A model generated the notes under the pieces. The model searched no databases. It was not told where the DNA came from and worked only from the letters and a program-made list of their open reading frames with translations. The translations under genes were made by a program, and so were the position numbers. A stretch of DNA of 64,000 nucleotides from Podarcis bocagei (Eukaryota), in NCBI GenBank assembly GCA_964188305.1, contig OZ076901.1. One strand, 5' to 3'. Each line of letters opens with the position of its first letter. The first letter of the stretch is position 1. Positions 1-64,000 of this stretch are shown one piece after another.

Positions 1-165
1 TGCAGCTTGCAAATGTCACTTTTTTTCCAAGGCAACGGATGCAAACATGAAACACTTTCCACCCAGCAATTTGATGGAGGAAGTAAGAGGAGTTAGAAAT
101 CATGGTGTGGGCTTCTCCCTCCAGCTTTATGCTTTTTTTCAAAGAAGAGAGCAGGAAAGAGAATA

Positions 166-406
166 CAGTGGTACCTCAGGTTAAGAACTTAATTCGTTCC
201 GGAGGTCCGTTCTTAACCTGAAACTGTTCTTAACCTGAGGTACCACTTTAGCTAATGGGGCCTCCTGCTGCTGCCGTGCCGCCAGAGCACAATTTCTGTT
301 CTCTTCCTGAAGCAAAGTTCTTAACCCAAGGTACTGTTTCTGGGTTAGCGGAGTCTGTAAGCTGAAGCGTATGTAACCTGAAGTGTCTATAACCCGAAGA
401 CCACTG
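166..406. mobile_element. Tc1/mariner-superfamily (pogo/Tigger-like) MITE, family A copy 1
   Basis: TA|CAGTGGTACCTC...(degenerate)CCACTG terminal inverted repeats; near-identical to copies at 14053, 16469 and 37606. Confidence 0.85.
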
Positions 407-1176
407 TGTTTCATATCTGAATAAAGGACTGCCAGACAACACACAGCGCAGGAAGAATTCTTTCCAAGATTGTTGGAATTCCTGGTCTCCTTTAAAAAAA
501 GTGTAGCTTTATGATTACAGAAAATTAAGACTGCAGAATTTTGACTGCAGAATGTAGCATGAAAAAGGAGCTATTTAAAGATATTCTAATTTTATTATGT
601 TCTTCTCCAATGGCTTGGAAGTCTATTTAAAGTTTTAAGCTTAGGCTCAGGTGGGCTACAGAGGCAGCGTATACACCTGCAGTGGAATGGGATGGTAGTG
701 AGAACTGTACCATTTCACGCGGCAAGGAGGGGTGTGTGTGCTATTTTTTGAATATTTCCCACACATTATAAAAATGCTTGCAAATCGGAAAGCAGCTCAT
801 GAGGAAGTTGGATTTCTTTTCAGTCTACGTAACACAAAATGGTGGCCTCATCTAAACTAAGAAACTAATGTTGGCTTGCAATATCCGTGGGGTAAGGCAA
901 CTTGCCCCCTTCCCTTCTCCTTTTACTGGTTGAAACATACAAGTGGGCACCCAAATTATGCTCCTGATTGGAGTTGGGTTTTCACATAGTTTTCTGGACA
1001 CTTCCTGGAAGTGGGGAGAGCATGGAACTGACACACTTCTGTCAGTGGTACCACCTCCTTCTTTGGAAGCCATTTGCTAAGTAAAATGGAGCATGATCGT
1101 CACTCCACATGCACACATAGGACTCCATATTTTCTGAGAGCTCCTGAGTTAAAACATCTTTAAAAGGAGATTAGAC

Positions 1177-1367
1177 CAGTGGCTCCCGAACTTTGGTCTC
1201 CATGGATCACTTGAAAATTGCTGGACCACATACTGATTTTTCAGTCTGTTATAACAATTGTAATGGGCTGTGCTATATGGTTTTTAATTGTATGTTTAAA
1301 GCCTAAACCACTTGATTGTATCTTGTCAGCCAGTGGAGGTCCATGAGCCACAGTTTGGGAACTCCTG
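1177..1367. mobile_element. Degenerate hAT-type non-autonomous element
   Basis: Termini CAGTGGCTCCCGAACT ... AGTTTGGGAACTCCTG are imperfect inverted repeats of Charlie/hAT type. Confidence 0.55.
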
Positions 1368-2079
1368 AATTATAAAATTTACGGAAGGATAAAGCCATCA
1401 ATGGCTCCTACTCAGGATGCCTATATGTTACCTCTGGGATTAGACGCAGGATGCGTGTGAATTCTGGTCACTGGGGAACCATGGCGAGAGAAAGCTATCG
1501 CTGTCACATCCCGATTTTGTTCTTTTCCCATTCAGGCACCTGAATGGCCATGGTGAAAAAGAGGATGCTTGACTAGAAAGGCCTTTGGTCTGGTCCAGCA
1601 GGGTTGCTTTTAGGTGTAGTGGACAGAGGCAAGTTTTCTCTCTCTCTCTTGTAATGCTATAGAACTCTGATTTATTCAGTGAACCTGGTTGACGGAAGAT
1701 TTAGGACGGTCAGGATTTTGCACAAAATGCACAACTGATTTAGGGAGTTCACTGCCACAAGATATGGACAGCCGCTGGCTCAGATGGCTTTAAAAGTGGA
1801 TTTGACAAATTTATGGGGCAGGCCACTTATGGAGCAGTGACTATTACTCATGGTGGCAATAATAGTAATAATAATATTTCTTTCTACCCCATCTTTTCCT
1901 GGGAATCAAGGCAGAAAATATAAAAAGATAAAAACACAGAAAAGACAAAAGTCCCAGAAGACCTGCTCCCTGCCTTGCAGGCCTTTTCCCACCTGGCATG
2001 GGAGGGGGGGGTGTTGGACTGACTCCATCTGCAGAAACTGAGGTTGCTGGACAGACTTGGGCTAGGGTATTGTTTAGGG

Positions 2080-2216
2080 CAGGGTTTCCCAAACTTGGGC
2101 CTCTGGCTCTTTTTGGACTACAACTCCCATCATCCCTAGCTAGCAGGAACCAGTGGTCAGAGATGATGGGAACTGTAGTCCAAAAACTGCTGGAGACCCA
2201 AGTTTGGGAAACACTG
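2080..2216. mobile_element. Palindromic hAT MITE (~137 bp), family B
   Basis: TIRs CAGGGTTTCCCAAACTTGGG / CCCAAGTTTGGGAAACACTG; internal ACTACAACTCCCATCATC...GATGATGGGAACTGTAGT palindrome; imperfect 8-bp TSD GTTTAGGG/GCTTAGAG. Confidence 0.8.
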
Positions 2217-2473
2217 GCTTAGAGTTTTGTTGAAAGCAGGGTCGTTGCTGTTACTGATGTTAATTATTTTGTGTTTTTATTTTAGATGTTATGTTTTATG
2301 TGCTTTTTGGTGTCTTATTTACTATTTCGGACTACTGTTGCTGCGTTTACGTTTTTTTATACATTGTAAGCTGCCTTGAGCATGGTTTTAACTATGGAAA
2401 GGCAGCATACTAAAATAATTTAAAAGAAGCCTCCATGTTGTTAGGGACCAGCACTTGGAGGGAAGCTATTGCC

Positions 2474-2909
2474 TCTGAGAGATCTGCATTGGCTCCCAGT
2501 ACGTTTCCGAGCACAATTCAAAGTGTTGGTGCTGACCTTTAAAGCCCTAAACGGTCTCGGTCCTGTATACCTGAAGGAGCGTCTCCACCCCCATCGTTCT
2601 GCCCAGAGACTGAGGTCCAGCGCCGAGGGCCTTCTGGCAGTTCCCTCATTGTGAGAAGTGAGGTTACAGGGAACCAGGCAGAGGGCCTTCTCGGTAGTGG
2701 CGCCCGCCCTGTGGAACACCCTCCCACCAGATGTGAAGGAAATAAGCAGCTATCCTATCTTTAAAAGACATCTGAAGGCAGCCCTGTTCAGGGAAGTTTT
2801 TAATATTTAACGCTGTACTGTTTTTAACACTTGATTGGGAGCCGCCCAGAGTGGCTGGGGAAACTGAGTCAGATGGGCAGGGTATAAATAATAAATTATT
2901 ATTATTATT
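2474..2909 (+). mobile_element. L2-clade LINE 3' end (5'-truncated)
   Basis: Translates to DLHWLPVRFRAQFKVLVLTFKAL, the typical L2 ORF2 C-terminal motif; ends in ATAAAT/(TTA)n tail; highly similar to 12017-12577. Confidence 0.8.
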
Positions 2910-3576
2910 TGTGCCTGATTGGCTCACATGGCAAATAGGATGCTGGGCTGGATGTTTTCTTGCTCTGATCCAGCATGGCTGCTCTCATGTTCTCAAAGGC
3001 GTCGTTACAGAGCAACATTATTGTTAATATTTTCATTTGCCAGTAGCAACGACACTGTGTGCATCTTCGTTTCTTGATACGTGCGCTTGCCGAAGGTGAC
3101 TTTTTTCTGGAGTGACTTTCTTCTTAAAAGGGCACAATAGTGCTGTAATTCTATCCCTTCCTGGAGTGGAACAGATAGTCTGAAACACAAATGTGTTTTG
3201 AGCTTTGTGGCTTCACTGTTAAGAGGAGAAAGCATCTCTCTCTTTTTCTTTTCAAAAGCACCAGTAGCTATGGTATCGCTTGCCTCTGAGTCAGTTGAAC
3301 ACTTGTTGTGAAACCCGCCTGTGGTACAATGCTATTCCACCTTCTTTCATTTTTGTTTCTTGCAAGAGAATCCTTTAGTTTCATCTTCTTCTGAAAGGCA
3401 ATTGCAGCTTAATACCCGTTTCTGAGCAGTTCACATTGCTGATCAGATAACAAGTCAGTGAATAGAACAGTTTCTGAACCTTCATGATAGAGAACCGCAC
3501 TAAGTCAACAAAAAAGAGTGGGAACTTGTGGGTTAACCAAGAGTTTCAGCACCATGTACAAGTTGGGTTCCTGGTA

Positions 3577-3719
3577 CATAGAATTGTAGAGTTGGAAGGG
3601 ACTCTGAGGATCATTTAGTTCAACTTCCTGCAATGCAGGAATGTACAGCTGTCCCATGTGGGGATCAAACCTGCAACCATGGCGTTGTCAGCACCACACT
3701 GTAACCAACTGAGCTATCC
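3577..3719 (-). mobile_element. tRNA(Ile-like)-headed SINE with CR1-type tail
   Basis: Minus strand reads GGATAGCTCAGTTGGTTACAGTGTGGTGCTGACAACGCC...GGTTTGATCCCC (A/B boxes), then CCCTTCCAACTCTACAATTCTATG (CR1 3' end). Confidence 0.7.
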
Positions 3720-4805
3720 ACATTTACTTACCGGTACTTGTATCTGCTAATGTTGTGTGTACAAGGTGCCTCAGCCTGAATTATAGAGGTGTGATTCTTC
3801 TGAATGGAGACCTGTGTGGGAAGGCTCTTTAAAACACCTGGTGCTGCATTTAAATAAGACTATGATTAGTAGGTATTCAGAAGTGTGATCAACTCTTACA
3901 TCTACTGCCTTACCACTTTTCCTTACTTTCCCTCTTTTTTTTGGAAACTTCTGCCCTGATTTTAACATTCTATCTCCTTCCTTAGCAGTGGGTCCCTACT
4001 TCTTAAGTAATGTCCTGAATTAATGTGGATGTGGTTTGGTAGGTCGGAATCTATTTTTCCTAAACTACAACTTGTTATATATATGAATTGTAGGCAGACA
4101 GGGTCAGAAATGGCCAGAAAGAACGTAAAGGAAAGTATATACCTTTCATTCAATCTTTGCAGCTTGAATGGATGGTTGGAACGAGTCCTGTGAAAAGTTT
4201 TGGCAGGATTTTGTTAGGCCATCCTGTCTCATTCCAAATAACGTAGGTGGTCTATCTTGATCAGTTCCTCACCTAAGGATAAGTACTTTATGAAGTGGTC
4301 TCTGACCCACAAAACTTATGCCACAGTGCATTTGCTAGTTTCCAAGGACATTTCTTACCACCTATTTAAATCCAGGTATAATTTGAGGAATGCTGAACCT
4401 GGGATAATTTTCCATGTAAATCTCAGGTGTAGGTGTTTTGCATCTGCAAAAACTGAAGCAAATTATTGTCACGTTGGTGGGATTCCTCTGAATAGGTTTT
4501 GATCCCTTTCCTATTCATTACCAGGTTTCCTGGACCTAAACCTGTCCAGAAAGGGGAAGCACGGTTTTTATTGAGAGCAATGTGACACAGTGGTTGCTGC
4601 AGCAAACACACAAAGCATGTTCTGTGCACAGCTTTAAACACCACTGTTCATGAACCTCAGAAACTTGATCCGAGAAACCTGGCCTGTCTGTGCTGATGTT
4701 GGAAGGTGCAAATGCACTTATTCGTGATTTCCTCATGTTATATGTTCCCTGAAGCAGTCAGAATGTGTGGAGCTGCCAGCAGATGTAGCTTCAGCTTGTT
4801 CTGAA

Positions 4806-4990
4806 GGGCTGTAGCTCAGTTTTGGAGTTTGCATGCAGAAGGTCCCAGGTTCAATCCCTGCCATTGCCAGGTAGGGCTGAGAGATACTGCCTACCTGAAA
4901 CCCTGGAGAGCTGCTGCCAATCAGTGTAGACAGTACTGAGCTAGATGGGCCAGTGGGTCTGATGCAGTATAAGGCAGGTTCCTATGTTCT
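4806..4990 (+). mobile_element. tRNA-derived SINE (Squam3-like)
   Basis: GGGCTGTAGCTCAG A-box, GGTTCAATCCC B-box, body CAGTGTAGACAGTACTGAGCTAGATGG; related copies at about 16341, 24100, 27095, 33775, 40820 and 59408. Confidence 0.7.
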
Positions 4991-5105
4991 GTTTTCAGGT
5001 AACCTTACCCAAGTGTTTTTGTGTATTCTGAACAAGAGTGTGGTTGTTTCAGTGTATATGATCTAGGTACCATGTGCTGTTTCCCACCTACCCAGGAGAT
5101 GCAGG

Positions 5106-5180
5106 GCAGGTAGCAACATCCCCAGTATCCTCTCCTTACAGGTAACAGGTAGCAATATCCCCAATATCCTCTCATTACAT
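5106..5180. repeat. Short tandem duplication (~40-bp unit x2)
   Basis: CAGGTAGCAACATCCCCAGTATCCTCTCCTTACA repeated as CAGGTAGCAATATCCCCAATATCCTCTCATTACA. Confidence 0.7.
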
Positions 5181-6160
5181 AAAGCTCTTGTACTGCTTTT
5201 GAAATTCACTAAGTATGGCATGGGGCAGGGACCAAAAAGGTAGGATGTACACAAATATGTATGGCCTTTATCAAACCTTGTGCATAAGGTTCATCTTGGA
5301 AATTGTTTAGTTTTCCAAAGAGCTCTTTTGCAAATAGTAGCAGCAGAGGGGGAGGGAGAATAAGAGGGAGGGAGAATTTATCAAGCCAGAACATCAGTGC
5401 TGAAAATCTAAACCTAGGTGAACAGCATCCACAAGTGTTTCTGCATCTCTGAAGTGCTTACTGTACTTGCATTTTTAATGTTGTGTGATATGGCCACAAG
5501 AGGGCGCACCTACCTAAAACCTCACCTCTCTTCAGTTGGTATAAAGATCTTAACTTTAAAATCGCAGCACCCTGAAACCTCCTTCTCCAACTCTCAACCT
5601 CAGAGGCCTTCCAGCTAGCTGCTTCTGCTATGCCACCCAAGCTCCTCAGTAAATCTCTCTTTTTATTTTGTTTGTTTATTTGCAGCAACAGTTCATAAAG
5701 CGTTTGCTGGAATTGATTGAAATACTGCATTGCATCTTTTGAGATCTGTACATTGGCAGCTCTGCAAAGCAACTAAATGCCTTTGAATAGTTAGTGAAAT
5801 AGCAGGGTTCAATAGCTGTCCAGTACCCTGTGGGTTCATCCTGGACAGCCAATGAAATCCAGACCTTGAACAACTTCAGGAGCTGGCAAGTGAACTTTCC
5901 CTTGTTCATTCTTGCCCCTCAAAATTGAACAGAGGACAGCTTCTTCCCTGCAAGATACAGATAGACTCCCAGCATAGATTCTGACAAGTGAAACACATAT
6001 CTGATGGGTTTTTTAATATGTATGTATGTATGTTTGTATGTTTTAGGGCATGTGTATGCACACAATGCACTTGCTTACAATCTTCCACATATTCATTCTT
6101 TAAATTTTCACGCATGCATTTGAAACTCCTGAGCTGCCCCTCCAGAACATAAAAGTAGGA

Positions 6161-6282
6161 TCATAGAGTTGTAGAGCTGGAACGGACCACGAGGGTCATC
6201 TAGTCCAACCCCCTGCAATGTGGGAATATTTTGCCCAATGTTGGGCTCGAACCCACAACCCCGAGATTAAGAGTCTCATGCT
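6161..6282 (-). mobile_element. tRNA(Lys-like)-headed SINE with CR1-type tail
   Basis: Minus strand AGCATGAGACTCTTAATCTCGGGGTTGTGGGTTCGAGCCC resembles tRNA-Lys(CTT); followed by GGGGGTTGGACTAGATGACCC...CTCTATGA CR1 tail. Confidence 0.7.
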
Positions 6283-6782
6283 TTGGGTTGCCTGACTACA
6301 TGGGATACATTCCCAAAATTATTAAGGAACTGGAGTGTTTTAAAGATCTCTCTACAGATGCGCTCGCAACCCCTCTTCCCGCAGTAGGGCTTCCACATGC
6401 AAGTGTTTGAGGTGTAAGGCCGCTGCTTTGCATGCAACAATTAAGTTCTATTTCTGCCTTTCAGCCGTTCTTGTGGGCGTATAATTTCCTCAGCCGGGAG
6501 GGGCTGCTTTCTTTCTTAAGGTCTACGTGCAACTTTCACTTGGGGTGTAGGCGGAAGCCTTGTTTTGTTTTATTGGTGCTATGGTCACTGCTTTGGAGAA
6601 CTTCCTGCCATTGTTGAAACTCTGGAACTTGCTCACAGATCCTGCATCCTCCCATCTACAGGCCAGATAATGTTATCATGCTCTGGTCTGCTGGTTTGGA
6701 TTGGCTTCAGTTAAAAGTTGAGCATGGTGGACGCTTTCCTGGAACACTGCTTTAAATCACGCCTCCCATTTCTACATGTCAA

Positions 6783-6843
6783 GTAGGGGGTTGGACTCGA
6801 TGGCCCTTGTGGTCTCTTCCAACTCTATGATTCTATGATTCTA
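6783..6843 (+). mobile_element. CR1-type 3' tail fragment
   Basis: GGGGGTTGGACTCGATGGCCC...TTCCAACTCTATGATTCTATGATTCTA, i.e. the (ATTCTATG)n CR1 terminus. Confidence 0.7.
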
Positions 6844-7325
6844 CTCTGGTATTTGGATCCGTGTTTGGCAAGGAAAACTTTTTGTGTGTGCTAATCAGCC
6901 AATTAGTGTTTTGCATATTGTTGAAATGATGACTTGAAATGTTGGGTTTTATGGACCACAGCTAGCACTCATTGTAGGCTACGACAAAGGGATATCACTG
7001 TGGCCTGGAATAATGTACATATTTAGCGTGAACGCTTACCCCTGCCTCATAAGCCTAATTCCTTTCTGGTTTTTCACACATAAATTGCTGTCTTCCCCCC
7101 ATCAGACCGAGTTAGAGTCATAGAATTGTAGAGTTGGAAGGGACCCCATGGGCCATCTACTGTAGTTCAACCCCCTGCAATGCAGGAATCTGGACTAAAG
7201 CATCCATAACAGATGGCCATCCAGTTCTTGGGGGTTTGGGGGAAGCTCCTCCCACTGAAGGGGACCAAGCACAGAGGAATCAGCATAGCCCAGCCTGGTG
7301 CCTTCAGATGTTTCAGAGTTTAGAC

Positions 7326-7636
7326 CATGGGTAGGCAAACTAAGGCCCGGGGGCCAGATCCGGCCCAATCGCCTTCTAAATCCGGCCCGCGGACGGTCTG
7401 GGAAACAGCGTGTTTTTACATGAATAGAATGTGCCCTTTTGTTTAAAATACATCTCTGTGTTATTTGTGGGGCCTGCCTGGTGTTTTTACATGAGTAGAA
7501 TGTGCCCTTTTATTTAAAATGCATCTCTGGGTTATTTGTGGGGCATAGGAATTCGTTCATTTTTTTGTCCAAAATATAGTCCGGCCCCCCACAAGGTCTG
7601 AGGGACAGTTTGCTGACCCCTGTTTGCTGACCCCTG
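7326..7636. mobile_element. hAT non-autonomous element inserted into an older palindromic MITE
   Basis: TIRs CATGGGTAGGCAAAC / GTTTGCTGACCCCTG; 8-bp TSD GTTTAGAC / TTTTAGAC; flanks join into a family-B-like MITE. Confidence 0.75.
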
Positions 7637-9152
7637 TTTTAGACCATAACTCCCGTCATCCCTGGACATTGGTCGTGCAGGCTGAGGCTGGTGGGAATTG
7701 TAGTCCAAAACATCCACCATATTGGGGCCCTTCCCCTGAATCAAGTGGGACTTCTGGATAACATCTATCAATGGAAGAGACTGAACATTCACAGTTAAGT
7801 GCGGTTGGTGTAAGCATCACTTTAGTCTCTAGCAAGGGAGAAAAGTCTGTTTTAGCGAGGTCTAATGTACAAGGAAAGGAGGGAAGGGTCAGTGATTTGA
7901 TCGCTGCTCTCCTTTCAAGAGTACAGGCCCGATGTTTCTTCTCAAGAGAATTTTTTGTACGTCATCAGTTGTGAAGCGTAGCCCAAAAGGTGGTTTGTCT
8001 TGTGGTTACATGGATGTGGAAGCTTAAGTCAATGACAGAAGAAAACAAATCCACTTTGGCCATGTTTAATGCAAGCAAATACAGTCCGACACGGCATATT
8101 TGTTGTTTCTGTCAGTTAAAACAAACATGTAGAAAGGCATTACAGGCAGTGCTATAGCATAGAAATTCTCCTATCCATCCCTTGCCTATAGATCTCACCG
8201 CTATCAATTGCCACACCTGCCAGGTGCAACTTGAGCTGCTGCTTGTAAAAAGGAGTGGCACAGCCTCCATTTCACAGTGGCAGCAAAACAACCATATGCT
8301 AAATTCTGCACATCACCCACTGTTTCCCCACAAACGTCCCTTATGCTTAATGCCCAGCTTGTCTGCTCTCTTTTCTCCAGGGATCAACAGTGAGGAATGC
8401 CAGCCCTGTTGACTTTTCTTGTTATTCATTTGGGACTGATCCACCAGCTGTTTCCCTTTCATTGAATGGAGCGTTTTGTTAGGCAGGTTGCTTTTATATC
8501 TATCTTACACATGGCTTCATCCCCTCTTGATTCCCCAGTAGAACACACTGATCTAATTGCTAATAAATAAATAACATATGTGCCCCTAATTCAAAAAGGA
8601 GGTCTGGATCTTTGCTCCACCTTTCTCTGGAGTTAATCTTCTTTTTAACTTTCTAGTCCACCACTGCTATGATTCCTGAATAGTGTTTGACATGTCCTCT
8701 GATGTCTGGTGCGATTTGAATTAGTTGCTGCCACTTCATACCCAGCCACCCCAATCTCCCCTAATTCAGATTAATAAAACACAGCATTATAAAACAAGGA
8801 GAGGGATTCTGTGGCCCTCCAGATAGTCAGACTCCCATGAGCTTCAGCCGGCATTGCTCTTGACTAGGGATGGTGGGGACTGGAGAGCCACAGGTTCTCT
8901 GTGCTTATGGTAGGACATCGTAGAGACTGTTTTAAATATAAGTACACTTGCAAAAATGTTCCTTGCTGAATAATTGAAGTGTAATCAAAACCCAAATTGA
9001 TTTAAAAAAAATTGGGATCAGTTGGAAATTCTTAAACTTAGAGCTTTGCATGGCATGCTCAAAATAACAAAGTGGTAATTTGTATATCAGAAATGAATTG
9101 GGTAGAATTGGGGAATCGTAATTTGTGTTTGTTAATGCTTGTATTTTGTGTA

Positions 9153-9423
9153 CAGTGGTGCCTCGCAAGACGAAATTAATCCGTTCCGCGAGTCTCTTCA
9201 TCTTGCGAAGCACGGCTATCAGCGGCTTAGCGGCTATTAGCGGCTTAGTGGCTATTAACGGCTTAGCGGCTTTAAGAAAAAGGAAACGAACTCGCAAGAT
9301 GTTTCGTCTTGCGAAGCAAGCCCATAGGGAAATTTGTCTTGCGGAACGACTCAAAAAACGGAAAACTCTTTCGTCTTGCGCGATTTTCGTCTTGCGAGGC
9401 AAATGTCTTGCGAGGTACTACTG
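9153..9423. mobile_element. pogo/Tigger-like MITE, family C (CpG-rich, probably young)
   Basis: TA|CAGTGGTGCCTCGCAAGAC ... GTCTTGCGAGGTACTACTG|TA; repeated subterminal TCGTCTTGCG; internal GCGGCTTA/GCGGCTATTA tandem. Confidence 0.85.
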
Positions 9424-10831
9424 TAAATATGTTTCTCTGTGGTTTTAGAATTAATAAAACTGTTAAAAAAAAAGGCAAGCAGACAAAACACCCCTCTACA
9501 GAACAAGCTAACAACAGAAGCTGTCAAAATGCATTAAATTTCCAACCTGAGGTCTTGGAAGTTCTTGATTTGCTGAAGTAAAATGAAAGAGAACTTATTG
9601 AGGCCTTTGATCCATGCAGGACTGTTTCTGTATTGCTGGCCTCTACGTTCCTGATGCAGTGGGGTCTTTGAGACACATTTTGTTCTCTTCCCTCTTCCTT
9701 CACATGGTCCATGCAGGATGGTCCATGCAGGGGCTGCAGACCATTTGCAGAGACCAGCAGAGATGTCACAGTCTTCATGATAGGCTTTTGTCAATAAATT
9801 TGGTGGAATCCTGGGGGAACAGCTACCTGTCCATTTCCATAGGATGCTTCACTGTCTTCCTTCTGGTTGGGCGCTGTAAGCAACTGTTGCGAGAAACTGC
9901 TGGCTGGGCATGCCTAGAGATAGAACAAGGTTGTCTTGGCAGTGACTCTTCTAGATCCGATCATAGGGTTAGTTGGGTAAAACAAAAATGTAGAGAGGCA
10001 GATTGCATAGATGTGCAGTAGGCTTCAAGTGTGCCGAGGGAAGGAGGCCCAGGGACCACTTCCATTGCCCCCCAAATCAACACAGCAAATGATACACCTT
10101 AAGTCTCCCATGCACCACGAGATAGATAGAAGGGAACCCAGTTTAGTTCTTGCCTCCTGTTGCTCCATCACAGAATTAAGGAAGATTGAAGGGAGTGTTT
10201 GGAAGGCACTAGCTCTTTTGCTAGGAGCAGAGAGTATTTACTCACAGCTCATTATTTGCTCACTATTATTTGCTCACATTGGCCTTGATTGCATATCATA
10301 GTTAAAAGCATCTCAACCACTTTTAGCATGTGGGAGAAAAGCTACGATCCTTGACCTAGCATAATAGCCAAAACCAGGATTGCTCAAAACCATGACCTGG
10401 AAGTAAAGAACAAACCTTGACATCACAATCATGGTTTGCTTTGAATGAAACCGATCATGATCCTCAATTTGGGGAGCAAAGCTAGGAATTGTGGTCTGGA
10501 CCATTGAAAACCCATGGCTGCAAGTGAGCTGTTGTTCACATATCGTAACAATGTAAATCAATTGTAATTCCAGCCTCCCCAGAGCTTACATAGTTTATGA
10601 ATATGTGCCATGGTTAGATAAAAGCTGCCCTGTCCCCACCTCAGTCTCACAATCCTCTAGCTTCAGTGTTGGATTTGCTCGATCTTTCAGTGAAAGATTG
10701 GGGTATTTGTAGAATATTTCAAATAGGAGGTGAAACGTCTCAAAGAACTGACTTGCAGACCAGTTAACAGTGGAAAGAGGAAAGCCTTTTCCCCCTCCAA
10801 GGATGGCAGTGTACAACAGAGAAATACTTCC

Positions 10832-11560
10832 TTACAGGCAGAGTACAGAAACGGCAAGCAATGCAAATCCCAAAAAGGAAGAAGTTGGGAATACAGCAAT
10901 ATTGGTTGTTTTCTTTTGAGAAGCGCTTGTAGTGCCATTGTTCTGGCTGGCTGTGGTCTTGGTGGCTTGTCCAGGAGAAGATGAAGTGGCGTTGGTTTGA
11001 TCTTTTGTGACTTTGGCTGTGTTGGTGGCTTGGCCAGAAGAAGATGAGGTGGTGTTGATTTGGCCTTGAATGACTTTGGCTGTGTTGGTAGCTTGGCCAG
11101 GAGAAGATGAGGTGGTGTTGGTTTGACCTTGAGTGACTTTGACTGTGTTGGTGGCTTGGTCAGGAGAAGATGAGGTGGTGTTGGTTTGACCTTGAATGAC
11201 TTTGGCTGTGTTGGTAGCTTGGCCAGGAGCAGATGAGGTAGTGTTGGTTTGACCTTGAGTGACTTTGGCTGTGTTGGTAGCTTGGCCAGAAGTAGAAGCA
11301 GTAGCATTGTTAGCTGGCGACATAGTGGCATTGTTGGTTAGCCCTTTAGTGGACGTGCTGGTGGTGTTGGCGGGTGATGTGGCCATGTCGCTGACTGGGC
11401 CAGGAGTAGAGGGGATAGAGGGGGTGTTGGCTGAGCCAGGACTGGATGTGCTGGTGGTGCTTTGGAAGGTAGTGGGTGAGTCTTTTGCCATTGGCTCACA
11501 GTTAATGAAGTGAAGCCCACTGAGCATTAGGATAAAGATGGAGTGTGGACCGAACTGCAT
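10832..11560 (-). CDS. Uncharacterised GPI-anchored mucin-like glycoprotein (242 aa), single coding exon, nested antisense in the NF1 intron
   Basis: Intact ORF. The ATG at 11560 (gcaggATG, A at -3) lies 15 nt after the acceptor ttgttcttctctaccag (exon from 11575). Signal peptide MQFGPHSIFILMLSGLHFINC, S/T-rich body with 5x21-aa repeats and 9 NxS/T sequons, C-terminal hydrophobic tail ending at the stop codon. Confidence 0.75.
   Translation of the reverse strand: MQFGPHSIFILMLSGLHFINCEPMAKDSPTTFQSTTSTSSPGSANTPSIPSTPGPVSDMATSPANTTSTSTKGLTNNATMSPANNATASTSGQATNTAKVTQGQTNTTSSAPGQATNTAKVIQGQTNTTSSSPDQATNTVKVTQGQTNTTSSSPGQATNTAKVIQGQINTTSSSSGQATNTAKVTKDQTNATSSSPGQATKTTASQNNGTTSASQKKTTNIAVFPTSSFLGFALLAVSVLCL
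10955..11287 (-). repeat. 63-bp coding tandem repeat, 5 full units plus a partial unit
   Basis: Unit GQATNTAKV(T/I)QGQTNTTSSSP; units start at 11287, 11224, 11161, 11098, 11035, partial at 10972. Confidence 0.92.
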
Positions 11561-12016
11561 CCTGCACCTGGGGTTCTGGTAGAGAAGAACAATACAATAC
11601 AATTAATATATAACTCACAGTTGTCTTTGTAAATGGCTTGCTGGCTGCTCAAACTAAGCCATCCAACTGTGCCTCCTTCACAAAGTCACCTTCAGGGCTC
11701 ATGAGATCTTGTTTTTGGACTTTGCCAAGCATGTGGTGCACCTTTACCACTGAGATGTCTATCCTATGTGACTTTTTAAAAAGTGATGTAAATTGGCCCT
11801 TGGATACAGCGATATCAAAGCAGAGATACATTGTTTTGCATGCCACACAACATCATAAGAAAAATATGAGATCTAAGCGGGCCAAATCTTGTTGCTTTTG
11901 ATGCTGTCTTTTAGTACACATTATTGCAGTTTTTGACCCAAGCCCAGCCCCTCTTTCCTCTAAGTATGCTTTATTTCCTGGGCCCCCAACTTAGAATGAG
12001 ATCCAAAGAACTACAG

Positions 12017-12577
12017 TTATTTATTTATTTATTTATTTATTATACCCCGCCCATCTGGCTGAGTTTCCACAGCCACTCTGGGCCGGCTCCCAATCAAATG
12101 TTTAAAACAGTACAGCGTTACATATTAAAAACTTCCCTGAAGTTAAGATGTCTTCTGAATGTCAGGTAATTATTTATCTCTTTGACATCTGATGGGAGGG
12201 CGTTCCACAGGGCGGGCGCCACTACCGAGAAGGCCCTCTGTCTGGTTCCCTGTAGCCTCACTTCTCGCAGTGAGGGAACCGCCAGAAGACCCTCGGAGCT
12301 GGACCTCAGTGTCCGGGCTGAATGATGAAGGTGGAGACGCTCCTTCAGGTACACAGGACCGATGCCGTTTAGGGCTTTAAAGGTCAGCACCAACACTTTG
12401 AATTGTGCTCGGAAACGTACTGGGAGCCAATGCAGATCTCTCAGGACTGGTGTTATGTGGTCCCGGCGGCCACTCCCAGTCACCAGTCTAGCTGCCACAT
12501 TCTGGATTAATTGCAGTTTCCGGGTCACCTTCAAAGGTAGCCCCACGCAGAGTGCATTGCAGTAGTCCAAGCTAGAA
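12017..12577 (-). mobile_element. L2-clade LINE 3' end
   Basis: ORF 12118..12705 contains LDYCNAL..GLP...LQLIQN.AARLV...DHITPVLRDLHWLPV (L2 ORF2 C-terminus); (TAAA)n tail. Confidence 0.85.
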
Positions 12578-12599
12578 GAGGGAATCTCACAAGTCCCTA

Positions 12600-12828
12600 T
12601 TATTGTTGTTTGTTTGTTGTTATAACCCAACCATATGACTGGGTTGCCCCAGCCATTTTGGCTGGCTACCAACAAAATATAAAAACACAGTAAAACATCA
12701 AACATTAAAAATTTGCCTATACTGGATTGCCTTCAGGTGTCTTCTGAATGCTGTATAGCTGTTTATCTCCTTGACATCTGATGGGAGGATGTTCCACAGG
12801 GTGGGCGCACTACTGAGAAGGCCCTCCA
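12600..12828 (-). mobile_element. Second, shorter L2 3' fragment
   Basis: Similar to the 3' UTR and terminal part of 12017-12577 (CCTTGACATCTGATGGGAGG...TACTGAGAAGGCCCT). Confidence 0.7.
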
Positions 12829-13248
12829 GTTCCTTCAAGGTAGCATTTCAGTGCCTTTTTGGATTCTTTAGAATTTAGATTCTTTAGATTTTCATCTTTT
12901 ATTATAGACTCACTCAGTTGTTAAAATAAAAAAGAAGATGCAGAAGCATTCATTATTTCTGGGCACTATGCAATAAATCAAAATCTCACCCCAGATATTA
13001 TTACAGTTGCAACATCAGGCAGATAACAAGTAAAAAAATTAAGTGGTCCACCAGGACCCTCAACAATGTTCAAGTGGTCTGTGGAGAATAAACTTTGGGA
13101 ACCACTGATCTAATGCACCAGTACCAGTGTTGTGATTATTGTGCCCTTGGAAGAAAGTTGGAAAGCAGACAAAAAATAAATAAATCAAAGGAGCAGGTAC
13201 TATCATGTTCAAAATGAGGCAATTATATCACAGTGTCAAATTCCATAC

Positions 13249-13363
13249 CTCTCTCTTTTCCCCTTCGGATCCTCGTCCTGGGAGATCAAATGCACCTCCT
13301 TGGCTTATCCACCTCTCAGTCTTAGAAACAGCTGGGCAGGAATATTGGGGACTGCAATTTATG
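13249..13363 (-). promoter_or_regulatory. Candidate non-coding exon 1 and TATA-like box of the uncharacterised mucin-like gene
   Basis: Minus-strand donor GAG|GTATGG (exon ends at 13249); CATAAA at 13363-13358 about 110 nt upstream; non-repetitive sequence. Inferred by analogy with the neighbouring genes. Confidence 0.35.
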
Positions 13364-14052
13364 TTGAGCTTAAGAATGATGTAACCATGCAGCTAACAAA
13401 AGGTTCGTTTCCTTGTTTGCAAAGCATAATCCAAACTAAATATTGTTTTTAATAAAAATAGACTTCATGGAGCATTCAGGAAGCATAATAGAAATGCTGA
13501 AAGCATTTTGAACCTTGAATGTTTGCAGCAGTATATTTTGAAATCTAGAGCTGCAGTGTTTTCTTGATCAATTGTCTAGATAGGTATGGTCTGAAGGCAC
13601 CTTGTTGAACTTTAGCAGACCTTAGTCTGATGAGCTTCTTGGAAGAAAGGAGGGATATAAATGTAAGAAAATAAATGCATCAATAAAAACAATCTATTCT
13701 GCTAACCACCTTTTGAGTAAAACTATAGAAAGTTGCCCCAATTGATCAGAATACTTTTTTAAAGACTCTTAACTCATTTCAGTAGAAATGCTAATAAAAT
13801 CAGCATTCCCCCATATGTAGGAGGAAAATAGCACATCTAAGGTAGTGGCAGGTGGATGCATCATCTCAAAACAGTGTGTGATTTTATATTGCAAAAAGCA
13901 ATGTTTTGCTCTAATGTAAATTTACAGATTTAATCAAATCAGTTTAAAGCCACTGGCATTTCATTAACCTGTTGACGGCTCCATTTGCCTTATACCTTTT
14001 ATTATTATAATTGGGTTTTATAAACAATAATAATCTTATAGAAATAAGTATT

Positions 14053-14251
14053 CAGTGGTACCTCGGGTTACAGACGCTTCAGGTTACCGACTCCGCTAAC
14101 CCAGAAATAGTACCTTGGGTTAAGAACTTTGCTTCAGGATGAGAACAGAAATCGCGCGACGGCAGCAGGAGTGGTACCTCAGGTTAAGAACAGTTTCAGG
14201 TTAAGAATGGACCTCCAGAACGAATTAAGTTCTTAACCCGAGGTACCACTG
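14053..14251. mobile_element. pogo/Tigger-like MITE family A copy 2 (internal deletion)
   Basis: CAGTGGTACCTCGGGTTA ... TAACCCGAGGTACCACTG|TA. Confidence 0.85.
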
Positions 14252-16340
14252 TACCAAGTTTTCTCATGTCATATGTATATCACAAAAATAACATAATAAA
14301 TGTGGAAAAATATCTACAACATATGTTTCAAGCATGATGATGTGAAGATAAGCTGGTCTGTCATTCAGAAAGGCACGCTGTGTCTTAGGCTGTGAATATT
14401 TTGTGCACCTGCCTTTTTACTGTGGGTAGGGCCTGGTGAAATCTCAAAACCCAGTGGTATGGCTATGAACAAGCTTCTGGGGCAGCTAAGCTTGCAGGCT
14501 TCCGGATGCTCCAAAAGAAGAACTACAGCTGGGTGCTGCACGATGCTTTGATGGCTGAGGCATTTGGCCGCCCGGAGACCTCAAACTAAAGCAGCAAAAG
14601 GCTATAAGCACATTCCGTGTTTCTTGCACATCTTATGTAGAAAGATGGATCACTGAGCAGCACTGTTTTAATCAGAAATCGCATCAATCAGAAATTGGGT
14701 GGCATGCGTGAGATGAGAAGGGTAAGCAAGTGGCTTTCAGGGTGTATCCTGGAGAAACCTGCCTTTGCTAAGAAGCTTGTCAGATACCCTCAGTGAGAAG
14801 ATTAGCAATGGAAGCTGAGCTTCCCTGAGATCACCATGACCAGTCTTCACCTGAGATGCTTTGCCACAGGGCAAGGCTGCTGTGTTTGAAGGCAGAGGTG
14901 GGAAGAAGCTAGGGATCTGCTGGCAATCTTTGAATGGATAGATTGGCAAGATTTCTCTCTCTCTACTTTCTCCACACCTAATGGGGCTGAGAGGCCAAAG
15001 CACTTGCCCTATCTCCTGTTATTATTATTATACCACACTGCCAGCATCCTCACATCCACTTTGGGAGCCCTGTTAGGCTGAGAATGCAGGGCAGAAATGC
15101 AAGCAATAATTAAAAGCGACAACGCACATTTGGCTGAGATGGAGGGCCACTGATCAGGCAGGGTTAACTGCTAGCATAGCAGGTTCTGCCTCTTCTGTGT
15201 GTCTGGGAATTCACCCTCCCATCTCTCTCGAAACTAGCTATGAGGAAGCTTTCTGAATGCACTGGTTCATTTGGCCCTAGAGTAGTGTAGGTGAGTAATA
15301 GGCCCATTTTTAGCACCTCTGGGATACTGCCACTTCACCTTTTATTCAGTTATGAGATGAGCATATTAATCCTAGTTCTCGCTTTGTTTTTCGGTTCTGA
15401 TTTCCTTGAACCACGGTGGGGGAAAACAACTCTGTGGTTTGGGTTTTTTTAAAAAAAATAATGTAGAACTGGTCTCCCTTTCTGAATCCTCTGCTTCTGG
15501 TAACCATGGAAATGGCTGCTGCAATATGTAACCTGTTGTGGGAGCTGCAAAGCAAGGATCTGGCACGTGTCAGGCTTTCGCTGCCAGTTCTGCCCCTCTC
15601 TACCTTAGCATCTCGCGAAGGAATATTTGCATTCCAAACAGAGTCGTGGTTTTCCGCAGCCTCTCACAAGGACACTGGCCTGGGTTTATTTCCAGAGTTC
15701 ACTCCTCCAAGCCTAGACAGCCTCTGACTTTTATTACTGAGGTAACTAAAGGCATGAATTTACTGGTCTCTCTTTTGAATTAGTACCCAACCTTTCCTCC
15801 CCCCAAAAACCAACTAACTAGAATATACTGCTCCTGCTGCTTTAGGTCAGCTTAATCATTCAGCCACCGCCTATTCCTGCTTTTTGTGTGCACCCAGTTC
15901 CTACAAAGCAGATACTTTGCCCATAGCTCTCATTTCCAGGGAAACCAGGCTTCTGCATGGCTGTCGTCAGTACATCCGTTCAGATAATTGGCTTTTTGAT
16001 GGAGTTTCCTGATCGCTTCTAGTGAAAGCTCCATGTTGGACAGTGCAGAAAGCTGCCTTCTGTCTGGTCCGATTATTTGTCCTCCTAGCCCATCATTTTC
16101 TACTCTGCCTGGCAGATGCAGCTACAGAGCAGTCTCTTTCCCACGCCGTGCTACTTGATCCCTTTTTAAAGCTGGAGATTGAACTTTGGGCTTTTTACAT
16201 GCAAAGCAGGTGCCCTACCTCTGAGCTTGAGCAGAGCTCTGAGCTCTGAGCTGCATCTGAGCCTCCCCTCATCGAACATTCTGTCATTTCTGGATACAAA
16301 CTCAAGGTTATTCAGACAAGACTTGAGCCCTGTGCACAGA

Positions 16341-16770
16341 AGGGCTGTAGCTCAGGGCAATTTCTTTGCACACAGACGGTCAAAGGTTCAATCCCCAATG
16401 GCATCTCCGGGCAGTGCTAGGAGATTCTCCCTGTTTGAAACCCTGCAGACCTACTGCCAGTCAGTGTACAGTGGTACCTCGGGTTACATACACTTCAGCT
16501 TACATACGCTTCAGGTTACAGATTCCGCTAACCCAGAAATATTACCTCGGGTTAAGAACTTTGCTTCAGGATGAGAACAGAAATCATGCAGCAGCGACAT
16601 GGCGACAGCGGGAGGCCCCATTAGCTAAAGTGGTGCTTCAGTTTAAGAACAGTTTCAGGTTAAGAACGGACCTCTGGAACGAATTAAGTACTTAACCTGA
16701 GGTACCACTGTATTCCCTTACTGGGCTAGATGGACCAGTGGTCTTGCTCAGTAGAAGGCAGCTTCCTGTA
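16341..16770 (+). mobile_element. Squam3-like SINE interrupted by a family A MITE
   Basis: GGGCTGTAGCTCAG...GGTTCAATCCCC head; body resumes (CTGGGCTAGATGGACCAGTGGTC...AAGGCAGCTTCCT) after the MITE. Confidence 0.7.
16469..16710. mobile_element. pogo/Tigger-like MITE family A copy 3
   Basis: TA|CAGTGGTACCTC ... GAGGTACCACTG|TA, with perfect TA duplication. Confidence 0.9.
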
Positions 16771-17559
16771 TTCAAGCAGCATGTTGTAACGGGATTGGGA
16801 TCAAGCTGTCCCACCCTGCCTTATCCAGTTCCAACCTGCAGGTGTTGGTCTTCTATCCACAAACAACTCTTTGTAAAAGTGCTGGCCAAACAGATGGGGA
16901 TAGAGGAGCAGCCTCTCTGGAGCTCTATGGGAGATTAGGGACCTGTGCACACCAGATTAAAAGATCCGGCCACCCAGTGAGCATATTTTTTTTGTTCTGA
17001 AGAAATGGCCAGATTTTTCACTATGAACTCTTGTGTTGTGATGTATTGTGTGCCCCATCTGAATTGCCCCCTAATGATACAAAAGGGCTATCCCTGAACT
17101 AAACCAACCTTCCTGTTAGTTTCTAGAGAACTGGAGGCTAAGGCTGCATACATGCATTCATGCTTAACCACGGTTTGTTTTCCTTAACTTTGGCTGTGCT
17201 AGGTTATGACACTTTTAACCATGGCTATGCGTTGACTGCAAACCATGGCGTAAAGTCGTGATGTGAAAGGGGTTTGCAGAACACTTGTTTGGTTTTAGCC
17301 ACAGTTGATTGTTTCATCTGTCTTGAGCAATGCAGCTTCCTGTCGCCTCTTGCCACTGTCTCCCTATATGTAGGGCTTACCTCAGCAAATTGAAGTAATG
17401 ACTTTATTGTATGCTTGGGAAGAGAATGTGAATTAAGGCAACCAGCTGCAGTGAGTGGTAAGCCTAGCCAACAGTGCAATCCTAACCATGTCTACTCAAA
17501 AATAGATCCTGTTGAGTTCAGTGAGGCTTATTACCTGGTTGATGGGGTTAAAAAAAATA

Positions 17560-18090
17560 ATAAGAGCTTGCTGCACAAGGCCAAGTGCCTAACTGGTCTA
17601 GCACCCTGTTCTCACAGTGGCCAGCTAGATGCCTGTGGGAAACCTGCAAGCAGCACCCAAGCACAGGAGTCCTGTCCCCGCCTGTGGTTTCCAGCAGCTA
17701 GGATTCAGCAGCATCGCTGCCTCCAGCTGCAGAGGCAAAGCATAGTAGCCATCAATAGCCTTCTCCATATTAATCCAATTATCTTTTAAAGTCACCCAAG
17801 TTGCCTTCTGTGAGACTGTACTTTCTTTTATCTGCCTTAATCTCCTAGCATTTGGCTTCAGTGGGTGGCCCCAATGTCTCACTTTATGAGAGAGGGAGAA
17901 AAACAGTTTCTCCATCCCATAATCACTTATGTCCCTTCTTACTCGCTTTGTCCCTTAAACTAAAAAGTCCCAAAGCTGCAACCTTTTGTCATAGGAGAGT
18001 CATTCCATCCCCTTGATAACTGTGGTTGCCCTTTGCTGAACATTTTCCAACTCAACAATATCCTTTTTTTAGGTGAGGCAACCAGAACTC
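17560..18090 (-). mobile_element. Degenerate CR1 LINE 3' region
   Basis: Similar to the CR1 copy at 21540-22280 (GGTTTCCAGCA.CT..ATTCAG; TTTTCCAACTC...TTTTT.AGGTGAGGC). Confidence 0.55.
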
Positions 18091-18242
18091 AGATTGCAGC
18101 CCAAGTGTTCCAATGCACACACTGTTGTAGATATTAAAATGATTCTGTTATATCATTACATTAATTTAACTTTTGCACATGCCTATGCATGGATGCACCA
18201 GCCATGTGCCTCAAAATAAGAAACAGTTAAGTTTTAGATGAC

Positions 18243-18248
18243 TTTATT
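18243..18248 (-). terminator. Candidate OMG polyadenylation signal (AATAAA)
   Basis: TTTATT on the + strand about 470 nt past the OMG stop, at the end of an AU-rich non-repetitive stretch; a second AATAAA sits at 18684-18689. Confidence 0.4.
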
Positions 18249-18715
18249 TCCTCCCTTTTGCATGTCACCATTTATAAAGGACCAGCACTGTTATATTACA
18301 AGACTTTCCGGCAAGTCAAGCAAGACAATACATATATAATATAGGCCTTTCATGTTTTTTTTTTTCTTTTCCAGATGTTTAATGACAAAACTATTCATAA
18401 TCAATACATAAAATACTGACATTTTTCATATTTTTTGTGTGAAGAAAATTAAAAATGTAAATACAAAATAAGCACATTTCATAAAAAAAGATTATATTTG
18501 ATAGAATTAGGCTTCCTCTGTTTAATTTCAGTAAGACATAGTTAAAGTAAGTAGCAGCTTGGTTATCAAGACATAATTTTGTGCAGTCTTCTCGTTTACG
18601 GTCGTATTTCAGAAACTAAACGGGCATTTCTTCTTGGCATTTGAATCGTTGCGGGACATGAGCGTTTCCCCCCCTTTGACCATTTTATTAATATGGGATA
18701 AATGAAGCAATTCAT

Positions 18716-20044
18716 TCACTTAAGCACAAATCCATAGCCAGACTGCAGGGCCACTGTGGTAAGCATTACGACAAAGGCCAAACCCCCCTTGGGAATATTT
18801 GCCTTGGAGGGTGCGCGAGGGTTGATTTTTGTGGTCGTCTCCTCTCTCTTTACAGTAACAGCTGTGCTCTGTGGTCTCTTTGAGTAGTTTGTAGGCATCC
18901 CACTGGTGATGCTTAAGGTCATGGGAGTGGTGGACGGTCCTACCAAGCCCATTGTGCTTGAATTCACAGAGGTTGCCTCTTGCATGTCGATGCCGTTTGT
19001 GGCTGCAGCTGCTTCGTAAGAGCTGAGTTTCTCTGTGCTCAGGTCTTCCGGGTAGAGGACCAGTGGCCTGTCCGTGCTCGTGAAGGCGATGGTTTGGCCA
19101 GTGGTGGCGCTCAGGCCAACATCCTTCATTCTAAATTGTTGGTGCACTTGTCCGGTTTGCTCCGTTGCCACTGGAGACCCAGCTGCGTCCGCCGCCTTCA
19201 TTGCTTTAACAAGGAGGTGGCTCTCTGCAGCTGTGGAGAATGGCGTGGCAGCCTTCCAAGGGGTGGTGGCCTCATCTGAGCATGGCGACCCTACAACGGT
19301 AGCCCTTGTCTCTCCTATCCATTTCTGCAAATAGGAGAGGTCCTGCTTGTTATCCTCGCACGACCAGGGGTTGTTGTAAAGCGTGACGAGCTGCAGCTGA
19401 GCAAGCTGGTCGAAAGCCTCGTCAGGAATATAAGCAAACTTGTTGTTGTGTAGGTAAAGTTCGGAAAGATGTGCCAGCCTCGCCAGTGTGCCGGGGAGTA
19501 TCTGTGTCAAGAAGTTGTTGGATAGATCCACTGTCTCGGTGTTGTAAGGAATATTGGTGGGCACCGTCCACAGTTTGTTGCTACTGAGGTTGAGGGACTT
19601 GAGGCTGATCATGGTGTTGTTAATCAGAACAGCCCTTTCCACCATATTCCCAGACACGTCGAGGACTTTAAGGTTCCACTGGTAAGCTGTGTCCAGCTTC
19701 TGAAGGACCTTGATGTTGTTGTGTGCAGCATATATTTCCCACAGCGACCTGGGCAGATAAGCCGGGAGGCTCTGGAGCCAATTGTGGGAAATGTCCAGGG
19801 TCCTCAGATTGGCAAACCGAGTGAGCTGGTGGTTGAGGTCAGCAAAGTGGTTATAAGACAGGTTTAAATAGGTAATGTTGTCCTGAAGTCCATGTGGCAG
19901 CGTGGTCAGGTTTCTGCTGGAGCAGTCCACGTTTCTGTCATTTCCTGAGCACAAGCACGCCAAAGGGCAGATACCCTGGACAGCTGGTATGAAGAAGAGA
20001 AGCGCCAGGACGCAGGGCGATGCCTTCAAGACCCGGTTCTCCAT
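18716..20044 (-). CDS. OMG: Oligodendrocyte-myelin glycoprotein (442 aa)
   Basis: Signal peptide, Cys-rich LRR-NT (ICPLACLCSG..RNVDCS), LRRs (LDISHNWL..LPAYLPRSLW, LNLSSNKLWTVPTN, LYNNPWSC), S/T-rich stalk (TPMTLSITSGMP), GPI-type tail; acceptor tgtttccag 6 nt before the ATG; known position inside NF1. Confidence 0.97.
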   Translation of the reverse strand: MENRVLKASPCVLALLFFIPAVQGICPLACLCSGNDRNVDCSSRNLTTLPHGLQDNITYLNLSYNHFADLNHQLTRFANLRTLDISHNWLQSLPAYLPRSLWEIYAAHNNIKVLQKLDTAYQWNLKVLDVSGNMVERAVLINNTMISLKSLNLSSNKLWTVPTNIPYNTETVDLSNNFLTQILPGTLARLAHLSELYLHNNKFAYIPDEAFDQLAQLQLVTLYNNPWSCEDNKQDLSYLQKWIGETRATVVGSPCSDEATTPWKAATPFSTAAESHLLVKAMKAADAAGSPVATEQTGQVHQQFRMKDVGLSATTGQTIAFTSTDRPLVLYPEDLSTEKLSSYEAAAATNGIDMQEATSVNSSTMGLVGPSTTPMTLSITSGMPTNYSKRPQSTAVTVKREETTTKINPRAPSKANIPKGGLAFVVMLTTVALQSGYGFVLK

Positions 20045-20790
20045 TGTTGCCTGGAAACAAATACATGCCAAAATAGCCAGTTTATTGCACAGACTATGAA
20101 TACAATTCAGAAGGTGGTGTTTATTTTTTAAAACACTGGTTCCTTTCCAGTTGCATTTCAAGAAAAAGACCACGCATACCTACATCGCTGTGGCATAGAC
20201 CTCGTTGGTGTAAAAAACACAGCTATTTACAAAGGATCTCTTCATCCTACTGTCTTGCTGTCTGGCAGAAAGAGGCTCATCTATTTCCATCTCCCTCCTT
20301 TTTCTCTCCCCCCCCCCATCCGCCTCCAGCTCCCAATGGTAGCATTCTTCCTAAACTGCTAGTCTCTTCCAAATGTTATACAATGTCTGCTTTCTGTTTT
20401 CAGCCCTTTGAATTTCATGTTTATCTATGGGGTTTTCTCCCTTCTTTATTTTACAATGGATTATTTTATAAAGCAGGGACAGCATCACTGGCTACAGAAT
20501 AGTCTTAAAATCCCTGCAGCTATACATCAGTTGTTATCTGCTGTAAATAAGATAATTTGATCAAATGGCATTTTCAATTCAGACATGCATTCGGAACCGT
20601 GCAAGCTTAAACTCAGACTACTAATTGTGTTTCCCCCCTCCTTTGCCATAATATTAATCTAATTTTTCCCAAGCTTGGCAAGGTGTCCATTTTCAAACCG
20701 GGGTTTAATGTTAGGATGAGATTCTGTAACTGTCACTGCAGTAGACAGCTAGTCTAAGAAGCTGCCGAGTTATACTATATAGCAATATAT

Positions 20791-20824
20791 ATTCTCTCTC
20801 TCTCTCTTTCACACACACACACAC
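20791..20824. repeat. (CT)n(CA)n microsatellite in the OMG intron
   Basis: Direct reading. Confidence 0.85.
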
Positions 20825-20892
20825 GTACAATGTGGCAGCATTTGGCCTTAAAAGCGAATGAGAGGAAGAAAGAGCAAAAGAAGCAAACTTAC

Positions 20893-21050
20893 CTTAGTCC
20901 CTGCTGCAGTATCAGTGCATCGCTTCCCTGAAAGACCGAAACGCAAAGGTCGGCTCACTCTCCAGGGTAGCCACAGTTTGTCTGTGGGTTGTGCTTTGCC
21001 TCCTCAGCTGCATCGTACTGCCGTTTCCAGGGGCTCTGCAACCACCTGAT
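20893..21050 (-). other. OMG: Candidate OMG non-coding exon 1 (5' boundary uncertain)
   Basis: Consensus donor AAG|GTAAGT at 20893/20892 gives an 842-nt intron to the acceptor at 20051; OMG is a two-exon gene in mammals. Confidence 0.7.
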
Positions 21051-21539
21051 CAGTGCTCCATCGGAGGACTGCAGAGCTGTCGTTTTGGTGCTGACTCAAA
21101 TTTATTGCAAGGGGTTGCATACTCAACAAAATGGACAGTCTTTTCTTGTTTTTTTAAAAAAGCAAAAGCCCAAGTTTCCAAACTTCTCTCCGCATGTTCC
21201 TTCCCTCCGCCCTCCCCCTGGGATGGGTCTCAGTGCATTAGGATACGACATGCATACTTTAACTGTGCAAATAGCATCCAGTCTCGATTTTTGGTATTTG
21301 TGCTAGTCATAAGCTTGCTTCAGCGTTTGACTGTTCCCGGCTGCTCCCGGCTTTTACTTTTAACCAGCTTTTGTCTTGCTGGGATTCTCTGTGTGCCTTA
21401 AATGCTGCAGCTCTTGAAATATCTCTGTGCGGGGGAGGGTGGTATTAAATATAATTGGTTTCGTAGCACTTCAGGGAAAGCCAAATATCACCTAGTCCAG
21501 CCCCCTGCTTTAGGGTGAGGCACTTCTTCTGTTGACCCA

Positions 21540-22280
21540 TGTCTAAGAGCGTAAGGAGAGCCCTGCTGGATCAGACCACTGGCCCATTGAGTCCAGCATC
21601 CTGTGCTCCCAGAGGCCAAGCAGATGCCTCCGTGGGAAGCCTGCAAATGGGACCTGAGGCACAACACAAGCCTCCTTTCCTGTGGTTTCCAGCAACTGGT
21701 ATTCAGAAGCAGGCTGCCTTCATCAGTGGAGGGAAAATATAGCCATCACAGATAGTAGCTATTGATAGCCTCCATGAATTTGTCTAATCCTCTTTTAAAG
21801 CCTTCCAGTTAGTTGGCCATCGCTGCCTTTGTGTGGGAGCGAATTCCAGTTCATTATTTTATTTTGTCTGTCCTGAGTCTTCCTACATTCAGCTTTGTTG
21901 GATGACCTGGAGTTACAGTGTTATGAGAGAGGGGGAAAGAAACTTTTCTCTATCCACTTCCTCCATTCCATGCATCATTTTATACAATGTCACCTCTTAC
22001 TCACCTTTTCTCGAAACCCAAACGCTCCAGATGTTTTAGCCTTTCCTCATAGGTGAGCTTCTTCACTCCCTCGGTCATTTGGGCTGCCCTTTTCTGAACC
22101 TTTCCCAACTCTACAGCATTATTTTTGAGGTGAGGCTGCGAAAACTCCGCACGATACTCCATAGATTTGTATAATGGCATTATGATATTGGTGGTTTTAT
22201 TTTCAGTTCCTTTCCTAACGAGCTCTAGCATGGAATTTGCCATTTTGACAGCTGCTGCACACTGGGTTGACATCTTCATG
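21540..22280 (-). mobile_element. CR1 LINE 3' fragment
   Basis: ORF 22001..22294 QCAAAVK.AN.ML..V......IIMPLYKSM...PHL....ELGKVQKRAA.M..G...LTYEERLK.L is the CR1 ORF2 C-terminal region. Confidence 0.8.
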
Positions 22281-22904
22281 TCATCTTCACCCACCTAACA
22301 GATTAACCCCCATTGACCCAAACGCTAACAGAGAGACCCTGTGCCGAAATTGCCTGTCTGATTTAAGCAACTACCGAGTAAAGCCCGTTATTCTCAGCGC
22401 TGCAATCGGTTTTAATGACTTGCCAGCTGCAATATAATATAGCCACACTGAGAATTAGTGGTGCACGTGACTAATAAAAAGGTAACAGCGTGTGCTGAAA
22501 AATAAAACTCTGAAACTTTTTTTCCTTACTATGTCTTTTTTTATAACCAACTAATTCCAAGAGCAGCTTTGAAAAGACCCCATCCCTCTGTAACGCCTTG
22601 TACTTCACCTGTCTTTTCAAAGTCCCCCACATTTTTGTCTATTTTGAGTTGGCACTATTCCTTACAATGGTTGAATAGTCTTTTCCGCAGTTCTATCTGG
22701 AGACTAGACTAGGAATATAAGAAGAGTTCCGGTGGGTCAGACCTTTTGTGGCCATTTCATCTGCCATCTTTTTCCCCGCAGCAGCTTCCAGGAATCCCAC
22801 ACGCAGGAAATAAAACAGCAGCCCTCCCATTGGGTTTCACATTCATACTCAAAGGCAACTGATAGTGAGAGGGAGTCTGCCTCTGATCATAGAGGTTATA
22901 ATGA

Positions 22905-23365
22905 GAATTCAGTGCTGCTTCCTTGTTCAACTGCCTGGCTAAGTTCAAGGTGCTGGTTTTGGTCTACAAAGCCTGATATAGCTTGGGACCAGAATACTTG
23001 AAAATATAGTATCACCCCCTATATTACTAATTGATCACTGTGTTCTGCAGCTGAGGGTCCCCTGAAGATACCATCTTATCAGGAAGTCCATTCTTCACAA
23101 TGTATGTGTCAGACCTTTAGTGCTATGGCACCTACCCATTGGAATTCCCTCCCCTTGAATATTAAATGGAGGGCATCACTGTTGCCTGTTTGACACCTGC
23201 TGAAGACCTCGCTCTTTCAACAAACCTTTTCAGTTGAGATCTTTTCCTGACTGCATGTGTATTAGAATTGTGTTCAGGTGTTTTGATTGCTGTATCACCT
23301 GTGCCTTTGCTGCCCTGGGCTGTTTGGGGAGGAAAGGTGGCATATAACTTTTAATAATAAATAAT
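22905..23365 (+). mobile_element. Old L2 3' fragment
   Basis: TTCAAGGTGCTGGTTTTGGTCTACAAAGCC (FKVLVLVYKA) and downstream similarity to the 2474 copy; TAA-rich tail. Confidence 0.55.
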
Positions 23366-26300
23366 ATCAGCAACAACAATTTCAATGCTAGAGCATTTGG
23401 CCAACAGCCATTTTGTTTTGTGCAAACTGGGTGACATGTTTCCCCAACTCCCCATACAATCTGCTGCTAATTACTTTTACTGTTTCAGATTTAGGACTTT
23501 TCCTTGCTCCATATGTAAGCTCATTTGGACTAGGACTCTGTCACCTGCATTGCATTCCAGTATAGCAGGTAGTTAGGAAGCTGCCTTTATGCGCAGTCCG
23601 ATCCATCTAGCTCAGTGTTCTGTTTATAGACTGACGGCGTCAAAGTGCCTCCAGAGCCGAGGGTTGCCTGGTTAGAGCCCCAGCTTCCTGTTTGAAGATT
23701 GCTTTTTAAGACAGGCATTTGGAGTTCAGGGACAATATTTTTGTAGGCTGGTAGTGGTTGGTGTTTTTTATTGAATTTGTTGGTAGATCTTGTGGGTTTT
23801 TATTTTCGTTTCGTAAACAGCCTTGTTTTGCCAAGAAAATGAGATGGCGGGGTTTTCTTCTAAGCAAATGTGATCAGGAACAGCAACTAAGTCTCATTCT
23901 CCACCCAAAGGCATCATCACTCAGCCCAAAGATTCTGGGCTTCACTATTCCTCAGCCCTGCTGTATATGTGCACAGAGGGGTTCCAGCCTGCTCTTGCCC
24001 TTTTGCCGGTTGGCTCAGCTGACAGACGTGCCAGACAAAGTGTGGGCTCTGCAAGGTGCACAGACTGCTCCAGGGAATACGGGGCTTCCACAAAGCTGCT
24101 TCCTTTACCAGTGCTAAGCAAACATTTTGCATGCAAAAGGTCTCCATTTCAATCCCCAGCATCTCCAGGTAGGGCTGGGGGAAGAGCCACTGTAAGTCCA
24201 TGCCAACAGCACCAAGCTAGATAGACCAACTTTCTGACTTTTTTTCTTAACCAGTGGCCTGCAGGCTGTTTCTGGTCCACAAGATGTGTAATCCTACTAT
24301 TGACTGAAAGATCCTGTGTGAATACACCTGCAACAAAATGTTGCAGTGTGGAGTGCCCCTGTTAGCTGACTCCATTCCATGCCCCCTTCCAATTGGTTTC
24401 CCATTCCTCTCCCTTCATAATCAGCCAGCATTCCATGGTCACCAAGCATGCTCAAGCTTTCAATGGACTGTTTGGGGAGTTACCCTTCAGCAAGGTTTCT
24501 TTTTCTTCTGCAAACCTTGGAATTCACCCAAGGCTGCTGTTAGCTCCCTCTCTTGTGTGTGGGTGATGCCATCTTGGCTGCATAAGTCGTGGCACTCATG
24601 CCTGAACATCAGAAATAGAAGGAAGGATACTGCCTTCTGTTACTGCCAAGGAATGCCTTTTTCAATCAATCATGTTATCCAGAGGTAACTAAGGACAGAC
24701 TCGGGATTGCGACTGGAGGCTGATTAGCTATTTTATTGAGACTCTGTACGCCAGAATAGATTTCAGCAAGATCTCAGCACTGCAGAGCCAACAGCAGCCA
24801 AGAAGAGTAAAATGAGTAGTACCTTTAACACTGCACGGGTAAAATGATATGCACTGGAATATACAAACTGCACGTGGGGTGGGGGAGATTTTGCTAGCTG
24901 AACCAGGCGGAATGATGTCCTTTAAAAAGGACACAAACTCCCACCCTTTCAACTAAGACCCATGCTGAAAGTTGGGTGTTTAAGAGCTTGTAAAACCAAA
25001 TACGCTCACGTGCATTAAGTATGAGCATGAAAAGGTAGCTAAAAAGGTATTAGCATCAGATTCCAAAAAAAATATTTCCAACTGCCTTAATAGGGAGCAT
25101 TGTGGATATTTTCAGTGGCCCCAGCTGAGATGATACTTCATTTGTGCAGATATGAAATGTTATATTTTCTGAAGTGGTTCACAGGTGAGCAGATGTCCTT
25201 AGCAGGATGCTTAGTGTTATTTCATATTTTTATTGCACTGGCAGCCTGGTAGGCATGGTGCAATATATGTTTAAAAAAAGATGGAGAGAAGGGCTGCACT
25301 TACAGATAAACCTATGGGAAATTTGCCATGGTTTTTAAGTGGGAGGTACTGCAGCACATCCAAGGTGATCTCAATTCACTCTGCCTGGTTTGATCGGTGT
25401 GGGAACATGCTCACTTTCCCATTATACTTCAGCTTGCCAATTCATGCACCAAAATCAATCAGTCAATCGTTTTATTTGTCTGCCACCTTTCCAAAGTTAA
25501 AACCATGCTAATGGTGGTTTACAGCTTATAAAAACAATTACAGAACTACACACATAGCAATAGTAGTCATAAACAATAAACAAAACATCAAAAAAGTACA
25601 CAACCAAATCAAAAATTTCCACATAAGTCGTAAGATCCAAAATAAACAGCAACAACCCTTGCCCCCAACAAAACTCCCTAAACCATACCCTGGCCCAAGA
25701 TTCTGTCCAGCAGCCTCAGCTTTTGCAGCTGGAGTCATTCAGGGCCCTGCCTTTCCAGGCCAGGTGGGAAAAGACCTGCAAGGCAGGGAGCAGGTCTTCC
25801 AGGATTCACAGCCAAGATGGTCAGATAATTTATCTGTAAGCGTCAATCCATGTATCCAGAAGTGGTTGCTTTCATGATGTTACAAATTTGGGCATGACTG
25901 ACTGATGGCTGCCACCCATACATCCTAACCCAATAGTCTTCGACTTTTCAGACCCAGGATCCCCCCCTTCACCCCCAGCTTGCAAAATGGGACCCATCTA
26001 TTTTCTTGATAACATCTATTACAACTGATGTGTGATACAGCATCAGCATACTGAGAATTTCCCTGTCCTTCAAAACAGCAGCCAATGGAATGGGTGTAAG
26101 CAAACCTGGAGTCTGATGATGTCAGGACACACATTTTGTAACTACCTATTTCCCCAGGAGAGAAGGAGGTGGAACTAGGCTGCTTTTTCCCCATGGCAGA
26201 CATACATCTGCAATAACGCCCAGTTCTGGCCTGAGTTGGTATAGTGAAATGAATAGTGTGACCCTTGGCAATATAGCTTTGTGTGGATATGGAGGAGTTA

Positions 26301-27679
26301 AGGTCTCAAAGCCTAATTATCTCATAGGCTGCAGGAACGAAACATGTACATTTTCATGAGCCCTTTAGAATGGAGGCAGGAAAAAATCTAAATATAGAAT
26401 GGACTATTTCATGACTTGTAACTTCATGACAAGGCTCTGGTAGACCGTCACATCCTCTTATGCTAACGATTAGCAAATCTTGGTGCATCTCACCACTTAA
26501 CCAATGTATAAAAAAAGAAACATAAGACCAGGATGCTGAAGTTGCAGTAACTTTTTTTTTAAGTGTTGAAGAGCACAAAGTTTAGCATTAGAATCAAGAG
26601 TTGATTTCCCCAAGGTCCACCCAATCAGCTCCGGCCAGATTCCAAAGCGAGTGTTCTTGCTTGCAGCAGAGCTTTTAATTCTCATGGATGCACTTTGCAG
26701 TAGAACTTTGAACAAGGAAACGAAAGCATCATCTAGGGATCTCTTCTGCGTACATAAGATCCCCTTGATCAAAACTGGCAGCAGTTTACTCCACTGGCTC
26801 AAATGTGCAAGTGAAAGAAATCCGAGTCACGTCTGTGTTGTAGAATTATTGGAGAGGTTCTTTCTTCCAGGGGAGGTGAAAGCGGTTGGATATTGCAGAA
26901 TTTGGTCCCTGGGAAAACCGGTCATGGGGCTGAGGGTGGCTGAATAGGGGTGAGTTCACCATCCTGCTTCCCCTTGTTCTAGGATTTATATCCACAGGAC
27001 ACATTTCTCCTCGGCCAAAAAAGAGCGGAGTTCACCACCACCTCCCTTTGAGCCCCAGCACCAAAACTCTGTCTCCCACCATATCTTCTGCAACATAGGG
27101 CGCTGCCTTATGCTGAGTCAAACACTTGCTCATCTAGCTCAGTACTGTCCACACTGACTGACAGTGGCTCTCCAGGAGTTCAGGCAGGGATTGAACATGG
27201 GACCTTCTCCATGTGGAGCAGATGCTACCACTGAGCTATGTTCCTTTCCCCAGAGTTCTCATCCCATAATCCCCTGGGGCTTACTGTACCTGCTGAACCC
27301 TCTGAGCTTTTGGAGCTCAGTGGAACTGCTGCCTCACCTGCGTCAAATTGGTTGGCACTAAAGATGTGCTCAATGGGTTCCTGTGTTTCATTTTGTATAG
27401 CCATGTTGTGGTTACTTCTCTATAGTACTGCAGTGACGTGGGTGCAAAAGTGCTTCTGTTGCATATGATATGTCTGAACCTGCAATCATGAGTTCTGATA
27501 AAATTTGCTTTGGGTTGATAACAATAGCAAACAAAAATTGGGGTGGGGTGAGAGGTGGCTTGCCTTTAGATTTAAAAAAGGCAAAATTTGTAGGCGGGGG
27601 GGAAATTGCTATTATTTAACAAGTTATAAAAGAGCCTGTTGGAAAGGAGGCTTAATACTTAGTGGTGCCCAGGAACCAG

Positions 27680-27960
27680 GGCAAGACGCAGATGTTGTTG
27701 ATCAGCTTGGAAACAGTGACCATAGTGCTGTAAAATTCAACATAAATGCAAGTGGTTCCCAGGAAGTCCAGCAAGGTCACATTTTCAGTGTCAAAAAGAC
27801 GTCTTCTTAAAAGAGAAGGCATTGCTTAAAAGGAAGCTGCAAAGGAAGTGCCAGAAGGTTCAGATCTCTTCCGGACACTTGGAGATTATGTAAGACCAAT
27901 GTAGTAGAACCACAGATAAAAAGGATGCCATGGGTTCGTAAAGGGTACAAACAAATGGAA
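27680..27960 (+). mobile_element. Degenerate CR1 ORF2 fragment (end of endonuclease region)
   Basis: Encodes QLGNSDHSAVKF (the GxSDH motif of AP-type LINE endonucleases); frameshifted. Confidence 0.5.
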
Positions 27961-28310
27961 AAGTGTTCTGATGCGATCAACTGCTGCCCAAATGAGGGTG
28001 AATAAAAAGGAGCAGAAACTCATGGAGGAAATGTTTTATCACTGCATCCCATTTGCAAAGGTTGTGTACCTCTGAAAGTCAGTTGTTTCCTTCATGCACA
28101 GCTTGTTAACTTTCTGGAAGCTTCTGGTTGATCACAGTGGGCAATGTTGATACCCTAGAAGCAGCCGGACCATTGCTCTTGAGTTCTTATGTGAAAAAAG
28201 GCAATGGCGTTCCCTTTTGCTCACAAAAAAACTAGAGCTAACAGCATTTGATAGGTTTTCGGCCTTTTTCTTTGATTGGTTTGATTCCCTAAACATTTTC
28301 CTCCTTTAAA

Positions 28311-29162
28311 TCAGTTAGATAACAAGTCTTCTGGAGGAGGTGGTAGTAGTAGTTCTTCGCCTGGAATTTGATGGGAGAGAACTAGGGATCCAGAACCCTG
28401 GATCTCTGCAATTGGTTCAAGTGAGAGGGACTCTGTCTGCTTTGGACAGAGATCCTCATTAGCTCCATCAAGCCAGTTTGGCGGTGGAGGCAAATCAAGT
28501 GGCTCTGGACTATCAGACTGGAGTGGAACATCTATCAAGCTGCATGGTTCTTCAGAAATGGCAGTTTGCATGCTTGCAGAAGAAGCTGTTGCTGTGGAGC
28601 TTGACTGCGTGCCACTCTCTTCAGCCCCACATATAGGGGGAACATCCGGGCCTTGGCTTGATTCAGACAACTGTCCCTGCACATTTTCCAATAGCTGCGT
28701 ATCCTTGTTGAATTTCCAAGGCAAGAAGGAGAGAACTGAAGTCCGCCTCGTGTCTTGAATAGGTTCTTTATCCGCAGTCGTATCTGGTACCTCTCCATCC
28801 GCAAATGGGGAACGGCCTGCCCAGTGCGGGACAGGTGCAGCGGACCTTCTCCATCGCCTCCATAGGAAGATGCCAACAATAATTACTATCATGACAGTCA
28901 GGATGACCCCAATTACTACCGCTGCTATGAAGTGTCCACCATCGTGAGGTTTGGGATCTTCTGCTGCAGGAACCTGGGGCTGTGTGGTGGGTGTTTGCTG
29001 GTTGAATTTCACAGGGTCTCCAGGTTCGCTTGTTTCGTATGAATGTATGGGGTTTTTTCCACCAGTGCCAACTACTGCAGTGGTAGTGATCAGAAGTGTA
29101 GTTGATACGTTCCACCACAGCTGCCCGTAGAAGAAAACAAGCACAATGGCTCTGGAGTCCAT
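28311..29162 (-). CDS. EVI2B: Ecotropic viral integration site 2B protein (CD361), 283 aa, type I membrane protein
   Basis: Signal peptide, short T/P-rich ectodomain, TM FIAAVVIGVILTVMIVIIVGIFLW, diagnostic WAGRSPFADGE and RTSVLSFLPWK motifs, Pro-rich LPPPP C-terminus; acceptor ttgtgccacag, exon from 29188. Confidence 0.95.
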   Translation of the reverse strand: MDSRAIVLVFFYGQLWWNVSTTLLITTTAVVGTGGKNPIHSYETSEPGDPVKFNQQTPTTQPQVPAAEDPKPHDGGHFIAAVVIGVILTVMIVIIVGIFLWRRWRRSAAPVPHWAGRSPFADGEVPDTTADKEPIQDTRRTSVLSFLPWKFNKDTQLLENVQGQLSESSQGPDVPPICGAEESGTQSSSTATASSASMQTAISEEPCSLIDVPLQSDSPEPLDLPPPPNWLDGANEDLCPKQTESLSLEPIAEIQGSGSLVLSHQIPGEELLLPPPPEDLLSN

Positions 29163-29235
29163 AGTTGCGTCAGTGCTGATAAACGCTTCTGTGGCACAAA
29201 GGGAATAAAAGGCAGTAAATTATCAGAACCTAGAG

Positions 29236-29371
29236 CAGGCACCCCCAAACTCGGCACTCCAGATGTTTTGGGACTACAACTCCCACAATCCCTAGCTAAC
29301 AGGACCAGTGGTCAGGGATGATGGGAATTGTAGTTCCAAAACATCTGGAGGGCCGAGTTTGGGGGTGCCTG
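29236..29371. mobile_element. Palindromic hAT MITE family B with perfect 8-bp TSD
   Basis: ACCTAGAG|CAGGCACCCCCAAACTCGGC ... GCCGAGTTTGGGGGTGCCTG|ACCTAGAG. Confidence 0.92.
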
Positions 29372-31596
29372 ACCTAGAGGGTTGTATCCAACTCTGTTGT
29401 ACTCAAAATAGATCCATTGGAGTTAATGAACCCAAGGAAGTCATATCCATTGTTTTCAGTGGGTCTGTTCTGTGTGGCATTGGATACAACCGAGAATCTT
29501 TGATTTTTAAAATAAGTAGTGTTGTTTGTAACGAAAGTGTACTGACTCGTGCTATGATGGCCAGGATTCAACTCTGTCCTAGAGAAACAAAAGTTAAAAC
29601 TTTTCCATGGGCTTGACTTCCCTTACTGGGAAGTGTGAGAGTGTGAGAATTAAGTGGCCTCAGAGTTAGGTACATTTGAAGAATCTGATCATTGTACATT
29701 CCAATGTGACTAGCATGCAGAGTAAAACATGCAGATTAAAAATGTGTATTTTGGTGGGAAATACTTTAGAAGCACATATTTTGCGAGAAAACATGTTCAA
29801 AAGTACTTATTTAAACGCAAATTTTGGGGTAGATTTTTTTTCATTGCAGGTTAATGCAGAAATTACTTACTTACTTACTTATACCTAGCCATTTCCCCTG
29901 ATGGGACTCAAGGTGGCTTCCATATAAAAATGAAAACCACTAAAAACATAGAAAGAAATGGAAGAGAACGAACTTATGAGTGAACACATCCAAAATAGAT
30001 TCAGACCAGAAATACGTGGTTCTGTTCATTCCTAACATCTGAAGAGCACTTCCCATTCCTGTATGTATTTGTATCCCTGTTTGGAGTGTGAGTTACTCAC
30101 TGGGAAGAGGCAGGTCTGGAGCAGTAACTCGTATAGAAACAGAGTAATTAGCCTGCATCTTTAAATGGGGGATGATTAATCCATTCACAACCGATAGAAA
30201 GACATGAAAGAATTCCCCTTCCCCTAACTGGGCCTGACTGAAAGAAGACTAGCCCAGAGCGAAAACAACAGAGTTTTGTGGCACTTGGTTTAATGAAGGG
30301 ACATGCAGGAAGGGCTCCAGGTTTGAGGGGGCCCAGGGCAAAATGCCCTCTGGCAAGCCCCCTCATCCATTGGTAGGTGGTGAGCAGCAGTAGCATGACA
30401 AGTGACTCTGGGTGACTGGGTCGAGCTACCATTTAAATTTCCCACAGTGCTCCTGGAGTGAAGCTGCATTGTGAGAAATTAAAATGACAGTGCAATGCAG
30501 CTGCTGAGAATGCTCAGAGCACCAGGTCAGAATTCTTTTTAAGGGCAAGGCAGGCACCAGCAGTGGGTCCTGCTGGGGTGCTGAGGAACCCTATGAGTGG
30601 GAACTCTTGCCTTGGGGCAGGCCTTCTGAAGGCAATCTTAATAGCAGCTGTCCTCAGTAAAATGCTTTCAAGGTCTGTGCATCCATTTTAAAGGAGTAAC
30701 ATTTTAAACATGCAAACCTGAAGGGATGGAACTAGAAATCTTAACAATACGGGGGGGGGGGTCTTGGTCCAGATTGGATCCTGCAAATGTGAACCCCGCC
30801 CCCCTCTTTTGGGGGAATCTCAAGAATGAGCGATAGCATGGAATCTTTAAAGTGGAACACTGTTTTGCAACAGTTCAAATTATCTGTATATGTCAATAGC
30901 TTACATTAGCAGCTCTGAACTACACATTCTGTTGTGAAATCCTATACAAACGTGTGAGTAAGCCTCGTTGAACTAAGTAGGGCTTACTTCAAAGTAAACA
31001 GTGTTGCGGCATGAGCCTTTTTACTTTTTTATGCTATCATGAATTACTCCTGTGATGAAGGTCACTGAACTTATCTTGCTTTCATTGCAGCTCAAATTCA
31101 ATTGTTGCAGCCAATTGCCCTTTAACTCCAATATACACACATATATATTTACAGACACACATAGATACTCCTTTTTTTCCACCTTTGTGTTTACTTACAT
31201 AAATTTGTTGGTACTTAAGATGCCCCAAAAGTTTGTGGATTTTTTTGTTGTGATTTGACTGTTGGTTGCAGAAATTCCATCCAGAGATTTTACTAAAGAT
31301 AACAAAGTTGCAAGCAAGAAAAAAAGAATTCATGCATTTGTTGTTATAATCCCAGTAGTAAGTAAAAATAAAGAATAAAATGAAGGGCGTATTTTTGCAT
31401 AATGTATATATCTCTTTTGGAAGAAAAAACCCTCACTTAATATAACATTAGCCTTGCATGTGATAGGGAATGCAAAACTTTTTTTTTTTTTAAAAAGAAC
31501 ATTCCAAAAAGTAAAGCACACATTCCTAAGATATTCAATACCAGTTTTACTGTTCTAGAGGTGTTTTTTATCCAAAGAAGTATAATTGTGTCTTAC

Positions 31597-31670
31597 CTGT
31601 TCGATATCGTTTCTTGTTCTAACCAGGTTCTCGTTTTTAAGTTCACATTTTAATGGTTCAAGAGCAGAGA
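31597..31670 (-). other. EVI2B: Candidate EVI2B non-coding exon 1 (5' boundary uncertain)
   Basis: Donor CAG|GTAAGA at 31597/31596, immediately downstream of a cluster of myeloid TF motifs. Confidence 0.6.
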
Positions 31671-31800
31671 AAAGGAAGCACAACACAACAAAGTGTTTCT
31701 AAATGGCTGGTGGTTTACACGTTGCAAAATGATCCTATTTTCACTTAAAGAGGAAGTTTATCAACACTTTTTGCAGGAAGCCCCAAGAACTGAGAAGTGA
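31670..31800. promoter_or_regulatory. Candidate EVI2B promoter with PU.1/ETS, C/EBP and RUNX-like motifs
   Basis: AAAGAGGAAGT 31747-31757 (PU.1 consensus), TTGCAAAA 31722-31729 (C/EBP), GGTGGTTT near 31709 (RUNX-like), further GGAAG cores near 31674 and 31776. Confidence 0.55.
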
Positions 31801-34800
31801 TTAAGTGTGTGGACATTTTTCTCTGCAAAGGCTGTACTCTGGGCAGCTTTCTCTGTGGAAGCATTTTTCGGTGTCTAACCAAATTTTAATGGTAGCAGAT
31901 GGAAATTAGAGAGTTTTTGTGCCTGTGAAGAGAAAACACAGCCAATCAAATGTTGATGTTGTTAAATTATGTGACATTTACATTGACACAAATATAGGTG
32001 CTTCTGTTGCTTTTTCTTGGAAGGCCAAGGAAATAATTGCTCGGAGCGTGCCTACACACACTCAAAGCACATTCACCCCTCCCTGCAAAAAGAATACTGA
32101 GAACTGTAGAATATCCAACAGGTACAATTCTCAGCACCCTTAATGAACTAGAGTTCTTGGGATTCTTTGAGGAACTTGTGTATTTTAAATACGGTATATA
32201 GTCACTTGCTGGTCCAGCATAGATGTTACACATCTATTTCTTTTAAACATGGTTAAAAAATTAGGAGCAGGCTGTAAGAGTGTGTTCTTCCTCCCCAAAC
32301 CCTTCCATCCTCCATGTGACTCTCCTGTACCTCAGTCTTTGCCCCAGTGATACAAAGCATTGATTTAACCATGGCTTACGATATTCAAGTTCCTACTGAA
32401 CCAAGGCCTTCACCCTTATTTCAAAATCAAGATGTGAACCTAGTGTGATGTAGTTGTGGGAGTTTCTGAGCTGGTCAATGCATGTTCAGATTGCCAGTCT
32501 CCGCATCTTGTGGCCCTTCAGAGCCCAGTACAATACATAGCTCAGTTTGCTAAGCCTGTGCCTGCTCAGAGAGCCAGGTGCCCGTGCAAGCCTTGCTTTT
32601 CCTTCCCCATTCTCAGCTGCTAAACGGCATTAAGGAGCAAGCTGAAGGTTCACACCGAGCATTTGCCCGGATGCGTTTCCATATGAGCAAGTTCCGTAGT
32701 GACTGTTGGCAACTGAGGCAACTGTGAACAGGAAGCGCTGTGTTCCTTTGTGGTTGCAAGTGGGTGTTGTGTAGCTCGGAGTTCTTCCTCCTCCTCTTTG
32801 CTTAGCTAAGCTGCTGTTTTTGCTTCCAAGGGGAATTTTCTTCTCTGCTTGCTTGGCTCCTTGTTGAAGGAGCGGTTGCCAGGCTCCTTGGTGTTTTCAA
32901 AAATGGCTAGGCTTCTGTTTGGATGTTCTCACTTGGTTTTGAGTAGCTGGGTACATGGAGGAGAAGTCTTCTGTTCTCCCTGCCCAAACTCTCAGCTTGA
33001 GTAGCCCTGCACGGGGAAGTTGCTGAGGTTCAAAATGACTCAGTTAGGGATGCAAATTTCTCCAGCCCATAATGCTTCATTGCACCTGTGCATTCTTGCA
33101 CTTTGGACTGCAGATCTAAGCATGTTCTTGTGGTTCTTGACATGGAAGGTGGCATTTCATTTTTGGCAAGCCTCTGTAATCCTGTTGTCCACATTGATAC
33201 CTATTACTATATGTGTTTGTGAGTATACATGCACATGCATGTGCATGGGAGCCGGGGATCGTTCCAGAAGCACCCATAAAGCTGCCTATTGTAAATTAGG
33301 TCGCTGATCGTAAAACTCTCTAAGTGGATCTGGTTGTGCTTTGGTTAAGTATATATCAGTTAGTAGGTTCCGGTGATCAGCTGATGGACACAGTGAATTG
33401 TCTTGTCTAAAGTGCTGGGTCAATGAGTCTCTTCTGTTTGTAGTCGGTCTTATTTTATTTAGGCAGGCTGGACTTTGTTTACTTTAATTTACTTAATTTA
33501 ATTATTTATATTCTGCCCGTGTGGCTGAGTTGTCCCAGCCACTCTTGCTACAAGCATCTTAGCTCAGCTCAGGTCCTACCTGCCATCTTAACTTCCTCCT
33601 TTTCTCCTCACCTGGGTTTCAAGATGTATATTGGGTTGTGGATGGTGTTGTGCTCTCCCTCCCCACAATATTAACCCCAGCTTTGCCCCCCAGCTTCCCT
33701 CAGCTTTTACTTAGCAGTCCCTGGATAGGAGCTGGCATTAACAGTCAATATGCTTGCTCATTTTCTACCCTTCCCACGTAAGAAGTTGACTTATACTGAA
33801 TCTGGCCCTTGGTCCATTTAACCGAGTATTATCTGGTAGTGGTTCTCAATGGTTCTGGGTAGGGGTCTTTCCCAGCCTTACTTGGAGATGTTGGAATTCA
33901 GTCTGGGGTTTTCTACGTGCAAATGGTGTGCTTTACTGCTGAACTGCAGCCATGTCCCTTAGCTTGTGTTGGGTTTGGGGTAGGTGGGCTTGATAAATTT
34001 ATATTTCCTGCACATCAGCTGTATGATGTTGGCTAGAGCTTCAAGCCTATGTTCACTAACAACTTTGGAAGTTTGATACTAATATATAGATATTTATTTC
34101 CCAAACCAAAATCATACGTATCTTGGGTGGGGAGAGGAAGAGATCACATCATCTGCTCATTGGGGAATAAGCTGAGTCACTTGGCAGTATGATCATTTTA
34201 AAAATCCCATTGAATACTTTTATTTCCTGGGGGTGGATGGGTGGAGGGAGAGACATGCCTAACATGGAACCACCTGCTGTAAGTCTTGACTAAAAATGAC
34301 TTGGCTCAACTGCACGGCAGTTCAGAAAGTCTCATGCTGTGCCAAGCACATTCAGGAGATGGATTAATCACTAGGCTAAGTATGCAGCAGCAGAAAGTCC
34401 CAGACAGATTATGAGGTTTTTCTATGGTGTCATTATCCATATGTCTTCCCCTACCCAGCATAGGAGCTCACCCCCCACATCCTTGAGTTAAATTCTTCTT
34501 TTTTGAAAATTTCACGTAACATGGAGATTGGGGCAAGACTTTGCATTTGACCTCCCCACCCCCCAGCATAGCTTTTGATCTTAAGGGCCTCCTCTTGCCT
34601 CAAGCAGTGTTCATCATGTGTGATGAAGGGGGATGTCTTTGCATTGGGGGCCGAGGGGGTTAAAAGGACACAGCCTCCAAATCTGCTTGTGTGGGAGTGA
34701 GTCACCGAACAGAGCCAGTTATTGCCGAACCTCCCATGCTTTCTTCTTTCAAAATATAGCTTTCAGCTAGGGAATAGCAGCTGCACACTTCTTATTATAG

Positions 34801-37605
34801 GGAACAAGTGATCAAGCTGCAGGAAAATCTTCAAAGTTGAGAACGCGGTCAGCTGGAAGGACTACTTCATAGACTGCACAATATTTAAGGGGTGGGACAG
34901 GAAGAAGCAGATGGGAGTGAGGCAATGTGTGTTTGGGTGGGTCTCCTCTAGTGCACGAATGCTGGCAGGGCAGAATGCATGCTTGCGTGTGTGACCTGTG
35001 GACCCCCTGCCTCCAAATATTGTTCTAAATAAAGTTCCCCTCTGCCTTTTGACTCAGATTTATCCTTGATTTTATCTCGGTGTGCTCTGCTTTCTGTTCT
35101 GATTCTGCCAGTTGGTTTTATTACTTGCTGGTGGTTTCTTTTTCTTTGTCTTTTAAGCCGTTCTGGGAATCCCTTTTCGGAAACTGAATGTTGGAAGATT
35201 TTTGGGCAGACCCCCCCCCAAAAAAAAAGTACTTCTTCACACATTGCAGGGTGAAACGGTGGAATTTGCTACCGCAGAATGTAGTGATGGCAAAGGTTTC
35301 TCAGGTTCCTTTCTGGCCTTGTATGTTGTTCAAGCAGGATATCTTGAAAATACGGTCTTCTGTGATATGTATTGCCTATATGTATGGTAGTCTGGTTCAT
35401 AGAGTAATGGGCCTGATTCATACAGTATCCCTAAGGGAAACAAGGCAGCATTTGTGTAGGAACAATTCATACTCTTGACTCCACTCCAAATGTATTCTCT
35501 ACTGAGAAATTACTAAATTGGAATGACAAAAACGCTGGAGAAGTAGAGGTTTCTATCCTGCTGTGGTAATGTATGAATTGAAGCAAAGGCACCCGATAAA
35601 CAGGAAAATATTGTATTGCTCAGTAAAGGGATTAAGTGTCCATTGATGTGCCATGTCGAGTATACTGTATACCAGAGATGGGAACCTGTGGCCATTCAGA
35701 TGTGCAGGGTGGTGCGCTCTACACTAAAGAAACCCCCCCCACACACACAAAATAACCCCCAACTCAAAAAACTGATGGGAGGAGGAATTTTACAGTCTCT
35801 ACAGAGCCACAGGTTAGTCATCCCTGGTTTTTTCCTGCCTTTCCTCCAAGGAGCTCACGGTACGTAAATTGTTCCCTTCACTCAACATATATTAACCTAT
35901 CTGCAAAATGGGAAGAGTGGTCAACCTCACACAGCATGGAAAAGTCTATGAAGTTATTTTGCAAATGAAGGATAAGGGAGGAGGTTTTTTTGTGTCTAAT
36001 GTAAACAACTTCAAGCTGCTAAATGGACCATTAACGCATCATCGTCTTCTATCCAAAACTGGGTGTGTTCTTAGATACTTAATTTTGTGCCAAGAAAGCT
36101 GAGCTCTACAACCTAAACAAATTATGCCATGTTACATAATTTTGCTAGTCATTGAGAGGTTCAAGGTACTGAATTCCTGATCCTCTCTGTTGGAAATACT
36201 GGCCACTCCTTTCCTGTTCTGCTGCTTGCTTTCAGCAGGCGTTGTTCCCAATTCTGTGTTGCCACATAAGGGGATTAAACATAAGAAGAACCCTACTGGA
36301 TCAGGCCAGCGGCCCATCTAGTCTAGCTTCCTGTTCTCGCAGCAGCAGCAGTTAACCAGTTAACCTGAGCACCAGAATGCTCGCCCCTCCTGCAATTTCC
36401 AGCAACTGGTATTCAGAATAATAACTGTCTCCATCAACACCTTCTCATACCCCAAGATTCACCAGTTGGAGCCAGCTGTAAAACAAGAGCTGCGAAACTG
36501 TGGTTTGGAGAGATCAGCTAATGGCACTCCATCAGCCGTATGCTTCGATCTGCATATGCAGTTTGGATTCCGAAACCCTGGTCAATCTACTGCAGATCAC
36601 CCAGTGATTCACCATGTATCCCATCTTAACCTTCTGCCAATATCAGCTTTTAAGGAAAGGATTTCCCTTAAAAATAAATAAAAGATAAACGAAAGCAGGA
36701 AATTCCTTATCCAATCTCACCATTCCTTATCCAGTCTCACTGATGCCCTCTAATTCGAGCCAGAACAAAGTTTGGAAGGATGTGTTCTAAGGCTCATCAG
36801 TCTTGGGGACGATGGCTTTTGAAATTGAGTTCATATACTCAGCTCCCCCAGGTTCCAGATTCACAAATAATAATTACTGGTGACTTTGGGATTGTGTGCG
36901 GTGAATTTATTGCTCAGCTGTTATACTTCGTATATGTCAGGAAATTGAGGTTTCATCTTCAGGCTCATGCATAAAGAAATCCAGGAAAGGCAAAAACCTC
37001 TACTCTGAACAAACTGAGTATTCTGCAAGAACATTGCATTTAGCAATCTAGTATGTATTGACATCGGCTGTTCCACAATCTCTTGCAAACATTTTATTGC
37101 TGAAAACTTAACTGTGGCCCTGTTTTAAAAGGAAACAGCACCCCACTCCCCACTTCCGTAAAAGGAAACCCCAAGAAGCCTGCTTTATTTTTCATTACTT
37201 ACAAGGAACAATATTACAGAAGTTGAGAACAGACCTTGATTGTAATCAGGTCGTTTAAATCAACCTAACAGAGGAGAATTCCTGGTATATTGGCTCCCGC
37301 ATTAAGGGATGGGGACAGGAAGTACGACGTAGACATTCTGCCACAAGCAAGAAACTTGGCATTTTGCTAGCCCTGATCAGGTTCCTCCCAAGCACTTGAC
37401 TAAACAAAGGAGGGGTGATTGATCTGGGATTTTTTCCTTGTCTCTCTCTTGTTGGTACACAGGTATTAAATAAAGATCAACACAGAGAATTGGGAGGGAG
37501 GTGGAGCTCATGTAGTTGCACAGAATCAGAGGGTTGGGGGATGAGGAGTTACACAAGCCTCTTGCAGTCTTAGACATGAACAGCTGGTGGAGGCATTCTG
37601 CTGTA

Positions 37606-37847
37606 CAGTGGTACCTCAGGTTAAGTACTTAATTCGTTCTGGAGGTCTGTACTTAACTTGAAACTGTTCTTAACCTGAAGCACCACTTTAGCTAATAGGG
37701 CCTCCTGCTGCTGCTGCGCCACCGGAGCACGATTTCTGTTCTCATCCTGAAGCAAAGTTCTTAACCTGAAGCACTATTTCTGGGTTAGCGGAGTCTGTAA
37801 CCTGAAGCGTATGTAACCTGAAGTGTATGTAACCCAAGGTACCACTG
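37606..37847. mobile_element. pogo/Tigger-like MITE family A copy 4
   Basis: TA|CAGTGGTACCT ... AGGTACCACTG|TA; same orientation as the copy at 166. Confidence 0.9.
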
Positions 37848-38362
37848 TATTAGTCCAGTCAGGATGCACCCAGGTAGCTTGGGACAGGGGGAGGAAGCAA
37901 GCAGGTAAGAGCTTGCAACACCTCCGTGGCATTGCTTTCCTGTGCTGAGACCCAGTGTTCTAATGTAAGGAAAACGAGCAGGGATATGATGCATACATTT
38001 GTGGAAGGCTTTCCTCGCAAAGACTGGCTCCGCCTCTCAGCCATCCTTGTTGTTCTGTGTGGGTGCCAAGGAGACATTTCCCCTTCCAGCCTCGCATCTG
38101 CTCAGTTTTTCACCTGCATCCTTGCATGTGTAGCATCTGAATTTTCTTAAAACAAGTTGCCCACATTTCAGGAGCTGTGGACTGCTTGATTTCTGAAGCA
38201 TCGTGGACAATTACCTCTCTGGTAATAGCTCGCTATGGCATTCCAACCTGGAAAGTTCATTACCGCCCGGAAACCCAATGCCTCTGCAGTGGTGGCGCAT
38301 AGCCTTCAAGTTCTCTCCCCCCCCCCCCAAACCTTTTTTGGGTGTCCGCATGATGCTTGAAT

Positions 38363-39184
38363 CTAAATGATGGTTGTGGTGCTGCTGGGTGGCTTTGCCA
38401 ACACCTCCTTGAGCTTCTGCCTGTCTGACAGTTCACTCGCTAGTTTCTTGCTGGCTTCTTCGCCAGTTTTCCCTTGTCCCGCTTTTGTTCTCTCCGACCC
38501 CGTTCTTTGTGCCATCAGCTCTGCTGCTGCTGCCTCATTGGTCATCCTCTGCAACGTTTCTAATCCAGCTGGCCACAAGCTATTTGCGGTGAGGAAATCG
38601 CCATTGCTCCTGAGGGGGCGCTTGCTTGCCTGCCTTTTCTTCATATAGGAGAGTTTGTTTGCCATTGCAACAGTAGCCACAAGTAGACATACACAAATGA
38701 AGATAAGCACCCCGATGATGATGAGGCAAATCAGTATTAGCCTTTTGCTGTTCTCTTCGCAGAGTTCAGCTTTCATTTGATCCTGACTAGGAGTTGCAAG
38801 TTCTTGATCTGTACCAGTAACGGTGGAGGGAGATGGGGGCACTTCTGGTGCAAGCGTTGAGGGCATTTGCGGGGCAGTTGATGTCTCTGGTGAGGACTGA
38901 GAGGTGGATGCTTGCCCTAAGGATGTCCAACTAAAGGTAGTTGGCTGCATTGTGGATGTCGATTGGAAGGTGCTTATCTGTGTTGTATAAGTAGACGTCT
39001 CCCCCAGAGGCAATGTTGTAAGAGCCCCACTGGTGTGTGTTGGGGTTTGAGTTGTAGGGACGGTGGGAGTTTCTGTTGTCGTCAAAAGAGCTGTGGTAGT
39101 GTCCGCTCTTACTTCTATGTGAAATAGCAAGATGGCCCACCAAAGGAAACCCAAATCCATGTGAGAGTTGCCCATCAGTTTCAT
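38363..39184 (-). CDS. EVI2A: Ecotropic viral integration site 2A protein (273 aa), type I membrane protein
   Basis: Signal peptide, T/S-rich ectodomain, CEEN...LICLIII.VL...C..L...TV.MANKLS TM region, KRPLRSNGDFL..NSLWPA motif; acceptor ttattcttgcag, exon from 39205, ATG at 39184. Confidence 0.95.
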   Translation of the reverse strand: MKLMGNSHMDLGFLWWAILLFHIEVRADTTTALLTTTETPTVPTTQTPTHTSGALTTLPLGETSTYTTQISTFQSTSTMQPTTFSWTSLGQASTSQSSPETSTAPQMPSTLAPEVPPSPSTVTGTDQELATPSQDQMKAELCEENSKRLILICLIIIGVLIFICVCLLVATVAMANKLSYMKKRQASKRPLRSNGDFLTANSLWPAGLETLQRMTNEAAAAELMAQRTGSERTKAGQGKTGEEASKKLASELSDRQKLKEVLAKPPSSTTTII

Positions 39185-40340
39185 GTTTATGGGGACGTTT
39201 GCTGCCTGCAAGAATAATAAAGTGACAGGGTTGAGTTTGTTTTGCACCCACAGAAACACTTGTTTCAGTTGTCAGAGAGGCTTTTCCTAAAGGAGAACTT
39301 AAATATTATCATGTTTGAATTGTGTTGTGGCATGGTTTGCTTATTCGTTTCTAATTACCACATCCCTAGGTTTTAAAGGAGATAAACACCACACTATAAA
39401 AGCATAATAAAAATCAACAAGCCCCGTATAGCTTGTTATTATGGATTAAAGCTTAATCTGACTTTGGGTCTAAGGTATAATGGCTTTCATCTTATAAACT
39501 AAACACAGATTGAAGATTGATTGCTCATAATTCATGTTCTCAAGCCTCATAGATATTAAGAAAAATATAGTTTCTCTTTTTGGTTATTTATAGCATCTTC
39601 TGTTCTGTTAAACTTGGAAGGGATAAATGTCATGGCTGTTTTCCCATCTGTGCTGAAACTTAAATTGCTTCTGCGAAAGATTCTTCCACAAGCCATCAGT
39701 GCCTTGCAGAAAAGTAATAGAGGAGGTTTTATTTATACAGCACAACCAAAATGTATCATTTTTTCATGAAAAAGTCCTTCAGAAGGTAGACTCTTTGAGA
39801 AGTTTTTTTAGTGCCTTTGCTATATCTCTGGTAACCTTCAGATACACCAGTGCTTTCCAGCAAAACAAAAGGACAACGCCCTCATGTTCCTATGATCATG
39901 AACAAAGAGCCCCAGGCAATCTGTACATATAAAGAAGAGCACAAAAGCAACTCTTCAGCAGTTCATTTTGAGAGCTACATTACTCATCTAATATAACATG
40001 TTCCTTCAGCAGTCAGTGAAGGGGCATCCTATTGTTTTGATGCCTGCATGGTGCTTCCTTTGTATGAAATGTTTTGGAGAGAGGGGGCTGTGTGCATCCT
40101 GTAGATCTGTAGGTGCCCAGTTCAAAAATTGGACATCCACCGTGGAATTGGGTGTCCCATGAGTCCGTAAAGCCAGTTCACATGTAAAAAAGGACACATC
40201 ATATAACAATAGATTGCAGATCTAACCCACATTGGGAGAGCTTTCCTTCCATGCACCTTGTGCTAACTTTGCATGTTGCAGGAAGAGAATTTTAGTGAGA
40301 GATCCCATTGAAAACTACAACCCTCCTCCACCTGAAGTGG

Positions 40341-40701
40341 TAAGGTAAAGGTAAAGGAATCCCTGACCATTAGGTCCAGTTGTGGCCACCTCTGGGGTTG
40401 CAGTGCTCATCTCACTTTATTGGCCAAGGGAACCGGCATACAGCTTCCGGGTCATGTGGCCAGCATGACTAAGCCGCTTCTGGCGAACCAGAGCAGCTCA
40501 CGGAAATGCCGTTTACCTTCCCGCCGGAGCGGTACCTATTTATCTACTTGCACTTTGATGTGCTTTCGAACTGCTAGGTTGGCAGGAGCTGGGACCGAGC
40601 GATGGGAGCTCACCCCGTCGCGGGGATTCAAACCGCTGGTTTTCTGGTCGGCAAGTCCAAGGCTCTGTGGTTTAACCCATAGCGCCACCCACATCCCCTA
40701 T
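40341..40701 (-). mobile_element. Full-length Sauria SINE in the EVI2A intron
   Basis: Minus-strand head GGGATGTGGGTGGCGCTATGGGTTAAACC..GGTTTGAATCCC, typical Sauria SINE core (GTCATGCTGGCCACATGACC), (ACCTTT)n tail; 11-bp TSD ACCTGAAGTGG at 40330 and 40702. Confidence 0.9.
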
Positions 40702-41978
40702 ACCTGAAGTGGGGGAAATTGTAAAAAAAACAAACAAACAAAAGCAACAACTTTGGTCGGCCCTGATGCATGTTCACTTAATCAAATCTGGCCCTCTTTG
40801 AAAAAAGTTTGGGTACCCCTGACCTAGCCCAAGCATTGTTTACCTTGCCTGGCAGTGGCCCTCCAAGGGTTCAGGTGGAGGTTTTTCCTAGCCCTGCTTC
40901 CCAAATTCCTTTTACTGGACATGCCAGGAACTAACCCTGGGACCTTGTGCACACAGAGTCCGTGGTGTCCTGCTGAACTACAGCACCTCCTATGTATCAG
41001 CATCAAATGGTAGAAGACAACCTCCAGTCTGTGTTCCTCTCTAGCCCTCTGTTGTTTGCTTGACCAGCTCTTTCTGCACTCTCTGGCTGTGTGTTGAACC
41101 AGACACAAGCTAGGAGCCAATGACCCATGTAGTCTAATATCCTGTTCCCACAGTGGCTTACCAGATGCCTGGGGGAAACCTGCAAGCAGGACCGAAGCCC
41201 AGGAACACCCTCTCCTCCTCTGGTTTCTGGAAACTGGTATTTAGAGGCGTTACTGCCTCAATCTTTGCTATTCCCTCCCACAAAGGGAGGGCAGGGACTC
41301 CAGATTAAAAATTTACAATAGATGTACATCCGCCCCTTTTCTTCCTTGTGCAAAACTTGGGTTTTTGTTTTTCACGCCCAGAGTACACATGACGCTGGTG
41401 GTACTTGAGGCTTCCTTCCGTGCCCCCAACCTTTCAGATATTCTTGTTGTTTTTAGATTGTCCTGCCTGGATGGTGCCAGTCCTCCCAAACTGAAAGCAT
41501 CCTCGGATGCCCACCATTGCCACACCGCAACGACTACAATGCTGCCTTATGTGCCTCCACTGCCAGCACAAAGCACTCACTGTTAATTGTAGTAGCTGAT
41601 GGTTGCTGTTGAGGATTTCACTTAAACAGACAAGAGCAAAGGAACTGACCATTAAGGGCTCTTTCTCCACCTAAGCTCACTCTGGCAAAGTGGCTGTTTT
41701 GTTAGAAAACAGTGTGTTGGGCTTTCCGTAAGCACCTTGACAGGTTTCTAATTGTCTTTCTCTCCTACAAGAATGCCTTCCCTCCTCTGTTACATAAATA
41801 ACATTTGCGGTTCAGTTAGCACCAGGCCCTCGCTTTCTTCAGTAAGTTTCCTGCTTTGCTGCCTAAGGCTCATCGGAACAAGTTAGTTTGACTTCTTGGT
41901 ACTGGAAACCTCAATCTGGGACCTGCTGCGAGGAAAGATAGAAACAGAACCAAGTATAAAAGGTAGACATACACTTAC

Positions 41979-42060
41979 CTGGAGGAGAGGTCAGCAAAGG
42001 GTGTGACTTGGGAGGTCTGTGATTCGCTAGCTAACCGCACCTCAATATTTGTCTGCCTTA
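41979..42060 (-). other. EVI2A: Candidate EVI2A non-coding exon 1 (5' boundary uncertain)
   Basis: Perfect donor CAG|GTAAGT at 41979/41978; RUNX motifs AACCGCA 42033-42039 and AACCACA 42168-42174, TTTCCTTT and GTGACGTG upstream. Confidence 0.6.
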
Positions 42061-44750
42061 CAGTGGCAAACTCTAGATTCTGGAGTCTAGAAGGTGGGGA
42101 TGTTTTTATGCATTGAAAGTGAATGTGCCTCTGAAACATGGTGTTTAGTTCTCCATTTAGAGAACTAAACCACAGAGATGAGACATTTCCTTTCTGGTGT
42201 AAGTACCCCGTGACGTGTTAAGAGGGAGGGAGGGAGAACCACCATCTTGCCTAAATTAGACCTCCAGATTGACGGATAAAGCATTTGCTATAAGGCAAGC
42301 CTGTTTCTCCAAGCAGCTGAGTACACTGCCACGGTCATCTTTTTCCCTTTTCTTTTTATGTAAATTGATTTGGTGGGGAAGTTGATTTATTGCAGGCTCC
42401 TAGAGCCTGTGTGTTGAGTCAACTCTTGAGTATGGAGGCAAAGATTCGCTGTACAGTTTATTGAGATCTGTCTGACACTCAGACTTCCATGTAAATTATC
42501 GGTGTGTGTTTCTTTCCAGGGCTGCTTTCACATTTATTTTAATTGCCTGTAGGGTAATTACTTTTTTTAGCTTGCTAAATCTGGTGGGAGGTTTGGCCAA
42601 GAAACACCTGGAGGGCCACAATTTCCTCATTATATTTCGTAAAACTACAGAGAGTTCATCCTTTGGGCTAAGCGCTTCATTCTAGCCGTTTGTACACAGG
42701 ACAGTTGAACAAATAATGGTGGTGATCTTCCACTACTTCAGGATTAGTGTACCTGTTACGCCTCCCTAAGGAATTAGATTCATTGAGTAATATCTGCAGC
42801 ATATACATCTATCGCGCTCGGCATTTTAAGACGTTCTCTGCTGGAACGACTTTTCCTCCTGAAACAACAGCAAAGCTTTTAATTAAGTGTACGACTGCTT
42901 TACATGGGCTTGTTTGGTGTCCTGAAAGCATCTAAATGCCTCCACTCCTGTCCCTTCATCTCCTGCTATTCATTTGAGCGCTCTTAGACACATCCAATTA
43001 AGCAGCAGGATGCCACGTTTCAGCTCTTGGCAAATGAAACATCTGAATTATAATCCCATCAAATGGCGGGCTTGTAATGGAAATGCCAGTACTTGCTTAA
43101 TTAGGGCAGCACTGCTCTAATAAATGACCTCGTTTTCGTGTTTCAGCGCGGGCGTAATTTGAAAGTTTAGGGAAAGCAAATAAATCGGGGTTTGATGAAG
43201 AATCCTTGCTGAGATATGGTTGCTGGTTTGTTTTTATAGAGGAAAAGTTTAAGAGTGCCTTTAAGTGGGAAGGCCAATTTCAAAGTAATTGATGTGCTAT
43301 TACTCCCTTTTGCGGCTTTTCCAGTTGAGAGGTTTGGAAATTTATCTGTCACTGTGCTTTTTGAAGGGAATGTTTTTGGAGTTTGGGAAGGTCCTATGGG
43401 GCAGTTCCAGATGTTTGTGCACCATAGGCTTCTCATAGTGATGGTGTTCAAGGACCAAAAAGCGACTCACATTTATGAGCAAGGGTGGGAGACCTGTGGT
43501 CCTCCAGATGTTGTTGGCTTTCAACTCTGATCAGCCCCAGACAGCATGGCCCGGTGGTCAGGGATGATGGGAATTGTAATCCAGCAAAATCCAGTGCCAG
43601 ATGAGGAGACTTTTTCAGACTGAGAGCCACCATGCCTTATGGGCAGCCTTCTGGTTGCCGGTGATGATGGAGCAGAGGGGAAAGTGAGTGGAGCAGTAGA
43701 TGTGATTCTTACCATCATTCAGCCACTCAAGAGCCAGAGGTTTCTTCACCCTCACAACTATCATAGGTCAGGGACACATTCCAGCCAGGCTAAAGCACGC
43801 AAGGGGCCTCAGAGCAGGACCAGTGAGGGGGGTGGCCTTGGGAGAGTCCCAAGGGCCAGATAGAGAAACCTTGGGGGCCACACTTGTACCGTGGACTTGA
43901 GGTTCTCCATCCCTGATGAAAAGCATAGATGTGTGTATCTCCTGCAACAAGGTGCATGCAATGTGGAAGACTATAATGAAGGTCATCAGTATTTTTGCAT
44001 GTCATGTGCACTGTTTCAACAGTTCCTGCCTCATTTGAATGTCTGAATCAGTCCTCAAGGCTGAGCCATACAGTGCGTGAATGCAAACTTCCTACAAACT
44101 TCCTACAAGGAGCTGCAAGCAATCGCAACTCTGATGAAATACATCCATGTGAAATGTCTGTTTCCAAACACCGGTGATTCACGTTCATATATTAAAGCCT
44201 TCCCCAACCTGGTGCCCTCCAGGTGTTGTAGGGCCACAGTGCCCAACAGCCCACAAACAACATGGGGAGTTGTTGTCTACAACATCTGGAGGGCACAACT
44301 CCTGCTCCACAGGACGACATCTTCAGATCTCATATGGTCACATTTTTTCTCCTTCCCGGCCCCTAGTAGAAGGAGCCCCCCCCCCCAAAAAAAATTCAGA
44401 TATGTGGTGAAATAATTATGGCCCTCCTGGGCCATCCACATCTCCCCAGATTTGCCTTTAGTATAGCACCAGCTCTGTCTATAATAATTGCATTTATTGT
44501 GGCCTCTTCCTCAAGAGGAGATGAAAATTTCAGTGTTATTTCTTCCGTTCTTTAAAATTCCTTCTTGTCTCTAACATGACAGATGAGCAAAGACTAAATT
44601 CTAATCACTGCTGTTTGTCCCTTGCCAGCAAAGTCACCCTGCAGCTAATTCTACTGTGTTCCTGTTTTCCATTAGGGGAAAGGGGTAATCTCTCTCTCAC
44701 ACTCTTTTTTTATTGCTGTTGCTGAAGACGCAAGCCAAGCTGCACCCTAA

Positions 44751-45254
<504 letters not shown>

Positions 45255-45927
45255 TAGGGAATTGTGCCATATATACATTTAGGGCAGTGTGGATTCTCCA
45301 TTTAAAATGAGCAAGTGCAGAGCATTGCATGGCCCTCCAGATGTTGTGGGACATCTACTTTCATCATCCCTGACCACTGGTTGTGCTGGCTGGGGCTGAT
45401 GGGAGTTGGGGTTTATTAAGCTTAGCTGTACAATTGTATGCAGTTGTAAACAAATTCTGCTTTATTGAAAGCTTTATTCATACACACCACGCACAAGACT
45501 GCTTGCCTTGCTGTGACCAAGATTTCCTGATCAATAACAGATTTTATCTCTGTCTCTCACCGTCTCTCCCAAAGTGACTGACCACTTGCTAGAAGTCAAC
45601 CAGGAGAAATGTTAGCTTGCTAGTCAACCATTTTCTGTTCCAAAGTAACCAGTTCATACAGCTTTCTCCTGCTAAATAGCTTGACTCCTTGAGAAGAACC
45701 CGATTTCAGAGTGGTTAGGATTCTTGTACCAAATTAATACACATACTCCCATAGAGATTGGTTGCCATCCTTTTTGGAAATGGCACATAAAGAATAAATT
45801 GATCTTACTGTTAACTAATGAAACCCCTTACTCTTTTTAAAAGGAGGTAACATAACTGGGGGTTTTTTTTGGGGGGGGGAGTGCGTTGACCATGTTTTCC
45901 TTGTACAAACTAAATACCTTTCCATAG

Positions 45928-46290
<363 letters not shown>

Positions 46291-47940
46291 TGAAACTTTG
46301 TAACAAGGACCAATTTCTTTAAGGGTGTTATTGGCCTATTCTCCTTACATCCTGCTTTGAAGCATACCGGCTACAATTTAGCCGGTGTGTTGTATATACA
46401 GCCAGGGTTCTCCCCTTGTGTATTGTGGATCACCTTTACATTCAGAACTCTTTGCTTGCCTTGGTTTGTGTTGAAGCCCGATTGTCTCAGTTGCGGCCGT
46501 TATGTAAAAGTAAGTGCATTTGAGGTTACTGAAGCTTAATGCTATACAGTACAAATGTTTAGGATTCATATATACACTTATATCATTTTTCAAGCCATTG
46601 AGGTGTCGACCGATTAACTTGTGAAGTATTTTAATAGACTAAGAAGAAGTTCTTGATTCATTGGTTGGCGAGTTTTAAACATTTCTTAATTGCAACTACT
46701 TCTGAAAACTGTGTGTGGCAAGCACCATCTTGGAAGAGGCATTCCCCATTCTCTCTCGTTCATTCACGGGGGGAAGGCCTCTTTTAAGGACATGCCCAAG
46801 GCAACCCATACACTATCTAGAAACAAAATGTGCTCTCTTCTTTAATTGTGTTCTCTGGAGGTCCCCAGGCAGACTAATCTTCAACGGATTAGAAAGATAT
46901 TCTCTGGTAACCAAACAGGGTTAACAGGAAAGGATACCATGTGGAAAACAGCTTGATCTGGGGTTTACTTAATTTTTTCATCAACACGCCCCCTCCCCCC
47001 CAAAAATACCCCAGCAGCCTCAGAACCACTCTGGATTTAAAGTGGCTGAACCAGCGCATGAAGGGATACTCACTCATGATGGAAACACTAGAGTTGATCC
47101 TGGAAGCCATGAATAAAGGCAACTTTATGTTGTCAACATAGCTGACCTTTCCTTTGCCTGTCGCATATTTACCAAGCTCTTGGTGAAAGTGATGGTGCAT
47201 CTCCACCCACAGCGGTATGGGCAGTCTCATTTTTCCCTAACTTAGACATCGTTGCAATCAAATCCCCCACTTCCTTCAAGGAAGAAAGGATGTGGAACAA
47301 ACATCCTTATAGCTTTATAATCAGGGTTCCAAGAGCTTATCTTGATGCAGCGGATTCCACATCTGGGGTCTGGACATTGTATCACCAAGGACAGAGCATT
47401 CCTGTCAAGGGAATGACAACCAAAGCTGGTGAACATTCCTACCACCCTGTCACAAGTTGGTCCACTGTAGGCGGGAGATAGTGACAAAGCCTTCAGTGAC
47501 AAAGCACACCAGTTTTGTTTGTTTTAAACTGTTCTTAATATCACATTTTTAAATTTCTGTAACCTGCCCTGGAATCTTGTGGCGAAGAGCAGATAAGAAA
47601 TTGAAACCGTAATCCTGTTTTCTGCAGGGATTTGGTGTATGAGGGAGCTCCCATTCCCAATCCAAGAAGGATTGAACTCTCTGCACATCAACTGGTGTGT
47701 GTTTGTTCATTCCTGCTGCCTGTAGAGATTGGCTGTGTGCACTACTTCTCTAAGGGCGGAACTGTGCATGCAAGTGAACCAAGCAGGATTGAACCTCCAA
47801 CCATCAGGTGATGTCACTTGACAGCCAGCAAGTGGGAAATGGCCTTGTAGGCCAAATTGGAACCCCCAGTAGGCCAATATTGGCTCACAGACCAGAGGTC
47901 CCATCCCCCCCGCTACCCCTGTTTTAGGGATAGGCTAGTT

Positions 47941-48075
47941 CAGGCATAGGCAACCTCGGCCCTCCATATGTTTTGGGATTACAACTCCCATGATCCCTAG
48001 CTAACAGGCCAGTGGTCAGGGATGATGGGAATTGTAGTTCCAAAACATATGGAGGACCGAGGTTGCCTATGCCTG
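47941..48075. mobile_element. Palindromic hAT MITE family B
   Basis: CAGGCATAGGCAACCTCGG ... CCGAGGTTGCCTATGCCTG; TSD GGCTAGTT/GGTTAGTT. Confidence 0.88.
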
Positions 48076-48392
48076 GGTTAGTTTTTGATTTGATTTCTTA
48101 TGAGTTAGGGTCAGTGAACTGCTTCCATAGTCTGGACTCTCTCCAGGGCTAGAGGAGAAGTACTTCCCCATACGGCATCATTTCCTGCTGGCCCTGTCTG
48201 GTGATCAGAGGAAGTCCGAACAGTCAAAGACTTTTATGCCCTAGAATATCTAAGAAAGGAATTGCAGGAAATGTAGATCTCCCTTTTTCTCATATGCCAG
48301 TTTTTGTAGAGTTAATTAGTTGATTCACCAACAGATTCACATATAACTGATCAACAAATATTTATTTTAATTGAGTTCTCCCCCCCCCAACA

Positions 48393-48472
<80 letters not shown>
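48393..48472. repeat. Compound microsatellite (CT)n(CA)n(GA)n
   Basis: Direct reading. Confidence 0.95.
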
Positions 48473-48475
<3 letters not shown>

Positions 48476-48662
48476 ATTTCCTTGGGATTTAAATTTGGGG
48501 TTTTTGCAATGATTAATCCTACATGGTAGCTGGAGCCGGTGCTACAGTCCAGAGAGCAACCCTGGTTTCAGTGTTATGAAATTGTGTTTTTGAGTAAAGC
48601 CTTTTAGTCCCCATTGATGAAAGATTCTTTTTTTTAACTGCTTCCCTTATTCTTTGTTGCAG

Positions 48663-48865
48663 GTCTGCGGCCTATAATCTTCTCTGTGCCTTAACCTGTA
48701 CCTTTAATTTAAAGATTGAAGGCCAGTTACTGGAAACTTCAGGTCTGTGTATCCCTGCCAACAACACCCTTTTTATTGTCTCTATTAGTAAGACTCTGGC
48801 AGCTAATGAGCCCCACCTCACCTTAGAGTTTTTGGAGGAATGCATTTCCGGATTTAGCAAATCTA
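48663..48865 (+). CDS. NF1: NF1 coding exon (exon 39 equivalent), 203 bp
   Basis: ttgcag|SAAYNLLCALTCTFNLKIEGQLLETSGLCIPANNTLF...CISGFSKS|gtaagt. Confidence 0.97.
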
Positions 48866-50496
48866 GTAAGTAGATACACTTGCCTTCTGCTCTTGTTCTG
48901 ACAATGGAAAGGTGTTGGGTTTGGGTAGCACTGTTACCAAAGTCATAAATGGAAGTGTTTCCTGGTTAGGGTTTTTCCGATAAAGTTCCTCCTTTGCACA
49001 ACCCATAGCAAGTCCATTAGTGCCCATTTCCAAATGTAACAGACTTATCTCTGTTCTAATCTGGTGCCAGGCAGTGTTATGATACAGACTGCAGTCCGTG
49101 AGTGCCAAGGACGACGCCAAGCTGAGTTTATTTTATTTGAGTAATCAACCATGTCTTCCTGGTTTCTTGCTCACAGGGAAAATGCAACTCCCCCCCCCCC
49201 AGAAGATTGAACCAATTTTGTAAAATAAACTTTGCTGTCCAACATTAAAGTGTGTTTTTTAAAACGGCTCTGTCTTTACGCTAGCAGTCTGCTGCCTCTT
49301 CTGAAATTAAGCAGAGGGCTATGAATTGTATCTGACAATTAGCCCTATTCAGAGTAGAACCATTGAAATGACTGGAGAGAGCTAACTTAATGCCATTCAT
49401 TTCAATGGTCTACCCTGAATAGAATTCAATTGGATGCAACCCAATGTTACCAGGACACACATTGCAGAATTCAAGTGAGCCTCTCTTAACTTGCCAAAAT
49501 AAGATGTTTATTTATCAAGGGCATAGATTATGACATCAAAGGGATACAGTGTTAGACTGCAAGCTTTCGTTCTGGTTGGATGTTCCTGAGCCCATGGATG
49601 TTGGCCTTGCTTGTGTAAGAATGACCATGTGTAGATTGAAGTCTATTGTCTCCAGCCCCATAACCCTCTTTTGAAGGGCTGCCTTTGAGTGCATTATATT
49701 GTTGTTGTTGTTTTTGTTTGTTTGTTTGTTTACATTTTTCTATCACTTTATACAACAGAAAAAGCCTCAAAGTGACTTTACAAGATAAAATACACCAATT
49801 AAGAGTAATTTAAAATAACGAACAATGCAAAATACGTAGAACGGGCATCCAATAATATATCAATAGGGACAAGTCCTACCCATCCCACTAATAAATGAAG
49901 ACTACCGTAGGAGGCAACTTAATTACAAGAGGCCTGAGTAAACAAAAAGGTCTGGTACTTAAAAGACTTGGCAATGATGGCTCTAGAGCATTTCATGGGA
50001 TGGAGGGGGGGTAGGACTAAATAGACCAGTTCTCATGTGGTTGCCCTTCACATGAAATGTAATATATGTTTAGGCCTTCTGGTCCCAGTCCATACATCAT
50101 GGTATGTATGCCCCTGGTTTTCCAGAGGGTTAGTCCGTACTTCCAAGGGGTCCGTTTGCCCCAGCAGAATTGCCAGCTTTCGTCAGTGCCACATCTCCAA
50201 CTGCTATTGAAAACCCCCTCCATTTTAAAGTTAGTTTGCCATGCAGCATGGGAAGATGCACTTCAAGAAACACCCATCCTAAGTCACCTTTGGCAGCATG
50301 CCGAAGAACTATTTACTCTCCTTTGGATCCCAGACGCCGTTCCTTCTTTCTAGTAATCTTCATTGGACAATGTTATAGGATAATAACCTTGAAAACTTTG
50401 GCACAGAATTCTGCCTATTCTAAGGGAGAAACGCCCTCTCTCAGACCTCCACACGTACTACAATATGTATGTATATATGTATTTATTTTATTTCAG

Positions 50497-50690
50497 GTAT
50501 TGAACTGAAACACCTCTGTCTGGAATACATGACCCCCTGGTTGTTGAATCTGGTCCGCTTCTGCAAACACAATGACGATGCCAAACGCCAGCGAGTCACT
50601 GCTATTCTCGATAAGCTCATCACAATGACCATAAATGAGAAGCAGATGTACCCTTCCATTCAAGCCAAGATATGGGGGAGCTTGGGCCAG
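50497..50690 (+). CDS. NF1: NF1 coding exon (exon 40 equivalent), 194 bp
   Basis: tttcag|IELKHLCLEYMTPWL...QAKIWGSLGQ|gtattg. Confidence 0.97.
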
Positions 50691-51962
50691 GTATTGCCTT
50701 TTTTGTGTGTTGCAGATCTTATCTGTGGTGTTCATGGGAGAAACGATGTCCTTGACAGTCGCTTAAGTATTAATTACTAGAAGGTTCGCTTCCAGTCTCG
50801 CTAGAGTCACAAATAAAGATAAATTTGCATCTACCTTAAGTGTTTGCAATTCATGTTAAATATTCAACTCTTGTTATCTTTGAACCATCTTCGACATCTG
50901 TTGTTATTTTTTGCTGGGCCTTGGAAGGAAAGGGGCTCAAAATGTCATATTCAGAATCTTCCAAAAAAGTAAGCATCCAGTTTGAAACTGTTGAGGGAGA
51001 TCTGTTGAATCGGTTGATTTTTTACAGTTTCCGTGTTTGATTCTGGCTTAGGTATGGAAATGTGGCTGGTCTTGAGAAAGCCATTTATTTTAATAGTGTA
51101 ATAAATTGTAATACTACTTCCGTTTGGCCAGCAGGACTAGTAGAATGGGTTTAGGCTCCACCTTCTGGTCAAGGCAGGAACAAACTCTTTGGAAGTAGGC
51201 TACTCCCATGATCCTCTCGTTTGCTTCTTGCCTTCATCAAATTCAGTGGATTGCTTAAGCTCCCTTAATATTTCTCCTCAGAGTCCTTTGCTCTGTTTCT
51301 TCCCTCTTAGCTCAGCTCTCCTTGTTCCTAACAATTTGCTGCTGTTGGTGTTCCCTTGTGTCTCTGGATTGCTTCAGGTCTCCCCCCCCCCTTGTTTTTT
51401 TTTTTTTTTTTTAATTTATATCCCACTCTTTGTCCCAAAGGATCCCATGGTGGCAATATGCTAAGCATTCCCAACTTGGGGGTAGGAAAAGCTATGAGAT
51501 CACCTGTTGGTTGGTTTGACAAAATTTGTATCTTACCATTAAAAGTCTTGCATTTCCAGGTCACCTGATCAGTAGTAAATGCAAAAGTGCCATTTAAAAA
51601 TAAATAAATGGATTATTAAAATTAAGCAAACTAACTAACACAGCACACGCAAAGAGCAACAGCTTGCTTGCACAGGTAGATAGTCAAAGAAGACTGCTCT
51701 AAATAAAAATGCCAGCATGAGACCTTTTTAAAAAAGTATGGGAAGTGCCGTTACCTGGAATCTAATTGATAGCTGCAAGGGCACCCAGCAGCCTTCTCCA
51801 GGGAGAACAATCAAAATGCAAGAACACATCACGGGAAAAGGGCTCCCTCCAGTTGAAGATTGCGGTGGATGGATGGCAAATAGTTTGTGGAGAGCCTCCT
51901 GTGAGGTTCGGCTGAAGTTCTTATGTTAACGGATGCAAATGATTTATTGTCTTTTACAACAG

Positions 51963-52103
51963 ATTACTGACCTGCTTGACGTAGTGCTGGACAGTTTCAT
52001 CAAAACCAGTGCCACAGGGGGATTGGGATCCATCAAAGCGGAGGTTATGGCAGACACAGCTGTAGCTCTGGCATCTGGAAACGTGAAATTGGTTTCCAGT
52101 AAA
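51963..52103 (+). CDS. NF1: NF1 coding exon (exon 41 equivalent), 141 bp
   Basis: caacag|ITDLLDVVLDSFIKTSATGGLGS...VKLVSSK|gtaagt. Confidence 0.97.
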
Positions 52104-53419
52104 GTAAGTTCTTCTCTTCCTTAACCAGTTTAAACCTAGTGAACTGTTTTGACACTGTCTCTCCACATCTGAAAAGAAATGTTATGGTCGTGTGAAGTCA
52201 TCACTCCCTGCCCTCCATCCTTCCTTATAGTAATCTAAGAAAGCTGCAAACCATAAGGGAGGTAGTTCCTAAAGAAGGAAAGGGTTAGCTCCCTTCTCTG
52301 TCCTGCTTTGTTGGGGCAGCAGGCAGAGCGCAGGATAATTCCTGCAGAGGCAGCACAACACTGTTGGCTGTGTGGTATTCAGTTCACGTTGGTGGAAATG
52401 GCACTAAAATGTTAAAATATAAGATGAGACCTGCTAGTTCAAACCAGAGATCTATTTAGTCCTGCCTGTTGTCAGCCAGATGTTCTGGGAAGCGCACAAG
52501 CACGACTCTGAAGGCAACAACCCTTCCTAGCTGTTTCACGTAGGTTTTGTTACAGTTGTGAATTGACACTAATTTCAGTGGTAGTCCACTTGTAGAAGCT
52601 TAAGGTGCTATTTATTTATTTAAATATACATGTTCTGTGCTGCTTGTCATCCCAAATAAATTTCAAAGCAGTTTACAAAGACAAAATAATAATTAAAAGC
52701 ATGTCAATTAAAAAAACCATAAAGTGTCACAAATACCAACAATAGTGTAGAGAGCATTCAGATTCTCTCTTACCCTTTGAGTACAGCAATGGTTGGTTGG
52801 CCCTAACATTGGTCATAAAGCCATCCATCAGAACAGTTTTTAAAGTATTTTTTCATGAGGGGAAGAAAGGCTTTTCCATAGCCCTGAACAAACCTTGGTG
52901 CCATTTAGAGCAGATATTTTGTGGGGTGAGAAATCAGAGCAAAGCAGATAGCCTGCCTGAAGCATTTGGGCAAGGGGGCGGAAAAGCCGGAAGAACTCTT
53001 GATTTGGCCACTGTGCATGTCAGTTGAGGAAGGAAAATGTGGGGTTGCAGGGAAGAACTAGTCTTGCAGCTATAAAGTTCCTCGTCGCAGGTACATCTGT
53101 ACATGCCTTAGCAGGTTAAGCCCAAAGGCTTCCTGGAAGAGGTGTGTTTCAAGGAGGAACTTGAAAATAATCCTATGTAGGATTAACAGTGGAAAAGAAA
53201 CCTAAATGTCAGGATACGCACCAACAGCTGTTGACGAGCACAATGTCTCTTTCTTTGGGAGTCTCAGACTCTGTTCCCCTGTCCCTTTCCCCTCTTGACG
53301 GTTCTCTCAAGCGTCCCTCGGGAACACCTTGTCCCTCAGGCGAACTGTGATGCTACCTTTTGTTGTTGTTCTGAACGTAGAGCGCTCCTTACTAAAAGTG
53401 ACTGGTTGCTCCCTTTCAG

Positions 53420-53699
53420 GTAATTGGAAGGATGTGCAAAATAATCGACAAGACCTGTCTGTCTCCAACTCCTACATTAGAGCAGCACCTGATGTGGGAT
53501 GATATTGCCATTCTAGCCCGTTACATGCTGATGCTGTCCTTTAACAATTCACTTGATGTGGCTGCACACCTCCCCTACCTCTTCCATGTAGTTACTCTGT
53601 TGGTGGCCACCGGTCCTCTTTCCCTTAGAGCTTCCACCCATGGCCTGGTCATCAACATCATTCATTCTCTGTGCACTTGTTCACAACTCCACTTTAGTG
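53420..53699 (+). CDS. NF1: NF1 coding exon (exon 42 equivalent), 280 bp
   Basis: tttcag|VIGRMCKIIDKTCLSPTPTLEQHLMWDD...CSQLHFS|gtaagt. Confidence 0.97.
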
Positions 53700-55890
53700 G
53701 TAAGTCCTTTACGAGATGGTTTTATTGACTGAGTTGATCTCTCCTTTAAACTTGTACTTTGTTTCCTAGCAGCTGACCTTGGGGGAGATTTAAAGGGTTA
53801 GCAGGGTCCAGTATAAATCTTGAGTATGTCAAATGTCTGTATCAGTGATGAGCAGCTACCTGCTGCCTCTTTCCGTCCCATCTCTGTTGTCCCTTCATTT
53901 CTCTCTCTGCTACTTGCAGGAATTGTGAGTGCCTCCCTCCTAAACACTGTGCTTTCTTCTCCTGCTGTTCAGCTGTGCATGGGCCTGCCTGCCTGCACAT
54001 AGCAATCGGGACCGGGATTTTCTAGGGGCCATCAAAGTAGGGACAGTTCTGACAGCAAGGAAGGGAAAAGGCTTTGAGAGGCCTTATCTGGGTCGCAAGA
54101 TACCTGTTGAGGAACAAAGATCTAGGCTAGTGCACACAAATTATTTGAAGAATCAGCTGCGATTGTACAATATATCCAGTGAGTGTGACACTCACTGCAT
54201 TAAACTGAACATAGGAAAGCAACTCAGTAGTGATGGGTTGATTTTAGAGTTGTCTCATCAGCTGCTGAGCCATAAAGGTGCTTGAACACGTTCCTAATAA
54301 TTGTTGGAGAAGTGAGTTAGATACCACAGACCTTCCCTTGCTTAAAAATCCAGTACAAGTAAGTGATGTTACATAAGCCCTTTGAATTATAGCCAGTATG
54401 GTAGATCAAACTTTGATGTACAGTGTTGTGAAACTGTTTAAGGTAAGCAAAAACAAAACAAAACCCTGTGCTCTCTATTTTAAATACATTATATATCAAG
54501 AGAGCTAATGGAACCTGTGCTCCATATTTGCTGAACCTGCTATGTATGACCTCTAGCTCTTCCCCTGTAGCCCTCCTTTATCTTCTCCTCTCTCATTTTC
54601 CATGTAGTCACACTATACAAAGCTGCAGTTTAGACTTGGGGGCTATATATTTTGTGTTTTAATAGAGTGAGGTTTTAGTGTTGCATTTAAAATCACGCTG
54701 TGAGGTCTAAGGAATGCTAAGATCAGTTCGCTCCCGCTGAAGGCTCTACAAGCATCGTAAGGTAGAACAAAATTGACTGCCTGTCATGACCGTAAATTAG
54801 GGATGCATGTAGTGTTGCCATTGGGCTTAAAATAAATTGTAGGGCAACCTTTTGCTTTTGTGGTTAAAGAAGAATACACTGTAGAGATCAATAGCTGGAG
54901 GGAAATGTGGAGCATTTAGGCAATTCTCAATCTCCCATGGTGGGTAAAGCAGTCTCCACATAAGAGGCAGTGTCACTTTGTGATGAAACAGAATTCCTCT
55001 GCCCAGGGTAAGATGCTTCCCTGCTCTGTTTACTCTTACCTTTGCTGATCTGAAGTCACCCAAAGTTTTCCACTTTGAGCTCCTTCCTTCCCTCCTCTTC
55101 TCAAGCATCCAGTGTGAACTTTTTTCTCTTTTTTTCTTTTTTTTTGGCTCTCTGATTCAGTTACAAGAGCATGCCTGCCTTAAAGCAGGTCAGACTATTT
55201 CAGCCCTGTGTTTAATAACTCGCCTGGTAGCCAGAGGCGAGAAGGAATTATGTGTAGGCACACAAGTGGGCTGCCTAGAATCTGGCTGCCTGGTTTCTGT
55301 ATTGGTTGAAGAGCAGTCCCTCAACTTCCTTCTGCCAGCACACATGGTAGGATGCAATATTTATTTTCTTTACTAGTTTACTAAGAGGCTAGTATTCAAG
55401 GGGTTCTGTACTAGACACTTTGGGACGGGGAGAGTGTCCTCTCATGTGGCCAGCATGAAAATGCAGAATGCTAGCCTCTTATCCAGGTGAGTAAAAAACA
55501 TTATTTACAGGCTAGTAACTTTTGCCTACTTATTTACAAGGCTGGGCTGTTTGTCCCATCTAACCCCAGTATTGTCTGCTCCAGCCCTCCCCAGTCTGGT
55601 GTCCTCCAGGGGTAGTTGGAACTACAACCTGGGCAGGTGGGTTGTGCATTTGGAATCTTACTGGTTGTTGACATCGCCCAGAGCTGGGCAAGTAAAATGA
55701 GGAGAACCATCAGAGGCATGACCATTATGGAAGGACATGGTTAATGGTTTTACTTTATTTCAGGCCAGGTCCTAAAATAGGCACTTACCATAATATGGAC
55801 GTTGTAGTGGCATATGTGTGTGTATGTTTGCGATTTAATCTAAACAGATGGAAGGAGATTCGAAGTACCTGTTTTTACTTCCTTCAACAG

Positions 55891-56105
55891 AGGAGACCAA
55901 ACAAGTGTTGAGACTGAGCTTAACAGAGTTCTCACTCCCCAAGTTCTACTTGCTGTTTGGAATAAGCAAGGTGAAGTCGGCAGCTGTCATTGCATTCCGA
56001 TCCAGTTACCGGGACCGGTCGTTCTCTCCCGGCTCCTATGAGAGGGAGACGTTTGCACTGACTTCTCTGGAAACGGTGACAGAAGCTCTGCTGGAGATTA
56101 TGGAG
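55891..56105 (+). CDS. NF1: NF1 coding exon (exon 43 equivalent), 215 bp
   Basis: caacag|(E)[23 protein letters not shown]...EALLEIME|gtatga. Confidence 0.97.
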
Positions 56106-56590
56106 GTATGATATGTGCAAGGCAAACCATGAATGTGCCACATCATCTGTGGGTTGAATTCAGGATTGTAGCTGGTACTCAGTTAAAACTTTGGTTGGTT
56201 GTTTCTGAACAGGACACATTTTAATCAGTGAGGCCAAGAGTTAGTGCATGGGCTTGTATTTGGAGGGAGCAAGAAAGAAAATGTTTCAAATGACCTTGCT
56301 GACAGTGAATGGCAGCTCTTGGCTTAGTCAACACATGTAGCAGACTCAGGTGGTAGTGGATTGTACCACTCCCATAATAGGCCATGCTGGCTAAGGTTAT
56401 GGAAGTTGGTGACTTCCAACATTTGAAGCCACAGGTTCCCCTTCCCTGCCTTGTAACTTAGTACCTCACAAAGGACACCTTTGCTGCATGTGTGGATAAC
56501 ACCATAAGGTGTCTGTTAACTTAGCAGTTAAAGACAGCAGGCAATGTATCCATAGGGAGAAAGCTGTTGTTTACTAATTACTGGAATGGG

Positions 56591-56724
56591 ATCATAGAAT
56601 AATCCCATTGGAAGAGACCACGTGGGTCATCTAGTCTAACCCCCTGCAATGCAGGAATTTTTTGCCCAAGGTGGGACTCGAACCCAAAACCCTGAGATTA
56701 AGAGTCGAGCTCTACCAACAGCTA
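56591..56724 (-). mobile_element. tRNA(Lys-like)-headed SINE with CR1-type tail
   Basis: Similar to 6161-6282 (GACTCTTAATCTCAGGGTT..GGGTTCGAG on the minus strand plus CR1 tail). Confidence 0.65.
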
Positions 56725-56911
56725 ATTGTTTGTCTTATATATACATATATGGCAACTATACATATGTAATGTTGCATTTATTTTTGCTTTATTTAAAAAA
56801 ATAAAAAACAAGCATCAGAAAGAGAAAGCGAGCACATGCCTGAAATTTAATATTGCTTTTACTTAACGTTATTTGCTCAGACACTGTTGCTTTTGCCTTT
56901 CCCCCCTGTAG

Positions 56912-56973
56912 GCATGTATGAGAGATATTCCGACCTGCAAGTGGCTTGACCAGTGGACGGAACTAGCTCAGAA
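56912..56973 (+). CDS. NF1: NF1 coding exon (exon 44 equivalent), 62 bp
   Basis: ctgtag|ACMRDIPTCKWLDQWTELAQ(K)|gtaggt. Confidence 0.95.
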
Positions 56974-57127
56974 GTAGGTCATTTTGCCCCCCAACCCCAA
57001 GCTTGTTTGGTGGTACACCTGTGTCACATTTGCTATTCCTTCAGCCATCTTCCATCCCCACCCGATTTCACTGTTGGCCTTATTCTAGTCGGTGGCCTGC
57101 TTGATAGCTGCTTTCCCTCCTCCACAG

Positions 57128-57242
57128 GTTTGCATTCCAATATAATCCGTCCCTCCAGCCAAGAGCCCTGGTTGTCTTTGGTTGCATTAGCAAACGGGTG
57201 TCACACGGACAGATAAAGCAGATCATCCGGATTCTTAGCAAG
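57128..57242 (+). CDS. NF1: NF1 coding exon (exon 45 equivalent), 115 bp
   Basis: ccacag|[38 protein letters not shown]|gtatgt. Confidence 0.97.
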
Positions 57243-58101
57243 GTATGTACCCTCCTTTCCTGCCTGCTGTTGCTTTTCTTTTCATGTAGCTCTTATTTCC
57301 AGGCTAAGGCACTTCAGCCCATTGAAACGCATACTGTCTGGAATGCAAGCAAGCATTCAACTCCTCCTGCGAAACATTTCGGTGCTGTGCAGTACGCTGC
57401 AGTCACAGAAGGCTTGAAGTCTTGTGGCCTTTTTGTGGCACTTGTTTGTTCTGTCTGAGGAGTTATCTTGGTTCAAGGCACCCCCAAAAGTTTAGGGGTG
57501 CTTGCCTGCCCCCTCACACTTGGATGTGCATCTCCTGGGCCTGGCACTGCTATATAGAATGCTTGGGCTTGTTGCATCTGCCATGTTTTGTGGCAGTGGG
57601 CATTTTTCCCATCACATTGTACTTTAGCTGTCAATAATTTTGCCATTCTGGTTGCCCAGGATTACACTCTGCTTAGCTCACAACCCAACTCTGAAACAAA
57701 CAACCCTGGATCCAACCCTCTTGATGACACTTTTGAAACAAGCCCATAAATGAGAAACTGACAATCTGTGGAGGGGGAAGCAGGGCTTTCAGGCTACGTG
57801 AGGAACACTCCTCTCAGTGGCTTCAGTTTTCTCCTAGAGGCTTTAAAGGATACATCTCACAGGTTGGATCTGTCACTGTGTGAATGGAGACAGAATGTGA
57901 AAATAGTGATCCAGCTGCTATATATATTGCATAGTCCAGCAGGAGGCCAGTCTGCTATCCTATTGCTTTACAGCTTGTGTTGTAATGATAGGCACCCTTA
58001 CCTCGGAATAATACCCATTGAAGGCCGTCTTACTTCCTTCTGAGTAGATATGCTTAGGATTCTGCTGCTTGTTCATTGTTAACATATTAGATCTTGTAAT
58101 G

Positions 58102-59314
58102 CAAAAGTGGGCCTAAAAAGATTGATGAGGGCATTCTCAGGATACTGCCAAAGAGAACAGCTAGCTGTGAATTACAAGAAAACTGAAGTCATGGTGTTTT
58201 CAAGAAACTATAGGGCCCATAAATGGTATATGGATAATCAGTTGATCGAACAAGTCTTTAAGTACTTCGGCCTTATTTTTCAGTCAACAGGGCCATCAGA
58301 AATATGCAAAGAAAAGGAGTCTCAGAGTGCCAAAATTCTGACATGCTTTTTCCATACAAAAGGTGTCAATCACATACCATCAGCACTTGAAGTGTTAAAG
58401 CTAAACCCCTAGCACAATTATTATTTGGGGCTCAGATTTGGACTGGCGCTCATCTTGGATCTACAGAAGCTGTTCATTCTAAGTTCCTAAGGCAATTTTT
58501 TCCTGTTCCGTCCTGTGTTCCAAATGCTTCATTGCACTTGCAGGCTAATCTACCTTCTGCTGAATTACAGATTTGGTTCAGGACATTTAATTATTGGCTT
58601 CGCTTAAATTTAAATCCCACAGGTCTACTACTCTTAGTATCACAAGATTGTCATGAGAGCGCTTGGACTAAAATTGTCAACCAAAAGCTTTACTTTTCTG
58701 GTTTATCACCACAACAGTTATTAAAGGAAATAATTTAATTAGACAGCGGCTATATATCGCGTGACAGAAAAATTTGGCCACAATAAGGAAATTTTGTCCA
58801 TGATATGATTATTTTGCACCTAGTCATTTTGACACATTGGCACCCTATTTACAAAATTTAACAATTCCAAAATACAGACATGCTTTCACTTTCACAATAT
58901 TGAATATACTGCCTTCAGCTGTACTTGTGGGTCGATTTCAAAAAAATCCACTGGGAAAATGGTTGTATCCCTGTGGAGATGGCAGTATTGAGTCCGTGAC
59001 TCATGTGCTTCTGGCTTGCACTCTTTATAAACATTTGAGGAGTGAGGTTATTACCCTCCTATTATTGTCCATGCCGGGTCGCTCAACCATTGCTACCGTG
59101 TCCTTTCTTTTAGCAGATGAAGATGATCAGGTGACAGCAAAAACTGCAAAAAATAAATAAATAGCAGGGCCAATTAGAATAAGATCTATTATTTGATTAT
59201 TGATTTAAACCTCCAGAACATATTTTGTATAGTTAAGTTTTTACCTCTATCTTCAGTACATGGATTTTTGAAAAATTTCTATGGCTTGTGGCTGATGCAA
59301 ATAAAGCTTCTTCT
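58102..59314 (+). mobile_element. 5'-truncated, degenerate non-LTR retrotransposon (clade uncertain, possibly RTE-X-like)
   Basis: Frameshifted ORF pieces: RT tail (YCQREQLAVNYKKTEVMVF...IEQVFKYFG) and C-terminal knuckle remnant (YPCGDGSIESVTHVLLAC..Y..LR); AATAAA at 59300; 12-bp TSD GATCTTGTAATG at 58090 and 59315. Confidence 0.8.
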
Positions 59315-59407
59315 GATCTTGTAATGGGCTTACTTGTATATCCAGCTGGTTTTCTGCTTAAATCTTTCAACTGGGAGGTACCTTTGTTGCTTCTTTGTTC
59401 CCAGAAG

Positions 59408-59590
59408 GGGACGTGCCATAGCTCACTGGCAGAGCACCTGCCTTGCATGCAGAAGGCCTAGGGTTCAATCCCCAGCATCTCCTGGGAGAGGCTGCTGTCT
59501 GAAATCCTGATGAGCTGCTGTCCGTCAGTGTAGACAGTACCAGGCTAGATGGAGCAATGGTCTAAGGCATCTTCTTGCTTTCCATATTTA
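59408..59590 (+). mobile_element. Squam3-like tRNA-derived SINE
   Basis: CATAGCTCACTGGCAGAGCA A-box, GGTTCAATCCC B-box, CAGTGTAGACAGTAC body. Confidence 0.7.
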
Positions 59591-60354
59591 GGCTAGAGCT
59601 GCATGCTGCTGGTACAGCAGAGAGAAGCTGTGGTTGGTCCTGAATGGGATTGTAGAACAAATGAGTCCAAAGCAAAGTGTTGTCATCACAGGACTCAATC
59701 TTCTGCACAAATAGGGGGAAATTGTGGCATAAAGAATAGAAAGAGCAGAGGGGAACAGATAGACCTTTTGCTCAGCTGTGAAAGGGATCAATAAAGGGAA
59801 AAGATGGGAGCAATTTGTAGACTAACAGCTTCATGCTAGAATGAAAATAAACATGAAAGCATTTCTGAGGGGGTGAAACCATAGTGACACGTGGGTGAGA
59901 GAGGTTCACTTTAACAGAGGCATTTGTGATTGACAGAAGCGGGAGGTGGTTGGAGAGTAAGAACGCAAAAGGAGAGACTGAGCCTCAGCCTGGTATTTCA
60001 GTGTTGTTGTTTTTTACTATATTTACATAGCTCCCCAACAAAGTATATTCTGCAATATGAAATAATAATAAAAACTAAAAGCACAGATTTTAAAGCTAAG
60101 AAGATGACTCCATGAAACATACGTTATTGAAAATGCCTGGGGGAGCAACAAGTCTTCAGGTGAACATCTGCAGGAAGACTGATCCATACAACTAGGGTGC
60201 CACCACTGAATAGGTCCTCCTCTCCCTAGTGATAACCCACCTTGTGTTATTGGGCAGGGGCAATGCAAATCAGCTTTTAAAACCTGGAGCAAAGAGAAGG
60301 GGAGCCATGCCTTGCAATCACAAGCCAATCCTCTTTTTCCTTTCTTGATTACAG

Positions 60355-60456
60355 GGTCTCGAGAGCTGCTTGAAAGGCCCCGATAACTACAATAGCCAGG
60401 TTCTAATAGAAGCCACGGTCATAGCACTGACCAAGCTGCAGCCACTTCTCAATAAG
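60355..60456 (+). CDS. NF1: NF1 coding exon (exon 46 equivalent), 102 bp
   Basis: ttacag|[34 protein letters not shown]|gtaagc. Confidence 0.96.
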
Positions 60457-61133
60457 GTAAGCTGCCTCAGTGCTCAACCGCCTGTTCTCCTTTGCTGTTT
60501 AGAGCAAATACAAGGTGGTTCGAATGAGGAGGCTCTGGTAGCTCAAGCGCAGATCTTCCGCCTGTCTTTCCTCTCTGAACATCTTCTTTGCTGAAGAGGA
60601 ATTTTTAAATGTTGCTGCTGTACATATTTGGCAAATGGAACTTAGTATGGTGTGGCTTAAGACACTGTGGCCTGATGTCATTAGGACCATTCCTTGGGCT
60701 TGCACATTCTCTCCCTCGCACATTCTACTTTTTCGCCTTGCCTCTTGGTTCTCAGTAAACCATGCTTTCTGTTCTGTTTGAGAGGCAAACTATGGTTTGC
60801 GCTAATGGTAGTTTACTTGACTTGGTCATAATCAGAGCACCCACAGGCAGGGGGGGGGTGTAGAGGGGGTGTTTGAGTCTGAGTTGTGGCACCGACAGCT
60901 AAATGCTGGTGATTTTGAGTTGGTTGTTTAGCAAGTAAGTGCCTAGCATGTTTTCAGTCTCTGCCAGCCCAAGCCAGGATGCTGAAGCACAGTTCGAAGT
61001 GGAATTTAAGATTCCATCTTTTCTCAGAGCTGGTAATTGTAGCTTCCTTGTTTTGATGAAATGGGAAACTGTGGTTAATTAGAGACTTCCTGAAGAGAGT
61101 AGCTGTATGTGTGGTCAAAAGGCTGTTTGGCCA

Positions 61134-61400
61134 CATAGAATTGTATTATTGGGAAGGTCCAGCTCTCTGCAATGCAAGAATCTCAGCTAAAGCATCCATG
61201 ACAGATGGCCATCCAACTTCTGCTTATAAACTTCAAATGAAGGAGAATCCACCACCTGAGAGAGCCCATTCCACTGTCCCAACAGCCCTTGCCATCATTA
61301 AGATCTTCTTAAGGCTTAGTCAGAATCTCCTTTCTTGTAATTTGAGTCCATTGATTTGGGCCCCAACCTCTGGCACAGTAGAAAACAAGCTAGCTCCATC
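61134..61400 (-). mobile_element. Degenerate CR1 3' end
   Basis: CATAGAATTG...GGAAGG tail and GATGGCCATCCA.C.TCTGCTTA.A..CTTCAA CR1-like 3' sequence; similar to 7118-7225. Confidence 0.55.
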
Positions 61401-61656
61401 TTGCATCTTTACATATTGTGGCTTACTGAGCCGCAGCATATTATCCAAACCAAGCCAACAGGTGCACAAATGTGATTCTCCCCAATTTGCATATATTATA
61501 CCAGTTATAGGCCCCCTTCGGCTGCTAGGGTTGTTTACATTGCAAAATGAATCCAGTGTACGTGATGAATGCAGCGTGTGACTTTCTGCTTTGGCTGTTC
61601 ATCACAGAAGCGAGTTTTGCATTTCAACCTGGTGGCTTTTACCTTCCCCTGTCCAG

Positions 61657-61797
61657 GACTCGCCTTTGCACAAGGCCCTCTTCTGGGTGGCCATGGCTGT
61701 TCTGCAGCTGGACGAAGTCAGTCTGTATTCAGCGGGCACAGCTCTCCTCGAGCAGAATCTCCATACTCTGGACAACCTTCGAGTATTCAATGACAAA
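61657..61797 (+). CDS. NF1: NF1 coding exon (exon 47 equivalent), 141 bp
   Basis: gtccag|[21 protein letters not shown]...NLRVFNDK|gtaagt. Confidence 0.97.
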
Positions 61798-62012
61798 GTA
61801 AGTCAGCCACTTGTCAGGATACATCAACACACACACACACCTGAATATCTTTAGTCGTGCCGGCAATTGGAGGTGAAACTTGCTTGAAAAACGGTGCATC
61901 TTTCCTTTTGAGTGATAACTTGAGTGTTGAGAATGGAAGCAATTCCCCCACCCTACTTCAGGTTATTTAAAATAGTAATGGAGAAAATAATAATAAAAAT
62001 GACGACAACAAC

Positions 62013-62015
62013 TAA

Positions 62016-62080
<65 letters not shown>
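62013..62080. repeat. Compound trinucleotide microsatellite (TAG)n(TAA)n
   Basis: Direct reading. Confidence 0.95.
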
Positions 62081-62178
62081 GAAGATGATGTGTATGGGAC
62101 TTGTCCAGTTGGGCTGCAGGCTTCATTAAAACACTGGAGCCAGAGGAACTGCAGGTTGTCTGGGAAGCCTACAAAGTA

Positions 62179-62591
62179 CCGTATTTTTCGCTCTATAACA
62201 CACACCCGACCATAACACGCACGTAGTTTTTAGAGGAGGAAAATCCGTAGGCATGCCACCCGTAGGCATTCCCTCCATAACACGCACAGACATTTCCCGT
62301 TACTTTCTAGGAGAAAAAAAGTGAGTGTTATGGTGCAAAAAATGTGGTACCATATTTTTCGCTCTATAAGACAAACTTTTCCCCTCCTAAAAAGTAAGGG
62401 GAAATGTGTGTGCGTCTTATGGAGCAAATGCAGGTTTCGCAGCTATCCCAGAAGCCAGAACAGCAAGAGGGATCGCTGCTTTCGCTGCGCAGCAATCCCT
62501 CTTGCTGTTCTGACTTCGCTTCGCTGGAGAGGCGCTGTGCAGAGAGGGAGAGCTGCACAGAGAGGGGGAGCTTATAGAGCAAAAAATATGG
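62179..62591. mobile_element. Two adjacent pogo/Tc2-like MITEs (62179-62347 and 62350-62591)
   Basis: TA|CCGTATTTTTCGCTCTATAA ... TTATGGTGCAAAAAATGTGG|TA|CCATATTTTTCGCTCTATAAG ... CTTATAGAGCAAAAAATATGG|TA. Confidence 0.8.
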
Positions 62592-63013
62592 TAAGCTCCT
62601 TTCCCATGGATGTTCTTTTGGACCACAAGAGTCCACCGTGGTTCCTATCTTGGGTTTTGGTGGCGTGACTTTATTAGATAAAAGAGTTGGCTAATTTGCC
62701 AGGTAGTCTTGGGAATGGTTCCCAAGAGTCCTGGCTGCCGTGGATTCAGGAGCTCCTGAGAACCCCACCCTTATTATAATCAGTTTTGTGCAAATATATA
62801 AAATAATACCAGACGAAACAAAATAGAAAACCATAGCAATAAAATTTCTAATAAATGAGCCCAGCCAAGTACGTAATAATTTTAGCAGACTTATAGTTTT
62901 GTTTTATATGCCTGGCGTTTTATAGTATTAGACATTCATGGGCACGGTGGACCAGCATCTCCTCCCCCCCCCCCCAGATGATTGTGATGGTCTGTACTTT
63001 GACTTCCCAGCAG

Positions 63014-63140
63014 AGCCCTGAAGAAGTTTTCATGGAGATCAGGAGGCCTCTGGAGTGGCACTGCAAGCAGATGGACCATTTTGTGGGACTCAATTTCAAC
63101 TCCAATTTCAACTTTGCCTTGGTGGGGCATCTGCTAAAAG
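63014..63140 (+). CDS. NF1: NF1 coding exon (exon 48 equivalent), 127 bp
   Basis: cccagcag|[42 protein letters not shown](G)|gtaggc. Confidence 0.96.
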
Positions 63141-64000
63141 GTAGGCAGGTAGCCCTTTGTCTCAGACCATGTCAGTTGAAGGTACGCTTCCCGCTGTTTA
63201 CGGACACTCACTGAAACATTTCCCCACCAGGTAAATATTCCCATCAGGTTTTATAGAGGCAGTTTCATTGGTCAGTCTGCCAGGTAATTGACATTTAAAG
63301 CACACCATTCAGCCCACCACAAAAATCCTGGAACTGTACCCTTTACAGAGTGACACTTCCAAGCGCTGTTAAGGAACTAGAGTTCATAGGATTCTTTCAG
63401 GGGAAGTGCTTTGAATGTGCTTTAAATACATAGTATGCACACAGTTTGGCAGACTCAGAGGGGGGCATGATCAGATTGGCAGCTGGCTTCAGATTAGCTG
63501 CAGCCCCCAGCACAGCCAGTATTTTGACTGCTTGTGCTGCAGACGACAGATTGTGTGTGTTGTCTTTCTGCTGACATTCTGTGAAGGAGGATGCATTTAT
63601 TGATATGTTTTCTGCTTGCTTTTTCGCATCTTATTTATGATGTGAATCTTATATGCCTGTAAAGCTTTGTTCTCTGTTAATACATAAAAGGAAACTCTTA
63701 GTCTCCTGCTCCCTAGGATTCCCAAGGGGCCTTCTTTATTCACTGCCATTAGAGCGGCAGTGAAGAATACAGAACACCTCCGAATCAACGGAATGGAGGG
63801 CAAGGGGAGGGAGGGCTGGGAAGGACAAGTCAGTTGGCGGCACTTGGAGGGAGAGAAGGAGCTGAGGAGAGAGACCTGTGGGGAGGAGTAGGTGGATGAG
63901 AAAGCAAATGGACCAGACCTCAGAGAGCAGGAGAAGCGTGAACAGAAGCAGCAGAGCCAGTAGTCTGAAAGACTGTTTTTACGATGCAAACTGAGAGGTA

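Follow-up and report, generated by a model that had tools for sequence, protein, structure and literature searches.

OMG, EVI2B and EVI2A lie together in one intron of NF1, a textbook case of nested genes. OMG itself is GPI-anchored with an S/T-rich C-terminal region, and CD24 and CD52 are small sialoglycoproteins, likewise held by a GPI anchor, that occur on blood and neural cells of vertebrates. In humans, exactly three nested coding genes are described for the NF1 intron (PMC4394429). The window analysed here, a 64-kb stretch of DNA from the lizard Podarcis bocagei, carries the same three genes together with a further minus-strand ORF (10832-11602) that lies antisense to NF1 within its intron. 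Its first ATG, at 11560, is located 7.16 kb past the OMG stop and opens an intact frame of 242 codons, as the original prediction had read from the sequence and the ORF list. The only ORFs of at least 200 aa in the window are OMG, EVI2B, EVI2A, the 242-codon ORF and an alternative frame of its repeat. We consider it quite likely that this ORF is a genuine, evolutionarily maintained two-exon gene, most likely encoding a small, heavily glycosylated GPI-anchored surface protein (Table 1).

Table 1. Features of the NF1 intron locus in the window, with the basis of each assignment
Feature	Position	Strand	Basis or remark
Candidate 3' end region	10237..10599	-	variant poly(A) hexamers CATAAA 10599-10594 and AGTAAA 10242-10237
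Coding sequence	10832..11560	-	242 codons + TAA stop 10834-10832; all CDS indels multiples of 3
Predicted GPI-attachment signal	10835..10927	-	heuristic rules
Tandem repeat, 63-bp (21-aa), in frame, 5.4 copies	10959..11296	-	Tandem Repeats Finder
Non-repeat N-terminal ectodomain, residues 22-88	11297..11497	-	S/T/P/N-rich composition
Predicted signal peptide, residues 1-21	11498..11560	-	heuristic rules
Polypyrimidine tract with two AGs	11568..11592	-	acceptor region; upstream AG 15 nt before ATG (tract 11592-11576)
Putative intron 1	11568..13248	-	1681 nt, GT...AG
Putative non-coding exon 1	13249..13334	-	~86 nt, no ATG; ends at donor GAG/GTATGG (slash marks the junction)
Putative core promoter	13335..13470	-	conserved block
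OMG	18716-20044	same strand as ORF	LRRNT/LRR Pfam matches; 97% identity to Zootoca OMG
EVI2B	28311-29162	same strand as ORF	orthologue in one compared locus carries PF27913
EVI2A	38363-39259	same strand as ORF	PF05399, E 3e-38
NF1 exon	~44790-45257	+	CRAL_TRIO_2 and PH_NF1 matches

Orthologues, frame preservation and selection

Three further lacertids have an intact ORF on the OMG strand, 6.4-9.5 kb past OMG, namely Zootoca (179-180 aa), Podarcis muralis (263 aa) and Lacerta agilis (281 aa); so does the amphisbaenian Rhineura (151 aa), and the turtle Emydura has one of 145 aa at 7.5 kb past OMG, also on the OMG strand. In Sceloporus the first 80 codons are found before the locus ends. The comparison proposed with other squamates and turtles has yielded intact orthologues at the same place and strand in these lacertids, Rhineura and Emydura. 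All share a common architecture, in which both ends are hydrophobic and the body between them is S/T-rich and free of Cys, and judged by this distribution among squamates and a turtle the gene is old. NCBI gene calls cover the ORF in two species, with 281 aa in L. agilis and 226 aa in Sceloporus undulatus, the latter starting at exactly this ATG, and the annotations of Zootoca, P. muralis, Rhineura and Emydura hold no call for it. The emu has a decayed remnant at the locus, no orthologue was found in the gharial, and the gecko locus, in which neither exon was detected, was uninformative. The missing match in Elgaria and Anolis carries no meaning, because both loci end before the expected exon 2.

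The indels in the coding sequence are all multiples of three (3, 6, 9 or 63n), and none is out of frame in any pair of species, as opposed to 6-9 of the 10-12 indels in the adjoining intron that are not multiples of three. Third codon positions hold an excess of substitutions (e.g. 5/8/19 by position). Estimates of dN/dS (NG86 and LWL85) give an omega of 0.25-0.39 for the non-repeat part in lacertids (Fisher p 0.001-0.015). The signal peptide has 0 non-synonymous versus 1-3 synonymous changes among lacertids and an omega of ~0.10 against Rhineura; taken together with the tail, the values are 0.05-0.16 in lacertids and ~0.3 against Rhineura, with a dN of 0.009-0.028 versus an intron K80 of 0.066-0.08. 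In the ectodomain (residues 22-88), omega is 0.4-0.6 within lacertids and ~0.8-1.0 against Rhineura, and dN (0.05-0.09) is about the intron rate. The dN/dS test put forward with the original prediction thus finds low values in both targeting signals (~0.05-0.3) and nearly neutral ones in the ectodomain. As far as these substitution patterns go, selection is on the targeting signals, the composition and the frame, not on the exact sequence of the ectodomain. On the opposing side, lacertids are no more alike in the CDS than in the intron, and dS is about twice the intron divergence.

The 63-bp array is found in the four lacertids only, with ~2 copies in Zootoca, ~5 in the window, ~6 in P. muralis and ~7 in L. 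agilis, and no tandem array is present in Rhineura or the turtle. In the window its units match at 90% with no indels (Tandem Repeats Finder), and each unit contributes one NxT sequon. Of the features behind the description of the product as a tandem-repeat mucin, the Cys-free S/T-rich body is general, but the array is not a defining feature of the gene; on the species compared, it is a lacertid-specific expansion inside a selected coding frame. A second frame of the repeat (10687-11331, 214 aa) is also open in all lacertids and closed in Rhineura, and therefore the repeat alone keeps frames open. In Rhineura and Emydura, only the frame of the ORF is open.

Targeting signals and body of the predicted protein

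The N-terminus, the C-terminus and the nine NxS/T sequons quoted in the original prediction were all found as stated when the sequence was read again, and its Cys-free body was likewise recovered, as the only two Cys of the 242-aa product fall in the signal region and the tail. Signal and omega-site calls were made with simple rules of our own (hydropathy, -3/-1 residues and small-residue triads). By these rules, the putative signal peptide has a hydrophobic core, SIFILMLSGL (mean Kyte-Doolittle 2.3), and a cleavage site after INC that agrees with the -3/-1 rule. A core of KD 2.3-2.9 within residues 7-17 and compatible cleavage sites occur in 7/7 orthologues, and the n-region is devoid of basic residues. 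The N-terminus also resembles that of the turtle (shuffle p ~0.002).

At the other end, the best 13-mer has a KD of 2.5-2.9 and the last 16 residues hold no charge in 6/6 complete orthologues; the same six have no cytoplasmic residue past the hydrophobic stretch. Small residues precede this 13-mer, 18-30 residues from the end, in all complete orthologues, and the stop codon has an identical position in all squamates aligned. Candidate omega sites in the window protein are S212 (SAS, 10927-10925) and N220 (NIA, 10903-10901), each followed by a short polar spacer and then the hydrophobic end. Rule-compatible triads are SAS and NIA/SIA in lacertids (SIA in P. muralis), GGS/GSS/SSA in the turtle and only NKT in Rhineura. 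Hence the exact omega site is not conserved, since the position of lacertid N220 is Arg in Rhineura, where NKT is the sole compatible triad. From this layout we infer signal cleavage, glycosylation and GPI anchoring; the reading as a GPI-anchored glycoprotein agrees with an architecture kept in all orthologues, but the position of the omega site varies among them.

The combined content of S and T is 28-39% across orthologues and that of Pro is 6-8%; there are 8-13 N-glycosylation sequons in the lacertid proteins, 3 in that of Rhineura and 2 in that of the turtle. In the window protein Pro makes up just 6% of the residues, a low share for a classical mucin.

Predicted transcript and promoter

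The original prediction had placed a pyrimidine-rich acceptor 15 nt before the ATG. Both the tract and this AG are present, but the upstream AG is lost in Rhineura and Sceloporus, and the conserved acceptor is the AG at 11569-11568, only 7 nt before the ATG, whose CAG/GT junction is invariant in 6/6 squamates aligned. The turtle acceptor (...aaaacag/aaacaagATG) has the same 7-nt spacing. Exon 2 would accordingly start at 11567, because the invariant AG ends at 11568. Intron 1 has the same ends (GTATGG...CCCCAG) in 4/4 lacertids and Rhineura, with lengths of 1141-3280 nt. A transposable-element fragment (ORF 12118-12705) sits inside it in the window.

About 1.7 kb upstream of the ORF lies a conserved block that looks like a TATA-type promoter followed by a ~86-nt non-coding exon and a consensus donor. 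In each of the eight squamate loci long enough to include it, the donor AGGTATG(G/A)AAT(T/C)TGA is found with no more than one mismatch. Three motifs lie in the promoter-like part: GGAA as the core of an ETS-like motif (13423-13407), CTTTTGTTAGC (13402-13392) and CATAAAT, which is TATA-like (13363-13357). Long stretches of the block are invariant in an alignment of the lacertids, Rhineura, Sceloporus, Elgaria and Anolis. Each of the ETS-like, TATA-like and donor motifs occurs a single time per locus, at the syntenic position, in eight squamates, with a few exceptions; within the mismatch limits used, the TATA-like motif was not found in Rhineura, nor CTTTTGTTAGC in P. muralis. The start of exon 1 is an estimate, placed ~30 nt after the TATA-like box. 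The ETS-like motif and a nearby octamer-containing conserved element hint weakly at blood or immune cells as the site of expression. A conserved element lies at 15395-15706. Rfam gave no match in the region.

Downstream of the stop, neither AATAAA nor ATTAAA occurs within 2.7 kb in the window, and the variant hexamers CATAAA and AGTAAA keep their positions in P. muralis and Zootoca. A splice donor at the stop (GTAAG overlap), which would let the ORF run on, was considered and rejected on account of its poor exon side (CCT), the lack of a GT at this place in the turtle and the end of the L. agilis model at the stop.

We infer transcription and splicing from these motifs. A TATA-type promoter would drive the non-coding exon 1, which would be spliced to the acceptor 7 nt before the ATG. 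The whole protein would lie in one exon, as in the three neighbours, because a non-coding exon would be spliced ahead of the ATG. The product would enter the ER by a cleavable N-terminal signal peptide and would receive many N-glycans (nine sequons), probably along with O-glycans, on a presumably disordered stalk that is Cys-free and S/T-rich. A GPI anchor would replace the hydrophobic C-terminal end at an omega site of small residues. The mature protein would be a small mucin-like glycoprotein that resembles CD24 or CD52 in build and sits on the outer leaflet of the plasma membrane. In lacertids, the 21-residue unit has expanded into an array of variable length.

Alternative readings, implications and comparison with known proteins

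The reading that would remove the gene altogether, namely a stop-free intronic minisatellite beside open sequence that encodes no protein, draws on the second repeat frame being open in all lacertids and on the equal identities of CDS and intron. It is nonetheless extremely improbable: in Rhineura and the turtle, which have no array, this frame alone still holds an intact ORF, and its termini and acceptor spacing agree with those in lacertids; the in-frame indels, the third-position excess, the low omega in the signals and the single-copy ORF all argue against it. A chance ORF is contradicted by these cross-species data, in line with the earlier argument from the two targeting signals. An origin from a transposable element or a minisatellite was rejected as well; the ORF is single-copy at its syntenic site in all loci compared, and the true TE fragments nearby match many places. 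It is also highly improbable that the gene, once functional, is now decaying in lacertids as a relaxed, expanding VNTR. The ectodomain dN near the intron rate and a copy number that differs in every species would suit such decay, and the emu locus shows that it can happen, but frame, ATG, stop and tail are preserved in all four lacertids, which differ by an intron K80 of 0.05-0.08, and so is the signal peptide, with no non-synonymous change.

If the gene is real, as we think, its C-terminal hydrophobic segment might not be exchanged for GPI, leaving a tail-less type I membrane, secreted or degraded product. The loosely conserved omega triad points in this direction, as do the neighbours EVI2A and EVI2B, which are transmembrane mucin-like proteins. 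We regard this as unlikely, given that the ORF ends directly after an uncharged hydrophobic stretch of 13-16 residues at a conserved stop and that small residues precede this stretch, a layout that is a hallmark of GPI signals rather than of a stable membrane span. It is similarly unlikely that the gene arose by local duplication as a diverged paralogue of EVI2B, EVI2A or the OMG stalk and GPI signal. A paralogue is favoured by the same strand, the common cluster and a two-exon layout in which one exon holds all the coding sequence, and OMG likewise is GPI-anchored with an S/T-rich C-terminus. In BLASTP the EVI2A ectodomain gave E 0.001 over 47 low-complexity residues, but this match is limited to an S/T/P-rich stretch with no support outside it; the comparison with EVI2B gave E 0.19, those of the Rhineura and turtle proteins with the OMG of the same species gave E 39 and E 3, respectively, and no Pfam family was hit at E up to 10. 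Paralogy to any of the three is unsupported by these searches. EVI2B was tested by BLASTP only, because the local Pfam copy seems to lack PF27913 (the window EVI2B was unmatched).

Literature searches gave no paper that describes a fourth gene in this intron, and we found no name, Pfam family or protein-database relative for it, so that it remains unrecognised as a named gene, as the original prediction had it, though gene calls exist in L. agilis and Sceloporus. Five orthologues matched no Pfam family at E up to 10, including the EVI2A, CD24 and mucin models; a word-indexed protein search with the lizard protein and a six-species alignment as queries was blank; a full HMMER scan of 1.84 billion representatives returned only four weak, repeat-only matches (best E 3.5e-9); and exact look-ups of all orthologues in protein sets gave nothing. 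These blanks say little, because the L. agilis and Sceloporus models are evidently missing from those sets. As a lead only, a language-model feature search gave the lizard, Rhineura and turtle proteins the same unnamed clusters as neighbours, followed by CD24 and, after it, by clusters of GPI-anchored glycoproteins from fungi and plants (scores 0.79-0.87).

Orthologous ORFs, frame-preserving indels, the third-position excess and low dN/dS all support a fourth antisense protein-coding gene in the NF1 intron, and the support for this gene and for the core of the original prediction is much stronger than before. Going further, we hold it evenly balanced whether sauropsids ancestrally possessed this fourth member of the nest, dating back at least to the ancestor of turtles and lepidosaurs, as a fast-evolving GPI-anchored mucin-like glycoprotein with no detectable relative or literature. 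The annotated mammalian nest would lack it, at least one bird would have it in decayed form, and in lacertids it would carry a length-polymorphic glycan array, possibly as an immune or blood-cell molecule under diversification of the host-pathogen type. Mammals are not known to have such a protein encoded at this position in NF1.

A family-less fourth member with the same strand and exon layout would change the picture of how the nest originated and was pruned, the gene having been lost or never gained in mammals and decaying in the emu. It would also add an orphan surface glycoprotein to reptile biology, one that several annotations miss and no profile library recognises, and it offers a clean case of a tandem repeat expanding within a selected coding frame. 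Its practical value is modest: reptile annotation gains a curated gene model, and the protein is a candidate marker of the cell surface.

Compared with known systems, the predicted protein is like CD24 and CD52 in architecture only, with a signal peptide, a short Cys-free S/T/N-rich body, a GPI-type end and no cytoplasmic part, and the CD24 cluster is among the nearest named ones in the feature search for the three orthologues tested (0.79-0.84). It differs from them in having no match to the CD24 Pfam family (PF14984), in its length (145-281 aa versus precursors of ~40-80 aa), in the lacertid 21-aa array and in its location. With EVI2A and EVI2B it shares the intron, the strand, a probable two-exon layout with the CDS in the last exon, a signal peptide and an S/T-rich ectodomain. 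However, these two proteins continue through a transmembrane helix into a conserved cytoplasmic tail, whereas the new protein stops at its hydrophobic segment, and its orthologues have no match to the EVI2A family (PF05399), while the EVI2A of the window itself scores 3e-38. OMG, the immediate upstream neighbour on the same strand, is similar in its GPI anchor and its S/T-rich membrane-proximal region, but it has LRRNT and LRR domains and is conserved at 65-97% across sauropsids, whereas the new protein is domain-less, dissimilar to OMG in sequence and fast-evolving.

An antisense reading frame in the NF1 intron and its range

The original prediction of a 242-codon reading frame lying antisense in the NF1 intron, next to OMG, EVI2B and EVI2A, is borne out by the window sequence and ORF listing, by the domain matches of the three neighbours and by an NF1 exon (see table). 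The exon of NF1 with which this intron begins falls outside the window, so the intron must be longer than 44.8 kb. In every fetched locus, NF1 is annotated on the strand opposite OMG.

Orthologues were sought in the 10 kb on each side of the OMG orthologues. The proposed comparison across other reptiles recovers intact ORFs in three lacertids besides that of the window, the amphisbaenian Rhineura and the turtle Emydura, and all five share the frame and both termini with the window ORF. The closest among the species compared is Podarcis muralis (94% amino-acid identity, dS 0.03), and the tBLASTn matches in Rhineura reach E = 9e-25 for the N-terminal and 3e-13 for the C-terminal part. The turtle and lizard N-termini are also alike (MxFxxH...LML..LH; shuffle p ~0.002). 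In Sceloporus undulatus the ORF starts at position 21100 of the fetched locus (L006) and stays open for 80 codons, to the locus end. Moreover, the Lacerta agilis record annotates a 281-aa product coinciding exactly with the ORF, and the Sceloporus record a 226-aa product beginning exactly at its ATG; the annotations of Zootoca, P. muralis, Rhineura and Emydura hold no gene call on the ORF. We regard this synteny as the decisive evidence that the ORF represents a gene.

In emu (L009, ~21645-22470), a stretch rich in S/T/P lies some 10 kb beyond OMG, and its end shows homology to the tail of the turtle protein (tblastn E = 0.002; DNA score 44 vs 21 +/- 3 for shuffles). The stretch is broken up over three reading frames, has a degraded signal-peptide core and a non-hydrophobic N-terminus, and lacks the acceptor AG; it is probably a pseudogene of the new gene. 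The emu locus also has no EVI2B call between EVI2A and OMG. Gharial has no such ORF in the 10 kb around OMG; the blocks flanking the turtle ORF are ~490 bp apart there (L011, 16567-17054) vs 2.9 kb in turtle, and the gene may have been deleted in crocodilians. The gecko locus, searched over 10 kb, contains neither exon.

Features of the window and intact orthologous ORFs in the fetched OMG loci (L001-L004, L010)
Feature	Position	Strand	Remarks
New ORF	10832-11602	-	first ATG 11560; 242 residues
Tandem array	10959-11296		residues 89-201
Second open frame	10687-11331	-	214 aa
Putative intron 1	11568-13248	-	
Transposable-element ORF fragment	12118-12705	-	in putative intron 1; ...HITPVL..LHWLPV..RAQFKVLVLTFKAL...
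Copies of this fragment	window 2480-2595; L004 20380-20685; L002 17447-17800		L004 (Rhineura) and L002 (P. muralis) copies upstream of ORF
ETS-like motif			TTTGCAAACAAGGAA(A/G)C; first element of upstream block
Motif CTTTTGTTAGC			second element, between ETS-like and TATA-like
TATA-like CATAAAT	13363-13357		third element
Putative exon 1			~86 nt without any ATG, after TATA-like element
Donor GAG/GTATGG	exon end 13249		near-invariant; last element
Non-coding element	15395-15706, 15916-15969	read -	near-invariant cores TGGAATGCAAAT (octamer), E-box CACGTG (altered in Elgaria), CCATTTCCATGGTTACC (X-box-like)
OMG	18716-20044		LRRNT/LRR; 97% identity to Zootoca vivipara OMG
EVI2B	28311-29162		PF27913 present in P. 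muralis orthologue
EVI2A	38363-39259		PF05399, E 3e-38
NF1 exon	near 44790-45257	+	CRAL_TRIO_2 and PH_NF1
Rfam tRNA match	59419-59474	+	30.6 bits vs gathering score 29; model positions 8-63
Zootoca vivipara ORF	L001 19613-20155	OMG strand	intact, 180 aa
P. muralis ORF	L002 18383-19174	OMG strand	intact, 263 aa
Lacerta agilis ORF	L003 17700-18545	OMG strand	intact, 281 aa
Rhineura floridana ORF	L004 20814-21269	OMG strand	intact, 151 aa; no tandem array
Emydura macquarii ORF	L010 18794-19231	OMG strand	intact, 145 aa

Coding constraint and the tandem repeat

In nucleotide alignments that ignored codons, all indels of the CDS are multiples of three (3, 6, 9 and multiples of 63), whereas among the 10-12 indels that these species show in the intron next to it, 6-9 are not. 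Differences fall mostly at third codon positions (e.g. 5/8/19), and the proposed dN/dS test gives omega of 0.25-0.39 for the non-repeat codons of lacertids (NG86 and LWL85; Fisher p 0.001-0.015). The predicted signal peptide (residues 1-21) is strongly constrained, with no non-synonymous change among lacertids and omega ~0.10 against Rhineura; together with the tail it has a dN of 0.009-0.028 vs an intron K80 of 0.066-0.08. The ectodomain, in contrast, is substituted at about the pace of the intron (omega 0.3-0.6 within lacertids, 0.7-1.0 against Rhineura), and overall CDS identity among lacertids is not above that of the intron. Constraint on frame, composition and targeting signals combined with a free stalk is as expected of a mucin-like protein. 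The lacertid CDS dS (0.14-0.18) is about twice the intron K80; CpG or GC-rich codon effects, or misalignment of repeat-like motifs, are possible causes.

The array comprises 5.4 copies of a 63-bp unit (90% matches, 0 indels; Tandem Repeats Finder), each 21-residue unit carrying one NxT sequon. Zootoca has ~2 copies, the window ~5, P. muralis ~6 and L. agilis ~7, and Rhineura and turtle lack the array, indicating that lacertids expanded a GQA(S/T)-type motif that was already present. Another frame through the array (the second open frame of the table) is open in all four lacertids and closed in Rhineura, and is therefore a by-product of the stop-free repeat unit. The frame of the 242-residue ORF very probably belongs to a real, conserved protein-coding gene.

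Proposed gene structure and neighbouring elements

A pyrimidine-rich acceptor had been placed 15 nt before the ATG. The conserved candidate lies closer to the ATG: the AG at 15 nt is lost in Rhineura and Sceloporus, whereas the AG at 11569-11568, with a spacing of 7 nt, lies in an invariant CAGGT in 6/6 aligned squamates. The putative turtle acceptor is likewise spaced 7 nt, with a pyrimidine tract ahead. About 1.7 kb upstream, a conserved block is shared by lacertids, Rhineura, Sceloporus, Elgaria and Anolis. Since the putative exon 1 lacks an ATG, the ORF ATG, with A at position -3, would be the first of the spliced RNA. OMG, EVI2A and EVI2B have two exons, the second of which contains the entire CDS, and the same layout is inferred for the new gene; we lean towards this two-exon model with its proposed promoter. 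Elgaria and Anolis carry the exon-1 block, which argues that they would possess the gene too; their fetched loci end ahead of exon 2.

Within 2.7 kb of the stop codon of the window ORF there is no canonical poly(A) hexamer; the variants CATAAA (+233) and AGTAAA (+590) keep their position in three lacertids. In L. agilis, alignment to the other lacertids is lost from ~18575 of L003, ~30 nt past the stop, likely because the presumed 3' UTR has taken up an insertion or been rearranged. The transposable-element fragment of intron 1 has no Pfam match.

Between OMG and the new gene lies a deeply conserved non-coding element, common to lacertid, Rhineura, Sceloporus, Elgaria, Anolis and the gecko Eublepharis, which is probably an enhancer. 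The marginal tRNA match is likely a tRNA-derived SINE or pseudogene.

The predicted protein and the search for relatives

The predicted termini, nine NxS/T sequons and Cys-free body all match the ORF translation, and their general features recur in every complete orthologue. Each has a hydrophobic core near the N-terminus, with cleavage sites that fit the -3/-1 rule (sequence rules), a Cys-free body with 28-39% S/T, and an uncharged hydrophobic end of 13-16 residues, with small residues 18-30 residues from the C-terminus; the exact omega site differs. This C-terminal layout is the hallmark of a GPI-attachment signal. Sequons number 8-13 in lacertids, 3 in Rhineura and 2 in turtle. The best reading of these sequences is a small, heavily glycosylated, GPI-anchored surface protein: passage through the secretory pathway as a glycoprotein seems quite likely, and the GPI anchor probable with somewhat less assurance.

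Word-indexed protein searches and exact protein look-ups gave no match, Pfam has no family for the protein even at E 10, and an exhaustive HMMER scan gave four weak matches, all inside the repeat. Paralogy with EVI2B (E 0.19), EVI2A (E 0.001, confined to a biased stretch) or OMG (E 3-39) is unsupported. In a language-model feature search, the lizard, Rhineura and turtle proteins adjoin the same two unnamed clusters, followed by CD24, C1orf54-like and fungal or plant GPI-glycoprotein clusters (scores 0.79-0.87), which is only a lead.

For the human NF1 intron, PMC4394429 lists exactly three nested coding genes, OMG, EVI2A and EVI2B, and a full-text literature search found no publication on a fourth. 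The gene is unnamed, as originally suspected, and uncharacterised, but automatic predictions of it exist for at least two species. We file it both with the small GPI-type, mucin-like surface glycoproteins and with the genes nested in the NF1 intron. The gene is a well-supported addition to this classic locus, not a new mechanism, and its protein would resemble CD24 and CD52 in build only.
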